Of a DNA stretch of 64,000 nucleotides, positions 1 through 64,000 are shown one piece after another. The notes under the pieces are model-generated. The model was not told where the DNA came from, did no database searches, and saw only the letters and a list, made by a program, of their open reading frames with translations. The stretch is from contig WRHM01000006.1 in the NCBI GenBank assembly GCA_009783265.1, forward strand, positions 61,232 through 125,231, read 5' to 3'. The position numbers and the translations under genes were made by a program. Origin of the DNA: Oscillospiraceae bacterium. GTDB lineage: Bacteria > Bacillota > Clostridia > Oscillospirales > WRJC01. Position 1 is the first letter of the stretch, and each line of letters starts with the position of its first letter.

Positions 1-765
1 ATGAATATACTGCTTGGATTTATAATCATGTCAGTGATAGTATCGGGGGCAAAAGGCTTTTATTCAAATAAAATCAATCGGTTTGATGTAGACGCTACTT
101 CAAATATAAACGAGCACGCAGACGAACGCCTTATGGAAAGCGACGAGATACTTAAAGTAAACAATAAAAAAATAAATGTTTATAACGATTTATTATTTGC
201 TATAATACATGACGGAAAAGACCCGGTAAATATTACGGTTTTAAGAAACGGTGAAAAAATCGAGCTTAAAAATATAAAATTCCCGACCGGGACAGAAGAT
301 GGAATGATATTCGGAATTGTGGATTTTGAAACTCAGCCTTATCCGAAAACTTTTTCTTCGGTCGTTCATCAGGCTTTTTTTCAGTCGCTTTCGACTATAG
401 ATATGGTCTGGACTACGTTTTTTGATATGATTACGGGCAGATACGGTATGGAAGCCGTATCGGGGCCTGTCGGCGTAACGCAGACAATCGGCAATTCAGC
501 GAAAGAAGCTGTGGAGACTAAAGAAGGGGGCAGGGGGCTTTTGTTTTTGCTTGCGTTGATAACAATGAATCTGGGGGTTGTGAATTTATTGCCCTTACCC
601 GCGCTTGACGGAGGCAGAATAATATTTTTAATTATAGAATTTATAAGGGGAAAACCTATAAAACCTGAATACGAGGGATATGTGCATCTTGCCGGATTTG
701 CGTTATTGATGCTGTTTATGATTTTTATAACTTATAAAGATATTATGAAATTAATAGTGGGGTAG
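1..765 (+). CDS. rseP: RIP metalloprotease (M50 family), 5'-truncated by window edge
   Basis: NLGVVNLLPLPALDGG M50 motif, SGPVG motif, PDZ-like segment; directly upstream of ispG. Confidence 0.9.
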   Translation: MNILLGFIIMSVIVSGAKGFYSNKINRFDVDATSNINEHADERLMESDEILKVNNKKINVYNDLLFAIIHDGKDPVNITVLRNGEKIELKNIKFPTGTEDGMIFGIVDFETQPYPKTFSSVVHQAFFQSLSTIDMVWTTFFDMITGRYGMEAVSGPVGVTQTIGNSAKEAVETKEGGRGLLFLLALITMNLGVVNLLPLPALDGGRIIFLIIEFIRGKPIKPEYEGYVHLAGFALLMLFMIFITYKDIMKLIVG

Positions 766-776
766 AAAAAAATAAA

Positions 777-1871
777 ATGATACAACGGCGAAAAACAAAA
801 GAAATAAAAGTCGGCAATATAAAAATCGGCGGGGATAATAAAATATCTGTGCAGTCTATGATAAAAGCAAATCCCGATGATTTTGACAAATTAAAAAATC
901 AAATTGCGGCTTTGAAATATGCGGGCTGCGATATTGTAAGAATGGCGATAGTTAATTTGGAAAACGTAAAAATAATTTCTAAATTAAAAGAACTTGCCGC
1001 AACAGATAAAAATTATGATATTCCGTTAGTCGCAGATATTCATTTTAATTATAAATTAGCTATAGAATCGGCTTATGCCGGAATCGACAAAATCAGAATA
1101 AATCCCGGAAATATCGGCGGAGACGACAGGGTAAAATCAGTCGCCGATATATGCAGGACAAAAAAAATCCCGATAAGAATCGGGGTAAACGGCGGTTCTC
1201 TTGAATCTCAGATATTGGCAAAATACGGAGGCCCAACAGCCGCGGCTATCGCGGAAAGCGCGGTATATAATATAAAACTTCTTGAAAAATATGACTTTAA
1301 CGATATAATTATTTCTGTAAAATCATCGGACGTCGATAAAATGATAGAGTCTAATTTAATTTTAGCAGAAATGTGCTGTTATCCGTTACATATCGGAGTC
1401 ACGGAAGCAGGGACAAGCCATATAGGGCTTATAAAAAACTCTATCGGAATCGGAAGTCTGTTACAGAGAGGATTAGGGGATACGATAAGAGTATCTCTGA
1501 CAGGCGATCCGGTCATGGAAGTTTACGAGGGGATTTCTATTTTAAAATCCCTCGGTTTATATTATAAATCAATAGAGATTATATCGTGTCCCACATGCAG
1601 AAGATGCATGACTGATAATATATCAATCGCAAACGAAGTCGAGAAGCGGCTTATCCCGGTTGAGAAAAAAATCAAAGATAATATAAAAATAAAAATCGCG
1701 ATTATGGGCTGCGCGGTAAACGGCCCGGGAGAGGCAAAAGAAGCGGATATAGGCATTTCGGGAGGAAACGGCGAATTTTTATTTTTCAAATACGGAGAGC
1801 CGGTAAAAAAAATACCAGAAGAAAAAGCCGTTGATATATTAATTGAAGAAGTTGAAAAAATGATAATATAA
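777..1871 (+). CDS. ispG: 4-hydroxy-3-methylbut-2-en-1-yl diphosphate synthase
   Basis: PLVADIHF, KIRINPGN, RIGVNGGSL, GDTIRVSLT, SCPTC and MGCAVNGPGEA motifs. Confidence 0.97.
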   Translation: MIQRRKTKEIKVGNIKIGGDNKISVQSMIKANPDDFDKLKNQIAALKYAGCDIVRMAIVNLENVKIISKLKELAATDKNYDIPLVADIHFNYKLAIESAYAGIDKIRINPGNIGGDDRVKSVADICRTKKIPIRIGVNGGSLESQILAKYGGPTAAAIAESAVYNIKLLEKYDFNDIIISVKSSDVDKMIESNLILAEMCCYPLHIGVTEAGTSHIGLIKNSIGIGSLLQRGLGDTIRVSLTGDPVMEVYEGISILKSLGLYYKSIEIISCPTCRRCMTDNISIANEVEKRLIPVEKKIKDNIKIKIAIMGCAVNGPGEAKEADIGISGGNGEFLFFKYGEPVKKIPEEKAVDILIEEVEKMII

Positions 1872-1894
1872 ATAATAAAACGGAGGATTGCAAA

Positions 1895-4800
1895 TTGTCT
1901 GGAATTGCGAAAAACAATATTGAAATAAAAGAAAAGAAAATCTTTTTTGATATATTTAACAAATATTCTCCGTCGGAAATGGAAAAAAATATATTAAATA
2001 ACGCGTCTGACATAAAAATTTTGGCAAACAGGGACGAAAGGGAAATAGACGTTTATTTAAGTTTTGAAAATCTTGTCGAAAAAGATTTTTTACATAACAT
2101 AGAAAAAAAATTATGCGAAGTATATAATTTAAACCAGATGTCTTTTAAGCCGAAATATAAAAAAGAATTGTTTTGCGAAGAATATTTTAATCAGATAATA
2201 ATCGAAGCAAAAAGAATAACGGCAAACGCTTGGTTTCTGAAAGACAGCGAAATAAAAACAAATATTGACGATATAAATATAAATAAAATTAAAATATATT
2301 TGGCCCACGGAGGCAAAAATTATTTAGAAGAAACGTCTAAATTTATTAATTTATTAAAAAAAATAATCGCTGATGAATTTGATTTTACCGCCGAAATAGA
2401 ACTCGGCGGAATTGTCGCGCTGTATAAAAACGACAGTCAGGACAAAAAAAATATAAAAGAAGTTTTGGGAAAAATAGAAGAAGATTTAACAGATGAGTTA
2501 AAAGAAAAAAAGGCGACAAAAAAAATAATCAGAGAAATAAAAAAGCGCGAGATTCAAAATGAAAAAAATATTAAAATATATAACAAGACAAATAAACTGA
2601 TAGATCTTGATCTGAAAACCGAAAACGAAAATGAAACCGGCGCTGTTGTTTACGACGAAGAAAATAAAATTTTAAAAACAGGATATTTAACAACAAATTT
2701 TGAAATAAAATCTCCTGTTTTTTCAAAAATTGCGGAAAACGCGGAATCAGAAGAAGTTATTACGCCGGATGATATTATTCCCATCAGTAAAATCGACGGG
2801 GATTTTATTTATAATTCTGAAAAAGGGAGCGTCAGCAATTTTGTTATAATATGCGGAAAAATATTTTCTATTGACAGCAAAGAAATCCGCAGGTTTAATA
2901 AAACAAGTTTAAATATAAAAATTACGGATTACTGTTCGTCTATATCTGTTAAATTTATAGATAAAGACGAGATTGTATCTGAGCTGTTAAAAAAAATAGA
3001 CAAAGACGACTGCGTTATAATTTCAGGCGAAACTGCGTTCAGCGACTTTGACGACGAAATAGTAATAAATCTTGAATCTATGATAAAAACAAAAGAAATC
3101 ATAAATATTGACACAGCCGAAAAAAAGAGGGTAGAGCTTCATTTGCATACTACTATGTCAAATATGGACGCGACTATAAAACCGGACGAGATTATAAAAC
3201 ACGCGTATAAAACAGGCCATACCGCAGTCGTTATAACAGACCACGGAAATGTTCAGGGATTCCCCGAAGCGATGATCGAAAAAGAAAAGCTAAAACTCAA
3301 AGAAGGCGAAAAATTTAAAGTTATATACGGAATCGAAGGATATTTATTAGACGATACAGATAATTCTGTATTCGGAAAAATAAACGCCAGATTCGGGAAA
3401 GATACGTTTGTTATATTTGATATAGAAACAACCGGGCTTTCGCCGTCTAACTGCGGTATAACAGAAATTGGGGCAGTTAAAATAAAAGAAGGGGAGATTA
3501 CAGAAGAATTTAATACTTTTGTCAATCCCGGAATGCCGATCCCGGCAAGAATTACGGAACTCACAGGAATATCTGACGAAACGGTAAAAGACGCTCCAAA
3601 AATAAAAGAGGCGTTAAAGAAATTTTTTGATTTTATCGGAAATGATATGCTTGTCGCGCATAACGCGACTTTTGACATAGGGTTTATAAAAAAATATGCG
3701 GCTGTATGCAGATATAAATTTACGAACCCGTATATTGATACTCTCGCAATGTCGAGAAATATAAACAGAAATTTAAAAAACCACAGGCTTGAAACTCTGG
3801 TGGATTTTTATAAAATCGAGGATTTCGTGCATCACAGGGCATGCGACGACGCGCGCGCGCTTGCGATAATTTTCATGAACATGACAGAGCAGTTAAAATC
3901 TTTCGGCGTTTTAACAGTATTTGAAATGAACGAAATGGCGAATCCATTGACAAAACAAACTTATCATATAATTATTCTCGTAAAAAATAAAACAGGACTT
4001 AAAAATTTATATAAAATTGTTTCTGAAAGCTATCTGGATTATTTTTATAAAAGGGCGAGAATCCCAAAATCTGTTCTTGAGCATTACAGGGAAGGTTTAA
4101 TAATAGGGTCAGCTTGTGAAGCCGGCGAATTATTCACGGCAGCCGTAGAAGGCAAAAATGACGAAGAATTAAAGAAAATCGCGGATTTTTACGATTATCT
4201 TGAAGTACAGCCCATAGGCAATAATATGTTTCTCGTAAACGACGGCACTGTTCCAAACGAAGAAACTCTAAAAAAATATAATATAAAAATTATAGAACTC
4301 GGAGAAAAATTAAATAAACCCGTAGCCGCTACGGGAGACGTTCACTTCTTGCGCAAATACGATGAAATATCGCGCAAGATTTTACTCACGGGCATGAAGT
4401 TTTCAGACGCTGACAGGCATATTCCGTTGTATTACAGAACTACTAATGAAATGCTCGATGAATTTGATTATATTTCAAAAGAAAAAGCTTATGAGATCGT
4501 AGTCGAAAATACAAATAAAATCGCGGATATGATAGAAGAGACGCGGCCTATACCGTTAGGTTATTATACGCCTAAAATGGACGGCGCAGAAGAACGCCTG
4601 CGGGAAATCTGTTATAAAAAAGTTTATGAAATATATAAAAACCCTGTTCCGGAAATAGTTGCGACAAGGCTCGACAGAGAGTTATCGGCAATTATAAAAA
4701 ACGGGTTCGCGGTTTTATATGTCATGGCGGTCGATTTGGTTTTAAAAAGCGAAGAACAGGGGTATCTTGTAGGCTCCAGAGGATCGGTCGGCTCTTCGTT

Positions 4801-6448
4801 TGTGGCGACTTTGACGGGAATAACCGAAGTTAATCCGTTGCCTCCGCATTATTATTGCAAAAATAAAAACTGCGCATATTCTGAGTTTATAATTGACGGG
4901 TCATACGGCTCAGGTTATGATTTACCTGAAAAAAACTGTCCGGATTGCGGCGAAAAATTAGCGCAGGAAGGACAGGATATACCGTTTGAGACTTTTTTGG
5001 GGTTTAACGGCGAAAAAGCGCCTGATATAGATTTGAATTTTTCAGGAGATATTCAGTCGCTTATTCATAAATATACAGAAATTTTATACGGTCAGGAAAA
5101 TGTTTTCAGAGCGGGAACAATCGGGACGCTCGGCGACAAAACAGCTTTCGGTTTTGTGAAAAATTATCTCGACGAGAAAAATATAAATTTAAACAAAGCC
5201 CATACGGACTGGCTCGTTTCGCAATGCGTCGGAATAAAAAGAACGACGGGTCAGCATCCCGGCGGAATCGTCGTAATGCCGAGGGAGTATGATATATATG
5301 ATTTTACTCCAGTTCAGCATCCTGCCGACGATATAAAATCCGGGGTCGTCACTACGCATTTCGCTTTTGAGTTTATGCATGATACTATCTCAAAGCTTGA
5401 TTTGCTTGGGCATGACGTTCCCACAAAATATAAAATTTTAAAAGACATGACCGGAATCGATGTAAGAGATTTGCCGATGAATGATAAAAACGTTATGGAA
5501 CTGTTTCTCTCGACAAAATCAATCGGGGTAAACCCCAAAGATATATATAACGACTTGGGAACTTTCGGGATACCCGAAGTGGGGACAAAATTCGTAAGGC
5601 AAATGATAATTGAAACAAAACCCAAAACTTTTGCGGATTTACTGCAAATTTCGGGAATTTCCCACGGGAGGGGCATTTGGCTCGGCAACGCACAGGAACT
5701 TATAAAAAATAATATTTGCACGCTCTCGGAAGTTATAGGCATACGCGATAATATTATGCTTTATCTGATGCACAAAGGCTTAGATTCAAGCACTGCGTTT
5801 GCCATAACAGAAAGCGTGCGCAAAGGCAAAGGATTAAAACCGGACTGGGAAAAAATAATGCTTGAGCATAGTGTCCCCGATTGGTATATAAGCTCATGCA
5901 AAAAAATCGAATATATGTTTCCCAAAGCTCACGCTTCGGCGTATATGATAGCGGCAATGCGCCTCGGCTGGTTTAAAATTTACAGGCCGCTGGAATTTTA
6001 CGCTTCTTATTTTTCAGTACAGCCCGAAGGTCTTGACGCAGAGCTTGTTTTATCGGGAATAGATTCAATCAGGCGTTATATCGAAGAAATAGACAAAAAA
6101 GGCATAGAAGCCACACAAAAAGAAAACGATGTGATGACTGCTATGCTTTTAGTTCTTGAAATGTACGCCCGAAATTTAAGATTTTTACCGGTCGATATAT
6201 ATAAATCCGCAGCTTTTGAATATAAAATAGAAGACGGAAAAATCCGTCTGCCGTTTTCGTCGTTAAACGGATTAGGCGCGATTGCGGCTGAAAATATAGC
6301 CGCAGTCAGGGATAATCTAAACGGTAAAATATTTACTGTAGAAGATATACAGAAAAAAGCTAAATTAACAAAAACAGTTATTAGCGTTCTCAAACGCAAT
6401 AAAGTCTTTAGCGATATACTCGAAACCGATCAGATTTCGTTATTTTAA
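1895..6448 (+). CDS. polC: DNA polymerase III PolC-type alpha subunit
   Basis: PHP (RVELHLHT..ITDHG), exonuclease (FDIETTG, VAHNATFD), GSRGSVGSS, PDIDLNFSG, RTTGQHPGG, YMFPKAHA, QISLF clamp-binding C-terminus; TTG start after GGAGG. Confidence 0.97.
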   Translation: MSGIAKNNIEIKEKKIFFDIFNKYSPSEMEKNILNNASDIKILANRDEREIDVYLSFENLVEKDFLHNIEKKLCEVYNLNQMSFKPKYKKELFCEEYFNQIIIEAKRITANAWFLKDSEIKTNIDDININKIKIYLAHGGKNYLEETSKFINLLKKIIADEFDFTAEIELGGIVALYKNDSQDKKNIKEVLGKIEEDLTDELKEKKATKKIIREIKKREIQNEKNIKIYNKTNKLIDLDLKTENENETGAVVYDEENKILKTGYLTTNFEIKSPVFSKIAENAESEEVITPDDIIPISKIDGDFIYNSEKGSVSNFVIICGKIFSIDSKEIRRFNKTSLNIKITDYCSSISVKFIDKDEIVSELLKKIDKDDCVIISGETAFSDFDDEIVINLESMIKTKEIINIDTAEKKRVELHLHTTMSNMDATIKPDEIIKHAYKTGHTAVVITDHGNVQGFPEAMIEKEKLKLKEGEKFKVIYGIEGYLLDDTDNSVFGKINARFGKDTFVIFDIETTGLSPSNCGITEIGAVKIKEGEITEEFNTFVNPGMPIPARITELTGISDETVKDAPKIKEALKKFFDFIGNDMLVAHNATFDIGFIKKYAAVCRYKFTNPYIDTLAMSRNINRNLKNHRLETLVDFYKIEDFVHHRACDDARALAIIFMNMTEQLKSFGVLTVFEMNEMANPLTKQTYHIIILVKNKTGLKNLYKIVSESYLDYFYKRARIPKSVLEHYREGLIIGSACEAGELFTAAVEGKNDEELKKIADFYDYLEVQPIGNNMFLVNDGTVPNEETLKKYNIKIIELGEKLNKPVAATGDVHFLRKYDEISRKILLTGMKFSDADRHIPLYYRTTNEMLDEFDYISKEKAYEIVVENTNKIADMIEETRPIPLGYYTPKMDGAEERLREICYKKVYEIYKNPVPEIVATRLDRELSAIIKNGFAVLYVMAVDLVLKSEEQGYLVGSRGSVGSSFVATLTGITEVNPLPPHYYCKNKNCAYSEFIIDGSYGSGYDLPEKNCPDCGEKLAQEGQDIPFETFLGFNGEKAPDIDLNFSGDIQSLIHKYTEILYGQENVFRAGTIGTLGDKTAFGFVKNYLDEKNINLNKAHTDWLVSQCVGIKRTTGQHPGGIVVMPREYDIYDFTPVQHPADDIKSGVVTTHFAFEFMHDTISKLDLLGHDVPTKYKILKDMTGIDVRDLPMNDKNVMELFLSTKSIGVNPKDIYNDLGTFGIPEVGTKFVRQMIIETKPKTFADLLQISGISHGRGIWLGNAQELIKNNICTLSEVIGIRDNIMLYLMHKGLDSSTAFAITESVRKGKGLKPDWEKIMLEHSVPDWYISSCKKIEYMFPKAHASAYMIAAMRLGWFKIYRPLEFYASYFSVQPEGLDAELVLSGIDSIRRYIEEIDKKGIEATQKENDVMTAMLLVLEMYARNLRFLPVDIYKSAAFEYKIEDGKIRLPFSSLNGLGAIAAENIAAVRDNLNGKIFTVEDIQKKAKLTKTVISVLKRNKVFSDILETDQISLF

Positions 6449-6453
6449 TATAT

Positions 6454-7170
6454 TTAACGCATTTCATGCAATCCGTAAGCTTCGTTTACGTCCATTACAA
6501 ATAATATGCCGTTTCCGGGCTCGTCGATTTTCAAATCGGTTTTTATCGATTCAACGATATTGTCCTTTAATTCAGTTTTTGTTATTATAAAAACTTCTTC
6601 TTTTTCAGGCTCGATTTCTATTGAAAATACTTTCTGGACTTCATGTATACCTGCGCCTCTCCCGTTGATAATCGTGCCGCCTCTCGCTCCGGCTTTATTT
6701 GCGGCGTCGATTACATATTCCGCTTGACCTTTATCAACTACTACGTAAATAATTTTATACATTCTATCTTTCACCTCATTGATTCCAAGTTTTTTTTCGG
6801 ATTTTTCAATTATATCAGTTATAAAATTAATATCATTCATATTAATTTTATTGATTTCATCAATTATATTCTTTTTTCCGGTAAATTCGGACACGGAAAG
6901 TGAAAACGCGATACCATGCTGAGGTTTGTGAAATTCCATTTCTTCACTTATGCCTTTTATCGCTTCGGCGGCTAATTCTTTTTCAATTATCATGATAACG
7001 ATTTCTTTTCGGATTTCGTAAATACCCAAAAAGTCTAATAATTTATTATTTACAGTTCCTCTGCCTATAAACATGACTGCGCCTTTTATCCCGTGCTTTT
7101 TTGCAACTTTTGAAACTTTGGACGCAACGCCGAAGTTTACAACGCAACATATTAATTCAAATCCGGCCAT
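6454..7170 (-). CDS. Tandem P-II-like signalling protein (two domains)
   Basis: Two P-II-like repeats (GAVMFIGRGT..KEIV..HGIAFSLSV; GARGGTIINGRG..PEKE..PGNGILFVMDV). Confidence 0.8.
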   Translation of the reverse strand: MAGFELICCVVNFGVASKVSKVAKKHGIKGAVMFIGRGTVNNKLLDFLGIYEIRKEIVIMIIEKELAAEAIKGISEEMEFHKPQHGIAFSLSVSEFTGKKNIIDEINKINMNDINFITDIIEKSEKKLGINEVKDRMYKIIYVVVDKGQAEYVIDAANKAGARGGTIINGRGAGIHEVQKVFSIEIEPEKEEVFIITKTELKDNIVESIKTDLKIDEPGNGILFVMDVNEAYGLHEMR

Positions 7171-7180
7171 ATCGTGTTTT

Positions 7181-8659
7181 TCATACCTCGCTCTTTCTTG
7201 ATTTTATTTTATAAATTAAACCTAAAACCTGTAACGCTATGAGGGGAGTCATTGCGACCATAGCAATAACGCCGAAAGAATCAGTTAGTATATTAGAATG
7301 TTCTATAGCATCGGACGCGCCCTGCGCGAAAGCCAATATAAACGTAGCCGTCATTGGCCCGGACGCCACGCCTCCTGAATCAAACGCAATGCCGATAAAA
7401 ATTTTCGGAACAAAAAATGTCAGCAACAGTGAAATAAAAAATCCGGGAAGGATATAATGCCATAACTTGATTCCGGGAACTACTATTCTGAGCATTGATA
7501 ATCCTACAGCAAATGCCACTCCTATAGATAAAGTGGCTAAAACGGTTTTTCTTTTGATATATCCGCTCGTTACGCTCTCGATTTGCTGTGTTAAAACATA
7601 TACGGCGGGTTCTGTAAGTATAACTAACATTCCAAGTAAAAACCCTGTTCCTACAAGAATCGCTTTGTTTTCATACATCGCGAGGCTATTCCCGATAAGA
7701 TTGCCTACATTCATAAATCCCGCGTTTACGCCTACCAAAAAAATAATCAGCCCGATATATGTGTATATAAACCCTAAAACCATTTTGAAAAAAGCCCGCG
7801 GGTGAACTTTAAAGATTATTTTTTGAAATAATACGAGTATTAACACCATAGGCAGCAAGGCTACAAACGAATCTACTGCTATTTTGGGTATTTCTGTAAT
7901 AAAAGATTCTAATAACGAACCTGTTCCGGCACCAGGAAGCGGTAATTCGCCTGCTATATTATCAGTTTTTATAAAAAAATTTAAAATCAATACGCCGAGG
8001 ATAGCTCCCGTTGACATTATTCCAACCAATCCGAAACTATCTTCTTCCGAAGACTTGCTGTTTTTTTTCATGGCTGATACACCGACGGACAAAGCTAATA
8101 CAAGAGGAACCGTGAGAGCTCCGGTCGTTGCCCCTGAAGCGTCAAATCCTATTGCCATCATATCCGAAGATGAAAAAACCGCAAGCACGGCTATTATACC
8201 ATAAATTATAATAAATATTATATTTAAAGAAAAATTTTTAACAATTCTCGTTATTCCCAAAGCCAGCATAACTCCCGTTCCGATTGAAACGGCAATAAGT
8301 ATGACTATAGTAGAAATATAACCTCCCATGACCGAAGATACCTGAGCTGCAAGAACCTGTAAATCAGGTTCGGCAATATTTACGAAAAATCCAAGGAGAA
8401 ACCCGATTATAATAACAAACCACAATGTGTTTGACTTGAGAAATGCCGTTCCCATGTGATTGCCGAACGGCAAGATGCCGATTTCGATACCAAACAATAA
8501 TATAGACAACCCTAAAATTATGGCTATTGCCCCGATAATAAATTGAATTAAAAATGCTCCCGGTAAATGCACTAAAGTAAAATTAAGAATAAGAACAATA
8601 ATTACTATCGGTGAAACGGCAGACAAAACTTCTTTTAATTTGCTCAATAAAACATTCAA
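7181..8659 (-). CDS. DUF1538-type membrane protein, two domains
   Basis: Repeated AEPDL/TEPAV, FDASGATTGALT/FDSGGVASGPMT and DSFG motifs; highly hydrophobic. Confidence 0.85.
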   Translation of the reverse strand: MNVLLSKLKEVLSAVSPIVIIVLILNFTLVHLPGAFLIQFIIGAIAIILGLSILLFGIEIGILPFGNHMGTAFLKSNTLWFVIIIGFLLGFFVNIAEPDLQVLAAQVSSVMGGYISTIVILIAVSIGTGVMLALGITRIVKNFSLNIIFIIIYGIIAVLAVFSSSDMMAIGFDASGATTGALTVPLVLALSVGVSAMKKNSKSSEEDSFGLVGIMSTGAILGVLILNFFIKTDNIAGELPLPGAGTGSLLESFITEIPKIAVDSFVALLPMVLILVLFQKIIFKVHPRAFFKMVLGFIYTYIGLIIFLVGVNAGFMNVGNLIGNSLAMYENKAILVGTGFLLGMLVILTEPAVYVLTQQIESVTSGYIKRKTVLATLSIGVAFAVGLSMLRIVVPGIKLWHYILPGFFISLLLTFFVPKIFIGIAFDSGGVASGPMTATFILAFAQGASDAIEHSNILTDSFGVIAMVAMTPLIALQVLGLIYKIKSRKSEV

Positions 8660-8714
8660 ATATCTAAATCCCCTTTCTTGATCTTAATTATTTTGCTATT
8701 TTGTTATTTTATTA

Positions 8715-9479
8715 TCAAAGCATTACAGTTCCGCCGCATACAGGAATACATACGCCCGAAACAAAAGACGAAAGCTCTGACGCTAAAAATAAAACGGCAT
8801 TTGCGATTTCCTGATCGGTTCCTCTGCGGTTAAGCGGCACGTTTTTTGAATATTTCGGCGCGATTTCTGTTTGATTTATCCTGTCTCTGTCACTGATTGT
8901 CCAGCCCGGCGCGACTTGATTTACGGTTATATTATATTTTCCGACTTCTTTTGCGAGAGTTTTATATAACCCGTCCATACCTCTTTTTGCCGAAGCATAA
9001 GCTGAAGAATTTGCGTTGCACAAATACGAACACTCTGTATTTATGCCAATAAAACGCCCGCCGTTTTTTTCTTTCGCCATCATTGCCGGGATAAACGCTT
9101 TCGCCATAAGCACGTTATGCTTTACGCAGGAATCAAACTGCGACTGGAAATCTTTTAAATCCTGTTCCAAAACCGATACCCAGTTATACTGTATAACCGC
9201 ATTGTTTACGACAATATCGGGATCGCCGAGGTCTTTTTTTATTTTATCCCGCATTAAATATACAGAATTTTCGTCGGTTATGTCGGCTTGGACTGCAATC
9301 GCCCTAACAGAATATAAATCTATAATTTGTTTAACTAATTCTTCAGCTTTTTCTTTGCTTTTAAAATAATGCACGGCGATGTCGGCGCCGCATGAAGCGA
9401 GAGTTTTTATTATTACTCTGCCGAGTTGCCCCGTTGCTCCCGTAACGATTGCAATTTTCTTTTTTAAACTTATTTCCAT
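8715..9479 (-). CDS. Short-chain dehydrogenase/reductase
   Basis: TGATGQLG, VNNA, YASAK catalytic motif, VNQVAPG. Confidence 0.9.
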   Translation of the reverse strand: MEISLKKKIAIVTGATGQLGRVIIKTLASCGADIAVHYFKSKEKAEELVKQIIDLYSVRAIAVQADITDENSVYLMRDKIKKDLGDPDIVVNNAVIQYNWVSVLEQDLKDFQSQFDSCVKHNVLMAKAFIPAMMAKEKNGGRFIGINTECSYLCNANSSAYASAKRGMDGLYKTLAKEVGKYNITVNQVAPGWTISDRDRINQTEIAPKYSKNVPLNRRGTDQEIANAVLFLASELSSFVSGVCIPVCGGTVML

Positions 9480-9682
9480 AAAAATTTATTTCCTTTAATG
9501 TTATTTAATTTTATATTATATATTTCTGATTATATTAAAACGTAAATTTGTGAGGATGCCGTTTGAAAATTAAAATAACGTATATTAGTTAGCAAGTTTA
9601 TTACGCCGGAATTATATCGTTTGAATAAAAAATCCAACAAAACTTTCGCACAGAACTCTCTCTATATAAGAAGAGGTATGTT

Positions 9683-9753
9683 TTTAGAGAGGGGAAAGCG
9701 TTCCCCTCTTTAAATTTCTTTTTTGGTACTTTTTGCGAAATTACAAAAAGTAC
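9683..9753. repeat. Double-hairpin intergenic element
   Basis: TTTAGAGAGGGGAA-agcg-TTCCCCTCTTTAAA (9683-9714) then GTACTTTTTG-N8-CAAAAAGTAC (9726-9753), in the divergent SDR/araB gap. Confidence 0.5.
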
Positions 9754-9908
9754 ATAATATTTATATATTTATTATTATATATTATAAACTATAAATTTTA
9801 TTGTTTTATGAATTATAAAAAAATTAATATAAAATATCTTGCTATAATTTTTTGTATATGCTATAATTTTAATAATTTATAATATGGAAACGAGGTTGAG
9901 TTTATTAT

Positions 9909-11555
9909 ATGTCGAAATATTCAATAGGCGTAGATTTCGGAACACTTTCAGCGCGCGCACTTATTGTAGATATTGCAACCGGAAAAGAAATCGCAACAGC
10001 GGCAAATAATTATAAACACGCAGTCATAGATGAAACAATGGTATATTCAAGTAAAAAACTTCCGCCTGATTTTGCTTTGCAACATCCGCAGGATTATATT
10101 GATTCGCTTGAATCAGTCGTGAAAAAAGTTTTGGATGAATCAAAAATTGAGCCGTCTGATATAATCGGCCTTGGCATAGATTTTACGGCATGTACTGTTT
10201 TACCCGTTTATAAAGACGGCTCGCCGTTATGCTTTTCTGAAAAACACAAAGAAAATCCGCATGCTTATATTAAACTCTGGAAACATCACGCCGCGCAGAA
10301 ATATGCCACTCTTATAAACGAAACCGCCGAAAAAATGGGTGAAACATGGCTTAAAAGATACGGCGGGAAAATATCGAGCGAATGGCTTTTCGCGAAAATA
10401 TTGCAGGTTCTTGAGGAAGCGCCGGAAATATATAACGAAGCAGATTATTTTATCGAAGCGGCAGACTGGGTGATTTGGCAGCTTACCGGAGTTCAGACGC
10501 GCAATTCATGTACTGCCGGATATAAAGCGATGTGGCATAAACGCGACGGTTACCCGACAAAAGAATTTTTTAAATCGCTTAATCCTAAATTTGAAAACGT
10601 TGTCGAAGATAAATTAAACTGCCCGGTAATATCTCTCGGAACAAAAGCCGGGGAGATAACAAAAAAGGCGGCGGATTTATTAGGATTAAAAGAAAAAACG
10701 GCAGTTGCGGTCGGCAATGTTGACGCTCATGTAACATTCCCGGCTGTAGGATTATCTCAGGAAGGCGACATGCTCGCAATTATGGGTACTTCAAGCTGTC
10801 ACATGCTTTTAGGTAAAACAGAAATGATTGTGCCGGGCATGTGCGGAGTTGTCGAGGACGGCATACTGCCGGGCTTTTTCGGATACGAAGCCGGCCAGTC
10901 ATGCGTTGGCGATCATTTTGCTTGGTTCGTAGATAATTTTGTCGGAGATATTGGCGAAAATAAAAATAAATTTGAGTATATTGCAGAGAAATCAAGCAAA
11001 TTAAAACCGGGAGAATCAGGGCTTATCGCGCTTGATTGGTGGAACGGCAACAGGTCTGTTTTAGTCGATATAGATTTAACGGGATTGTTTATCGGCATGA
11101 CGCTTTTAACTAAACCTGAAGAAATGTTCAGGGCGTTGGTTGAAGCGACGGCTTATGGCACAAGAATGATAGTCGAGACATTTAAAGAAAATAATATAGA
11201 CGTAAAAAGATTTTTTGCCGCCGGAGGAATCGCGGAAAAAGACCCGTTTACGATGCAGATTTATTCTGATGTTATAAATATGCCTATAAAAATAGCGGGT
11301 TCGGCGCAGGCTCCGGCATTAGGTTCGGCGATATTCGGAGCGGTCGCTGCAGGCAGTAAAAACGGCGGATATGACACGATAGACGAAGCGTCGCAAGTAA
11401 TGAGTTCGTTGTCTGACAGGATTTATACGCCAAATCCCGAAAACGTAAAAATTTACGATAAGCTCTACGCCGAATATAAGATTTTACACGATTATTTCGG
11501 CAGAGCTTGCAATGATGTTATGAAAAGATTGAAAGAGATCAAGGCAAATGTGTGA
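9909..11555 (+). CDS. araB: Ribulokinase (FGGY family)
   Basis: [58 protein letters not shown]. Confidence 0.92.
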
Positions 11556-12591
11556 TATAAAATTAGAAACAAAGCGTTTGATTCTTCGGTTGTATGAAGA
11601 AAAAGATTTGCCTGAATATCACAGACTGATGTCAGATAAAGAAAATATGTATTATATGAACGGTTTAGTTACAAATACTCTCGAAGAATCAAGGGAAAGT
11701 TTAAGAGAAACCATCGAGCTAAATAAAACGAAATTAAAACGTTTTTGTGTTGCATTAAAAGAAACCGATAAATTAATCGGAGGATTAGGCTATAATATAA
11801 AAACCGAAACTCCTGTCGGGAAAATCAATCACATAGGTTGGTTTATCATGCCTGAATATCAAAACAAAGGCTATATCACAGAGGCGGCGAAAAAACTTCT
11901 GGAATTTGCGTTTTTGCGTGATAACTGTATAAGAATCGAAACAGGCTGTTATAAAGATAATATCCCGTCGCAGAAAGTCATGATAAAAGTCGGATTCAGA
12001 AAAGAAACTGAAAAAATAAAATCGCAATGGCACGACGGACAAATGAAAGACCAATTAGGATTTGCGATAAATAAAGACGAATATATGCTGATATTCGACG
12101 ATGACAATTATCAGGATTTCTGGATCAGAGAACTTTTACCGGAATATAAATTTTCGGGGAAATCTGAATTTTTACTTGAAAACGAATGTCCCGAAGCTTC
12201 GGCTGTCTCTATTTCATGCAAAGGGCAAAGCCGCGGATTTACAGGAGAAAACGAGCAATGGTTTAAAGAATGGCTGAAAGGCAACGAAAGCGGACAAAAA
12301 GACGTGAATGCGACAGATTGCGCCGTGATTGTGCATAAAATCAATGATAAAACAGTCGGTATATCCTGCACTTGTATTTACGGTCATACTTATGAAAAAG
12401 GCTCGGCAGTTTGGGTGAGAATGCTTGCGGTAATGCCGGAATACCAAAATCAGGGAATAGGCCGTAATTTATTATCGCAGACGTTGCAATACGGAGTTGA
12501 ACATGGGGCAAAACGGGCTTTTTTACACGTTGATTTAGAAAATAAAAACGCAGTAAAATTATACGAAAGCGTAGGATTTATCAGGGATTAA
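11548..12591 (+). CDS. Tandem GNAT N-acetyltransferase (RimJ/RimL-like plus second GNAT)
   Basis: [19 protein letters not shown] and second motif [23 protein letters not shown]. Confidence 0.85.
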
Positions 12592-12620
12592 AATAAAAAT
12601 ATAACATAAAAATTTTTTGC

Positions 12621-12799
12621 AAAAGCCCTCTTTTTCAAAGAGTATAGCACGCGAGAATCTGACTTGTCTCTGTAAGAATATCTTTAGTCCGCGTGACGTG
12701 TGATTACGTAAGTCTCCCCGAACCAACATCAGATTTATTATTTTAATAATCCCCCGTCGTCGCTACGCGACGCCACCCCCTTTGAAAAAGAGGACTTTT
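12621..12799. mobile_element. MITE-like non-coding element with 20-bp terminal inverted repeats
   Basis: AAAAGCCCTCTTTTTCAAAG (12621-12640) vs CTTTGAAAAAGAGGACTTTT (12780-12799), 19/20 complementary; inner IR AATCTGA/TCAGATT and hairpin GTCGC-tac-GCGAC. Confidence 0.55.
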
Positions 12800-12877
12800 C
12801 GGGAATGTGTGTTAATTCGTTATTAATATAAACAAATAAACAAAAAATCAAAAATAATATTTAAAGGAGAAAAAATC

Positions 12878-14374
12878 ATGTCATTAAAAATTACAAATAA
12901 TATCCCCGTTGTAAAACTCGGAATCGTTGCCGTCAGCCGAGATTGTTTCCCTGCGACTTTAAGCGAAAAAAGACGCGAAGCGGTTGTAAAATGCCTGACT
13001 GAAAAAGAAGCGAATATCTATAACTGCAAAACTATAGTTGAAAATGAAAATGACGTTTTAAACGCGCTTGTTGATATAAGAGCAAACGGAGTAAGCGCGC
13101 TTGTTATATTTCTTGGGAATTTCGGACCTGAAGGGCCTGAAACTATGCTCGCCCAAAAGTTTAAGAATCCTGTTATGTTCGTCGCGGCGGCTGAAGAATC
13201 AAAAAACGATTTGATTAACGGCAGGGGAGACGCTTATTGCGGCATGTTAAGCATGTCATATAATCTCGCGCTGCGCAATCTTAATGTTTATATCCCGGAA
13301 TATCCAGTCGGAACGTCTTGCGAAGTTGCGGATATGATAAAAGATTTTGAAATTGTTTCAAGAGCTTATCTCGGAATAAAAAGCTTGAAAATCATGACGT
13401 TCGGACCCAGACCGCAGGATTTTCTCGCGTGCAACGCGCCTATCGCGCCGTTATTTAATCTTGGCGTTGAAGTTCAGGAAAACAGCGAACTTGATTTATT
13501 TGAATCATTTACTAAACACAAAGACGACAAGAGAATTCCGGAAATTACAAAAGAAATCGAAGAAGACTTAAAAGACAGCGCGTGCAATTTCCCGAAAGTC
13601 GTCCCCAGCCTTGCTCAGTATGAATTGACTTTAAAAGATTGGTTCGAGAAAAATCTCGGAGCGTCAAGTTACGGGGCGTTCGCGAATAAATGCTGGCCCG
13701 CTTTCCAGACTATGTTTAATTTCGTGCCGTGTTATGTAAACTCAAGATTTGCGTCAAAAGGCATACCCATATCATGTGAAACAGATATTTACGGCGCATT
13801 GACAGAATATATACTTACATGTGTGACAGAAGAACCTGTGACTTTGCTTGATATAAACAATACCGTTCCGAAAGATTTATTTGACTCAAATAAAAATCTT
13901 GTCAAAGATTATACATATAACGATTTATTCATGGGATTTCATTGCGGAAATACTCCGGTGTGCCGTTTGAAAAAAAGCACTCTCGCGCATCAGTTAATTA
14001 TGAAACGCCTGCTTGAGCCGGACGGCGAGCCTTATATGTCAAGAGGCACGCTTGAGGGCGATATTGCGGCTTCTGATATAACATTCTTTAGGTTGCAGAG
14101 CTCAAAAGACGGCGAGTTGCGTTCATATATCGCAGAAGGCGAAACTCTCGACATACCGTCGATGTCATTTGGCGGGATTGGCGTAGTTGCGATAAAAGAA
14201 ATGTCAAGGTTTTATAGGCATGTATTAATCCAGAAACAATTCCCGCACCATGGCGGCGTAGGATTCAAAAAATGCGGCAAATATTTATTTGAACTCTTAA
14301 AACTTCTCGGCATAAGCGATATAAGTTATAATCAGCCTAAAGGCGTGCTATATAAAACAGAAAATCCGTTTTAA
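12878..14374 (+). CDS. L-fucose/L-arabinose isomerase family protein
   Basis: VSRDCFP, GNFGPE, RGDAYCG, ANKCWPAFQ, SCETDIYGA, GFHCGN, FPHH motifs; near araB. Confidence 0.8.
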   Translation: MSLKITNNIPVVKLGIVAVSRDCFPATLSEKRREAVVKCLTEKEANIYNCKTIVENENDVLNALVDIRANGVSALVIFLGNFGPEGPETMLAQKFKNPVMFVAAAEESKNDLINGRGDAYCGMLSMSYNLALRNLNVYIPEYPVGTSCEVADMIKDFEIVSRAYLGIKSLKIMTFGPRPQDFLACNAPIAPLFNLGVEVQENSELDLFESFTKHKDDKRIPEITKEIEEDLKDSACNFPKVVPSLAQYELTLKDWFEKNLGASSYGAFANKCWPAFQTMFNFVPCYVNSRFASKGIPISCETDIYGALTEYILTCVTEEPVTLLDINNTVPKDLFDSNKNLVKDYTYNDLFMGFHCGNTPVCRLKKSTLAHQLIMKRLLEPDGEPYMSRGTLEGDIAASDITFFRLQSSKDGELRSYIAEGETLDIPSMSFGGIGVVAIKEMSRFYRHVLIQKQFPHHGGVGFKKCGKYLFELLKLLGISDISYNQPKGVLYKTENPF

Positions 14375-14397
14375 TTTTGATATAACAAATAATAATT

Positions 14398-14423
14398 ACA
14401 GGGGCGACCCTTCAGGTCGCCCT
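14398..14423 (+). repeat. REP-like hairpin
   Basis: ACAG-GGGCGACC-cttca-GGTCGCCC-T. Confidence 0.65.
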
Positions 14424-14462
14424 CTGCATAAATTCAAATAATTTTTCAGGAGTTAAAACGTC

Positions 14463-14903
14463 ATGAACAAAAAAACAAAAATCATAATTATTATAATTGC
14501 CGCTTTGATAGTTTTGGGGGTAGCAGGTTTTTTTATTTATAAAAATATAAAAGACAAAAACAGGGAGCCTGACATGCCTAATGTAACTTTGTTTAAATGT
14601 CATATAGGTAAAACTATAACTGATTCAGATTTAACCGAAATAAAAGAAGTTATAAATAACGCGGTCGGAAATAAAGTTTTAGAAATAGAAAAAGGTTCTA
14701 TTCCGTATAAAGAATATCTGACGGACGAAAACGAAGAAGTTCTTGATGTTGAAATCGGGGACAGTATAACTATAACTTTTTCTGTTTTGACCGACGACGA
14801 AAAAGTAATTGTTTTTAACGCGCTTGCGGAAAAATACGGGATAACCCCTGATTATCTGGTAGAAGGCTTGGGAAAAGATATATACAGGCCCGATTATAAA
14901 TAA
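14463..14903 (+). CDS. Membrane-anchored hypothetical protein
   Basis: GGAG RBS; basic N-terminus plus one hydrophobic helix, then a soluble domain. Confidence 0.75.
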   Translation: MNKKTKIIIIIIAALIVLGVAGFFIYKNIKDKNREPDMPNVTLFKCHIGKTITDSDLTEIKEVINNAVGNKVLEIEKGSIPYKEYLTDENEEVLDVEIGDSITITFSVLTDDEKVIVFNALAEKYGITPDYLVEGLGKDIYRPDYK

Positions 14904-14923
14904 TAATATAAACAGGAAAATAT

Positions 14924-15763
14924 ATGGATAAAATTAAAAATAAAGTTTTATGTTCTACGGGAACTATAATTGGCAGGCTTAATAATTTTGATTATAATCT
15001 GATTCCGGAATATAAAAATAAAATAAAATGCAATGGCTTTGAATTTATAATAGAGCCGTTCTGGAACAGCGAAGAAGAAATAAATAAAATTATATCAAGC
15101 CTGCTGCCGTTTAATATAAATTTTATAACCCTGCATCTTGATAAACATATCGGCGATATGATAAGCAAAAATGAATCCGGAGATGTTGACGGAGCTTTGC
15201 GTATTTTTGAATTAAATTGCAGAGCCGCATCTGAGCTTGGCGCGAAAATGCTCGTATTGCATCTATGGGGAGGACATGATTCCGACAAAAATATCGGCGT
15301 AAATATAAAAGTTTACGCGGATTTACTGGATATTGCGGGAAAATATAATTTGATTTTAACAGTTGAAAACGTAGTATGCAATACATATAACGCATTGACG
15401 CACATGAAAAAATTATATGAAACTTACGGTAATAATATGAAATTTACGGTTGATATACGGCATGCCGAATTTCATAAAATGTTAAAAGAAACCTGCGAGG
15501 CTGATTTTCTCTGGGAAAATAATCTTGTGCCGCATTTTCACATAGCTGATTACAAAGGCGAATACATGGACTGGTCAAAACTTCGTCCTGTTTTACCTCC
15601 CGGAGACGGCGACGTTGATTTTGATTATCTTTCGGGTTTCTTGAAAAAAATAAATTATGCCGGCTCATTTACTCTTGAAGCGGCGGGAGCCATGACTGAA
15701 ACCGGAATAAATTTCGAGAAGTTAAATAAAAATCTTGATTTTATTTATAATAGATTGTGTTAG
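14924..15763 (+). CDS. Sugar phosphate isomerase/epimerase (xylose-isomerase-like TIM barrel)
   Basis: LVLH, TVENV, FTVDIRH, HFHIAD, PGDGDVDF, FTLE motifs. Confidence 0.8.
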   Translation: MDKIKNKVLCSTGTIIGRLNNFDYNLIPEYKNKIKCNGFEFIIEPFWNSEEEINKIISSLLPFNINFITLHLDKHIGDMISKNESGDVDGALRIFELNCRAASELGAKMLVLHLWGGHDSDKNIGVNIKVYADLLDIAGKYNLILTVENVVCNTYNALTHMKKLYETYGNNMKFTVDIRHAEFHKMLKETCEADFLWENNLVPHFHIADYKGEYMDWSKLRPVLPPGDGDVDFDYLSGFLKKINYAGSFTLEAAGAMTETGINFEKLNKNLDFIYNRLC

Positions 15764-15785
15764 ATATAATAAAAAATAGAAAAAT

Positions 15786-16850
15786 ATGGAAAAAATAAAT
15801 TTAAAACATTCAAACGGCTCGTATGATATATATGTCGGCGAAAATATAATAGAAAACGCCGGAGAATATATTGAAAACCTCGGCCTCGCGAATAAAAAAA
15901 TAAAATTCTGCATAGTCAGCGACGATATTGTTTTCCCGTTATACGGCGGTATTGTCAAAGAAAATATAGAACAAAAAGGTTTTATCGTAAAATCTTTTAT
16001 ATTCAAACACGGTGAAAATCAAAAAAAATTAGCTACTATCAGCGATATATATGATTTTTTATACGAAAATAAATTTGACAGAAATGATTGTTTAATCGCG
16101 CTCGGCGGCGGAATTGTCGGGGATATAACCGGATTTGCCGCCGCGACTTATCTTCGGGGGATAAAATTTATTCAAATTCCCACGACTTTATTAGCTCAGA
16201 TCGATTCGTCGGTCGGAGGAAAAACCGGGGTTAATTTATCTCACGGGAAAAATCTTGCCGGGGCATTTTATCAGCCGCAAATGGTTTTATGCGACGTGAA
16301 TATATTACGCACTCTGCCGGATAATATATACGCCGACGGAATGGCTGAAGTGATAAAGCATGGCTGCATAAAAAGCTGCGAACTTTTTGATTCGCTCATC
16401 AACAAAAATATAAGCGTGATTGATATGGTTTATCAGAACATAAAAATAAAATCCGAAGTAGTAATGTCTGATGAATTTGAAACGGGAGAACGCGCAGTTT
16501 TGAATTTCGGGCATACTATTGGTCACGCGATAGAAAAATATTATGATTTTTCAAAATTTTCGCACGGGCAAAGCGTCGCTCTCGGCATGGTTTACGCCGT
16601 GAAAATTTCACAGGTTTTAAATATATGCAAATATGATGTAGTTGAGAAAATAATAAAAATCTTGAATATATATAATTTACCTGTAGATACAGGTGAAAAA
16701 CCCGACAATAAAATTTTAACTGATATTTGCTGCGGCGATAAAAAATCCGAGAATGATTTTATTAAATTTGTTTTACTTGAAGATATAGGAAAATATAAAT
16801 TTGTTAAAATAAATAAAAACGAACTGGGGGATTTATTATGCAGGATTTAA
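15786..16850 (+). CDS. aroB: 3-dehydroquinate synthase
   Basis: ALGGGIVGD, PTTLLAQIDSSVGGKTG, KNLAGAF, LNFGHTIGHAIE. Confidence 0.97.
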   Translation: MEKINLKHSNGSYDIYVGENIIENAGEYIENLGLANKKIKFCIVSDDIVFPLYGGIVKENIEQKGFIVKSFIFKHGENQKKLATISDIYDFLYENKFDRNDCLIALGGGIVGDITGFAAATYLRGIKFIQIPTTLLAQIDSSVGGKTGVNLSHGKNLAGAFYQPQMVLCDVNILRTLPDNIYADGMAEVIKHGCIKSCELFDSLINKNISVIDMVYQNIKIKSEVVMSDEFETGERAVLNFGHTIGHAIEKYYDFSKFSHGQSVALGMVYAVKISQVLNICKYDVVEKIIKILNIYNLPVDTGEKPDNKILTDICCGDKKSENDFIKFVLLEDIGKYKFVKINKNELGDLLCRI

Positions 16851-18049
16851 AAAATATTAAAATAAATCCCGGATATAAAACAGGAACTGTTTCGGTTCCG
16901 TCGTCAAAAAGCATAGCGCACAGAGCGTTGATCTGCGCGGCTCTTGCGAAAGAACAAAGCAATATTTATGGAATAGATTACTCTGATGATATAAACGCTA
17001 CGATTGAAGCGTTAAAAATAATCAAAAAAAATAAACAGCCAATAATTAACTGCAAAGAATCAGGCTCAACGCTTAGATTTTTAATTCCCGTTGCCGCAGC
17101 TCTGGAAATAACCGCAACTTTTACAGGAGAGGGCAAACTCCCCGAACGCCCGGTTGATTTATATCAGGATTTATTCAAAGACAAAGGCGTTTTTATGGAA
17201 TTTACTAATAATAAATTACCTGTGAAAATAAGCGGCAAACTCTCAGCGGGAAAATTTTATATTCTGGGAAATATATCGTCGCAGTTTATAACGGGATTAA
17301 TATTAGCGTTGCCAATTCTTGACGAGGATTCGGAGATAATTTTAATATCGCCGCTTGAATCAAAACCGTATGTTGATATGACTGTTGATGTTTTAAAAAG
17401 ATTTGATATAAAAATTGATAAAACGCCGGACGGATATTATATCAAAGGCAATCAAAATTATCAAAGCGCGGATTATACTGTCGAGGGAGATTTTTCTCAG
17501 GCGGCGTTTTTTGCGTGTGCCGGCGCAATAAACGGCGATATAACGATAAAAAATCTGAATCCAAATTCTTTGCAGGGGGACTATAAAATCATAGATATTT
17601 TAAACGAGTTCGGAGCAAAAGTTTTTTTTGACGGCGAAGATTTAAAGGCAGTCAAATGCGAAAATTTAAGAGGCATAAAAATCGACGCGTCACAAATACC
17701 GGATTTAGTTCCGGTTTTATCAGTGGTGGGAGCATACGCGAAAGGCGAAACGGTCATATATAACGCCGGACGGTTGCGCTTAAAAGAGAGCGACAGGATA
17801 AGAGCGACATGCGAAATGCTTAAATCAATCGGCGCAAATATCAAAGAAACAGACGACGGCATGATAATAAACGGCACAGGCGGAAAAAAACTTCCGGGAG
17901 GATTAGTAAAATCTTTTAACGACCACAGGATAGCAATGTCTGCGGCGGTCGCGGGAATTTGGACGGAGAACGGCGTTGTAATCGACGATATGGGGTGTAT
18001 AAACAAATCATATCCGATGTTTTTGCGGGATTTTAAAGGGTTAAAATAA
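16838..18049 (+). CDS. aroA: EPSP synthase
   Basis: PSSKSIAHRA, ESGSTLRF, SSQF, LRLKESDR, DHRIAM, KSYPMF. Confidence 0.95.
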   Translation: MQDLKNIKINPGYKTGTVSVPSSKSIAHRALICAALAKEQSNIYGIDYSDDINATIEALKIIKKNKQPIINCKESGSTLRFLIPVAAALEITATFTGEGKLPERPVDLYQDLFKDKGVFMEFTNNKLPVKISGKLSAGKFYILGNISSQFITGLILALPILDEDSEIILISPLESKPYVDMTVDVLKRFDIKIDKTPDGYYIKGNQNYQSADYTVEGDFSQAAFFACAGAINGDITIKNLNPNSLQGDYKIIDILNEFGAKVFFDGEDLKAVKCENLRGIKIDASQIPDLVPVLSVVGAYAKGETVIYNAGRLRLKESDRIRATCEMLKSIGANIKETDDGMIINGTGGKKLPGGLVKSFNDHRIAMSAAVAGIWTENGVVIDDMGCINKSYPMFLRDFKGLK

Positions 18050-18073
18050 AAAAATTATATAAAATTAACAGGG

Positions 18074-18772
18074 GTGAAATTTATGAAAAATGTAACAACT
18101 ATTAAATGTGCTAATTGCGGAGCGGATTTAAACGCGGAAATAAACAGGGAATATATTTTTTGTACATACTGCGGTGGTAAAAACAGAATTGAATCAGAAG
18201 AAATGAAAACTAATATTAAAATTGGAAATATAAGTATATCAGCTAAAACCGAAGTTGATAATCTTATATCTTCTGCCGAATACGCAATAAATATTAAGCA
18301 ATTTGATAAAGCTAACGAAATGCTTATAGCTTCTATAATGAGCGGCTGCGAGGATTACCGTGTATATATTTGTAAAGCTATGATTGATTTGCATACGGAC
18401 GACGGTAAATCTCTTTTCACATCATTAGAAAAATTAAAATCAATCGAAATGAAGCAAAATAATAATGAAGTAACTCAGGCAATATGTACACTTATGTCAT
18501 ACAGAGGGATAAATGGCGTTACAGCACTTCACAATTCCACTTTTCATGAAAGATTTGACATGGTGGTATTTTGTGTGGAGCATGGCGGAGACGTAAATTT
18601 AATTGCAGGAATGAACCGTGTTTCTCCGATTAGTATAATGTTCGTTCCGATAGCAAAAACTTTATCTAAAATTGACGGTACGCCGTTTATAAGAAATAAA
18701 GAAATCGTAAAACAAATTCGCCAATATTTAATGCAACATGGCGCAAAAGATAAATGGCGTATGGGATATTAA
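18074..18772 (+). CDS. Hypothetical protein with N-terminal Zn ribbon and ankyrin-like repeat
   Basis: CANCG..CTYCG; GVTALH..VEHGGDVN ankyrin-like unit; ..LMQHGAK. Confidence 0.7.
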   Translation: MKFMKNVTTIKCANCGADLNAEINREYIFCTYCGGKNRIESEEMKTNIKIGNISISAKTEVDNLISSAEYAINIKQFDKANEMLIASIMSGCEDYRVYICKAMIDLHTDDGKSLFTSLEKLKSIEMKQNNNEVTQAICTLMSYRGINGVTALHNSTFHERFDMVVFCVEHGGDVNLIAGMNRVSPISIMFVPIAKTLSKIDGTPFIRNKEIVKQIRQYLMQHGAKDKWRMGY

Positions 18773-18800
18773 TTATAAAATAAAAAGAGAGTAAAAAATA

Positions 18801-19832
18801 ATGGGTTCAATTTGGGGAAACAAGCTAAAAATTTCTATCTTCGGAGAATCCCACGGGGATGGCGTCGGCGTTGTAATCGACGGATTTTCTGCCGGATTTG
18901 AAGTTGACTTCGATTATATAAATAAATTCTTAAAACGCCGCGCTCCGGGAAATAATCTCTCAACTTCACGGATCGAAAGCGATACGCCTGAGATTTTATC
19001 CGGCATAAAAAATAATTTCACGACAGGCGCGCCAATCTGCGCATTTATAAAAAATAATAATGCGCATTCGTCAGATTATCAGGATAAATCAATAAATCCA
19101 CGGCCAAGCCATGCCGATTATAACGCTTATGTAAAATATCACGGATACTCAGACCAACGGGGAGGCGGGCATTTTTCGGGACGTTTGACCGCGCCGCTTG
19201 TATTTGCCGGAGCGTTATGCTCAGACTGGCTCAATAAAAATTATAATATAAAAATCAACGCCCGGCTCAAACAAGTCGGGGATATAAAAATCACAAATGT
19301 AGGGGACGGCGTCCTCGACGTCCCGCCGATACCAACGCAAATCGAAGAATTTATTTTAAAATTAAAAGAAACCGGAGACTCTGTCGGAGCGATAATCGAA
19401 TGTATCGCGGATAACGTTCCGCAGGGGCTTGGAGAGCATATATTTTCATCGGTCGAAGCAAATATTTCGTCGTGTATTTTCGGCATACCCGGAATAAAAG
19501 GCATCGAGTTCGGCAAAGGTTTTGAGTTTGCGTCAATGCGCGGCTCAGAGGCAAACGACGAATATTATTATGATAATAACGGCGAAGTCAAAACAAAAAC
19601 AAACAATAACGGAGGTATAATCGGCGGAATTACTACAGGAATGCCGGTTATATTTTCGGTTGTATTTAAACCAACGCCGTCGATTTTTTTAGAACAAGAC
19701 ACAATAAATCTTGAGACAAAAACAAATGATAAAATAAAAATAAAAGGCAGGCATGACCCCTGTATCGGCATACGCGCCGTACCAATAGTCGAAGCGGCTG
19801 CGGCGGTTGCGCTGACGGATTTGATTTTATAA
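18801..19832 (+). CDS. aroC: Chorismate synthase (contains in-frame REP)
   Basis: FGESHG, RPSHAD, GGGHFSGRLTA, FKPTPSI, GRHDPCI. Confidence 0.96.
   Translation: MGSIWGNKLKISIFGESHGDGVGVVIDGFSAGFEVDFDYINKFLKRRAPGNNLSTSRIESDTPEILSGIKNNFTTGAPICAFIKNNNAHSSDYQDKSINPRPSHADYNAYVKYHGYSDQRGGGHFSGRLTAPLVFAGALCSDWLNKNYNIKINARLKQVGDIKITNVGDGVLDVPPIPTQIEEFILKLKETGDSVGAIIECIADNVPQGLGEHIFSSVEANISSCIFGIPGIKGIEFGKGFEFASMRGSEANDEYYYDNNGEVKTKTNNNGGIIGGITTGMPVIFSVVFKPTPSIFLEQDTINLETKTNDKIKIKGRHDPCIGIRAVPIVEAAAAVALTDLIL
19299..19325 (+). repeat. REP-like hairpin translated in frame within aroC (VGDGVLDVP)
   Basis: GTAG-GGGACG-g-CG-tcct-CG-a-CGTCCC-G; same head and hairpin layout as the intergenic copies. Confidence 0.7.
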
Positions 19833-19846
19833 AAATTTACAGTATT

Positions 19847-20017
19847 TTAGTCAAATTTGATTTCTCCGTTTTCTTTCTCGTATTCTTCTATACATTTTTG
19901 AACAGCGTATTCTATTTGAGCGTTTAGAGAACGTTTTTTAGTTTTAGCTATAAACGTAATCTTTTTTAACGCTTTTTCTTCAAGTCGAAGGCCTGTTTGA
20001 ATTTTATCTGTAGCCAT
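19847..20017 (-). CDS. Arc-family ribbon-helix-helix protein
   Basis: MATDKIQTGLRL..IAKTKKRSLNAQIE; start placed at ATG 20017 after AAAGGG. Confidence 0.8.
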   Translation of the reverse strand: MATDKIQTGLRLEEKALKKITFIAKTKKRSLNAQIEYAVQKCIEEYEKENGEIKFD

Positions 20018-20039
20018 AATAAATATCCCTTTCAAAAAA

Positions 20040-20114
20040 TACTAACATTATACTAACATTTTATCAAAAAACATCTTGACAATCTACTCACAAAATGATA
20101 TGATAGTGTTAGCA
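20040..20114. promoter_or_regulatory. Divergent control region: sigmaA promoter and repeated operator-like boxes
   Basis: TTGACA(20076)-17-TATGAT(20099) with upstream TG; TACTAACATT twice (20040, 20051) and related inverted GTGTTAGCA (20106-20114). Confidence 0.6.
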
Positions 20115-20146
20115 ACAGATTATTGAAAATGAAAGAGGATTTATTT

Positions 20147-20314
20147 ATGAATAAAAATAAAATTAAAACAAATATGAAAATTGATGAAAATGTATTAAAA
20201 AAGATAGCTGTTATAGCTAAATTTAACAATCGTTCTTTAAATGCTCAACTTGAGCATTTAATAAAAAAACGCATAAATGAATATGAAAAGCAAAACGGAG
20301 CGATTAATATTTAA
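20147..20314 (+). CDS. Arc-family ribbon-helix-helix protein (paralog)
   Basis: KTNMKIDE..IAKFNNRSLNAQLE..EYEKQNGAI; AAAGAGG RBS before ATG 20147. Confidence 0.75.
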   Translation: MNKNKIKTNMKIDENVLKKIAVIAKFNNRSLNAQLEHLIKKRINEYEKQNGAINI

Positions 20315-20321
20315 CAAAAAG

Positions 20322-21443
20322 TTACAATACCCGCCGTATCTTCCCCACAGCCAGCAGCAAAAACGGAAATACATACCCCAATATAACCGACGAATAAGAC
20401 AAAATATTCGTGTAAAAATACTCAGCCTCAAAATTATTTTCGCCGATTAAATACGTAAGTATCAATATAATAAACGCAACCGGAAACATAAAAAATTTAG
20501 TGTTATTTTCGCTGATCACAAATAAATTTTTAAAAATTTTCGACAGGATAAAAAAATAATATGCAATCATAATAAAATCCGTGAACGCCCATAATATTAT
20601 AAAAAAAGTCTCAAAACTCTGGATAAGCCCCGAAGATTTTATGCTTTTGAATATCATAAAATAAGGCATAGATAAATTTTTTGCGGTTTCAGCATTGAAA
20701 ATCCCGATAACAGCAAATAAACTCAAAAAATTAAACAACGCGATAATCAACATAAATTTTGTCGCCGTGCGTTTGAATATGCCGGCTGTATTATCTGTTT
20801 CAAGCTTACCGGAATATCTGATATTATCGCCTAAAAAAAGCGAAAAAGTCAGCAGGGACCATAAGCTTATTAACGGAATTGAAGATTTTAAAATATCGGT
20901 TGTGTCGTAATAAGTCACGGGATATATATTTTTCGGATTTATATTAAATAATGCCATGAAAAACGCCAGTATAAAAATAAAACAAATAATCAAAAACGAA
21001 AATTCAGAGAATCTTGCGAAAGATTCTATATTTCTGCGGACTGCGAATAACGCAGATAGCAATAATATAATTATAAAAAATAAAGGCGAGACATTGGGAA
21101 AAATCGACGAAACAAATTTTTCCCCGAAATTCCTGAGAAAAAAAGATATAAAAAATAAAACATGAACTAAAAACAAAAACAAAATTATTTTCCCGGTTAT
21201 TTTCCCGAAAACTGTTTCTGTTATCTGCGCCAAAGATTTATCTCTGTGTTTTTCTGTAAGTTTATCTAAAATAAATATAAGAACTAATATAGGCAGTACA
21301 GCAAAAAAAGGTGAAATCCAGCTTGATTTCGATAAAAATTTATTTGATTCAGGGGTTGTTATTCTCATAATTCCCGAAACCGCCGAGAAAAAAAACAATA
21401 TCATAACTTGGCGTATGCTTATTTTTCTTTCCATAAAATACAT
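20322..21443 (-). CDS. gerAB: Spore germinant receptor B subunit (GerAB-type permease)
   Basis: KISIRQ N-terminus, about 10 TM helices, IESFARF; in operon with GerA and GerC homologs. Confidence 0.8.
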   Translation of the reverse strand: MYFMERKISIRQVMILFFFSAVSGIMRITTPESNKFLSKSSWISPFFAVLPILVLIFILDKLTEKHRDKSLAQITETVFGKITGKIILFLFLVHVLFFISFFLRNFGEKFVSSIFPNVSPLFFIIILLLSALFAVRRNIESFARFSEFSFLIICFIFILAFFMALFNINPKNIYPVTYYDTTDILKSSIPLISLWSLLTFSLFLGDNIRYSGKLETDNTAGIFKRTATKFMLIIALFNFLSLFAVIGIFNAETAKNLSMPYFMIFKSIKSSGLIQSFETFFIILWAFTDFIMIAYYFFILSKIFKNLFVISENNTKFFMFPVAFIILILTYLIGENNFEAEYFYTNILSYSSVILGYVFPFLLLAVGKIRRVL

Positions 21444-21452
21444 ATAACTAAT

Positions 21453-21599
21453 CTAACCTCTTAAATACCAAATTCCCAAAATTAAAGCGCAGAAAAAAAT
21501 AACCCAGAACAATATTTTTTCGTGAATTTTCGATTTCCCAAGCATTTCAAAAAAATCAAATATGCTGTAAACGCATAATCCCGTAATATAAAAAATCAT
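21453..21599 (-). CDS. Small 2-TM protein, putative germinant receptor D subunit (absent from ORF track)
   Basis: Own translation MIFYITGLCVYSIFDFFEMLGKSKIHEKILFWVIFFCALILGIWYLRG (48 aa), filling the gap between the C and B subunit genes. Confidence 0.65.
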   Translation of the reverse strand: MIFYITGLCVYSIFDFFEMLGKSKIHEKILFWVIFFCALILGIWYLRG

Positions 21600-21600
21600 T

Positions 21601-22773
21601 TTATTTTCTTCTCCCTTTGACCGAAACGTTTATTTCATAATCAATATCTTTGAATATTTCCTGCCATTCGTCTTTGATATCATGCCATTTATACGGATGC
21701 GAAACGCTTAAATTTTCGCCGATATTTAAAAAATCAATATCTGTGCTTTTAGAGATTTCTATTATTTGTTCTATCTCGGATTTTATTTTTTCACTCTGAA
21801 GTTTATTTAGCTTATCCATATTTTTTTCGATAATTTTTTTATCTCTTATTGTCGTTTCATCGAGATTGGTGTCGATATTTACATTAAATATAACTTTTTC
21901 AGGGATATTATATTCATCAAATTTAAAAGAAATTTTGTTTTTTGAATTTGACACGGAAAAAACAAATAAATCATTATTTTCGTCAATTATTTCAATGTCC
22001 GTCATTTTTAGATTTTTCGTTAAAATAACATAAGACCGTACAAGAGAATACGGGAGATATTCGGCTAATTCCCCGTTTTTTAAAATTCCAAGCCCATAAA
22101 ATTCAAAAGTATATTTCTTCTCTTCTTTTTTATTATCATCAGAACTTATATTTTTTACCGGGCTTTCTTTAATTGCAAGAACAGGCATAACTCCTGTTTT
22201 ATCAGTTGAATAAAATACCTGCATAATATCTTTTAAATTCTTCTTTGTCATTGAACTTATCTGATTTTTATTATTCACGAGCCCGTCAAGTCTTGCGTCT
22301 GCGTCTATTTCCGAAGTTAAAATCTTTTTTATAAAATCTTCGCTTGACATATCTTTTATTATAAATAAATTTACGTCGAGTCTGATTTTTGAACTTTTCG
22401 AAAAATAATCAATAAAATAATTTAGATTTTTTTTCGCGGTATTCTCACCTATCAAAATATATTCGAGATGTGAGACGCTTAAACTTTTATTTGTCAAACT
22501 CTGTATTTTATCAACGGTTTTGTTCATTGTGCTTGATTTCACATTAAATAGATTTTTATTTGAATTTGATTTATCGTTTTCAGCTTCGGATTCTTCGCTG
22601 CTTATATAACTTATACTGAACTCGCCGGCGTCTAAATCTATATCTATCCCGCTGGAAACTATAAAATCAAATGTTTTAAGTTCTTCAGGTGCCGGGATTT
22701 TATTTTTGTTTATATATGCCAGGGAAAATAAAAAAGCCCCGATTAATATATATTTTATTATTTTTATTTTCAT
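21601..22773 (-). CDS. gerAC: Spore germinant receptor C subunit, Ger(x)C family
   Basis: GIDID, SHLEYILIGE, DFLNIG..W..IK..W..IF C-terminal motif. Confidence 0.8.
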   Translation of the reverse strand: MKIKIIKYILIGAFLFSLAYINKNKIPAPEELKTFDFIVSSGIDIDLDAGEFSISYISSEESEAENDKSNSNKNLFNVKSSTMNKTVDKIQSLTNKSLSVSHLEYILIGENTAKKNLNYFIDYFSKSSKIRLDVNLFIIKDMSSEDFIKKILTSEIDADARLDGLVNNKNQISSMTKKNLKDIMQVFYSTDKTGVMPVLAIKESPVKNISSDDNKKEEKKYTFEFYGLGILKNGELAEYLPYSLVRSYVILTKNLKMTDIEIIDENNDLFVFSVSNSKNKISFKFDEYNIPEKVIFNVNIDTNLDETTIRDKKIIEKNMDKLNKLQSEKIKSEIEQIIEISKSTDIDFLNIGENLSVSHPYKWHDIKDEWQEIFKDIDYEINVSVKGRRK

Positions 22774-22791
22774 AAAATTAATCCAATCCCG

Positions 22792-24255
22792 CTATTTTTT
22801 TGGCTTTCTGAAAAAAGTATCGGTCAATAATTTTTTCCCGTCGTTTGAGACAAACGGCGCAAAATACGGCACTTCGAAAGATTCTATCGAGCACAGATAA
22901 TATATAAATCCGACCGCGGCGAACGCAATCCCAAGAAATCCGCCGAAAATCGCGAATGCGATAAATATATACCTGCATATTCTCACAGCGTTGAAAAATT
23001 CCTGATTTGGAATCATAAACCCGGTAATTCCGGTTATAGCCGCCGTAATAACGACGAGAGGCGATAAAATTTTCGCCGATACGGCCGCATCACCGATTAT
23101 CAACCCGCCGATTATAGGCACTGCCTGCCCGATTGTTTTAGGCATTCTTATCCCCGCTTCCATTAAAACTTCAAAAGACAGAGTTAAAAATAATATCTCC
23201 TGAATCGACGACAAGGCCACCTGCTGTTTGCTTTTTATTATTGCCAGCGCAAGCGAATTATTTAACAATTCCTGATGATAACATACTACTGAAATATATA
23301 TTGCGGGAAGGGTGAGCGCGATAATTGCGCATATATATCTGATAATTCTGAGAAAAGTCGCGACGGCGTAATTATTCGAATAATCGTCTGGGGCTTGAAA
23401 ATACATGTTTAATACGGCAGGCAGTATAATTGCCGTCGGAAACCCGTCGATTATTATGCCGATTTTACCCTCCATTATATTAGAGCAAAATTTATCCGGC
23501 CGTTCTGTGATCGATACGAGTGGAAAAATAGATTTTGAATATTTTTTATCTATTAACCGTTCTTCAAAATCGCCAATGCTTATTATATTTTCACATTCTA
23601 TTTTTTTTATTTTATCTTTTACAGCGTTTAAAATATTTTTATCGGCTATGCTGCCCATGTAAATAACCGACGCTGGGATTGAGCTTGTATTCCCGACTGA
23701 TATACTTTCGATTTTTAGGTCTATACTCCGGATACATCTTCTTACAAGCGCAGTATTCGCCCTTAAAACTTCGATGAACGAACTTTTGGGCCCTTTTATC
23801 ACCGCTTCGTTTGACGGCTCTGACATTGACCGGACCTGAAATCCTTTTAAATCAAACAAAGCCGCTTTCTTTTCCTGATTTGATATAATAGCGACAGAAC
23901 CGGTCAATATATCGTTTATAACATCTTCGATATTAGTTTTAACGGCAGAATTTATATGATAAACTTCGCTGTTGGCGATAATCTGCATAAATTCAGTTTC
24001 ATTCTGCGAATTTTTTATTCTATCGCTTAACATCAGCGGCTTTAATACAGTATTGTCGAATAAATCTATATTTACAAGCCCGTCTATAAAAACAACAGGC
24101 ATGACTATCCCGTTATTTATCAGTATTTCTTTATATACAAAATCGGAATTTTCTCCAATATATTTTTTTATATTTTCAAAATTTATTTCGTCGGATCCGT
24201 CTATTTTATTGTTGAGATTATTTATGATTTTCCCGTAACGCCATAAATCAAACAT
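22792..24255 (-). CDS. gerAA: Spore germinant receptor A subunit
   Basis: RSMSEPSNE..GPKSSFIE, TERPD, DGFP, EAGIRMPK, GGLIIGDAAVSA, PYFAPF. Confidence 0.92.
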   Translation of the reverse strand: MFDLWRYGKIINNLNNKIDGSDEINFENIKKYIGENSDFVYKEILINNGIVMPVVFIDGLVNIDLFDNTVLKPLMLSDRIKNSQNETEFMQIIANSEVYHINSAVKTNIEDVINDILTGSVAIISNQEKKAALFDLKGFQVRSMSEPSNEAVIKGPKSSFIEVLRANTALVRRCIRSIDLKIESISVGNTSSIPASVIYMGSIADKNILNAVKDKIKKIECENIISIGDFEERLIDKKYSKSIFPLVSITERPDKFCSNIMEGKIGIIIDGFPTAIILPAVLNMYFQAPDDYSNNYAVATFLRIIRYICAIIALTLPAIYISVVCYHQELLNNSLALAIIKSKQQVALSSIQEILFLTLSFEVLMEAGIRMPKTIGQAVPIIGGLIIGDAAVSAKILSPLVVITAAITGITGFMIPNQEFFNAVRICRYIFIAFAIFGGFLGIAFAAVGFIYYLCSIESFEVPYFAPFVSNDGKKLLTDTFFRKPKK

Positions 24256-24300
24256 AAATTAATTAGCCGCCTTAATTTAACTAAATTTAACTTTATTTGA

Positions 24301-24329
24301 TATTATCCGCAATTATTATAAAATTATAC
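24301..24329 (-). promoter_or_regulatory. Forespore (SigG/SigF-like) promoter of the ger operon
   Basis: Minus strand GTATA-N17-GATAATA upstream of gerAA. Confidence 0.45.
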
Positions 24330-24331
24330 AA

Positions 24332-24364
24332 AAATAAGCCTATGCTGTTTGCATAGGCTTATTT
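24332..24364 (-). terminator. Intrinsic terminator
   Basis: AAATAAGCCTATGC-tgttt-GCATAGGCTTATTT after the stop of 24383-25138. Confidence 0.8.
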
Positions 24365-24382
24365 ATAAATATTTTATTTGTT

Positions 24383-25138
24383 TTATTCAACAAGTCCGCT
24401 TTCTTTCAACGTAAGATACGACAATAAAACAGTATCGTCCGCGTTTAAATTGCGCAATACATCCTGTTCTACTGTGATATATTCTATATCTAATTTAGCC
24501 GCTTCGGCGAGTATTTCCTGTATTTTAACTTTTCCGGTACCAAGAGAAGTGAAAGAATTTCTGTCGTTAAAATCATAAAAATCTTTAAAATGCATTAATT
24601 TTATCCTGTCTTTGACACGTTTTATAAGCTCAACGGCATTTTCGCCGCCGAAACTCACCCAGCCAATATCAAGATTTAAACAAACGTTTTCAGGCGATGT
24701 ATTTGCCATCAATATATCAAAATATTTTACCCCGTTGAAACTTTTCTCGAATTCGTGATTATGGTTATGATAACAGAAAGTCAAATCTTCTCCGCGAAGT
24801 TTTTCTCCGGCTTTCTCAAATATTCCGGCAATTTCAATCGCTTCTTCATAATTTTGCGGATCGCTCCAGAAACAAATAACATTTTTTACTTTAATAGCTG
24901 TTGCTTTTGCTATAATATCGTCAAGATTGTTTTTTAGCCCGTCAATATCAGTCGAAACAGACAAAACCGAAAAATCATATTCAGAAAGTTTTTTGAGATT
25001 TTCCTGCACGTCGCCTTTTAATAAAAACCCGCCGTGCTCCAATGCTTTATATCCCCATTTGGATAATTTTTCGATTGTTGCCCATGGATCGTTTTCAGAT
25101 TTCATGTTATAAAACCCGATAAGTGCCGCTTTTAACAT
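24383..25138 (-). CDS. Sugar phosphate isomerase/epimerase
   Basis: YHNHNHEF, LDIGW, LMHFKD, LGTG, VEQD. Confidence 0.88.
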   Translation of the reverse strand: MLKAALIGFYNMKSENDPWATIEKLSKWGYKALEHGGFLLKGDVQENLKKLSEYDFSVLSVSTDIDGLKNNLDDIIAKATAIKVKNVICFWSDPQNYEEAIEIAGIFEKAGEKLRGEDLTFCYHNHNHEFEKSFNGVKYFDILMANTSPENVCLNLDIGWVSFGGENAVELIKRVKDRIKLMHFKDFYDFNDRNSFTSLGTGKVKIQEILAEAAKLDIEYITVEQDVLRNLNADDTVLLSYLTLKESGLVE

Positions 25139-25210
25139 AATTTTTACCTCCGAGATATATTAAATTTATTTTTATAAATAATCTGTGACTGTAGAAAATG
25201 GTTATTATAT

Positions 25211-25771
25211 TCAGGACTGCATTTGTTCCCAAAGAGTTTTGAACGCCGTAAATTTTTCAGGATAACTCAGCATTTCTATAATTGTATCAGCACATTCCTC
25301 TAACGTGTTTTCATAAGTATTTACCGTAATATCATACGTACCATGCCCATGTATACTTTCAAGTTGCCATTTCGCAAAACCTTGCCATCTATCTCCGCGT
25401 AATTTTTCACGTCGTTCAAGTTCATTCAAAGGGCAATCTACCCGAACGAAAATTACAGGATAATTATAAAGCAAATTTATACATTCTGATAATCTTTCAG
25501 AACCTTTGTTATTATCAAGTATAACATGGTCAACTATAGTATTAATGCCTAAATCACTGTAAAGTTTAATTGTATGGTGCATCGCCGAAACACTTGTTTC
25601 AAGATAACTGCTGAATAATATTTCATCTTCTTTATGCGGCGCCATACTATCAAACATATCGCAACTGATATGATAAAATGGTTTCACGAGCTTATTCTGC
25701 AATGCTTTTGATAATGAAGTTTTGCCTGAGCTTGTTGTGCCGTTTAAAAAAATAATTTTCCCTTTTTCCAT
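25211..25771 (-). CDS. Chloramphenicol-phosphotransferase-like P-loop kinase
   Basis: IIFLNGTTSSGKTS, IVDHV, ELERREKLRGDR..G.A, YDITVNT. Confidence 0.8.
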   Translation of the reverse strand: MEKGKIIFLNGTTSSGKTSLSKALQNKLVKPFYHISCDMFDSMAPHKEDEILFSSYLETSVSAMHHTIKLYSDLGINTIVDHVILDNNKGSERLSECINLLYNYPVIFVRVDCPLNELERREKLRGDRWQGFAKWQLESIHGHGTYDITVNTYENTLEECADTIIEMLSYPEKFTAFKTLWEQMQS

Positions 25772-25791
25772 AAATTTGCCTCACAAAATCT

Positions 25792-26013
25792 TCACGTACT
25801 CTTTGGCGAAACACTATATTTTTTCTCACAGCATTCTTCATAAAACTGCCTGTCTTCAGGGGAGAGCTTTTTTAATTTATTTTCTAAAATATCCAATTCT
25901 TCTTTTGTCGCAGTTTTTTTGTTTATCAAAGCAGGTTTAGCTCTATTGCCTAAACGCGCTGCAATCCTGTTAGGAACTTTTTTCATATTGTCGAAATCAT
26001 AATTATCTTTCAT
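25792..26013 (-). CDS. Putative antitoxin with BrnA-like N-terminus
   Basis: MKDNYDF start abutting the brnT stop, GGAGG RBS. Confidence 0.6.
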   Translation of the reverse strand: MKDNYDFDNMKKVPNRIAARLGNRAKPALINKKTATKEELDILENKLKKLSPEDRQFYEECCEKKYSVSPKST

Positions 26014-26328
26014 CTATAACCCTCCTTTATAAGAGTTTTGCTCATGTTTTGTGGCTTTCCTCGCGGAAAAAATTCTCACTATATCGCCGTCTTTTCTTTC
26101 ACAATAACAGACAATTAACATTCTGCTTTCTTCGCTGAAACCCAATGCTACAAATCGTTCCTCTTCGACGGAATTTTCATCATCTTCGACAATATCTGTG
26201 TCGGTTCTTATAAGCACAGTAGCCGCCTCTTCAAATGTTATGCCGTGCTTTTCAACATTTATCTCGTATTTTAAAATATTCCACTCGAATACTTGCCCTT
26301 CAAGCTCGTATATAACAGTATTGCTCAT
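26014..26328 (-). CDS. brnT: BrnT-family ribonuclease toxin
   Basis: FEWN..K..N..KHGITFEEA..EERF..G..RIFSARKATKHE. Confidence 0.9.
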   Translation of the reverse strand: MSNTVIYELEGQVFEWNILKYEINVEKHGITFEEAATVLIRTDTDIVEDDENSVEEERFVALGFSEESRMLIVCYCERKDGDIVRIFSARKATKHEQNSYKGGL

Positions 26329-26434
26329 TTATGAATCACCGCCTCATCTTTCTTTACGTATCTGATATAAATTCTCTACAGTTACATTATATCATATTTT
26401 ATAATTAAACTGCAATACATAAATAAAAAATATA

Positions 26435-26463
26435 TTGACATTTCTTTAACAATGCTATATAAT
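26435..26463 (+). promoter_or_regulatory. sigmaA promoter of ilvE
   Basis: TTGACA-17-TATAAT. Confidence 0.75.
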
Positions 26464-26501
26464 TATTAAAAATATTAAATATAAAAAACGGAGGAAATAT
26501 C

Positions 26502-27584
26502 ATGTCTGAGAAATTTACTGCAAAAGATATAAAAATAGAAAAAACCGCGCAGCCTAAAATTAAACCGCCGCCAAGCGATATGATTTTCGGCAAAAACTTT
26601 TCTGACCACATGTTTGTTATGGAATATAATCAGGATAAAGGCTGGAACAATCCTAAAATTGTCCCGTATGGCAATATATCGCTTTCTCCTGCCGCCATGG
26701 TATTTCATTACGGTCAGGAGCTTTTCGAGGGGTTAAAAGCGTACAGGACAGATTCGGGGAAAGTTCAGTTATTCAGGCCTGAAAAAAACGTCGCCCGTAT
26801 GAACTGGACTTGCGACCGGTTATGTATTCCCGAAGTTGACCCTGAATTCGCGCTTGAGGCAATCAAAGAAATCGTCAGGTTTGATTCTGACTGGGTTCCG
26901 TCAGAACCGGAATATTCGCTTTATATAAGACCGGTTATATTCGCGACCGATCCTTTTATCGGGGTTAAACCTTCGTCTACTTATTTGTTTATAATAATAT
27001 TATCGCCTGTCGGGGCGTATTATCCGGAGGGAATAAATCCGGTTAAAATATATGTCGAAAACGAATATGTCAGAGCAGTTAAAGGCGGCTTGGGATTTGC
27101 CAAAGCCGGAGCAAATTACGCCGCGTCGCTCAAAGCTCAGGGCAAAGCAAAAAATATCGGCTATGCTCAGGTCATGTGGCTTGACGGAATAGAGAGAAAA
27201 TATATAGACGAAGTCGGGACTATGAACGTATTTTTCATGATAGACAATAAAATCATAACTCCAAGCCTTGACGGGAGCATACTTCCGGGAGTTACAAGGG
27301 ATTCTTGCATACACTTGCTCAAAGACTGGGGATACACTGTCGAAGAACGCAAGCTCGCTCTCTCAGAGATAATCGAAGCCAACAAAAACGGCAAGCTCAA
27401 CGAAGCGTTCGGCACAGGGACTGCGGCTGTTATCTCGCCGATAGGGATTTTAAACAACAACGGCGATATAATCGCGATAAACAATCAAAAAATCGGGCCT
27501 GTCGCGCAAAAACTCTATGATACTTTGACCGGTATTCAATGGGGGAAAATCGAGGATAAATACGGCTGGACTGTTGAACTGTAA
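26502..27584 (+). CDS. ilvE: Branched-chain amino acid aminotransferase
   Basis: HYGQELFEGLKAY, LYIRP, AKAGANYAAS, EVGTMN, ILPGVTR, GTGTAAVISP. Confidence 0.96.
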   Translation: MSEKFTAKDIKIEKTAQPKIKPPPSDMIFGKNFSDHMFVMEYNQDKGWNNPKIVPYGNISLSPAAMVFHYGQELFEGLKAYRTDSGKVQLFRPEKNVARMNWTCDRLCIPEVDPEFALEAIKEIVRFDSDWVPSEPEYSLYIRPVIFATDPFIGVKPSSTYLFIIILSPVGAYYPEGINPVKIYVENEYVRAVKGGLGFAKAGANYAASLKAQGKAKNIGYAQVMWLDGIERKYIDEVGTMNVFFMIDNKIITPSLDGSILPGVTRDSCIHLLKDWGYTVEERKLALSEIIEANKNGKLNEAFGTGTAAVISPIGILNNNGDIIAINNQKIGPVAQKLYDTLTGIQWGKIEDKYGWTVEL

Positions 27585-27616
27585 TAATTTGCTTTTTTTG
27601 TTTTAAAATTTATATA

Positions 27617-27658
27617 AATAACATCAGGTAATAGTTTTAAATATTGCCTGATGTTATT
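27617..27658. terminator. Intrinsic terminator after ilvE
   Basis: ATAACATCAGG..CCTGATGTTAT inverted repeat. Confidence 0.65.
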
Positions 27659-27810
27659 ATTTAAAAATAAAATAAATATTTTATAAATATTATGTAAGAT
27701 TTTAATTGTCTGATGTGTATATATATTAGACGCGTCAAAAAAGGCAAAATAATAAAACAGATTTTTTATTATTTTATAGAAAGGAGCGGATTTATATAGA
27801 TTATATAAAT

Positions 27811-28359
27811 GTGAAAGAGATGGAAAATATGGATAATGATATTTCCGGAATCAACACTGATAATAATTTTTTCGAAAAATATACTCCACAGATACGCTCT
27901 ATTGTCGCAAGAATTTTAAATAACGCAGGACAAACCCGCGATATTGACGACTGTGTGAGTACCGTATTTTTAGAGCTTATGGGAAAATTACAGCAATATA
28001 ACGAAACTCGCGGAAGTCTGGCAGCGTTCATAACTGTAATTTCGCGCTCGGTAGCTTTGAATTATTGCAGAGATAACAGGCGACAAATCTATGAGCTGAT
28101 AGGCGACGATAAAATTGATTTTTTGAGTAATCCTTTGAGATTTGAAAGCGAAGTTGAATTTGATATGCTTGTAGAGAGTTTATTTGAAAAATTAAATAAA
28201 CAGGAACGCGCTTTATTTACTATGCGGTTTATATTATTTTACCCGCCTGAAGAAATCGCGAAAAAATTAAAAATCACAAGAAACGCCGCTGACGTGCGTT
28301 TAAACAGAATGAAAAGTAAAATAAAGAAAATTTTGACAAAAGGAGGAATAACTTTATGA
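27811..28359 (+). CDS. ECF sigma factor
   Basis: Region 2 (DIDDCVSTVF..RGSL..RSVALNY) and region 4 (EEIAKKL..VRLNR). Confidence 0.88.
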   Translation: MKEMENMDNDISGINTDNNFFEKYTPQIRSIVARILNNAGQTRDIDDCVSTVFLELMGKLQQYNETRGSLAAFITVISRSVALNYCRDNRRQIYELIGDDKIDFLSNPLRFESEVEFDMLVESLFEKLNKQERALFTMRFILFYPPEEIAKKLKITRNAADVRLNRMKSKIKKILTKGGITL

Positions 28360-29534
28360 ACGAAAAATATCTTTTGGATACGATAAAACAAGAAACTCTT
28401 GTAAAATTAATTGACGAAACATTGACTATCGAAAAAACCGCAAAAAACAAAACTGTAAAAACAAATTTATTTAAAATAATCTCAGTGGCGGCTGCGCTTG
28501 TGCTCTTTATCGGATTTTTAAATATAGTGCCGTTTTTGATGAAATTCGAGGCTGATAATATCGAGCTTGCCGATCATGCTAATGAAATCACAAACAGTGA
28601 AAATGTATATACGCCTGCCGTAGACCAAAGAAATTTGTTTTTGCCGGACGCCATAGAAAAATCTTTTTTTGAAAATAAAATCATAGCGGCTGTTACGGAT
28701 AAATCAGATTTAGATAAAATACTCGCTTATTACAGGCTCACGGATTCGGATTCGATTTACAGGCTTGCCCCTACCACAACTAAAAGAGAAAAAGATAAAA
28801 TATTAAATTATTTATACGAATATACTGACTTAACCCGCAGCGATATGATGCAGATGTGCATAGATAATAACCTGCCGTTGCCGAAAAATGTTGACCCCGC
28901 TTACTCTCATGTCAGATTTGGAGACGATTATAATACTTTACTCCTCGAAATCGAATGGCATACTTACGACACATATATGAAAGAAGTAGCAGAACCATTC
29001 AAACAGCGTTTTATCGAGTTTAGAGAATCAGAAGATTATATAAATTTATCCGAAGAAGATAAAAATGAACGTGAAAATAACTGGGAACATATCATAAATT
29101 TTTACGAAGAAAATGCAGAACTTATAAAAGATAATATAAGTTATTCTACAAGAAAAATAAACGGTAAAATTTGCGAAGAAATCAATTATAGCTTTGGCTT
29201 TGGAAATGAAGATTACCCGGTAAATAATATATCTCAATATCTTGATTCTGACGGATATTATATTTATGAAATCTTTCCTCTTTGGGTTGGTGGTATAGAA
29301 TATTTAGACGAAAACGGCGAATTGCAGACAAAACAGTTTTATTCCGGCAGAGACGCGTGTGGCAATGGGTTGCCGTGCTATACGCAGGAAGAATATGATT
29401 CTTTATTGATAGATAAAAAAATCCCGTTTTGCGACGATTTGTTGGCAAGAGGTTTGATAAATCAGGAAGCATACGATTATTACACAATAAAAACAAACTG
29501 GTTAGATTATTATATTGAATTGTTTTTTAAATAA
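28356..29534 (+). CDS. Putative membrane-anchored anti-sigma factor
   Basis: ATGA overlap with the sigma stop; short N-terminal domain, one TM (AAALVLFIG), large extracytoplasmic part. Confidence 0.65.
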   Translation: MNEKYLLDTIKQETLVKLIDETLTIEKTAKNKTVKTNLFKIISVAAALVLFIGFLNIVPFLMKFEADNIELADHANEITNSENVYTPAVDQRNLFLPDAIEKSFFENKIIAAVTDKSDLDKILAYYRLTDSDSIYRLAPTTTKREKDKILNYLYEYTDLTRSDMMQMCIDNNLPLPKNVDPAYSHVRFGDDYNTLLLEIEWHTYDTYMKEVAEPFKQRFIEFRESEDYINLSEEDKNERENNWEHIINFYEENAELIKDNISYSTRKINGKICEEINYSFGFGNEDYPVNNISQYLDSDGYYIYEIFPLWVGGIEYLDENGELQTKQFYSGRDACGNGLPCYTQEEYDSLLIDKKIPFCDDLLARGLINQEAYDYYTIKTNWLDYYIELFFK

Positions 29535-29551
29535 ACATTAATCTACACAAA

Positions 29552-29581
29552 AAAAACGCCGGATTAAATTCCGGCGTTTTT
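29552..29581. terminator. Bidirectional terminator
   Basis: AAAAACGCCGGA-N6-TCCGGCGTTTTT between convergent genes. Confidence 0.85.
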
Positions 29582-29600
29582 GCTGTATAAACATAAAATC

Positions 29601-30689
29601 TTATTCTGCTTCTTCGATTTCATAATCAGTCGTACCGAGGTTATATTTAACTAAGCAATCAATTTGATCGTATGGGTTTTTTCCGTGCAGTCTCTGGAAC
29701 AAATGCCCTTCTGTTCCCATTCTGTGACCTTTTGGAATCCCTGCCTCTATAAGATTATCAAATTTTATCGCGTCAATCGAAGCTTTATCAACAGCGACTA
29801 TATCGTCGCTTGCCATTATGCCTATATCCGGAACAAGCGACGGCGTGGTCAGTCCCCAGCAGTCGCATAAAGCCGTTATCGAAGTTAAAACGTTTATGTG
29901 ATAATAATTATTTTTATCAAAAGTATCGAGCACTTCTTTAGTGCAAATTGCCATTCCTTCTTCAAAATCAGCCTGATTTTCTCCGTTCAGGCTTATAGCT
30001 CCTGTGGGGCAGACCTGCACGCAATGCTGGCAGAAAGTGCAGTGATGATAAAATACTTTATATTCTTCTCCCTCGAATTTATTTGCGTGGTGATTGCATG
30101 ATTGCAGGCATTGTTCGCAATATGTGCATTTTTCTTTATTCCATTCGATTCCGCCCTCAAGAGAGTGCAGTTCGCCTCTGGTCCTGTCAGTCACGCAGCC
30201 CATAGCGATATTTTTTACAGCTCCGCCGAACGCGCACGCGCCGTGGCCTTTTACGTGAGAAAAATTAATTAAAAAATCCGCGTCGTTTATAAGCCCCGAA
30301 ACGTCTATATGCTTTAATTTTTTAAAATCTACTTCGCGGGTATAAAAATATTTCCCGAAAAATCCCGCGCCCTCTAAAATTTCACAGCCGAGAGTCGATG
30401 AAGTATAGCCGCGTTCTTCCGGGTGACGGCCGTTGATATAGTGGTCTGTAATAAAACATTTCGCCCCGGATTTTTTGACGTAATCTACTAATATCCTGAC
30501 GAAAACCGGGGGGATTGTGGAAAAAGTCATATTTGAACCCACATGCATTTTTATCGCGACGCTTTTGCCATTGATTCTATCGGCGAGGTCTGAACTCTCA
30601 AGCAGGCGTTTGAATTTAGCCGGGAGCGTTTCGTTCACGTCCCAGTGCGAAAAAGCCATAGACGAAAATTTCACTTTTGATTTTGGCAT
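29601..30689 (-). CDS. DUF362-type Fe-S protein
   Basis: VAIKMHVG, SHVKGH..GGAVKNIAMG, CxxCxxCxxxC ferredoxin motifs, DIVAVD. Confidence 0.85.
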   Translation of the reverse strand: MPKSKVKFSSMAFSHWDVNETLPAKFKRLLESSDLADRINGKSVAIKMHVGSNMTFSTIPPVFVRILVDYVKKSGAKCFITDHYINGRHPEERGYTSSTLGCEILEGAGFFGKYFYTREVDFKKLKHIDVSGLINDADFLINFSHVKGHGACAFGGAVKNIAMGCVTDRTRGELHSLEGGIEWNKEKCTYCEQCLQSCNHHANKFEGEEYKVFYHHCTFCQHCVQVCPTGAISLNGENQADFEEGMAICTKEVLDTFDKNNYYHINVLTSITALCDCWGLTTPSLVPDIGIMASDDIVAVDKASIDAIKFDNLIEAGIPKGHRMGTEGHLFQRLHGKNPYDQIDCLVKYNLGTTDYEIEEAE

Positions 30690-30860
30690 TATAATAATCC
30701 TCCTGAATTAAAAACATAAAAATAATTTTTTTATATTATAAATCAAATAAATAATAATAACAAGTAAATTATAGTAAATTTTTTATTTACTTTTTGATTT
30801 TTTATGATATAATATAAGAAAAATCAAATTAAAAATAAAAAAAGAAATGGGTAAAAAAAT

Positions 30861-33338
30861 ATGAGCGATATAAATATAAATAATAAGAAAAAAATATATA
30901 TGATTGGCAATGCGCATCTTGATCCTGTTTGGCTCTGGAGATACATGGAAGGGTTCGCGGAAATCAAGGCGACTTTCAGGAGCGCGCTGGATAGGATAAA
31001 TCAATTTGATGATTTTATTTTCACAAGCGCGTGCGCCGCTTATTACGAATGGGTTGAAGAAAACGAGCCGGAAATGTTTGAGGAAATACAGGAAGCGGTA
31101 AAAAACAACAAATGGAATATTGCGGGCGGAATGTGGATTCAGCCGGACTGTAATATCCCGAACGGCGAAAGTTTCGCCCGGCATTTACTCATAAGCCAGC
31201 GTTATTTTAAAGAAAAGTTCGGCAAAATCGCAAAAACCGGATATAACGTGGATTCTTTCGGGCATAATGCCTCTCTGCCGCAGATATTAAATAAAAGCGG
31301 CATAGATTCTTATGTTTACATGAGGCCCGACGATTCTGAAAAGAAATATCGGGGCTATGCGAATTTATTCAGGTGGCAGTCGCCTGACGGGAGCGAAGTT
31401 TTGACTTACAGGATACTCGGCGCGTATTGCATGGGGCTGGGCGGCGGCGATTTTGAATTATATGAAAATAAAGCGAAAAACGACAACGAAGACAAAATGT
31501 TATTTTACGGCGTGGGGAATCACGGCGGCGGGCCGACTGTCAGAATGATTGAAGAAATTGAGAAACGCAAAAAAGAAAATAAAGATTTTGAATATATTTA
31601 CGCGGGCCCGGAAGAATATTTTGAAAATATCAAAAAACAAAATTATAATATACCCGTTCTCAAAGGCGATTTGCAGCATCACGCAAGCGGCTGTTACAGC
31701 GCGAACTCTATGATTAAAGCGTTGAACAGAGAAGCTGAAAACAGGCTTTTGACCGCTGAAAAATATAATATTCTCGCAAAAGAATTGTTAGGGTATAAAT
31801 ACGATAACAATAAATTAAATTACGCGTGGAAAAATATTTTATTTAATCAGTTTCATGATATAATGGGCGGCTGTTCGATTAAAGAAGCGTATGACGACGC
31901 AAGGGAAACGTTCGGCGAGTCTCTCGCAATCGGCTCAAAAACAATAAACGCCGCGATTCAAAAAATTTCTTGGAACATAGACACGGCTAAAACAGTAAAA
32001 TATTTATCCAAAGATATGGACTGGGGATTATGGGAACAGGCTAATCTCGGTACGCCGATTGTTATTTTTAATCCGTTGTCATGGAATATAAAAGTCCCCG
32101 TGACTATAAATAACAACAGAATATCAAGAGTAGAAGGCGCAGACGGTAATCCGACGCCGGTTCAGGTCGTCAGGGCTTCGCAGACAAACGGTTGGGACGG
32201 TTCGTTTAATTCGCTGTTCTGCGCCGAAGTTCCGGCTATGGGTTACGCTGTTTATTGGGCGTATTTCAACGGGGAAAAAATACAAAAAGATAATAATATG
32301 TCTATCGGATATTATCATCTGGCAAATAATTATGTCGATGTATGGTTTGATGAAAATACAGGGAATATAAAAAGCTTTTTCGGCGTGCATGAAGACGATA
32401 TTGATATTATAAAAGATTACGCGGCTAAAACTGTCGTTGTAAACGACGAAAAACAGGACACATGGAGCCACGGCGTTTTTACGTTCGATAAAGAAGTCGG
32501 CGAGTTCGGCAGCCCGACGTTTGAAATAATAGAACGTGGTGACGTTAAAATCACCCTGAGAGTTACGCAAAAATATAATACGAGCGAAATCCGGCAGGAT
32601 TACACTCTTTATTCGCATTCTAAAAATCTTGAAGTAGACGTCAGGGTTATAAACAACGAGAAATTGAAAATATTTAAGTTATGCTTTAAATTAAACACAG
32701 ATAAAAAGACAAAAGCAATTTATGAAATCCCGTATGGATATATTGAAAAAGAATCAAACGGAGAAGAAGAACCGGCCCAGAATTTCGCATGCGTCGAGGA
32801 CGGCGATATAGGGCTTGCTGTCATAAATAAAGGCAAATACTCTTATTCTGTCAAGGATAACGAGATAAGATTTATCGCGGCGCGTTCGTGCGTTTACGCA
32901 GATCATTACGGAGTTCACAGCGGAATGCGGGACGGACGATACGAATATCAGGATCAGGGAGTTATGTATTTTAAATACGTTTTAAAAGGCTATTCCGGAA
33001 GTTTCAAAGAAAACGCGGCTGATATAGTCAAAGCCGGATTAGAGTTAAACACGCCGTCTTATTCTATCGCCGAGACTTATCATCAGGGCAATCTGCCGCA
33101 GAAATTTACAGGGGTTGAAATTAAAAATGAAAATATAATTTTAACAGCCGCGAAAAACGCGGAGGATAACGACGGAGTTGTTTTGAGATTTTTAGAAACA
33201 TCTGGAAAAGACACGCAGTCTGAAATAGACGTGAAATTTTTGAATATAAATATAAAACTTGATTTTAAAGCGTTTGAAATAAAAACCGTAAAAATAAAAG
33301 ATGGGATTTGTAAAGAAGTCGATTTGTTGGAATTATAA
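30861..33338 (+). CDS. Alpha-mannosidase, GH38
   Basis: GNAHLDPVW, VDSFGH, YGVGNHGGGPT, NQFHDI. Confidence 0.92.
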   Translation: MSDININNKKKIYMIGNAHLDPVWLWRYMEGFAEIKATFRSALDRINQFDDFIFTSACAAYYEWVEENEPEMFEEIQEAVKNNKWNIAGGMWIQPDCNIPNGESFARHLLISQRYFKEKFGKIAKTGYNVDSFGHNASLPQILNKSGIDSYVYMRPDDSEKKYRGYANLFRWQSPDGSEVLTYRILGAYCMGLGGGDFELYENKAKNDNEDKMLFYGVGNHGGGPTVRMIEEIEKRKKENKDFEYIYAGPEEYFENIKKQNYNIPVLKGDLQHHASGCYSANSMIKALNREAENRLLTAEKYNILAKELLGYKYDNNKLNYAWKNILFNQFHDIMGGCSIKEAYDDARETFGESLAIGSKTINAAIQKISWNIDTAKTVKYLSKDMDWGLWEQANLGTPIVIFNPLSWNIKVPVTINNNRISRVEGADGNPTPVQVVRASQTNGWDGSFNSLFCAEVPAMGYAVYWAYFNGEKIQKDNNMSIGYYHLANNYVDVWFDENTGNIKSFFGVHEDDIDIIKDYAAKTVVVNDEKQDTWSHGVFTFDKEVGEFGSPTFEIIERGDVKITLRVTQKYNTSEIRQDYTLYSHSKNLEVDVRVINNEKLKIFKLCFKLNTDKKTKAIYEIPYGYIEKESNGEEEPAQNFACVEDGDIGLAVINKGKYSYSVKDNEIRFIAARSCVYADHYGVHSGMRDGRYEYQDQGVMYFKYVLKGYSGSFKENAADIVKAGLELNTPSYSIAETYHQGNLPQKFTGVEIKNENIILTAAKNAEDNDGVVLRFLETSGKDTQSEIDVKFLNINIKLDFKAFEIKTVKIKDGICKEVDLLEL

Positions 33339-33342
33339 AATC

Positions 33343-33367
33343 GCAGGGGCGACCCTTGCGGTCACTT
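33343..33367 (+). repeat. Degenerate REP-like hairpin
   Basis: GCAGGGGCGACCCTTGCGGTCAC, similar to the 14398 copy. Confidence 0.55.
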
Positions 33368-33399
33368 TGATTAATTTATAAAAGGAGATAAATTTTAAA

Positions 33400-34782
33400 A
33401 TGAAACGTCCGAATATTATATTTTATTTTTCAGACCAGCAACGGCATGACACAATCGGAGCATATAATAAATACGCTAAAGAATTTAATATAACCCCAAA
33501 TCTTGATAAAATGGCTGAAACAGGCGTGAAATTCGAATATGCTTTTACTCCCCAGCCTGTGTGCGGCCCTGCGAGGGCGTGTATTCAAACGGGAAGATTC
33601 GCCACTCAAAACGGCTGTTTCACGAATGGCAGAGCGTTAAGAGAAAACGATATGACAATCGCGAAATATCTTAATAATTCAGGATATGACACGGCTTATG
33701 CAGGCAAATGGCATTTAGCTTCGAATAACGCGCTAAAAAAAGACGACGAAAATTATTTTGATTACGGCACTGTAGCCATACCGGAAAATCTTCGCGGCGG
33801 ATATAAATACTGGCGTACGGCAGACGTTTTAGAGTTTACTTCTCACGGATACGGCGGTTATATTTACGACGAAAACATGAATAAAATCGAATTTAAAGAT
33901 TACAGGTGCGACTGTATCACAGATTTTGCGCTGGAATATATAGCAAATAAAAATAATAATACCCGTGATGAAAATAAGCCGTTTTTTATGTTTGTATCGC
34001 ATATAGAACCACATCAGCAAAACGACAGGGATAAATTCGAGGGGCCAAACGGCTCAGTCGAAAAGTTTAAAAATTTTAATATCCCTGAAGATTTAAAAGA
34101 AGCTAAAAATACAGAGCCGGATTTCAACGAACATTTTGCGAATTATCTCGGCTGCTGCAACAGCCTTGATTATAATCTCGGCAGGATTATCGCAGAACTT
34201 AAAAAACATAATATTTTTGAAAATACTGTTATAATATATACAAGCGATCACTCATGCCATTTCAGAACGAGAAATTCAGAATATAAACGCTCATGTCACG
34301 AAAACAGCATAAGAATACCGATGATAATATCCGGCGGGGAGTTTAACGGCGGCGTTGAAATTCAAAATCTTGTAAGCCTTATGGATTTGCCGTCGACTAT
34401 ATTGGATATTGCGGGAATTGCTGTTCCTGATGATTTTATGGGAAAATCGCTTGTCAGTTTATTAAACCAAAACCAAGATTGCGAATGGGAAGAAGAAATA
34501 TTCACGCAGATAAGCGAGGATAAACTTGCGCGCTGCATAAGAACGCAAAACTGGAAATATTCGATTGCGTCAGACGAAAATCCGTGGACAACTGCGGCGG
34601 CTGATAAATATTACGAAGATTTTTTATATGATTTACAAAACGACCCGTTTGAACAAAATAATTTGATAAATGAAAGTGAATTTAAAGAAAAGAAAAAAGA
34701 AATGTCGCGGATTTTAATCAAGTACATGAACAGGGCAGGGGAGAAAACCCCTGTGATTGTGAGTAAGGATAAAATTATTTAG
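33400..34782 (+). CDS. Cys-type sulfatase
   Basis: PNIIF..DQQR, CGPAR (CxPxR)..TG, GKWHL, SDH, LYDL..DPFE. Confidence 0.92.
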   Translation: MKRPNIIFYFSDQQRHDTIGAYNKYAKEFNITPNLDKMAETGVKFEYAFTPQPVCGPARACIQTGRFATQNGCFTNGRALRENDMTIAKYLNNSGYDTAYAGKWHLASNNALKKDDENYFDYGTVAIPENLRGGYKYWRTADVLEFTSHGYGGYIYDENMNKIEFKDYRCDCITDFALEYIANKNNNTRDENKPFFMFVSHIEPHQQNDRDKFEGPNGSVEKFKNFNIPEDLKEAKNTEPDFNEHFANYLGCCNSLDYNLGRIIAELKKHNIFENTVIIYTSDHSCHFRTRNSEYKRSCHENSIRIPMIISGGEFNGGVEIQNLVSLMDLPSTILDIAGIAVPDDFMGKSLVSLLNQNQDCEWEEEIFTQISEDKLARCIRTQNWKYSIASDENPWTTAAADKYYEDFLYDLQNDPFEQNNLINESEFKEKKKEMSRILIKYMNRAGEKTPVIVSKDKII

Positions 34783-34916
34783 ATTGTAGAAAATTTATAT
34801 TTTTAGGAGGTGAACCCAATGCCAAATACAAAATAACTTATATTGGGTTGGAATAATAAATATCCTTCGCCAATATGTAACGAAAATTATTATATATTAA
34901 TGAAGGAAAATAAATA

Positions 34917-35483
34917 ATGAAACTTGTTATAATTATAGGACCTCCTGCGGTAGGAAAAATGACCGTCGGGCAGAAACTTGCCGAAATCACCGGCTTAAAA
35001 TTGTTTCATAATCACATGACGTTTGAACTTGTCAGCAATTTTTTCAACGTGTTTGAATCGGAAGAGGGAGAAAGGCTTAACCATCTTTTCAGGCAGGAAA
35101 TATTCGAAGCAGTTGCGAAAAGCGATTTGCCGGGATTGATTTTCACTTGCGTGCTTCATTTCGGCGAGGATAATAATTATGATTACGTAACTTCGATCGT
35201 TGAATCATTTGAATCGCATAACGCGAAAACTTGCATTGTTGAGTTATACGCGGATTTTGACGTTCGCATTGAGCGAAACAAAACCGAAAATCGTTTATTA
35301 CACAAACCCTCATGGAGAGATATACAAACATCAGAGGAAATTATACGGCGGCTTGATGCGGAAAATCGTTTCAATTCGATTGCGGACGACATTCTTCCGT
35401 TTAAGAATTATTTGAAAATCGACAATACAAATTTGCAGCCGGAAGATGTGGCTCTCCAAATCAAAGAAGTATTCGCATTATAA
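34917..35483 (+). CDS. P-loop small-molecule kinase (shikimate-kinase-like)
   Basis: GPPAVGKMTVG..LFHNH, RIERN..R..KPS. Confidence 0.8.
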   Translation: MKLVIIIGPPAVGKMTVGQKLAEITGLKLFHNHMTFELVSNFFNVFESEEGERLNHLFRQEIFEAVAKSDLPGLIFTCVLHFGEDNNYDYVTSIVESFESHNAKTCIVELYADFDVRIERNKTENRLLHKPSWRDIQTSEEIIRRLDAENRFNSIADDILPFKNYLKIDNTNLQPEDVALQIKEVFAL

Positions 35484-35544
35484 GCATACTATACGTAATT
35501 TAAGTTTATTTAAAATATTTTAAAAATAATAGGAGCCAAATAAA

Positions 35545-36543
35545 ATGCTGAATATACTTGAAAAATTAACACACATCGTCTCTGTTTCAGGAGACGAAGA
35601 AGAAATATCAAAAGTCATAAGCGAATTAATAAAAGATTACGCCGACGAAATAAAAACCGACGCTCTGGGTAATTTAATTGTTTTAAAAAAGAGCAAAAAA
35701 GATAACGCGAAAAAAGTCATGATTGCCGCGCACATGGATGAGATAGGTTTTATCGTTACGTTTATTGAAGATTCGGGATTTATAAAATTAAGTCCAGTTG
35801 GTGGGATTGATTGGGCGGCGGCAGCTTTCGGCGAGGTTTTATTCAAAAACGGGATAAAAGGCGTTATCGTGCCCGAAGAAAAAATAAAGCCCAATGATTA
35901 TAAAAAAGATAAATTTTATATAGATATAGGCGCAAAAGACAAAACCGACGCCGAAACTAAAATTAAAATCGGCGACACATGCACAGTCGCGCCGAAAATC
36001 GTGAAATTGCTAAATAACAGGATCGCCGCGGCAAAACTCGACAATAAAATAGCGTGTGTTGTTTTAATTCGGGTTATTTATGAATTAAAAGATTATACGC
36101 CGGAAAATGATTTGTATTTTGTGTTTACGGCGCAGGAAGAAGTGGGATTGAGAGGCGCGAAAACTGCGGCGCAGTTTATAATGCCTGATTATTCTGTCGC
36201 CGTTGACGTGACTGATACCGGAGATACTCCGGATTGTACGCCTATGGCTTCTAAACTTGGCGGCGGGGCGGCAATAAAACTTATGGACAGGTCTGTGATA
36301 TGCCATAAAGATATTATAAATTTGCTTATGAAAACAGCGAAAGAAAATAATATAAAATATCAGTCTGAAATTATGGTTATGGGCGGCACTGACACAGCGG
36401 TAATGCAGTCTGCCGGCGCGGGGAGTATAGCCGGTGCAATCTCGATTCCCACGAGATATATTCACACCGGGGTCGAGATGTGCGATATGGGCGATGTGAA
36501 AGATTGCGTTGACTTGCTTGCCGCAGTTTTGAAAAAAATTTAA
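35545..36543 (+). CDS. M42 family aminopeptidase
   Basis: AAHMDEIG, LDNK, QEEVGLRGA, VDVT, GGTD, RYIHT. Confidence 0.92.
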   Translation: MLNILEKLTHIVSVSGDEEEISKVISELIKDYADEIKTDALGNLIVLKKSKKDNAKKVMIAAHMDEIGFIVTFIEDSGFIKLSPVGGIDWAAAAFGEVLFKNGIKGVIVPEEKIKPNDYKKDKFYIDIGAKDKTDAETKIKIGDTCTVAPKIVKLLNNRIAAAKLDNKIACVVLIRVIYELKDYTPENDLYFVFTAQEEVGLRGAKTAAQFIMPDYSVAVDVTDTGDTPDCTPMASKLGGGAAIKLMDRSVICHKDIINLLMKTAKENNIKYQSEIMVMGGTDTAVMQSAGAGSIAGAISIPTRYIHTGVEMCDMGDVKDCVDLLAAVLKKI

Positions 36544-36659
36544 CAGTATATTTAAAATATAAAAAATATTATTAATGAATTATGGTTGATTTTGCAGACA
36601 AAAAAAGATAAAATAGAGTTTATGAAATAAATTTAATTTTCAGGTGTATAAAATATATT

Positions 36660-37436
36660 ATGAAATGGTCAGAAGAATATAGAGTCCACTATTATTACAC
36701 AGATTATAATAATATCTTAAAGCCGGGATATATCGCGAGATATATGCAGGAAACTGCGTGGAACGCGTTGAAAAACTGGGGGCCTGCCCCGGAATATTTT
36801 TATAAAAATAATCTCGCGTTTATACTCTCGAAAATAAGTTTTAAATATTACGAAGAAATTTACGAAGACGATATAATCAAAGTCGAAACATGGCCGCTTA
36901 CGCCTAAAATATTGATATTTCCGAGAAATTACAGGATATATAAAAATAATAAAATAGCGGTTGAAGCTGTTTCGGCTTGGGTTCTGATGGATACAAAAAC
37001 AAAAACCGTACTTCGCCCGGATTCTTTTGTTAATATTTTTACAAATTACGACGACGAAGAATTTAATTTTAATGTTCAGAGACGGTTTAAAATGCCTGAT
37101 GATATGAGCGATTTATCAAGATATAAAGTCGCGTATTCAGATATAGACACAAATTTTCACATGAACAATGCGGTATATATTGATGCGGTATGCAATAATT
37201 TATACGCGGATTCGGATATAATTTCGGCTGAATTTAAATTAAAAAAGAAAATGATTTCACTTGATTTGAATTATAACGGCGAAGCGCGTTTTGCCCAGAT
37301 TATCGAAATAAATAAAGGCATGGTTTTATGCAAAGACGATGAAACCGGTATAAATACGGAAGAATATTATATGCGCGCAAAAATAAAAGAAACAGAACAG
37401 AATTGTTTTGAGGCAAAAGTGGTTTTGGAAAAATAA
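36660..37436 (+). CDS. Acyl-ACP thioesterase
   Basis: YMQE, VETWP, SDIDTNFHMNNAVY. Confidence 0.88.
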   Translation: MKWSEEYRVHYYYTDYNNILKPGYIARYMQETAWNALKNWGPAPEYFYKNNLAFILSKISFKYYEEIYEDDIIKVETWPLTPKILIFPRNYRIYKNNKIAVEAVSAWVLMDTKTKTVLRPDSFVNIFTNYDDEEFNFNVQRRFKMPDDMSDLSRYKVAYSDIDTNFHMNNAVYIDAVCNNLYADSDIISAEFKLKKKMISLDLNYNGEARFAQIIEINKGMVLCKDDETGINTEEYYMRAKIKETEQNCFEAKVVLEK

Positions 37437-37480
37437 GTATAATAAATTATTTATGATTTTAATTTACAGAGGATAATAAA

Positions 37481-38698
37481 ATGTTATCAAGTTTAAGGAA
37501 TTTTTTTATCGCATTGTTTATTTCTTTACTGGGTTTCGGAATAAGCGCGTATTTTCTTACGGGATTTATTGATAATACGATGAATGGATTTTTTAATCCC
37601 ACGCCCACAGCCGATGAAAGAAATAAAGAAGAGGAAGATCCGGAAAATACAAATGAAAACGGCGAAGAGGAAGACGACACTGATGAGGATTTAAGCGAAT
37701 TTACTGTGCTTATTATAGGCATCGACGACGGAAAATCACAGTTTGAGGATAAAGACGAAGATGAAAAAAAAGAAGCCGATACGATTTTTCTTGTGAATAT
37801 AAACGCAAAAGTTAAAACTATTATGATTTCATGGCTGCCGGCTAATATGAAAACTGAAGTAGCGGGATATGCTCTTCGTCTGGGGGCGGTATATACATAC
37901 GGCGAATACAGCGGCCGGGGCGGGCAGGGTATGGAACTGATGAAAAAAGCCGTATGGTCATATACCGGGTTAAAACCCGATTATTGCATAGTCTTGGATT
38001 ATGACAGTTTAGAGGTATTGTTTGATACGCTCGGGGAAGTCGAATATAGCATACCTGAAAATATGTATTATAAACCTACGCCTTATGACATAACAACAAC
38101 TGACCCGCCAACAGAAGAAAATGATGAGGCAGAAAATGCAAATGTTTATATCCCTGAAAATATCGAAGATACGACAAACCGAGATATAATAGATTTAAAA
38201 AAGGGAAAACAAATGATAGACGGGGCGGCGGCGGTTCAGTTATTAAGATATAACAGTTATATATCTAACGAAGATAACATGAACAGAACGTCAATTCAGA
38301 TAGATTTTATAAAAGAAGTTATAAGGCAGCAAATGACTTTTGAAAATTTAGAGAGAGCGGAAGAAATATATACTGAGATAAAAGAGATTTTATTCCCCGC
38401 CGCAGAAGATATTAAAACAGGGGAAGATAAAAAAGATATAAAAACAGATTTTAAAACAGATTTTACAGAAGAAGATTTTAAAAAATACACAAAAACTTTA
38501 TTTTCTTTATCGGAATTTAATATTAAAGAATTAAAATATCCCAGCAATACCGCCGAAAAAACTGAAAACGGAATATTGTTTTTTTACCCGGATATTAAAG
38601 CTGCGGTGAATAGATATAAAGATTACAGAAAAGTCGAAATAACGCAAATAACAGAAACAGATGAGACAGCCGGAATAACAGAAAATACTACGGAATAA
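37481..38698 (+). CDS. LCP-family cell-envelope protein
   Basis: N-terminal TM, VLIIGID..ADTIFL, IDLKKGKQMIDG..AVQLLRY..R...Q. Confidence 0.8.
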   Translation: MLSSLRNFFIALFISLLGFGISAYFLTGFIDNTMNGFFNPTPTADERNKEEEDPENTNENGEEEDDTDEDLSEFTVLIIGIDDGKSQFEDKDEDEKKEADTIFLVNINAKVKTIMISWLPANMKTEVAGYALRLGAVYTYGEYSGRGGQGMELMKKAVWSYTGLKPDYCIVLDYDSLEVLFDTLGEVEYSIPENMYYKPTPYDITTTDPPTEENDEAENANVYIPENIEDTTNRDIIDLKKGKQMIDGAAAVQLLRYNSYISNEDNMNRTSIQIDFIKEVIRQQMTFENLERAEEIYTEIKEILFPAAEDIKTGEDKKDIKTDFKTDFTEEDFKKYTKTLFSLSEFNIKELKYPSNTAEKTENGILFFYPDIKAAVNRYKDYRKVEITQITETDETAGITENTTE

Positions 38699-38747
38699 TA
38701 ATATAAAATAAATAACTGGGAGCGGCAGAATTTGCCGCTCTTGATTA

Positions 38748-38776
38748 TTGACAAAATTATAAAATTATGATAAAAT
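38748..38776 (+). promoter_or_regulatory. sigmaA promoter of tRNA-Leu
   Basis: TTGACA-17-TAAAAT with extended TG. Confidence 0.75.
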
Positions 38777-38784
38777 AAATATAC

Positions 38785-38869
<85 letters not shown>

Positions 38870-38925
38870 TAAATATAATATGGCGAAACAAAAAGCAGAT
38901 AAATCATAACGCGGGGAAACGCATA

Positions 38926-40500
38926 ATGGATGATAATAACGACGGCAAAAACAAAAAAAATAAAGAAGAATGGAATAAAAAATATACTCTGATAGCGATA
39001 TATTCTTTTATTGTTATTCTTGCAAGCTTCGCCGCTATTTTAATTATACTGGGCGTGCGGGATTTTTTTGTCGAGCAGCAATATCTGAAATTTTTTAAGA
39101 TTTTGACGCCGATTATATACGGATTTGTGTTTGCTTATTTACTTAATCCGCTGCTGATGTTTTTTCAGAATAAAGTTTATTATAAGCTAAAGAAAAAAAT
39201 AAAAAACACACTGGCTATTATATCGGCGTATTTTACTATGACGGTAATTATAACATTGATTTTGCTTATGATTATCCCTCAGGTTATTCTGAGCGTACAA
39301 CAGTTGACAGGCAGGGCAACAGACTGGTTAAGCCCGTATGGAAACAGCGAAACCAGTAAAAATGATCAAACTGATGAAAATAATGAAAATGATCAAAATA
39401 TAGAAGAAGCTGATGATTATAATAAAACCGAAATTCCCGAAGCTGATAATCAAACTGACGAAAATGATAGTGAATATGCTGAAACAGATAACGCAAATTC
39501 AAAAATAGCTGTTTATTTAACTGATTTAGGCGCGTCCATTCAGGATTATATAGACGGTATGGGGCTTAAAATAGACGTGGAAGAAACTTTTAACAACATG
39601 ACGGACGATATATTAAATTTATTTTCTTCATATATAATATCCGTTATAAACGGGATATTCTCTGTCCTTTACGGAATATTTTCCGGCGTTTTGAATTTTA
39701 TTCTCGGAATTTTGCTTTCGGTTTATCTTCTTATCGGCAAAGACAAATTTATCGCTCAGGTAAAAAAAATATTTTTTGCGTTCTTGCCTGCGAGATTTTC
39801 ATATAAAGTCGTCGGTGTTATGAGAAAAACGCACGAGATTTTCGGCGGCTTTATAATCGGAAAAATACTGGAATCTGCGATAGTCGGGGTTATATGTTTT
39901 ATAGTCATGGTAATTTTCCGGATAAATTACGCTGTGCTTATTTCAGTTATTGTTGCGGTGACTAACGTGATACCGTTTTTCGGGGCAATCATAGGAGGCG
40001 TGATAGGCGCGATTTTCCTGTCAATAAACGATATAAGGCAGGCTCTTTTATTTGCCGTGATTATATTAATACTGCAGCAAATTGACGCGAATTTTATCGG
40101 GCCGAAAATTTTGGGGTCAAAAGTAGGGCTCCCCGCATTTTGGGTAATTGTTTCGATAATTATAACAGGCGGAATTTTCGGAGTCCCCGGAGTTTTTTTT
40201 GGAGTCCCGATATTTGCCGTAGCGTATGTCTTGATAAAAGAATATATAGAAAATAAACTTGAGCATAAAGGATTTCCGGCAGAAACAGAAAATTATATAA
40301 GAAGCCCGGGAAGCATTTCTATGGAATCAATTAATTATAAAAAAAATAATGCTAAAAAACCGGAAAACGAAGGAAAATCTGATTTTTTCGGCAAAGCGTT
40401 GCATAAAACGGCAAAAAATATAATGGGTATATTTCATTCAAGTAAAAATACGAAAAATCCCGAAAATAAAAAAAACGATAGTGATCCGGAAAATAAATAA
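38926..40500 (+). CDS. AI-2E family transporter
   Basis: AYLLNP, TNVIPFFG, LQQIDANFIGPKILG..GLP; start moved to ATG 38926 because the longer ORF runs through the tRNA. Confidence 0.88.
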   Translation: MDDNNDGKNKKNKEEWNKKYTLIAIYSFIVILASFAAILIILGVRDFFVEQQYLKFFKILTPIIYGFVFAYLLNPLLMFFQNKVYYKLKKKIKNTLAIISAYFTMTVIITLILLMIIPQVILSVQQLTGRATDWLSPYGNSETSKNDQTDENNENDQNIEEADDYNKTEIPEADNQTDENDSEYAETDNANSKIAVYLTDLGASIQDYIDGMGLKIDVEETFNNMTDDILNLFSSYIISVINGIFSVLYGIFSGVLNFILGILLSVYLLIGKDKFIAQVKKIFFAFLPARFSYKVVGVMRKTHEIFGGFIIGKILESAIVGVICFIVMVIFRINYAVLISVIVAVTNVIPFFGAIIGGVIGAIFLSINDIRQALLFAVIILILQQIDANFIGPKILGSKVGLPAFWVIVSIIITGGIFGVPGVFFGVPIFAVAYVLIKEYIENKLEHKGFPAETENYIRSPGSISMESINYKKNNAKKPENEGKSDFFGKALHKTAKNIMGIFHSSKNTKNPENKKNDSDPENK

Positions 40501-40538
40501 AACTATGGGCGAATTATATTATATTCGCCCATAGTTTT
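40499..40538. terminator. Bidirectional terminator
   Basis: AAAACTATGGGCGAAT..ATTCGCCCATAGTTTT between convergent genes. Confidence 0.85.
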
Positions 40539-40553
40539 ATTTGTTTTTATAAT

Positions 40554-41114
40554 CTAATAAAATCTATTCATGCGTGTATTGCTTTTCCCTGAAAAATTTT
40601 TCGAAAAAACACTTGAGAAAAATTCTTTTGCCGCGCAGTATTTATCTACGAGAGTTACGATATAGCCTTCTTTATATTTGGGAGGCCTGATTGTTATAAG
40701 CCACATGTGGCGTTTTATTATATCACGTTCTTTTTCGTTTAAATCGCATATTTCCAGAGCGTTTTTCAGAGCTTCTTTCGGATGCTGGCGGAGCATTTTC
40801 ACGTTTTCTTTAAATCCGCTCGCTTTTTCATAAAAATATAAATCGTGCAAAAGACCGGCTTTTGCGACTGAAATATAATCGAGCCTTAATAATTTCGCGA
40901 TATAAAAACTATAATACGAGACATTTATAGAATGTTGTAATCTCGTGCATTTATAATGCTGTTTGAAATTATCTAAATTTTTTAATTTTTCGTGAGTCAG
41001 AAGCCCCGACATCGTATTTTTATATTCGGTGCGGGATTTTTGATTATATAATTTGATTTTTTTGACTATATTTTTTTTCTGTTTTGATTTTTTTAATTTT
41101 TCGGGTTTATTCAA
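40554..41114 (-). CDS. HD-domain phosphohydrolase
   Basis: QH..TRLQHS, GLLHDLY, HP, DII.RHMW, VDKYCA. Confidence 0.85.
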   Translation of the reverse strand: MNKPEKLKKSKQKKNIVKKIKLYNQKSRTEYKNTMSGLLTHEKLKNLDNFKQHYKCTRLQHSINVSYYSFYIAKLLRLDYISVAKAGLLHDLYFYEKASGFKENVKMLRQHPKEALKNALEICDLNEKERDIIKRHMWLITIRPPKYKEGYIVTLVDKYCAAKEFFSSVFSKNFSGKSNTRMNRFY

Positions 41115-41283
41115 TTTTATAAATGCTCCTTAATTTGCTGAAAATACGCCGCAAAATAATTATATAATAAAAACGTCATGAATATCGCAACAATAAATAA
41201 ATATTTTGTAAAGAATAATTGATTTGTTTAGTAAAATACGGTATAATAAAATATATAAAATTATAGAAAGAGTATAAATCTGA

Positions 41284-42270
41284 ATGGACGGAAGCGTATT
41301 TCTGGTAAGCGAAAAAGTAATAACTCTGTTTATTGTATTATTTATTGGCGTTATCGCGAGAAAATTTAATATTATCGACTGGGATGCAACAAAAAAATTA
41401 TCGGCTTTTTTATTAAATGTTACTCAGCCTTTGATGATTATAACGTCTTTTCAAATGGATTTTGATTCGGAAAAGCTAAAAAACGGATTGATGATAATAG
41501 CTTTGTCTGTATCAATTCATATATTTTCAGCCGCCGCCGCTTTTTTATTATACAAGCCTGTGAAAGACGGCGGAAAAAGAAAAGTCTATGAAATGGGGAC
41601 GATATTTTGCAACTGCGCTTTTTTGGGTTATCCTGTGCTTAAAGTTATATTCGGCGATGAAACCGGCGTTTTTTACGGCGCGTTCTACACAATGTTTTTT
41701 AATATATTTATATGGACTTACGGTGTAGTTTTGATAACAAGACAAGAAAATAAAGACAATAAAAACATCGAAGATAAAAATAAAACAAAAAATAAACTGC
41801 CGGTATCAAAAATATTTTTAAATTCCGGAATGATCGCGTCCGTTATCGGGATAATAATTTTTATATCCGGGATAAAACTGCCCGGCGTATTATATGACTC
41901 TTCAAAATTAGTCGGGGATATGACTTTCCCGTTGTCTATGATAATTATCGGCTCGCTTATATCAAATATAAACTTAAAAGATATGTTTTTGTCTGTCAGA
42001 AATTATTATTATATATTTATAAAACTTATATTTATTCCCGGATTAACCGGATTTATATGCTATATATTAAAACTGCCGGCTGTTATTATATATATGGGGA
42101 CAATTATGACGGCATTGCCGAGCGCGGCAAATGTAGCGATATTTGCCGAAACATACGAAGCCGACTCAAAAGCCGGGGCGATAAACGTAGGGCTCTCGAC
42201 TTTGATTTCTATCGGGACGATACCGCTTGCGATTTATTTTTTGGATAATATTTTAAAAGTTAAAATATAG
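41284..42270 (+). CDS. AEC family transporter
   Basis: NCAFLGYP, PLSMIIIG, ALPSAA..FA..Y, STLISIGTIP. Confidence 0.88.
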   Translation: MDGSVFLVSEKVITLFIVLFIGVIARKFNIIDWDATKKLSAFLLNVTQPLMIITSFQMDFDSEKLKNGLMIIALSVSIHIFSAAAAFLLYKPVKDGGKRKVYEMGTIFCNCAFLGYPVLKVIFGDETGVFYGAFYTMFFNIFIWTYGVVLITRQENKDNKNIEDKNKTKNKLPVSKIFLNSGMIASVIGIIIFISGIKLPGVLYDSSKLVGDMTFPLSMIIIGSLISNINLKDMFLSVRNYYYIFIKLIFIPGLTGFICYILKLPAVIIYMGTIMTALPSAANVAIFAETYEADSKAGAINVGLSTLISIGTIPLAIYFLDNILKVKI

Positions 42271-42279
42271 ATTAATAGA

Positions 42280-42579
42280 TTAAGTTATATAATCCCCGGC
42301 AATACGGCCTTCTCTTATTTTGGCTATATATGCCGCGATTTTTTTATGATCCGGGTGGTTTTTATATATTTCCAGATTTTCAGGCGAATCAAATTCGCTG
42401 TATAATACAGCGTCGTAAATTTCGTTCGGGATTATATTTTCTCCGACTTCCAGATATTTTATTTGAGGGATTATATTAACAAGATTCTCAAGTTCTGATT
42501 TGATAAATCTTATATTTTCTGCTTTTGATTTTCCCTCTGCGAAATCTTTAAGTTTCCACATTACTATATGTTTTACCAT
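42280..42579 (-). CDS. Dabb-family stress-responsive protein
   Basis: MVKHIVMWKLK..YD..L.SEF..Y..HPDH. Confidence 0.9.
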   Translation of the reverse strand: MVKHIVMWKLKDFAEGKSKAENIRFIKSELENLVNIIPQIKYLEVGENIIPNEIYDAVLYSEFDSPENLEIYKNHPDHKKIAAYIAKIREGRIAGDYIT

Positions 42580-42718
42580 AATTATTATTTTTATTATTTT
42601 CCTCCAAAATATTATTTTAATATAATTTTATAATCAAACATATTTTTATACGCCGCGCATATTATTAAATAAAGATTAAAACTAACAGAATTTAAATTTG
42701 CGAGGTGTATAAAAATAT

Positions 42719-43258
42719 ATGTCCAATACTATATTTTCAAAAAATTTGAGAAAACTCAGAGAAGAAATGAAAATATCACAAAAATCGGCGGCGGCAAGCT
42801 TAGGAATATCGCAGGCGTTATTGTCGCATTACGAAAAAGGCATAAGGGAATGCGGCCTTAATTTTTTAACCCGCGCCGCAAAATTCTATAAAGTTTCAAC
42901 GGATTATATGCTTGGAATTTCAGATAATATCGACGATAATATATATAATAATAATCCGGTTTGTTTTAAAAATAAAATCAAAGATTGCGAACTGAAAAAA
43001 GACGGGAAAGAATACAATATATCTTCGGCATTATATAAAAATCTTTTAGTAAACGCAATATCTCATATATTTGACAATATGAGAGAAACTGATTATAAAG
43101 AAATTTCGGTTTTATCCGGAAAATACATATCTCTTTCGGTGTATTGCTTATATATTATGCTCCGTGATGTTTTAAAAGAAAAAAATCCGTTTGAAGATTA
43201 TAATTTTGAAAACCCGTATCTGAATATTATAATCAACGGCGTCGATATAAAGATATAG
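42719..43258 (+). CDS. XRE-family HTH transcriptional regulator
   Basis: LRKLREE..ISQ..LGISQALLSHYEKGIRE..VSTDYMLG; 3' end overlaps cbiO by 26 nt. Confidence 0.85.
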   Translation: MSNTIFSKNLRKLREEMKISQKSAAASLGISQALLSHYEKGIRECGLNFLTRAAKFYKVSTDYMLGISDNIDDNIYNNNPVCFKNKIKDCELKKDGKEYNISSALYKNLLVNAISHIFDNMRETDYKEISVLSGKYISLSVYCLYIMLRDVLKEKNPFEDYNFENPYLNIIINGVDIKI

Positions 43259-43970
43259 GCAATTCCAATCCGCATTCTTCTAATATTTTTTCGTCATGTA
43301 AAATTTTACTTGATGGCATATCGGAATAAATACAACCTTCTTTTAATAAAATCGTCCTGCTGCATAAATCAAGAGCCATATCCAAATCGTGCGTCGCGAT
43401 TATCATAGTCTGTGAAAGCCCCGATAAAATTTCGATTAATCTGCGGCGCGCTTTAGGATCGAGAAAAGACGACGGCTCGTCCATAAGAATAATTTTCGGA
43501 TTCATGACAAGAATCCCAGCAAGCGCAACCAAACGTTTTTCGCCTCCCGAAAGTTTATGCGTCAACCGGTTTTTCAAATGCGAAACGCTTAAATTTTTCA
43601 GGATTTCATCGATTGATTTTTCGATTAATTCTTCTTTTTCACTATAATTTCGCGGACCGAACGCTATGTCTTCATAAACCGTAGGCATAAAAAGCTGGTC
43701 GTCGGGATTTTGAAAAACCATGCCGGTTTTTTTACGTAAACTATTCAGGGTTTTTTTATTTAATTCTATGCCGTCGATAATTATTTCCCCGGATATAGGC
43801 GTAATTATTCCTGTAAGAGCAAGCAGAAAGGTTGATTTTCCCGCTCCGTTTGCTCCTATAACAGCGACTTTTTCCCCGCTGTTTACAATAAAACTAATAT
43901 TATCCAAAGCGCAGGTTTTATCAGACGCTTCGTATTTTACCGTGAGGTTTTTAACTTCTATTTCTATCAT
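43233..43970 (-). CDS. cbiO: ECF Ni/Co transporter ATPase
   Basis: GANGAGKST, FQNPDDQLF, LSGGEK, MDEP, ATHD; start moved to ATG 43970. Confidence 0.92.
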   Translation of the reverse strand: MIEIEVKNLTVKYEASDKTCALDNISFIVNSGEKVAVIGANGAGKSTFLLALTGIITPISGEIIIDGIELNKKTLNSLRKKTGMVFQNPDDQLFMPTVYEDIAFGPRNYSEKEELIEKSIDEILKNLSVSHLKNRLTHKLSGGEKRLVALAGILVMNPKIILMDEPSSFLDPKARRRLIEILSGLSQTMIIATHDLDMALDLCSRTILLKEGCIYSDMPSSKILHDEKILEECGLELPISLYRRR

Positions 43971-44018
43971 GAAAGATCCTTTTAAATTTATATATTTCAA
44001 AAATAATGAAAAATTATA

Positions 44019-44047
44019 TTGACAAAATAAAATATATGCGGTATAAT
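44019..44047 (+). promoter_or_regulatory. Consensus sigmaA promoter of putative antisense RNA
   Basis: TTGACA(44019)-17-TATAAT(44042). Confidence 0.8.
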
Positions 44048-44053
44048 ATAATT

Positions 44054-44150
44054 GTAGAAAAAACAAAAGGCACGCCGCAAAACGGCTACGCCCAAAAGAT
44101 TAATGCAGTAATCGCATCACTTGGTCGTGGGGGCGATTACTGCACTTTTA
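44054..44150 (+). ncRNA. Putative type I antitoxin RNA (~95 nt, ends approximate)
   Basis: Lies between the consensus promoter and a 12-bp hairpin TGCAGTAATCGC/GCGATTACTGCA plus CTTTT; antisense to the 3' end of a small hydrophobic ORF. Confidence 0.6.
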
Positions 44151-44229
44151 TGGATAAAAGGTGTATCAAAAAGAAAAAAATGACTGTCCACCGAAAAATT
44201 ATGTAAATAATTTTTCTCCATTTACGCAT
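44137..44229 (-). CDS. Putative type I toxin, 30-aa membrane peptide (absent from ORF track)
   Basis: Own translation MRKWRKIIYIIFRWTVIFFFLIHLLSIKVQ; RBS GGAAAGGGGGTAGG. Confidence 0.65.
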   Translation of the reverse strand: MRKWRKIIYIIFRWTVIFFFLIHLLSIKVQ

Positions 44230-44407
44230 TGTTACCTACCCCCTTTCCGCCCTCAAACTGAGGGAGTCAGGAAATGCTCGGGATAGGCGTAACCGCTCCA
44301 CTTTATGCCTCTTATTTACCACTTGCGTGGCACGTATAATAATATAATAAAAATATGTCGGAATTTTATGTAAATTATTACATTTTGGCATATTTTATTT
44401 TTATGTG

Positions 44408-45172
44408 TTATATAATTCCCCCAATAAACAAACTTAAATTAAAAACTCTCAAAAATATTGCCAACCCTGCGACTACAACAATATAAACAATATCAGAAAT
44501 ACGCATGCCCGAATATTTTCCGTAATATGTCCCGTCAAAACCCCTGCATTTCATCGAGTTATACACCCGTTCGGCTCTGTCAAAACTCTTTAAAACAAGC
44601 TGTCCCAAAAAAAATCCAATATCTTTTAATTTTATTCCATTTTGTTTATGGGAACGTAAAATATAAGCCGTATGCATAATAAACGCTTCGGTCATCAAAA
44701 CCGACAAATACCTGTATGTCATGACAATCAACAGACATAATATTTTTGGAATACGCAATATATTTAACTGGTGTGTTATTTCGGTAAACGGAGTCGTCGC
44801 GATTAAAATCAACGCGGCAAATACCGTCAAAAAAGTTTTTAGCATAACCGCGACAAAAGAAATCATGCCGTCTGTAAATGGCATAAATATAATATTGCTT
44901 ATCCCTGCCATGAGAGAAAACGGCAGAGCTATAACTGTTCTTTTTAATAAAAATTTATACGGGATATTCGCCAGAGAAATTAAAATAACGGGATAAAATA
45001 TAAACGGCACAAGCCCGGTTATATTTTTATATGAAAAAGATATGACGACAACAATATAAACAATAGCTGAAATAAGTTTTGCCATAGGGTGAATTTTATG
45101 TATAATCGATTTTTGCATGGCTAACTGTTCAAGATTGCTGATATTAACAGACGCGTGATATAGACTTGCCAT
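44408..45172 (-). CDS. cbiQ: ECF Ni/Co transporter T component
   Basis: IHKIHP.AK, ATTPF, TYRY, SFDRAERVYNSMKCRGF. Confidence 0.9.
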   Translation of the reverse strand: MASLYHASVNISNLEQLAMQKSIIHKIHPMAKLISAIVYIVVVISFSYKNITGLVPFIFYPVILISLANIPYKFLLKRTVIALPFSLMAGISNIIFMPFTDGMISFVAVMLKTFLTVFAALILIATTPFTEITHQLNILRIPKILCLLIVMTYRYLSVLMTEAFIMHTAYILRSHKQNGIKLKDIGFFLGQLVLKSFDRAERVYNSMKCRGFDGTYYGKYSGMRISDIVYIVVVAGLAIFLRVFNLSLFIGGII

Positions 45173-45175
45173 TTT

Positions 45176-46144
45176 TTACGATTCTCCCGTTTGCTTTCTT
45201 TGCTTTTTGGCTATGTGTATAATAAATCCGATACTTCCGGCAAGCGCGACCGTTATTATACTGCCGATGATTCCGCCAATCGGCGAATATTCCAATACAA
45301 TATTTTCGGCGGTATCGTCGTTAGATATTTCGATACCTGAAATTTCTTCGGTTTTTTCAATAGACCATTCTAATCCGTCGGGTAATTGAGAAGCGAAAAT
45401 AGAAATTACGCCGCCTATAATCAAAGTCAATATAATAAAAATTATCAATAATTTGTAGGGACGAACTGTGTTCGTCCGCGATATATTATTATCCAAAATC
45501 TCAGGGCGGACGCTGTGTATAAAACATAAAACGGCAGCAGTGACAATCCCCTCAATAATTCCGATTATTAAATGAATCGGTTGCATTAACGCCGCAAAAG
45601 TAGCGAACGGAAGATTTGCCACGCCTGATATGGCTGTTTGCAGAACAACCATAAAAGCGCCTGCCTGAAGCCCGGTTATTGCTGAAAATACAGCGGCGAC
45701 AAATATAGTTTTTTTATTTAATCCCCATTTTTTTATTATCGGCTTGTATATAATTTGATACGCGAATAAACATGCGCAAACTCCCATGTTAAACAAATTA
45801 CAGCCGTACGCGAGAAGCCCTCCGTCCGCGAAAAACAGGCATTGTATCAACAGAACCGAGGCAAGAGTTAATAAAGCCGGGAAAGGGCCTAAAATTGCGG
45901 CAAGCAATATACCCCCGCCTATATGTCCGCTTGAACCTGTGCCGGGGATAGTGAAATTAATCATTTGAGCGGCAAAAATAAACGCTCCCAGAACAGCCAT
46001 GACCGGGATTTTTTTTTCATCGAACTTATCGGGATTTTCAGAGGTGTTTTTAATTTTCGCAACAGATAACCCGATTGCTCCCACGCTCACGGCAGTCATG
46101 GCTCCGCCGACGGCAGGAGAGAGTAAAGCGTCAACCATGTGCAT
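45176..46144 (-). CDS. cbiM: ECF Ni/Co transporter S component, NikM/CbiM fused to N (PDGLE) domain
   Basis: Starts MHM (metal-binding N-terminus) after GGAGG; FAAQM.NF..SSGH.GG, ADGG..NMG, C-terminal PDGLE. Confidence 0.9.
   Translation of the reverse strand: MHMVDALLSPAVGGAMTAVSVGAIGLSVAKIKNTSENPDKFDEKKIPVMAVLGAFIFAAQMINFTIPGTGSSGHIGGGILLAAILGPFPALLTLASVLLIQCLFFADGGLLAYGCNLFNMGVCACLFAYQIIYKPIIKKWGLNKKTIFVAAVFSAITGLQAGAFMVVLQTAISGVANLPFATFAALMQPIHLIIGIIEGIVTAAVLCFIHSVRPEILDNNISRTNTVRPYKLLIIFIILTLIIGGVISIFASQLPDGLEWSIEKTEEISGIEISNDDTAENIVLEYSPIGGIIGSIITVALAGSIGFIIHIAKKQRKQTGES
45455..45478 (+). repeat. REP-like hairpin in frame within cbiM/nikM (read RTNTVRPY on the coding strand)
   Basis: GTAG-GGACGAAC-tgt-GTTCGTCC-G; 23/24 identical to the reverse complement of 46296-46319. 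Confidence 0.8.
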
Positions 46145-46251
46145 AAAATTTATTCCTCCAAAAAAAGATAAAAGCATATAAAAATCCGGCTTGCTTCACG
46201 CAAACAAAAATAACGGCTTTCATAGCTTTTATATAATTTTTTTATATTTGT

Positions 46252-46319
46252 GCAGGGACGACCTGTGTTCGTCCGTGGACATTATGCGATTTTAACGGAC
46301 GAACACAGGTCGTCCCTAC
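46252..46319. repeat. Inverted REP doublet (REPIN-like)
   Basis: GCAGGGACGACCTGTGTTCGTCCGT (46252-46276) and inverted copy (46295-46319), 24/25 match. Confidence 0.85.
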
Positions 46320-46349
46320 TTCACCTTCATGATGAAACCTTACATAAAT

Positions 46350-46378
46350 ATTATAACTTAATTAAATTAAATTGTCAA
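46350..46378 (-). promoter_or_regulatory. sigmaA promoter of cbiMQO
   Basis: Minus strand TTGACA-17-TATAAT. Confidence 0.75.
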
Positions 46379-46384
46379 TGCTTT

Positions 46385-48052
46385 TCACGAAAATAAATCT
46401 TCAAGATTAATAACAGTTGTCGCCCATGAAACATCGGCGTTGATATCATGAGTTGTCATCAGTACAGTTCCGTCAAATTCATCAAGGGCATGCATCAAAA
46501 CTTCTTTTGAATATACATCAAGATGATTTGTAGGCTCATCAAGAATAATTAAATTCACGGGATTCATCATAGCGAGGCACAATCTTAATTTCGTCATTTC
46601 GCCGCCGGATAAAGTTTTTACCTGATTAAAAAAGTGCATTTCGTTCAATCCGCACGACAACATCATAGCCTGCAATTCTTTCTGCGGTTTTTCGGGATAA
46701 TATTCTTTCGCGAACTCTATAACCGTAATTTCGCGCTTTTTTCCTTTTTTTATATTTAAAGCTTTTCTTTCGGCTTTGTCAAAATGCGAAAAATTATTTT
46801 CATAATCTTCTTCCTGTTTCAAAAACACAGTTTCGATATTATCTCCAAATTCGATATTCCCTGATATTACCGGCAAATCCCCGTAGATTGATTTTAAAAG
46901 CGTAGTCTTGCCTATACCATTGAATCCCTTGAATACGATTTTTTCGCCTTTCTGAATATTAAGAGAAACAGGAGGCAATACCGGTGAATTATTATACCCG
47001 ACTTCGATATTGTCAAGCGTGACGATTTGTTTTGACGAACCACGCATAAACTTAAAAGCAAACTGCGGCTTTATTATTTCATCGGGTTTTTCGATTCTTT
47101 TCAGATTTTCAAGCATCTTTTTCAGCCATGTCGCTTTTGTCTTCCCCGCTCCGGTTGTATTATAATATAAATGCGCCTCGACATATTCTTCCGAGCGTTG
47201 GATATATTTACTCTGAGCGATATGCTGCTGCAACTGAACGGCTTCAAGCCGTTCTTTTTCTTTTAAATAAAAATCATAATTCCCGTTATAGACTTTAAAC
47301 ACGCGGTTTGCGATTTCTATTATTTTATTGCTGATTTTATTCAAAAATATTTTATCGTGCGATATAACGATAAACGCGCATTTTAATCGTTTTAAATAAT
47401 CCCCAAGCCACGCGATATATTTTATATCCAAAAAATTCGTCGGTTCGTCCAAGACTAATATATCATTGTCGGTCAAAAGCATTTTAGCAAGAATCAATTT
47501 TGTTTTCATGCCGCCGGATAACTGCGTGACAATTTTATTCCTGTCGTTTTCTGTAAAACCCAAGCCGGTTAAAACGCCGTCGATTTTCTTTTCTATCTGA
47601 TAAAATTCTTTAACTTCGAGAAAATCCAGTATTTTCTGCGCTTTATTCACAGATTTTATTTGTTCTTCTTCCGGCAATTCTGAAATATTCGCGTATATCT
47701 CTGTCACTTGTTTGTCTAATTTATAAAGTTCGTCGAATACAGAATCAAGATATTCGTAAACTGTGCAATTTTTATTAATATCGGCGTACTGGTCAAGATA
47801 GCCGATTTTTAAATTGTTTGGTTTTTCAATTTTGCATGAATCCGGCACAAATTCCCCTGTCAATATTTTCAAAAATGTAGTTTTACCGCAGCCGTTAGGT
47901 CCGACAAGCCCAATATGCTCGCCTGACTGCACAGTAAGTTCTGCTTCGTTGAATATACTTTTGTTAATCCCTTTTACGTCCTCATAACCTGTCTCAAAAA
48001 TTTTTCTGCTGCCAAAAGAATGTGAAAGTTCTTTTATATTAAATAATCTCAT
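46385..48052 (-). CDS. ABC-F ribosome-associated ATPase
   Basis: Two ABC domains (GPNGCGKTT/LSGG/LDEPTN; GFNGIGKTT/LSGGE/LDEPTNHLD), helical linker, no TM; likely start MRLFN at 48052. Confidence 0.9.
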   Translation of the reverse strand: MRLFNIKELSHSFGSRKIFETGYEDVKGINKSIFNEAELTVQSGEHIGLVGPNGCGKTTFLKILTGEFVPDSCKIEKPNNLKIGYLDQYADINKNCTVYEYLDSVFDELYKLDKQVTEIYANISELPEEEQIKSVNKAQKILDFLEVKEFYQIEKKIDGVLTGLGFTENDRNKIVTQLSGGMKTKLILAKMLLTDNDILVLDEPTNFLDIKYIAWLGDYLKRLKCAFIVISHDKIFLNKISNKIIEIANRVFKVYNGNYDFYLKEKERLEAVQLQQHIAQSKYIQRSEEYVEAHLYYNTTGAGKTKATWLKKMLENLKRIEKPDEIIKPQFAFKFMRGSSKQIVTLDNIEVGYNNSPVLPPVSLNIQKGEKIVFKGFNGIGKTTLLKSIYGDLPVISGNIEFGDNIETVFLKQEEDYENNFSHFDKAERKALNIKKGKKREITVIEFAKEYYPEKPQKELQAMMLSCGLNEMHFFNQVKTLSGGEMTKLRLCLAMMNPVNLIILDEPTNHLDVYSKEVLMHALDEFDGTVLMTTHDINADVSWATTVINLEDLFS

Positions 48053-48073
48053 AATATTATTGTTAATCCTCCT

Positions 48074-48117
48074 AAAAATAAAAAATAACGGACAAGCCAA
48101 ATTATAGCTCTATCCGT
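48074..48117 (-). terminator. Putative leader (attenuator) terminator upstream of ABC-F
   Basis: Minus strand ACGGATAGAGC-N9-GCTTGTCCGT followed by TATTTTTTATTTTT, just before AGGAGG. Confidence 0.6.
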
Positions 48118-48128
48118 ATCGATTATTT

Positions 48129-48178
48129 GTATGGGCGCGCATTGCGCGTCCGCGGAATGCCCATTGGTTATTCCCTAC
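48129..48178. repeat. Two dissimilar REP-like hairpins, heads outward
   Basis: GTATGGGCGCGC-att-GCGCGTCC on plus; GTAGGGAATAACC-aat-GGGCATTCCG on minus. Confidence 0.6.
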
Positions 48179-48181
48179 AAA

Positions 48182-48328
48182 TCATCGCATATTACCGGAG
48201 ACGCAGCTATAACGGCATAAATTGATAGACTTCACCCTTGTTATAACTGCTGATTTAAACGCCGGGACTCTTACGAAATTTAAAACATATTTAATTTTCA
48301 TATCGAGCGTATCTGTAATTTTTGCCAT
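48182..48328 (-). CDS. Putative leader peptide of ABC-F (48 aa)
   Basis: GGAGGTGA RBS before MAKITDTL..; promoter TTGACA(48400)-17-TATGAT just upstream. Confidence 0.6.
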   Translation of the reverse strand: MAKITDTLDMKIKYVLNFVRVPAFKSAVITRVKSINLCRYSCVSGNMR

Positions 48329-48552
48329 TATATTCACCTCCGGTTTCTTTTTATTTCTCTGAGACAAAATTATCATAACATAAAAATTACTTTTTGTCAA
48401 TATATAAATTTCGTGCTTTGGCGATTCTTATATTATTTTAAATAAAATTTTGATTTTTTGTTGACTTTTGCTTTTTTATATTATATAATTAAATAAAATC
48501 ATATAATTTATGGTTTATAAAATAAATAAATTTTTTGGAGGTATTTTTTGTT

Positions 48553-49488
48553 ATGAAAAAATTCATCGCAATATTACTCGCATTTATATTAACCGCAATA
48601 CCGGTTACTGCGTTTGCGCATTCTGACAACACAAATGCAGGAAGTATACCTAAAACCGCAACCGCTCCGGTTATCGACGGCGTAAAAGACGATATATATG
48701 ATCAGGGCCTGTTTGTGCCGGTAAGAAATCCGCACAACGCAACTCCGGACGGCGGACTTGGCGGAGGCGCGGATGCATGGTTTCTCTGGGACGATGACGA
48801 TTTGTATATATTTATGAAAATCGATTTAGTAAGTTTCTATAGCCCCGATGATTATGAAGACTTACAGACAGACGAGCCGTGGGCGTTAACTACCTGCGAA
48901 ATTCTCATGGATTGGTCTAACGGCAGCGACGATGCCGAACAGGTATGTCAGGTAAGAATGAACGACAGGGGATTCCCGAATGTAACATTGGCAAGGTCTG
49001 ATCCCCATAAAAACGGGGAAGAATGCAGACCGTATATCGACTGGGGTTTCACAAAAACCGATAATTCTTATTGCGCCGAATTCAAAATAAAAATGGGCGA
49101 ATTCAGAAAAGCTGTTGAAGCTTTAGACGTTAATTTCGGCAGTGATTTTACGGCTGGCAAACAAATAGGATTATATATTTTCTCTCAGGAAAATAACGAA
49201 AGCGGCGACGCGGCTCTCTTTGTATCCGTACCGACCGATATGTCCGGAAACTGGGTGCCGGGAAATTATGATTACGTAGTTCTCGGCGACAACGTAGTAG
49301 GCGCAGTCGCTGAACCGGAACCGGAAGTTCCGGCAGACGAACCTGCTCCGGTAAATGAACCGGTTGCAGCTCCTCCTCCCGTTACCGCTGCTCCGACAGG
49401 CGACGCAGGTATAATAATTCTTTTGGCAGTTATGATTACAGCCGCCGCAGGCATTGTTATATTCAAAAGAAAAAAAGCGGTCAGATAA
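48553..49488 (+). CDS. Cell-surface protein with CBM9-like domain and sortase-type anchor
   Basis: Signal peptide MKKFIAILL..AFA; APVIDG..DD motif; Pro/Glu linker; AAPTGD plus TM plus KRKK tail. Confidence 0.75.
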   Translation: MKKFIAILLAFILTAIPVTAFAHSDNTNAGSIPKTATAPVIDGVKDDIYDQGLFVPVRNPHNATPDGGLGGGADAWFLWDDDDLYIFMKIDLVSFYSPDDYEDLQTDEPWALTTCEILMDWSNGSDDAEQVCQVRMNDRGFPNVTLARSDPHKNGEECRPYIDWGFTKTDNSYCAEFKIKMGEFRKAVEALDVNFGSDFTAGKQIGLYIFSQENNESGDAALFVSVPTDMSGNWVPGNYDYVVLGDNVVGAVAEPEPEVPADEPAPVNEPVAAPPPVTAAPTGDAGIIILLAVMITAAAGIVIFKRKKAVR

Positions 49489-49518
49489 TAATAAAAAGCG
49501 ATAAATAAAATATTAAAA

Positions 49519-49560
49519 TGAAAAACGAAACTGTGATTTTTTATCCGGTTTCGTTTTTCA
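49519..49560 (+). terminator. Hairpin/terminator before pyrB
   Basis: TGAAAAACGAAAC..GTTTCGTTTTTCA. Confidence 0.6.
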
Positions 49561-49572
49561 GAGAGGAAAATT

Positions 49573-50634
49573 ATGTTTAACGATCTAATAGATTTTAACG
49601 ATTTAACTCTTTTGGAATGGGAAAATCTTTTTGAGCTTGGACTTGATATTTACGACAATCCGTCAAAATACAAAAATTACTGTAAAAATAAAATTTTAGC
49701 GGCGTTATTTTATGAACCCAGCACCAGAACGAATTTTTCTTTTCAGGCCGCTATGATAAGGCTCGGAGGAAACACGATAGGCTTTTCCGGAACATCGGCT
49801 ACTTCTGTATCAAAAGGCGAAAATTTAAAAGATACTATAAAAATTGTCTCGAATTACGCCGATATAATTGTCATACGCCACCCAAACGAAGGAGCGGCTT
49901 ACGCGGCGTCGCTTTATTCAAAACTCCCCGTAATAAACGCTGGAGACGGGGGGCATCTTCACCCAACCCAAACGATGACTGATTTATTTACTATTGGCAA
50001 ACTTAAAGATAAAAAAATGACCGGGCTTGACATAGGGATCTGCGGTGATTTGCTCTACGGGCGCACCGTTCATTCGCTTCTCAAGGCTTTTTCTTTATAT
50101 TCAGATAATACTTTTTATTTTATATCTACCCCGGAATTAAGAGTCCCTGAATATTTTATATATGAACTAAGAAAAAACAATAAAATAATTATATATAAAA
50201 CAATAGAAGAATGCATAGACAAGCTTGATATAATATACATGACAAGAATCCAGCGCGAAAGATTTAAAACAGAAGAAGAATATAAAAAACAAACCGGTAT
50301 ATATATTCTCGATAAAGAAAAATTAAAAAAATCTAAAAAAGATTTGATAATACTTCACCCCCTGCCAAAAAACAACGAAATCGGTTCAGACATCGAAGAC
50401 GATCCAAGAGCGCAGTATTTCGCGCAGGCCGGATTTGGGATGTATATAAGAATGGCGCTTTTAATCAAACTTCTGGAAAAACCCAAAACGCAGATAAATA
50501 TACAGGAGATTAAAACAACCGGGAAAAAATGCGCAAATGAAAAATGCGTTACAAATACAGAAAAAAACCTGCCGGATATTATAAAAAAAATCGACGGAAA
50601 ATCATGCTGCGCCTATTGCGAAACAGAAATATAA
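49573..50634 (+). CDS. pyrB: Aspartate carbamoyltransferase with C-terminal Zn-binding extension
   Basis: FYEPSTRT, SKGE, NAGDG..HPTQ, RTVHSL, TRIQRERF, HPLP; tail CANEKC..CAYC. Confidence 0.95.
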   Translation: MFNDLIDFNDLTLLEWENLFELGLDIYDNPSKYKNYCKNKILAALFYEPSTRTNFSFQAAMIRLGGNTIGFSGTSATSVSKGENLKDTIKIVSNYADIIVIRHPNEGAAYAASLYSKLPVINAGDGGHLHPTQTMTDLFTIGKLKDKKMTGLDIGICGDLLYGRTVHSLLKAFSLYSDNTFYFISTPELRVPEYFIYELRKNNKIIIYKTIEECIDKLDIIYMTRIQRERFKTEEEYKKQTGIYILDKEKLKKSKKDLIILHPLPKNNEIGSDIEDDPRAQYFAQAGFGMYIRMALLIKLLEKPKTQINIQEIKTTGKKCANEKCVTNTEKNLPDIIKKIDGKSCCAYCETEI

Positions 50635-50778
50635 ATTTAATTTATAAATCCGACAAAATAATAAAAAATTTTTGTATTTATTACACAAATTTTATATTAT
50701 GCTATTGATATTTGTTTTTACTTTATGTATAATATAACTAATATAATAATAGATAAATTTTATAAAGGGAGTTAATTT

Positions 50779-51291
50779 ATGGATATAAAAAGCAAAATCC
50801 GGCATATAAAAAATTTCCCGAAACCCGGGATAGATTTTCTCGATATAACGCCGTTATTGCTTGATAAAGATACTTTTAAATATATAATAAATAAATTATC
50901 TGAAGTTTTAAAGGAAATTGATTTTGATATAATTGCCTGTTCTGAAGCGAGGGGGTTTATATTCGGCGCGCCCGTTGCGTACGCGTTAAATAAAGGATTT
51001 GTGCCTATCAGAAAAAAAGATAAGCTTCCGGGTGATAAAATAAGCGTGAAATATGATCTTGAGTACGGATTTGATATTCTGGAGATGCACTCGGACGCTA
51101 TAAAGCCGGGACAAAAAGTTGTTATTGTAGATGATATTCTCGCAACGGGGGGAACTATTGCGGCTAATGTGAAATTAATCGAAAAATTAGGCGGGGAAGT
51201 CGTTAAAATTTTATTTTTAATTGAACTGGGATTTTTGAACGGGCGGGAAAAATTGCAGGGTTATGATATTTGCTCGCTGATAAAAGAATAG
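50779..51291 (+). CDS. apt: Adenine phosphoribosyltransferase
   Basis: FPKPGI.F.DIT, EARGFIFG, RKKDKLP, LEYG, VDDILATGGT. Confidence 0.96.
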   Translation: MDIKSKIRHIKNFPKPGIDFLDITPLLLDKDTFKYIINKLSEVLKEIDFDIIACSEARGFIFGAPVAYALNKGFVPIRKKDKLPGDKISVKYDLEYGFDILEMHSDAIKPGQKVVIVDDILATGGTIAANVKLIEKLGGEVVKILFLIELGFLNGREKLQGYDICSLIKE

Positions 51292-51396
51292 ATTCGCCCG
51301 CTTGTCATTATGAGCGAAGCGAAAAATTTTTGTTTTGTATTTAAAATATTTTTAAAATATATTAAATAAAAAAATTATTTTAGGAGGGAAAAAATC

Positions 51397-52749
51397 TTGG
51401 ATAAGTTTTTTAAACTTAAAGAAAAAGGCACTAACGTCAAAACTGAAATCATCGCCGGAATAACGACATTTGCGACCATGGCGTATATACTGGCAGTCAA
51501 CGCGAATATCCTCGGAGCCGCAGGACTTGACGAGGGCGCGGTATTTGTAGCGACGGCTCTCGCGTCTGTTATCGGGACTGTGGCTATGGCGTTACTGGCA
51601 AATCTGCCGTTTGCGATGGCTCCCGGAATGGGTCTGAACGCTTTCTTTGCTTTCAGCGTTGTCATAGGCATGGGATTCAGCCCGCAGTTTGCGCTTGCCG
51701 CAGTTTTAACCGAAGGATTAATTTTTATTATTTTAAGCGTGACAGGAATAAGAAAAGCTATATTTAACGCTATCCCATTGACTTTAAAATATGCGGTCGG
51801 CGCGGGCATAGGGCTTTTTATTATTTTTATCGGCTTACAGAATGCCGGTATAGTTATCGGAAGCCCGGCGACTTTAGTGGAAATGGGCAGCATAAAATCA
51901 GCCGCTCCAGCTCTTGCGCTTATAGGCGTAGTGATAACGCTTGTATTAATGCTCAGAAAAGTAAAAGGAGCGTTGCTTATAGGCATTTTCGCGACATGGC
52001 TTCTCGGCATAATCGCTCAGCTTGCGGGATGGTATGTCATAGATCCGGCTATAGGCGCTTATGACTTGATTCCGGCTAAAATAGTGGATTTGCCTCCGTC
52101 TTTGATGCCTACGCTCGGCAAATGCTTTGAAGGATTCAAAGAAATTTTTACTTCGGCTGACGGAATATTCTCGTTTTTAGCTGTTATGCTAACTTTTTTG
52201 TTCGTCGATATTTTTGACACGGTCGGAACTCTTGCCGGGGTTGCGAGCAAAGCGAAAATGCTTAACGAACAAGGTGAACTTGATAAATCCAGTCAGGCGC
52301 TTTTGGCTGACGCGATCGGCACTACTGTCGGAGCGGTTCTGGGTACTTCGACTACTACTACATATATCGAATCTGCGGCAGGCGTTCAGGAAGGCGGAAG
52401 GACTGGGCTTACAGCTATTGTAACGGCGTTTTTCTTCTTAATAAGTTTGTTATTTGCTCCTATATTTTTAACTATTCCCGGATTTGCAACGGCAACGGCT
52501 TTAGTTGTTGTCGGAATACTGATGATAGAACCTATCGGCAAATTGAAGTTTGAAGACCTTGAAGATCTTATCCCTCTTGGTATCACGATTATCTCAATGC
52601 CGGTGTTCTATTCAATATCAACAGGACTTTCGCTCGGTTTTATTTCTTATGTAGTAGTAAAAATTGCCGTTGGAAAATTCAAAGAAATAAATTGGCTCAT
52701 GTGGATATTGACCGCGATTTTCCTTGCTCAGTTAATTTTAAATAGCTGA
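51397..52749 (+). CDS. NCS2/AzgA-type purine permease
   Basis: AGITTF.TMAYI, APGMGLNAFF, DIFDTVGT, YIESAAGV.EGGRTGLTA. Confidence 0.93.
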   Translation: MDKFFKLKEKGTNVKTEIIAGITTFATMAYILAVNANILGAAGLDEGAVFVATALASVIGTVAMALLANLPFAMAPGMGLNAFFAFSVVIGMGFSPQFALAAVLTEGLIFIILSVTGIRKAIFNAIPLTLKYAVGAGIGLFIIFIGLQNAGIVIGSPATLVEMGSIKSAAPALALIGVVITLVLMLRKVKGALLIGIFATWLLGIIAQLAGWYVIDPAIGAYDLIPAKIVDLPPSLMPTLGKCFEGFKEIFTSADGIFSFLAVMLTFLFVDIFDTVGTLAGVASKAKMLNEQGELDKSSQALLADAIGTTVGAVLGTSTTTTYIESAAGVQEGGRTGLTAIVTAFFFLISLLFAPIFLTIPGFATATALVVVGILMIEPIGKLKFEDLEDLIPLGITIISMPVFYSISTGLSLGFISYVVVKIAVGKFKEINWLMWILTAIFLAQLILNS

Positions 52750-52768
52750 TTTATATAAAATAATTTTT

Positions 52769-52795
52769 GCAGGGGTAAACTTTAATGTTTACCCT
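52769..52795 (+). repeat. REP-like hairpin probably serving as terminator
   Basis: GCAG-GGGTAAAC-tttaat-GTTTACCC-T, 20 nt after the NCS2 stop. Confidence 0.55.
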
Positions 52796-52915
52796 TTAAC
52801 TTTTTTATGATATAATGTCTCTTTAATATTATGTAGGCCTACATAAATCAATAAAGCAATAAATCAAAAATAAAAGCGAGGGTGAACCGTAATTTTTGAA
52901 CAGGATAATTTTAAA

Positions 52916-54217
52916 TTGGAATATGAAAGAATTGTCTTGACATATAATAAAAAATTATTTTTATACATAATAAAAATGCTGTGCAACAATAAAGACCACG
53001 CCGAAGAAATAACTCAGGAGACTTTATTGACGGGATATAAATATTTCGGAAGCCTCAACGACAGGCAAAAAGTTTTTCCATGGTTAAAAACAATAGCGAA
53101 AAGAATTTATCTGCGCAGGTTTTACAGAAATAAAAATTATGATTCTGTTATTTCTCTTGATTCTCCCGTTTTTAGTAATTTTAACGAATTTGATTTAAGT
53201 ATCGCAGACACGATTATCGACGATAGCGCAGATATTGCCGGAGATTACGAACAAAGCGAATTATGCGGTTATATCCTGAGCGAAATTGAAAATCTCTCGC
53301 AAAAGCAAAGAAATTCTGTTATACTTCGTCATTTTTACGGCTATTCTGTAAAAGAAACTGCTGATTTGCTAAAAATGACAGATAACAGCGTTAAAGTTTC
53401 TTCGCATATCGGACTTGAAAAAGTAAAAGAACGGTTAAAAAATTATTTTATTAAAGGAGATTATATCATGAATTGCAAAGAAGTATACGCGTATTTGTTT
53501 CAATACGCAAAAAATAAGATTTCAGGACATGAAAAAGAAGAAGTCGAAAAGCATATAAATATATGCAAAGATTGCCGGGATATAACTCAGTCTCTGGCAG
53601 AACTGACAAAATATATTTCCCCGGCTCAGGAAAAAGAACACAGGAATTATGTCGTGCATTTTCAGTTGCCTGAATTTTCGCTCGAATATGTCACTGTAAA
53701 CATGGAAGTTGAAAATTATCAGGAAATAAACGCAAAAATCGAAGAATGGGAAGGAGAGATACCGTTTGACAGTATATATCTCAGGTATCCGGGATTTAAT
53801 TTTGCTTTTACACAGGCAGATTTCACAAGGGAAATGTTAGCCGAATTCGGAGATAACGGGTTCAGGCTGCCTTTTGAAGAAATTGAACGCGACGATAATT
53901 TTGTAAAATACCGTTATACAAAAATGAACAAGATAAACAATCCCCATGAACTGGCGATTGTTTATAAATCAAACGAAAAAAAATTAAAGCCGTCGGTTGA
54001 ACATCCGGATTTAATATACGGATACGGCCAAAATTGGGCGAGAAGAGAATGCGGCGGGAAAATCGGGGTATATCTTGCAATCCCGTCAAACGCAAAAAAT
54101 CTGAGAATCAAACAGGGCGATAGTGTTGCCGATTGCGGAGCGTATAAATTTATATGCGCTGACAGGCATGTGCTATATAACGAGCATGTAACTGTAAATT
54201 GTTCATATATTAAATAA
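52916..54217 (+). CDS. ECF sigma factor fused in frame to a zinc anti-sigma-like domain
   Basis: AEEITQET..WLKTIA, region 4 YSVKETA; then MNC..HINICKDC (HxxxCxxC) and a soluble C-terminal domain. Confidence 0.85.
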   Translation: MEYERIVLTYNKKLFLYIIKMLCNNKDHAEEITQETLLTGYKYFGSLNDRQKVFPWLKTIAKRIYLRRFYRNKNYDSVISLDSPVFSNFNEFDLSIADTIIDDSADIAGDYEQSELCGYILSEIENLSQKQRNSVILRHFYGYSVKETADLLKMTDNSVKVSSHIGLEKVKERLKNYFIKGDYIMNCKEVYAYLFQYAKNKISGHEKEEVEKHINICKDCRDITQSLAELTKYISPAQEKEHRNYVVHFQLPEFSLEYVTVNMEVENYQEINAKIEEWEGEIPFDSIYLRYPGFNFAFTQADFTREMLAEFGDNGFRLPFEEIERDDNFVKYRYTKMNKINNPHELAIVYKSNEKKLKPSVEHPDLIYGYGQNWARRECGGKIGVYLAIPSNAKNLRIKQGDSVADCGAYKFICADRHVLYNEHVTVNCSYIK

Positions 54218-54249
54218 ATAATAATACGAGACAAGGATTTAGTGAATTT

Positions 54250-54271
54250 GTAGGGGCGGGTTATCCCGCCC
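54250..54271 (+). repeat. REP-like hairpin
   Basis: GTAG-GGGCGGG-ttat-CCCGCCC. Confidence 0.7.
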
Positions 54272-54354
54272 TTGAACCCGTTTAATAATTATCTTAATTA
54301 TTAGATAAAATATTATATATTTTCTAAAAATTAATAAAGCGTTCGGGTTAAATA

Positions 54355-54388
54355 TGACGTACTGTTGTCAGATTAAAAATGGTATAAT
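54355..54388 (+). promoter_or_regulatory. Promoter with TGAC-N8-GTCA palindrome at the -35 position
   Basis: TGACgtactgttGTCA (54355-54370) and extended -10 TGgTATAAT (54380-54388). Confidence 0.6.
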
Positions 54389-54427
54389 TTATATATGTAA
54401 AAATTATATTTTGGGAGGTATATAGAA

Positions 54428-54793
54428 ATGTACAGATCGATGATGCAGGTTTACGTCAAAGAAAGCAATAAAGCGCTGGAATTTTATCAGAAAGCATTTG
54501 ACGCTAAACTATTGTGTAAGTATATCAGCGAAAAAGACGGAACGGTTGAACACTCCGAACTTGATATTTACGGACAGATTTTTGCGGTGAGCGAGCAAAA
54601 CGATAATGAAATAATTACGGGAAATACTATGCAGTTCTGTTTGCATTTTGGGGAAGGGAAAGAATCTGAGGTTCAAAAGGCGTTTGACGTTCTGAAAGAG
54701 GGAGCTAAAATTATTTGCAGTCATTGCGATTATAGTCCTTTAATGTGGGATTTGATAGATAAATATGGAGTGAGATGGTGTATTTTTGTATAG
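54428..54793 (+). CDS. VOC (glyoxalase/PhnB-like) protein
   Basis: ALEFYQKAF..HSEL..L.EGA..DKYGVRW. Confidence 0.85.
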   Translation: MYRSMMQVYVKESNKALEFYQKAFDAKLLCKYISEKDGTVEHSELDIYGQIFAVSEQNDNEIITGNTMQFCLHFGEGKESEVQKAFDVLKEGAKIICSHCDYSPLMWDLIDKYGVRWCIFV

Positions 54794-54818
54794 AGATAAA
54801 GAGAGGTGAATAAATTAT

Positions 54819-55421
54819 ATGAATCCGTATGAACTTATGATAAATACTAATAATTATCTTATTAAAGGCGGCGAATTGACAGAATCGCAGAAAAATAATA
54901 TCGTGAATCAATTTCTTAACGCGAGAAGCGACGAACGCACAAAACAAAATTTTCATAAATCTATGGGCGGAGCGATGTACCCTCAATATTTTATTCCTCC
55001 GTATAATAACGGCAAAAAATTCCAGACAGTTATACCGATGTCGCCCAAAACACATATTTTATCCGCGAACGCTTACGAGCTCGAAATACTTAGACTTCTC
55101 GCATTGTTCGCGCCAGATAATTCCGAAGTAAAAGATATGATAGAGAAAACTCTTGCGCGTCTTAAAAAGACATGCTTTGGTTATCAGAGCTGTCATATCG
55201 GCGAATGTTTTCATTCGGGATTGATCGTTTTAAGATTTCTTGCCGCAGTCAGACCGGACGATACTGCATGGATTAAAAAATTAATCGCGTTATATAAAAA
55301 TCATGCCGGCGATACGAAGAGACATTCGGGAGTTCAAAAATATTATATGTTATGTTTATCGGAATTGCCCGAAGAATTCGCCGACCCCGAAGAAAATAGG
55401 CAAATAAGATTTGCCGTGTAA
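54819..55421 (+). CDS. Hypothetical protein
   Basis: GAGGTG RBS, co-oriented in operon; no catalytic motif recognised. Confidence 0.7.
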   Translation: MNPYELMINTNNYLIKGGELTESQKNNIVNQFLNARSDERTKQNFHKSMGGAMYPQYFIPPYNNGKKFQTVIPMSPKTHILSANAYELEILRLLALFAPDNSEVKDMIEKTLARLKKTCFGYQSCHIGECFHSGLIVLRFLAAVRPDDTAWIKKLIALYKNHAGDTKRHSGVQKYYMLCLSELPEEFADPEENRQIRFAV

Positions 55422-55453
55422 AAAAATTATATATAAATAAGGAGATATAAAAA

Positions 55454-55894
55454 ATGGAAAACGTTCGTGTTTATGAAATGCCGCCATGTAAAATGGTCGC
55501 GTCGCAAAGCGGTATGTTCGGCGACGGGAAACTTGAAGTGTTTTCAGAATGGTTCGGCTCTTTGCCGATAACGATGTTCCCGAAAGATTATTTATGGTAT
55601 GATAAAGATAAGGGAGGCTTTGCATGGTATTATATGTATGACGAGAGCATGACCGTGCCGAATGATTTTAATATAATAGATTTCCCCGGAGGATTATATT
55701 TGGTCGCGACAGATATAGACGGACAGGATAATACGGAAGCGATGAATGCAATTAAAAATTTTATCAAAGAAAAAGGCTGTTTTGAAATAGATAAATCCAG
55801 AAAAGAATTAGGAAATATAATAACCTCGCCGTCAGCGTATAAAGTTATGGGATATAATCAAATGGATTATTATGTACCGGTAAAAATAAAATAA
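55454..55894 (+). CDS. GyrI-like small-molecule-binding domain protein
   Basis: VRVYEMPPCKMVAS, IIDFPGGLYLVA, QMDYYVPVK. Confidence 0.7.
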   Translation: MENVRVYEMPPCKMVASQSGMFGDGKLEVFSEWFGSLPITMFPKDYLWYDKDKGGFAWYYMYDESMTVPNDFNIIDFPGGLYLVATDIDGQDNTEAMNAIKNFIKEKGCFEIDKSRKELGNIITSPSAYKVMGYNQMDYYVPVKIK

Positions 55895-55918
55895 ATAAGG
55901 AGATAGATAAATTAATTT

Positions 55919-58795
55919 ATGGAAGTAAGAACCGAAATAGAAATCATCGGAGCAAAACAGAATAACTTGAAAAATATCTCAGTAAATATTCCAAGGGATA
56001 AATTAACAGTAATAACCGGAGTTTCAGGCTCCGGTAAGTCATCTCTTGCCTTTGATATTGTCTACGGCGAAGCGCAGAGGAGATTTCTCGAATCTATATC
56101 AAATTTTGCGAAGAGCAGGATAAATCAGGTCAAGAAAGCGAAAGTCGATTATGTCAGGGGATTATCCCCGGTTATCGCGATCGAGCAAAAAAAAGGCAAT
56201 TCAAATCCCAGATCGACTGTCGGCACAGTCACGGACATCAATGATTATTTAAGGTTGTTATACGCGACGGCCGGGATAGGAAAATGCCCGGTTTGCTCGC
56301 ACCCGTTAAGGCAAATATCAGCCGCGCAGATAGCTGAGCGCACGTCTACATGTCTTGAACCCGGCACGGTAATCGAGCTTCGCGCGCCGATTTTTAAAAT
56401 TTACGGCGAGGACTGGACTTTTCTTCTCGATAAAATCAGGGGAAAAGGGTATAAATATCTTGTCGTCGACGGCGAGCCTTTTAATCTGGCGGATAAAAAA
56501 ACGCTTGATGAAGACAAAAATTATAATATCGAAGTTATACTCGACACTTTTACTATAAGCCCGAATATATATAATCAAATCGCGAAATCTATCGAGGCCG
56601 CGATGATTTCTCTGGACGAGGATATATCTATAAAAGTCGAAGTGACAAAAGGGAAAATCCCGAAAGATTTTTATAAAAATTTTGAGTGCTGCCCGGAACA
56701 TCATTTTATTTTATGCGAGCTTCAGGCGTTTCATTTTTCGTTTAATGTTATGTCAAACGCTTGTCATACATGCTTGGGAATCGGCAAATCTCATGTTGTC
56801 GAGCCGAGATTTTTGATTGTTGCGCCGGAAAGAAGCATCATGAGGGGCGGGTTAAAAAACATGATTTTTAATCCCAACGGCAAAGACAGTTACAGGTCGG
56901 CTATTATATACAGCGTAGCGAAACATTACGGGTTCAGTCTTGATACCCCGATAAACGAATTGCCAAAAGAAGCGATGGACGCTATATTTTACGGCAGCAA
57001 AGGCGAGGAAATAGAATGGCTCCAGCCTCCGTTTTCAAAAAGGCGCAACTGGATAGTCGGCAGAAAATGGGCTTATGGCGGCATAGTCAATGATATAATG
57101 CACTGGTACAGAAATTTTGTGAGAAACTCTGCAAAAGAACAAAGCTATGAACCCGGTTTTATAAACGAAGTAATGATAGAAAAAATATGCCCCGAATGCA
57201 ACGGATCAAGACTTAGAAAACAAAGGCTGAATATTACGATAGACGGGAAAAACATAGACGATCTTTCGAGAATGCAGCTGCCTGATTTGCTTGAATTTTT
57301 AAGCGGTTTGACGTTTGACATAACTGTCGAGGAAGTCGCCAAAAGCATTATCAACGAATTATGTTCGAGATTATCTCTTTTAATCGAGATAGGGCTGCAT
57401 TATTTGTCTCTTGGTAGACGCAGCGATACTATATCGGGCGGCGAAATGCAGAGGATAAAAATGTCAACACAGATTTCAAGCGAATTGATGGGAATGTTAT
57501 ATATAATGGACGAGCCGAGTATAGGGCTTCACGCGAGAGATTCTATCAGGGTTATCCAGACAATGAAAAAACTGCGCGACCTGGGCAACACGGTTATAGT
57601 GGTCGAACATGATATAGAGACTATGAAAAACGCGGATTATATGATCGAGATAGGCCCCGGCCCGGGGATTCACGGCGGCAATATAATCGCATACGGGACA
57701 TGCGACGATATAACAAAATGCGAAGAATCCGAAACAGGGCAGTATTTGTCGGGCAAAAAGTCGATAATGGCTCCCAAAAAGAGAAGACCGGGAAACGATA
57801 ATTATCTGTCTGTGTACGGGGCAAAAGAAAATAATTTAAAAAATGTTGACGTGGAGATCCCATTGGGGACGTTTATATGCGTGACAGGCGTTTCAGGCTC
57901 AGGAAAAAGCACGCTGATAAACGAAGTATTATTCAAACAGCTTGAAATAATAAAAAAAGGCGCGAGGATAGTCGCGGGGGAACATGATCATATACTGGGG
58001 ATAGAGAATGTAACGAATGTAATAAATATCGACCAGTCGCCGATAGGGCGGGGGAGTAAATCAAACCCCGCGACATATATCGGGATTTACGACAGGATAA
58101 GGGAAATTTACGCGTCAACCGAAGAGGCGATAAAAAGAGGCTATAGGGCTTTGGATTTTTCTCTAAAACACGCAGGGGGAATAAGGTGCGAGCATTGTGC
58201 GGGCGACGGGATACTTATAACTAACCTGCAATTCATGGCTGATATAGAGACCGCGTGTCCCGTATGCAAAGGCGAGAGATTTTCAAAAGAAGGGCTTGAG
58301 ATTACATATAAAGGCAAAAGCATAGCCGACGTTTTGAACATGACAACTGAAGAAGCGCTTGAATTTTTCAGCGATGTAAATTATTTAAGGCATAAACTCG
58401 GCATAATGAACGAATTAGGTCTGGGATATATAACTCTGGGGCAAAGTTCAAATACTTTATCGGGCGGCGAAGCGCAGAGGGTGAAACTGGCTTATGAACT
58501 CGCCAAAATCAAAAGGGGAATGCATAATTTATATATTTTGGACGAACCAACGACGGGATTGCATTTGTATGATATTCAAAAATTATTATATTGCTTAAAT
58601 AAATTAGTAGATAACGGGCATACGGTTATAGTTATAGAACATCATTTAGACGTGATAAAATCAGCGGATTATGTCATAGATTTAGGGCCTGAGGGGGGAA
58701 ACTACGGCGGATATGTCGTAGCCGCCGGAACTCCTGAAGATATAACAAAATGCGAAAAATCTTACACGGGGAAATATTTGAAAGAGGTATTGTAG
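55919..58795 (+). CDS. uvrA: UvrA-family excinuclease subunit (divergent, probable paralog)
   Basis: Two GVSGSGKS Walker A motifs, NPRSTVGT, Zn fingers, SGGE.QR twice, DEPSIGLH/DEPTTGLH. Confidence 0.9.
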   Translation: MEVRTEIEIIGAKQNNLKNISVNIPRDKLTVITGVSGSGKSSLAFDIVYGEAQRRFLESISNFAKSRINQVKKAKVDYVRGLSPVIAIEQKKGNSNPRSTVGTVTDINDYLRLLYATAGIGKCPVCSHPLRQISAAQIAERTSTCLEPGTVIELRAPIFKIYGEDWTFLLDKIRGKGYKYLVVDGEPFNLADKKTLDEDKNYNIEVILDTFTISPNIYNQIAKSIEAAMISLDEDISIKVEVTKGKIPKDFYKNFECCPEHHFILCELQAFHFSFNVMSNACHTCLGIGKSHVVEPRFLIVAPERSIMRGGLKNMIFNPNGKDSYRSAIIYSVAKHYGFSLDTPINELPKEAMDAIFYGSKGEEIEWLQPPFSKRRNWIVGRKWAYGGIVNDIMHWYRNFVRNSAKEQSYEPGFINEVMIEKICPECNGSRLRKQRLNITIDGKNIDDLSRMQLPDLLEFLSGLTFDITVEEVAKSIINELCSRLSLLIEIGLHYLSLGRRSDTISGGEMQRIKMSTQISSELMGMLYIMDEPSIGLHARDSIRVIQTMKKLRDLGNTVIVVEHDIETMKNADYMIEIGPGPGIHGGNIIAYGTCDDITKCEESETGQYLSGKKSIMAPKKRRPGNDNYLSVYGAKENNLKNVDVEIPLGTFICVTGVSGSGKSTLINEVLFKQLEIIKKGARIVAGEHDHILGIENVTNVINIDQSPIGRGSKSNPATYIGIYDRIREIYASTEEAIKRGYRALDFSLKHAGGIRCEHCAGDGILITNLQFMADIETACPVCKGERFSKEGLEITYKGKSIADVLNMTTEEALEFFSDVNYLRHKLGIMNELGLGYITLGQSSNTLSGGEAQRVKLAYELAKIKRGMHNLYILDEPTTGLHLYDIQKLLYCLNKLVDNGHTVIVIEHHLDVIKSADYVIDLGPEGGNYGGYVVAAGTPEDITKCEKSYTGKYLKEVL

Positions 58796-58819
58796 GAAAA
58801 TAGAAGGAGGCTGATTAAC

Positions 58820-59533
58820 TTGAATAATTTTATAAAAGTGGATGGCGGCATATTTTTTCGCAAGGGCGATTATCAGGTAAAAAAAGGGATTAGTTTTGAA
58901 AAAATTAAAGTAAAAGTAAATGATTTTTATATTGACGATTTTGTTATTACGCAAGGCGACTGGAATCAGGTTATGGATTATAATCCATCGCGTTTTAAAA
59001 ATGACGAGTTGCCGGTTGAAACTGTCGGGTGGAATGAATCAGTTTTGTTTTGTAACAGGAAAAGTGAAAAAGATGGGTTGAAGCCTTGCTATACTATTTC
59101 GGGAGAGCATGTGGAATGTGATTTTACCGCGAACGGCTACCGTTTACCGACAGAAGCAGAATGGGAATTTGCAGCAATAGGCGGGATAAAAAGCAAAGGA
59201 TACCGTTATGCTGGCAGCGATATTCTTGACGAAGTGGCATGGTACAGTAAAAACGCCGAAAAAACAACGCACCCAAGAGGGCAAAAGTTAGCGAATGAGT
59301 TAGGATTATATGATATGTGCGGCAATGTTTTTGAGTGGTGCTGGGACTGGTTCGATAAATTTGACTGTGATTATATGGATAATCCAACCGGTCCGGTTAA
59401 AGGAAAAATGAAAGTTTCCAGAGGAAATAATTGGGTAAACGGAGAAAGCGTCAGCGAATTAAACAGACGCGCCCATCGCGACCCGTATGGTACTTCAGAC
59501 CATCAGGGATTCAGGATAGCGCGAACAAAATAA
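58820..59533 (+). CDS. FGE-sulfatase (SUMF1-like) domain protein
   Basis: PVETV.W, GYRLPTEAEWEFAA, NELGLYDM.GNV.EWCWD, GFR. Confidence 0.88.
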   Translation: MNNFIKVDGGIFFRKGDYQVKKGISFEKIKVKVNDFYIDDFVITQGDWNQVMDYNPSRFKNDELPVETVGWNESVLFCNRKSEKDGLKPCYTISGEHVECDFTANGYRLPTEAEWEFAAIGGIKSKGYRYAGSDILDEVAWYSKNAEKTTHPRGQKLANELGLYDMCGNVFEWCWDWFDKFDCDYMDNPTGPVKGKMKVSRGNNWVNGESVSELNRRAHRDPYGTSDHQGFRIARTK

Positions 59534-59550
59534 ATAAGGAGAAAAAATAT

Positions 59551-60459
59551 ATGTCAGATATAAAACAACAAATCGAATCGAACAAATACGGCATAAAAAT
59601 AGCTGTTATCCCTGTAGAATTACTCAAAGATATAAAATCAGATATTGTAAAATTACGGGAAAGCGAAGAACTGAACGGGTTTCAGCAATGGATTATGAAC
59701 GACGCGTATGTTCTCGAATTGCCCGACCCTGAACCGGATTTTACGGCAAAATCTATTGTAATCGCAATTTCTCCTCGCAATATGGTTCGGGGTATTTTTA
59801 ATTATAAAAACAAAAAAGCAGAGCATATATTTGATATGTCTCAGGACGGCGTAAATGATTTTATCCACGGCGTATTTAATTCAAACGGATATAAATTGCA
59901 ATCTATTGACTGGTTTCCGCAAAAAAGGCTTGCGGTCAGGAGCGGGCTTGCGGAATACGGCAGAAATAATATAGTATATGCCGACGGAATGGGAAGTTTT
60001 TTAGCGTTGGATACATATAAATCCGATATGCCATGCGATGAAAAATACACATGGCGCGAAGTAAAAAATATGGACTTATGTGACGGCTGTAATTTATGTA
60101 TAGAAAACTGCCCGACAAAAGCGATTTTACCCGATAGATTTTTAATCGACAACGTAAAATGCCTGACTGCTGTAAATGAAAACGGAACTGAGCCGTTTCC
60201 CGATTGGATTCCCAAAACCGCCCATCACAGAATAGTCGGCTGTTTCAGATGTCAGGATATATGCCCGAAAAATCAGGAAATCTTAAATAATATAACCGAA
60301 ACGTTAGAATTTTCAGAAGAAGAAACAAATTTATTATTGTCCGGGACGCCAATAGAAAACCTGCCGCAAATGCTTAAAGATAAAGCGTATAAATATAATA
60401 TAAGCGGGCATTACGAAAGCACGCCGAGAAATTTGTCTGCAATGCTTGAAAATATTTGA
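59551..60459 (+). CDS. QueG-like 4Fe-4S protein
   Basis: KRLAVRSGLAEYGRNN..GSF, CDGCNLCIENCPT, GCFRCQDICP; start moved to ATG 59551 after AAGGAG. Confidence 0.75.
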   Translation: MSDIKQQIESNKYGIKIAVIPVELLKDIKSDIVKLRESEELNGFQQWIMNDAYVLELPDPEPDFTAKSIVIAISPRNMVRGIFNYKNKKAEHIFDMSQDGVNDFIHGVFNSNGYKLQSIDWFPQKRLAVRSGLAEYGRNNIVYADGMGSFLALDTYKSDMPCDEKYTWREVKNMDLCDGCNLCIENCPTKAILPDRFLIDNVKCLTAVNENGTEPFPDWIPKTAHHRIVGCFRCQDICPKNQEILNNITETLEFSEEETNLLLSGTPIENLPQMLKDKAYKYNISGHYESTPRNLSAMLENI

Positions 60460-60469
60460 ATAATTTTGT

Positions 60470-60496
60470 GTAGGACACGGATTTATCCGTGTCCTA
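60470..60496 (+). repeat. REP-like palindrome
   Basis: G-TAGGACACGGA-ttta-TCCGTGTCCTA. Confidence 0.6.
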
Positions 60497-60530
60497 TGCT
60501 TGATATATAATAATGCCACAAAAATTAAAC

Positions 60531-60559
60531 TTGACAATTATAAAAATCCGGTGTATAAT
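60531..60559 (+). promoter_or_regulatory. sigmaA promoter of tRNA-Gln
   Basis: TTGACA-17-TATAAT. Confidence 0.8.
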
Positions 60560-60583
60560 ACATAATAATATTTAGAATTTTAT

Positions 60584-60659
60584 TGGGATGTCGCCAAGTC
60601 GGTAAGGCACAGGACTTTGACTCCTGCATGCGCTGGTTCGAGTCCAGCCATCCCAGCCA
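60584..60659 (+). tRNA. tRNA-Gln (anticodon TTG)
   Basis: TGGGATG..CATCCCAGCCA, anticodon arm CAGGA-CTTTGAC-TCCTG, GGTTCGAGTCC, 76 nt with CCA. Confidence 0.97.
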
Positions 60660-60726
60660 TGAAAACTCCCATTCTATCATAGATTCGGGAGTTTTGCATT
60701 TCTTGACAATACCCCAAAAACACCGC

Positions 60727-60749
60727 TTGCTAATAAATTTGCTAATAAA
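60727..60749. repeat. Tandem 11-mer, integrase arm-type-site-like
   Basis: TTGCTAATAAA at 60727-60737 and 60739-60749. Confidence 0.55.
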
Positions 60750-60772
60750 CTTATTTTTTGCTTGAATAAATC

Positions 60773-60883
60773 TTATGCTTTTCTGACGGCGTTTTGTATG
60801 CCGTCGAGCATATTTATTTTACGCGATGCTTCTATGCGCGCGTATATATTCATCGTCGTGTCTATATCGCCGTGACTCAGGAA
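60773..60883 (-). pseudogene. Tyrosine integrase C-terminal remnant
   Basis: Own translation FLSHGDIDTTMNIYARIEASRKINMLDGIQNAVRKA*, matching the LGHxxxxTTxxY box II; in-frame stop immediately upstream. Confidence 0.75.
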
Positions 60884-61121
60884 TCATTGTGTTCATATTC
60901 GCTTGAATAGACGACGCTTCCATAGTTTCACGACTCATATAAATCGGCTTAACAGTAAGCCGTACAGTTTCATTCTGCGGCAATCGTTTACGAAGCAATG
61001 CCCGTAGTGTCACCAGAAACGAGCTGTCGGGTGCACCTAAAGAGTTTATGTTTGAAAATAATCTGTCAGCCGCTTCCGATGTTAATGTTGTTGAAAATGA
61101 CAGGATACTTTTATTGAACAT
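60819..61121 (-). pseudogene. N-terminal fragment of an element-borne protein, 3'-deleted
   Basis: Strong RBS GGAAGGAGG; the last ~20 codons are an out-of-frame read of the integrase remnant. Confidence 0.6.
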
Positions 61122-61192
61122 GGCTCAATCCCTCCTTCCCGATAATATTACAGGGCAGCGTATATATTTACGCCGCCCCGTTAAGCCGCCGT

Positions 61193-61423
61193 TCATTTCG
61201 CGTTATCCGCCTTAATTACGTTTAAAAGATAGCATTTTTCGGTAATTCCAAAATCCGCGAAAGTCCTCTCTAAATCGCCGGGTTCAAGGGTTGAACCGTC
61301 GAGGTTCATCATCCCGATGGTATAATCTATTCCCGCATTTTCCAACGCTTCGCGCAGCGTCGTGTTTTCGTCCAAAATCTCGCTGGACCGCTTGACATTA
61401 TTTCCGATTGTTACTTTTATCAT
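61193..61423 (-). CDS. Ubiquitin-like (beta-grasp) protein, 76 aa
   Basis: GGGAGG RBS; MIKVTI..ENTTLREALE..LDGSTLEPGDLERTFADFGI..CYLLNVIK parallels the ubiquitin pattern. Confidence 0.7.
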   Translation of the reverse strand: MIKVTIGNNVKRSSEILDENTTLREALENAGIDYTIGMMNLDGSTLEPGDLERTFADFGITEKCYLLNVIKADNAK

Positions 61424-61515
61424 TGACTTTTTCCTCCCGTTATGGTAAAATTATTTTGTTAAAACAGTTGAGGAGACCGCACGCACGCGGTTCCCTCAGT
61501 TGGTTGATTATCAGC

Positions 61516-61617
61516 CTATATGCTGACGATGATTTTTTCGGCGATTGCGTCGCGGTCGGCTTTGATTTCGTCCAACGCAGCGGCGATGCCTTTTTCGATT
61601 TTTCCGAGATTAACCAA
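61516..61617 (-). pseudogene. C-terminal remnant of the upstream element gene
   Basis: Own translation LVNLGKIEKGIAAALDEIKADRDAIAEKIIVSI*, no RBS. Confidence 0.55.
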
Positions 61618-61851
61618 TCGGGGATATTTGTCGCAATAGGCGTTGCAGGGAGCAGCGAACTGGCACGAAAAATGGGAGTTGAAATCAACGGAAATACGAT
61701 CGTCGTTGACAGTCGAATGGCAACCAACATACCCGGACTTTATGCCGTCGGGGACTGTACGGGCGGTATGCTCCAGATTGCGAAATCGGTTTATCAGGGA
61801 GCTGTCGCAGGCACGGAAGTAATTAAGTATATCAAAAAAATTTCAAAGTAA
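61618..61851 (+). pseudogene. C-terminal fragment of a thioredoxin-reductase-like oxidoreductase
   Basis: GIFVAIG..TNIPGLYAVGDCTGG..QIAKSVYQGAVAG; N-terminal FAD/NADPH regions missing. Confidence 0.8.
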
Positions 61852-61877
61852 AAACTCGAAAACTTGGAGGATTAGCC

Positions 61878-64000
61878 ATGAGTAAAATTTTAATAATCGG
61901 CGGAGTAGCGGGAGGAGCGACGGCTGCCGCCCGTCTGCGCAGACTGGACGAACACGCGGAAATCATCATGTTTGAACGGGGAGAATATATCTCTTTCGCA
62001 AACTGCGGCTTGCCGTATTATATCGGCGGTGAAATCAAAGATAAAGAAGATTTGACGTTACAAACGCCGGGAAGTTTTCATAAGCGTTTTAATGTTGACG
62101 TAAGAATACAAAGCGAAGTGTTCTCTATTGACCGCGAGGCAAAAAAAGTTTCGGTGAAAAATTTGCAAACAGGAGAATCTTATGAAGAAAGCTATGATAA
62201 ATTAATCTTGTCGCCGGGCGCGGCTCCTTTTGTTCCGAATATTGACGGAGCGGATAACGCCAAAGTTTTTACATTACGTAACATTCCTGATACCTATAAA
62301 ATAAAAGACTTTATAGATAACAACTCCCCCGAAAGTGCCGTTATAGTCGGCGGAGGATTTATTGGGATTGAAATGGCGGAGAACCTGAAAAACGCAGGAC
62401 TTGACGTTACTCTCGTTGAAATGGCGGATCAGGTTATCGCGCCCATTGATTACGATATGGCTTGCGATGTACATAGACACATTGAACAAAAAGGCGTAAA
62501 ATTGATACTCAAAGACGCGGTTAAAAGCATCTCAGATATAAACAACGGAAGTCTTAGCGTCAAGCTGAGCAGCAGCGAAATCATTGCGGATATGCTGATT
62601 ATGGCTGTAGGAGTTAAACCTGAAAGTCAACTCGCAAAAAACGCGGGATTAGATGTGAACGAACGCGGCGGAATTATCGTAAACGAATCTATGCAAACTT
62701 CCGACCCGAATATATACGCCGTGGGAGACGCTGTGGAAACGACCGATTTTGTCACGGGGCAAGCCGCTATGATTCCGTTAGCCGGACCAGCCAATAAGCA
62801 GGGACGGATTGCGGCTGATAATATCTGCGGTTTGAACTCAAAATATACGGGTACTCAAGGCTCGTCTATCCTGAAAGTGTTTGACATGACCGTCGCGTCA
62901 ACCGGTATAAATGAAAAAACGGCAAAGAAACTGGGGCTTATGTATGATAAATCGTTTACTTATTCGGCAAGCCACGCGAATTATTACCCCGGCGCCGTCA
63001 ATATGTCGGTCAAGACTATATTTGAAAAGGAAACAGGTAAAATTCTCGGGGTGCAAATCACAGGCTTCGACGGCGTGGACAAGCGTTGCGACGTACTTGC
63101 AACGGCAATCCGGGCGGGTATGACGGCTTATGATTTGACAAAACTTGAATTATGCTACGCGCCGCCGTATTCGTCGGCGAAAGACCCGGTGAACATGGCT
63201 GGATATGTGATAGAAAATCTCATAACGGGCAAAGTTAAAAACTTTCATTGGCATGACGTTGACGGTTTACCCCGCGACGGCAACGTTACTTTGCTTGATA
63301 CCCGTTCCGTAATCGAATACGAGAACGGACATATAGACGGATTTATAAATATTCCGCTTGACGAACTGCGAGGGAGGCTTGCGGAACTTGACAAAAATAA
63401 AAAAATATATGTTACCTGTCAGGTGGGTTTACGCGGTTATATTGCCGCCCGCATTTTGACACAGAACGGGTTTGATGCATATAATCTAAGCGGCGGGTAC
63501 AGGCTTTACAATTCTATCTTTTCCATCTTTGGAAAGAAAACGCCGCCGGATACAATCGGGGTTAAGCCTGTCAAAATAAATCCTGAAACGCAGTTAATAA
63601 AATCAGAAGAGGAAAACGCCGCGGCAAATATAAATATTGACGCTTGCGGACTGCAATGTCCCGGACCTATCGTGAAACTGTCGTCCGCGCTAAATCAGGC
63701 GCGGGACGGCGATATTATTGAAATATCAACCACCGACCCCGCTTTTGCCAGCGATATAGAAGGTTTTTGCCGCAGAACGGGAAATGAGTTTTTAGGAATG
63801 ACAGGCGATAAAGGTATTTCAACGGCAAAAATAAAAAAAGCAAAACACACAGAAAGCGTAGGCAATGTTTCCGGCGGAAACGGCAAAAACTTTATTGTCT
63901 TTTCAGGCGATCTTGACAAAGCGATTGCTTCTTTTATTATGGCGAACGCGGCGGCTGCAATGGGAAGAAAAGTCAGCATGTTCTTCACTTTCTGGGGGCT
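61878..64000 (+). CDS. CoA-disulfide reductase-rhodanese-TusA-DsrE multidomain protein, runs off the window (absent from ORF track)
   Basis: GGAGG RBS; GGVAGG..SFANCGLPY, GGGFIG.EMAE, YAPPYSS, rhodanese CQVGLRG, DACGLQCPGP, FSGDLDKA..FFTFWG. Confidence 0.9.
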   Translation, partial: MSKILIIGGVAGGATAAARLRRLDEHAEIIMFERGEYISFANCGLPYYIGGEIKDKEDLTLQTPGSFHKRFNVDVRIQSEVFSIDREAKKVSVKNLQTGESYEESYDKLILSPGAAPFVPNIDGADNAKVFTLRNIPDTYKIKDFIDNNSPESAVIVGGGFIGIEMAENLKNAGLDVTLVEMADQVIAPIDYDMACDVHRHIEQKGVKLILKDAVKSISDINNGSLSVKLSSSEIIADMLIMAVGVKPESQLAKNAGLDVNERGGIIVNESMQTSDPNIYAVGDAVETTDFVTGQAAMIPLAGPANKQGRIAADNICGLNSKYTGTQGSSILKVFDMTVASTGINEKTAKKLGLMYDKSFTYSASHANYYPGAVNMSVKTIFEKETGKILGVQITGFDGVDKRCDVLATAIRAGMTAYDLTKLELCYAPPYSSAKDPVNMAGYVIENLITGKVKNFHWHDVDGLPRDGNVTLLDTRSVIEYENGHIDGFINIPLDELRGRLAELDKNKKIYVTCQVGLRGYIAARILTQNGFDAYNLSGGYRLYNSIFSIFGKKTPPDTIGVKPVKINPETQLIKSEEENAAANINIDACGLQCPGPIVKLSSALNQARDGDIIEISTTDPAFASDIEGFCRRTGNEFLGMTGDKGISTAKIKKAKHTESVGNVSGGNGKNFIVFSGDLDKAIASFIMANAAAAMGRKVSMFFTFWG

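Follow-up and report, generated by a model that had tools for sequence, protein, structure and literature searches.

A ubiquitin-like gene ending in Asn-Ala-Lys within a putative prophage remnant, and the E1/JAMM gene neighbourhood of its phage-borne relatives

Can a ubiquitin-like protein (Ubl) that does not end in glycine belong to a conjugation system, and how does its gene come to lie among truncated neighbours? Prokaryotic Ubl conjugation, known from CBASS Cap2, Bil and Bub, has to date been portrayed as Gly-dependent host defence, with Gly or Ala for Cap2 substrates. The 64,000-nt stretch of DNA analysed here (the window) contains on its minus strand an ORF for a 76-aa ubiquitin-like protein with the end K-A-D-N-A-K (61193..61423). 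The initial annotation regarded this ORF as the sole intact survivor of an element-borne operon and suspected an unusual conjugation pathway behind it. The ORF is indeed intact, with an ATG start and, as had been claimed, a strong ribosome-binding site (GGGAGG, 61433..61438, minus strand, read from the sequence) 9 nt 5' of the ATG, and its end without a terminal Gly was confirmed.

The gene is part of a relic of ~0.96 kb between a tRNA-Gln gene and a 5'-truncated trxB-like gene. Besides the intact Ubl ORF, the relic holds the 3' stub of an integrase gene and two truncated genes co-oriented with the Ubl gene. The tRNA-Gln (anticodon ttg, 60584..60659, plus strand, located by ARAGORN) is the integration site that borders the relic. 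Six-frame translation revealed next to it, on the minus strand, the last 34 codons and the stop of a tyrosine integrase gene (60773..60877). The first truncated neighbour (60884..61121, minus strand) comprises ~79 codons with their own RBS and ATG. It matches the N-terminal ~79 residues in 15 complete proteins of ~480 aa and corresponds to positions 1-80 of their 485-position profile (E 6.7e-20, with a profile that includes the fragment itself); its open frame continues out of register into the integrase stub, up to 60819. The second neighbour (61516..61617, minus strand) consists of the last 33 codons and the stop of a gene for a 129-aa partner protein, p129, and was identified by alignment of these 33 residues with the C-termini of 18 p129 proteins. 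The host-side border is formed by the thioredoxin-reductase-like fragment (61603..61851, plus strand; Pfam Pyr_redox_2, E 1.7e-14), which covers only profile positions 224-291 of 291, and DNA similarity of the relic to a related locus (L005) extends to 61602.

The region 60613-60880 has 71% DNA identity to the integrase 3' end and a tRNA-like stretch in the genome G007 (locus L048), and a same-genus genome carries a 421-aa integrase after the same tRNA. Parts of a 3-kb query were matched by 28 of 31 related genomes, mostly in the tRNA or the downstream reductase, and the relic was absent from all 31. Both relic junctions are bridged without differences by Logan contigs from two runs, possibly the source samples (646 nt over 60791-61436, 341 nt over 61407-61747 and 1778 nt from 61414). 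As one part of a joint explanation of the locus, we consider it likely that the relic is the deletion remnant of a temperate phage once integrated at tRNA-Gln. The survival of the Ubl ORF reflects two deletion endpoints, and not a demonstrated retention for function.

Hairpins on both sides of the Ubl gene had also been noticed. RNA folding yielded a GC-rich stem-loop in the 71-nt spacer that separates the Ubl gene from the large gene (61150..61181, minus strand; MFE -28.9 kcal/mol, z -3.5, 1 of 200 shuffles as good) and a second one, followed by a U-rich stretch, in the 92-nt spacer that follows the p129 stub and precedes the Ubl gene (61469..61498, minus strand; MFE -19.2, z -0.87). Since 33 of 200 shuffles equalled the latter spacer, its hairpin is not significant when taken alone. 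In the intact loci L004, L009 and L010, GC-rich stem-loops occupy both equivalent spacers (z -1.5 to -5.4); the one between p129 and Ubl is stronger in L004 (z -3.8) and L009 (z -3.0) than in the window.

One search gave 793 homologs of the Ubl ORF and another 460 representative clusters (50% identity) at E<=1e-3, so the ORF is far beyond chance. Several metagenomic homologs are 92-96% identical to the window protein. The expected beta-grasp fold (beta-beta-alpha-beta-beta-(3-10)-beta) was found in the predicted structure of a 79%-identical homolog, which was modelled in place of the window protein. The Ubl family is missing from all libraries scanned (Pfam, PHROGs, NCBIfam, PADLOC), and p129 and the large protein likewise had no match in PHROGs, NCBIfam or PADLOC. 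Among 71 Ubl members, Pfam gave sub-threshold matches to beta-grasp families only, namely DUF2604 (15 members, best E 0.0019), TUG-UBL1 (4), SAMP2 (3), ThiS (2, best E 0.026) and ubiquitin. A single unannotated record among GenBank phages matches the Ubl (48% identity), and plasmids gave no match. We found no paper describing the family; the supplementary tables on Bil and Bub might list related operons. The second part of the joint explanation, to which we assign the same good probability, is that the ORF truly belongs to a large, phage-borne Ubl family that has escaped annotation.

In this family the C-terminal tail is conserved as K-x-D-N-A. Of 150 representatives 141 were analysable, and N-A is present in 120 of these (Asn74 in 124, Ala75 in 128). 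Exactly at Ala75 end 68 representatives, while 29 continue for 1-5 residues, 7 for 6-40 and 37 for more than 40; among 120 close homologs, Ala75 is the last residue in 19 and is followed by 1-5 further residues in 93. A few representatives carry G-G, G-A or N-G in the same columns, so that 4 of the 141 have Gly at position 75 and 7 have it at position 74. According to two reports, a C-terminal Gly is obligatory in all characterised conjugated Ubls (10.1101/2023.09.04.556158, PMC10557695). The reactive C-terminal glycine of Ubl modifiers, usually Gly-Gly, is missing from the typical tail of the present family. The conserved tail is followed either by a stop or by variable extensions and fusions that would need processing, namely 1-5 ragged residues, a second Ubl or an in-frame p129 domain. 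Ubl and p129 are fused in frame in 5 loci; tandem p129-Ubl units and di-Ubl proteins are also found. We regard the Ubl-p129 and Ubl-Ubl fusions, which extend the initial annotation, as natural precursors. Trimming of the terminal Lys of the window protein, as suggested earlier, would expose ..D-N-A and fits the conserved tail, although the reactive residue could be Asn74 instead of Ala75.

Intact elements had been suggested to continue with a large protein, a JAB peptidase and a ThiF-type E1. This order proved correct: p129, Ubl, the ~480-aa protein, a JAMM peptidase (JAB) and a ThiF-type E1 follow each other in 25 of the 27 related loci with at least 3.6 kb of downstream DNA, a count that overstates independence since many loci are near-duplicates. 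Two partial matches (L021 and L022, ~30 residues, 55% identity) were excluded from this tally. A retron-type reverse transcriptase often follows the E1 gene. In the two exceptions, L002 and L012, p129 and Ubl lack enzyme genes within 9-10 kb, and L002 represents a second, independent truncation of the same kind as the relic in the window. Upstream, p129 is present in 28 of 30 loci with available sequence, and p129 and Ubl are co-amplified in L019, L020 and L033. The pathway genes are phage-encoded in at least one case, as had been supposed: G003 (114,344 bp, direct terminal repeats) is a complete tailed phage that carries the operon along with genes for terminase, portal, tape measure, Dit and endolysin (PHROGs). 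The HK97 capsid profile PF05065 matched 0 of 5 viral records. In G003 the operon is surrounded by early and accessory genes, and ~60 kb separate it from the tail genes.

The peptidase contains the JAMM/MPN+ motif E...HxH-x7-S-x2-D, with E69, H129, H131, S139 and D142 invariant in 18 sequences. Its profile aligned with Rpn11 at E 0.012, with the motifs in register; the PADLOC JAB model matched the L010 protein (6.7e-6) and not the L004 protein, and Pfam Prok-JAB reached only 15-16 bits (cut-off 25). The E1 is a protein of 223-227 aa with a single ThiF domain (PF00899, 89.7 bits, cut-off 28.1, E 2.1e-25). As in the ThiF/MoeB/E1 superfamily, its nucleotide loop G26-C-G-x-x-G31 and the Mg-binding Asp (D113) are invariant, and so is C180. 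The closest solved relatives of its profile are the protein-modifier E1s UBA5 (3e-16) and Uba1, followed by MoeB (7e-13), MccB (4.5e-11) and ThiF (1.3e-9); these alignments span positions 8-124 only and end short of C180. The top NCBIfam match is ThiS adenylyltransferase (3e-22, below cut-off).

For complex prediction the window Ubl was paired with the E1 of L003, whose own Ubl is 88% identical, using alignments built in this analysis. The ipSAE was 0.77, as compared with 0.01 for the best of three controls; the mark applied to this score is reached by 116 of 157 solved complexes and by 2 of 215 mismatched pairs. The runs agreed in at least 97% of the contacts, and the pLDDT of the partner was at least 92. 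Ubl residues 65, 67 and 69-75 are predicted to contact E1 residues 26, 28-31 and 110-115, so that in the model the Ubl tail sits in the nucleotide loop of the E1. The score may, however, reflect resemblance to solved E1-Ubl complexes.

In the ~480-aa protein the C-terminal domain gives weak UBC/RWD-like matches and contains an invariant Cys, which makes this protein an E2 candidate, a role that the initial annotation had not named. Language-model neighbours of this domain carry Prok-E2_D (PF14460), a family found in 1 of 401 genomes of the phylum. In hhalign against a single Prok-E2_D protein, only an N-x7-C-[IL]-G stretch was aligned, at a probability of 1%. No E2 family was detected in Pfam at E<=10 for 15 C-terminal domains; for the large protein, the PDB profile search gave coiled-coil noise only, and Foldseek gave nothing at E<=1e-3. 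For p129 there was no usable match in the protein atlas and nothing below E 0.079 in the PDB profile search, and the alignment of p129 proteins contains no invariant Cys, Ser or Thr.

On the basis of computed features, namely the fold, the conserved tail, the genes nearby, the motifs of JAMM peptidase and E1 and a predicted E1-Ubl interface, we propose as the most probable reading that in intact phages a Ubl with an Asn-Ala tail is processed, activated and transferred by enzymes of the same operon, and that the copy in the window is a stranded orphan. p129 and Ubl would be produced in excess, with terminator-like stem-loops after both genes and before the enzyme genes, and some elements would produce Ubl-p129 or Ubl-Ubl precursors instead. 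The JAMM peptidase would cleave after the ..K-x-D-N-A tail and take off anything beyond. The ThiF-type E1 would then bind the beta-grasp domain, thread the tail into its nucleotide-binding loop and adenylate the terminal carboxylate, most likely that of Ala75 and less likely that of Asn74 after loss of Ala75. By a thioester relay, the activated Ubl might be passed to the invariant Cys in the UBC/RWD-like C-terminal domain of the ~480-aa protein, whose variable N-terminal part would pick the target for conjugation; p129 is a candidate substrate or cofactor. Such a pathway could serve host takeover, counter-defence or prophage-encoded defence. In a more specific version, large temperate phages of gut Clostridia would encode a complete ubiquitin-style cascade with an Asn-Ala tail, consisting of a Ubl produced as poly-Ubl or fusion precursors, a JAMM peptidase for processing, a minimal E1 and a giant E2-like ligase. 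The user of this cascade would be the phage and not the host, with p129 or proteins of the host tagged in the service of takeover or counter-defence. This version is conceivable, though we hold it only tentatively.

Alternatively, the Ubl-ThiF-JAB trio might form a carrier or C-terminal chemistry module and not conjugate proteins at all. The Ubl would then be a sulfur carrier of the ThiS/MoaD/CysO type with a JAB-trimmed tail, or an MccB-like enzyme would adenylate Asn74 after loss of Ala75 and yield a modified protein terminus. MccB acts on a C-terminal Asn, and Asn74 is about as conserved as Ala75. The E1, a minimal single-domain ThiF of 223 aa, resembles sulfur-carrier enzymes, its top NCBIfam match is ThiS adenylyltransferase, and the solved relatives of its profile include MoeB, ThiF and MccB; for clusters of this kind, PMC1779556 describes sulfur carriers whose tails are trimmed by a JAB. 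Nevertheless, the conserved block contains no rhodanese, cysteine desulfurase, other sulfurtransferase or cofactor-biosynthesis gene, the tail is N-A and not the C-terminal Gly-Gly of ThiS or MoaD, and the setting is a phage accessory region. The best solved matches of the E1 profile are protein-modifier E1s, and the conserved large protein, whose putative UBC/RWD-like domain holds an invariant Cys, is always there as well. As for the MccB-like version, 17 of 141 representatives have G, Q, C, E, A or I in place of Asn74, a variation that a chemistry specific for Asn could not accommodate, and zero members end at Asn74. Taken together, we judge both versions of this module unlikely.

The close pairing of Ubl and p129 invites another explanation. 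Like ubiquitin in its fusions to ribosomal proteins, the Ubl could be a mere cleavable N-terminal or partner domain that aids folding or assembly of p129, with JAB as maturation protease, no transfer, and the E1 and the large protein serving something else. The strict pairing and co-amplification of both genes agree with this, as do their in-frame fusions, which account for about a quarter of the representatives, and the terminator-like hairpins that follow both genes and suggest abundant products. However, the 68 of 141 free-standing representatives that end exactly at the conserved Ala indicate that most need no cleavage from p129. Furthermore, the usual order is p129 then Ubl and not the reverse, and the Ubl gene has as a conserved neighbour the gene of an adenylating E1 whose active site, by prediction, accommodates the Ubl tail. 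We therefore give the cleavable-domain explanation little weight.

In the window itself no E1, E2 or JAB gene had been seen, and the genome (91% complete) yielded neither an E1 or JAB gene nor a full-length large protein; hence the window Ubl is an orphan, whereas a cognate E1 is encoded in the related loci (25 of 27). No sigma-70-like promoter was found upstream of the Ubl gene on the minus strand (5 sites in the region, with 3.4 +/- 2.1 expected, and none placed for this gene), and the gene is absent from the two same-genus genomes searched (87% and 90% complete). This copy is probably inert. That the host has domesticated it for a function of its own appears highly improbable to us: the ORF, start codon and RBS are intact while all surroundings are truncated, and close metagenomic homologs exist, but 231 nt can easily outlast two deletions, the neighbouring stubs likewise lack point-mutation decay, which argues for recent deletion rather than selective retention, L002 independently underwent a truncation of the same kind, and promoter, partner enzymes and same-genus copies are missing as described.

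The Ubl family, abundant and carried by phages, combines a ubiquitin-like fold, ubiquitin-like precursors, a full enzyme neighbourhood and a non-glycine tail. If the cascade is real, phages would possess a counterpart to bacterial Bil defence, and the rule of the obligatory glycine would have a natural exception. If it conjugates, E1/JAMM chemistry would be wider than thought, a compact 223-aa E1 would become available for study and for tagging tools, and the question of how a phage benefits from protein tagging would arise. For annotation, lone Ubl copies such as that of the window should be read as prophage debris and not as host ubiquitin systems.

Among known systems, Bil (BilABCD, ISG15-like, types I and II) has the order Ubl-E2-JAB-E1 according to PMC10557695, which agrees with the order Ubl, large protein, JAB, ThiF seen here only if the large protein is the E2. 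BilA has an invariant reactive C-terminal Gly instead of Asn-Ala. In Bil the E1 has a large IAD-AAD-CYS architecture, in contrast to a single ThiF domain of 223 aa, and a small CEHH/UBC protein serves as E2, whereas our E2 candidate forms the C-terminal part of a protein of ~480 aa. Moreover, Bil is a chromosomal anti-phage defence without a p129 partner or Ubl-partner fusions, both of which are present in the phage-carried operon.

In type I Bub (6E.1/DUF6527) the Ubl is an N-terminal fusion to a partner of ~130 residues and is released by the JAMM peptidase of the operon; as given in PMC11601596, BubAB is cut after Gly229 and BubB comprises residues 230-362. The Ubl-p129 fusions share this layout and have a partner of similar size. 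However, the fused partner in Bub is an E2 with oxyester chemistry, while p129 lacks any invariant Cys, Ser or Thr. Bub also has a peptidase fused to the E1, a DUF6527 serine protease and a Gly tail, as opposed to separate JAB and E1 genes and a tail that is not Gly. A phage beta-grasp protein beside a JAB predicted to release it is known from lambda and T1 (TAPI, and TAPK with JAB and NlpC/P60 domains), according to PMC1779556. TAPI/TAPK belong to the tail module, without E1 and with a Gly end, whereas the present operon lies away from the tail genes and always includes an E1.

PRTRC (ParB-related, ThiF-related cassette) systems with Prok-E2_D share with the operon its location on mobile elements and an E1 that is small and of the ThiF type. 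The E1 of the operon matches TIGR03736 (PRTRC_ThiF) weakly (1.3e-8 and 1.2e-6; 34.5 and 28 bits, cut-off 144.75), and PRTRC_B is matched by a Prok-E2_D protein of a Bacillota genome (9.8e-10), all of these scores being far below the curated cut-offs. Above cut-off there was no match to the PRTRC_ThiF, _A, _B and _C models, Ubl, JAB and the large protein matched no PRTRC model at all, and the conserved block showed no ParB-like gene, which sets the operon apart from PRTRC. Eukaryotic ubiquitin precursors comprise head-to-tail polyubiquitin, N-terminal fusions and short tail extensions. Head-to-tail Ubls, Ubl-first fusions and a few extra residues are all seen in the present family too, while membership in Pfam 'ubiquitin' has no sequence-level support (1 of 71 members, E 0.021). 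Where the eukaryotic precursors carry a G-G tail, the phage-borne Ubls carry N-A, with a JAMM processing enzyme encoded next door.

The ~0.96-kb stretch around the gene for the ubiquitin-like protein (Ubl) is debris from an integrated element. As the initial annotation had observed, an intact ORF with a ribosome-binding site (RBS) lies amid co-oriented truncated genes. The Ubl ORF (61193–61423, minus strand) encodes 76 aa from an ATG start, has the C-terminus K-A-D-N-A-K, and is preceded by GGGAGG, read from the sequence 9 nt 5' of the ATG. Three stubs share its strand: the final 33 codons of p129, a gene for a 129-aa protein (61516–61617); ~79 codons from the start of a large gene, which keeps an RBS and ATG of its own (60884–61121); and the 3'-terminal 34 codons of a tyrosine integrase gene (60776–60877). 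A tRNA-Gln(ttg) (60584–60659) forms the left border. At the other end, a plus-strand thioredoxin-reductase-like gene (61603–61851, starting at approximately 61603) has lost its 5' part, and a CoA-disulfide-reductase-like fusion gene follows from 61878 onward. Of the reductase-like gene only the last ~80 codons are kept; the deletion behind the relic also took host sequence. The DNA of an intact relative (L005) is 70.5% identical to the window over 637 nt, spanning 60979–61602. Both relic junctions are bridged with zero differences by contigs assembled independently from two runs, which may be the source samples themselves; hence the relic is not an artefact of binning or scaffolding. The two hairpins proposed to flank the Ubl gene are both present, but only the one towards the large-gene fragment (61150–61181) differs significantly from shuffled sequences (z −3.5), whereas that between the p129 stub and Ubl (61469–61498) does not (z −0.87). 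In three intact loci both equivalent spacers hold stem-loops, most of them followed by U-runs.

A full integrase adjoins the same tRNA-Gln in one genome of the same genus, and the tRNA is therefore a recurrent integration site (window 60584–60880). That integrase has 421 aa (L047:2962-4528); on another contig of the same genome (L048:1235-2347), an integrase 3' end together with a tRNA-like stretch shares 71% identity with window 60613–60880. A second, independent truncated copy (L002:5046-7924) retains p129 and Ubl, together with ~88 codons from the start of the large gene, and is 98.4% identical to locus L003 over 1,520 nt. Beyond its large-gene stub come a serine-recombinase-like ORF of 427 aa and then host-like genes. 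The large gene is cut at codon ~79 in the window and within the first ~88 codons in L002; these nearly coincident truncations may reflect a recombination hot spot or coincidence.

We found 793 homologs that resemble the window Ubl in length. Identity is 81–100% for the best 120 of them, and those with a name are called 'hypothetical protein'. A scan over 1.84 billion representatives yielded 460 clusters at E<=1e-3, of which 121 reached E<=1e-10. The family is without coverage in the curated libraries searched: PHROGs, NCBIfam and PADLOC gave no match, and Pfam, searched with 71 members, gave only sub-threshold matches, which recur on families of the beta-grasp fold (DUF2604 in 15 of 71, then TUG-UBL1, SAMP2, ThiS, ubiquitin and YukD). 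Among GenBank phages one unannotated record is 48% identical; the plasmid search returned no match. The family is not described in the full texts searched, including passages or sections of PMC1779556, PMC10557695, PMC11601596, PMC11601603 and 10.1101/2023.09.04.556158; related operons may be listed in supplementary tables.

For structure prediction we used a natural 206-aa in-frame Ubl-p129 fusion with an alignment of 90 sequences; its Ubl is 79% identical to that of the window. In the resulting model (pLDDT 96.3, pTM 0.75) residues 1–72 adopt the ubiquitin order beta-beta-alpha-beta-beta-(3-10)-beta. Foldseek matched this part with probability 1.0 to SUMO, ubiquitin, ISG15, an archaeal ubiquitin and a Ubl from bacteria (8tyx_A); E-values lay between 1e-3 and 1e-2, with an rmsd of ~3 Å over 70–77 columns. 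The model of this homolog, together with the Foldseek matches, argues for the beta-grasp fold that had been expected for the window Ubl.

The neighbours named in the initial annotation, a large protein, a JAB peptidase and a ThiF-type protein, were also found in related loci. From 33 fetched loci two partial weak matches (L021, L022) were excluded, leaving 31 with a full-length Ubl. Several are near-duplicates, so that the following counts are not independent. Downstream of Ubl, 25 of the 27 loci with at least 3.6 kb of sequence encode proteins of ~480, 250–350 and 223–227 aa, in this order; L002 and L012 lack this trio. Among the 30 loci for which upstream sequence is available, 28 have p129. 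After the last gene of the trio stands a retron-like reverse transcriptase (RT), found in 19 of the 24 loci with at least 6.5 kb downstream (e.g. L004:8088-9227, L015:15219-16352; PADLOC RT_II-A 2e-47; NCBIfam retron St85 family 2e-52, below cut-off). One MAG carries two Ubl copies outside the usual operon (L011:2878-3105, L012:3744-4456). The first sits between a 250-aa ORF and a fragment of an RT. The second is accompanied by p129, and accessory genes, among them a nicotinamidase-like one, come after it; neither E1 nor JAB occurs within 10 kb.

The 250–350-aa protein is a JAMM peptidase. All 18 sequences compared share E69, H129-x-H131, S139 and D142, and the profile matches Rpn11 (E 0.012) with the motif aligned. 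PADLOC JAB models matched one of two copies tested (6.7e-6); Pfam Prok-JAB stayed under its cut-off. The 223-aa protein is, by its sequence, a ThiF-type E1 (PF00899, 89.7 bits) with invariant G-C-G-x-x-G, D113 and C180. Its best solved relatives are the protein-modifier E1s UBA5 (3e-16), Uba1 and UBA6, ahead of MoeB, MccB, ThiF and Cap2. Modelling supports binding of Ubl by this E1. The complex of L003 E1 with window Ubl residues 1–75, computed from alignments built for this analysis, scored 0.77 versus 0.01 for the best of three controls; the pair is not strictly cognate, L003's own Ubl being 88% identical to the window's. Of 157 solved complexes 116 reach the mark for this score, as do 2 of 215 mismatched pairs. 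Contacts agreed to at least 97% between runs, with partner pLDDT of at least 92, and join Ubl 65, 67 and 69–75 to E1 26, 28–31 (nucleotide loop), 110–115 (around D113) and 137–145. Since complexes of this kind have already been solved, the pass may come from likeness to them.

Identities to the proteins of locus L010 are 57–84% for Ubl, 53–87% for E1, 38–70% for JAB, 32–66% for p129 and 25–48% for the large protein. Substrate and activator are therefore tightly held, while the large protein evolves fast. Its model (pLDDT 88.2) has one alpha/beta domain at either terminus and a helix of 55 residues. In the VIA-align list all non-coiled-coil rows are RWD domains (residues 286–442 or 286–468), and the language-model neighbours of residues 286–490 are viral proteins, 17 of 30 in the Prok-E2_D set (score 0.91). 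After the fourth strand a P-N-x7-C-[ILVM]-G motif is nearly invariant. The single Prok-E2_D protein fetched has N-x7-C-I-G, and hhalign aligned precisely these two stretches, albeit with a probability of only 1%. Pfam returned no E2 family for 15 C-terminal domains, and Foldseek no match for the model. On balance we give the large protein about an even chance of being an E2. In p129 no Cys, Ser or Thr is invariant and one Lys (K27) is nearly so; the protein may be an enzyme, substrate or cofactor.

A conserved C-terminus, likewise anticipated, is evident in the best 150 Ubl representatives, of which 141 were counted after removal of nine unplaceable fragments. Asn74 occurs in 124, Ala75 in 128 and both together in 120. 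A few members hold G-G, G-A, N-G or A-G in these columns, which ties the N-A pair to the classical di-glycine. The protein ends exactly at Ala75 in 68 representatives, continues for 1–5 residues of no fixed kind in 29, for 6–40 in 7 and for more than 40 in 37. P0148 and P0177, two of these 37, lack the tail motif; they are probably frameshifted or else unrelated. P0177 (2,282 aa) has 8 short matches, to Ubl residues 34–58 only, probably an unrelated repeat. Among 120 close homologs Asn74 and Ala75 are each found in 119; 19 end at Ala75 and 93 have 1–5 extra residues, namely one Ala in 47 and, as in the window, one Lys in 3. The long forms are fusions with p129 in frame directly after ..D-N-A-(A), as observed in five loci, and one array (L033) reads p129, Ubl-p129, Ubl-p129, Ubl. 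Two proteins, P0125 (154 aa) and P0199 (156 aa), are head-to-tail di-Ubls whose conserved tail is followed by 0–4 linker residues; they are the counterpart of polyubiquitin in bacteria or phages. Judged from these alignments, the pattern is that of ubiquitin precursors: a conserved end, then a stop, junk, another copy or a cargo protein. We favour Ala75 as the putative reactive end, because the shortest natural forms stop there, none stops at Asn74 and position 75 varies only among small residues. By analogy, cleavage after Asn74 is possible, since PMC10557695 describes E. aridi BilA as cut one residue short of its end (Gly97|Ala98).

One carrier is a phage. G003, the record holding locus L032 (and L035–L040), has 114,344 bp with direct terminal repeats and is rated complete. 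It encodes terminase, a portal interrupted by a homing endonuclease, a 3,231-aa tape measure, Dit, tail proteins and endolysin, as well as DNA polymerase, primase, helicase, ligases, three integrase-like genes and a diversity-generating retroelement (RT plus Avd). It also contains an NAD-salvage set (NMN adenylyltransferase, PnuC, NAD synthetase, NAMPT-like), an RNA ligase, a Thg1-like tRNA-His guanylyltransferase and a Ro60/vWA-like protein. The Ubl operon (~6.8–10.6 kb) lies on the replication-gene strand beside NAD-salvage and RNA-repair genes. These neighbours and the retron-like RT would suit counter-defence or takeover as well as a defence encoded by the prophage. A lambda-type tail-assembly Ubl is ruled out, because ~60 kb separate the operon from the tail genes.

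The best reading of the window Ubl gene itself is that it survived by chance and points to the system without serving the host as a working part. In the source genome (91% complete, 17 contigs, one Ubl copy) the operon's E1 and JAB profiles found no match, and the large protein is represented only by an 80-residue stub. No sigma-70-like promoter was found upstream of Ubl on its strand. The adjoining stubs are free of stop codons and frameshifts, so the deletions look recent.

The interpretation given in the initial annotation, a phage-encoded Ubl pathway, is largely supported by fold, neighbours and conserved tail; conjugation is inferred. The system is a variant of the prokaryotic Ubl-E1-E2-JAB kind: phage-borne, with an Asn-Ala tail, precursor fusions, a minimal E1, an extra partner and putative conjugation. 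In type I Bub operons, as described in PMC11601596, Ubl is fused to an E2 of ~133 residues and released by a JAMM peptidase; the Ubl-p129 fusions have the same layout.
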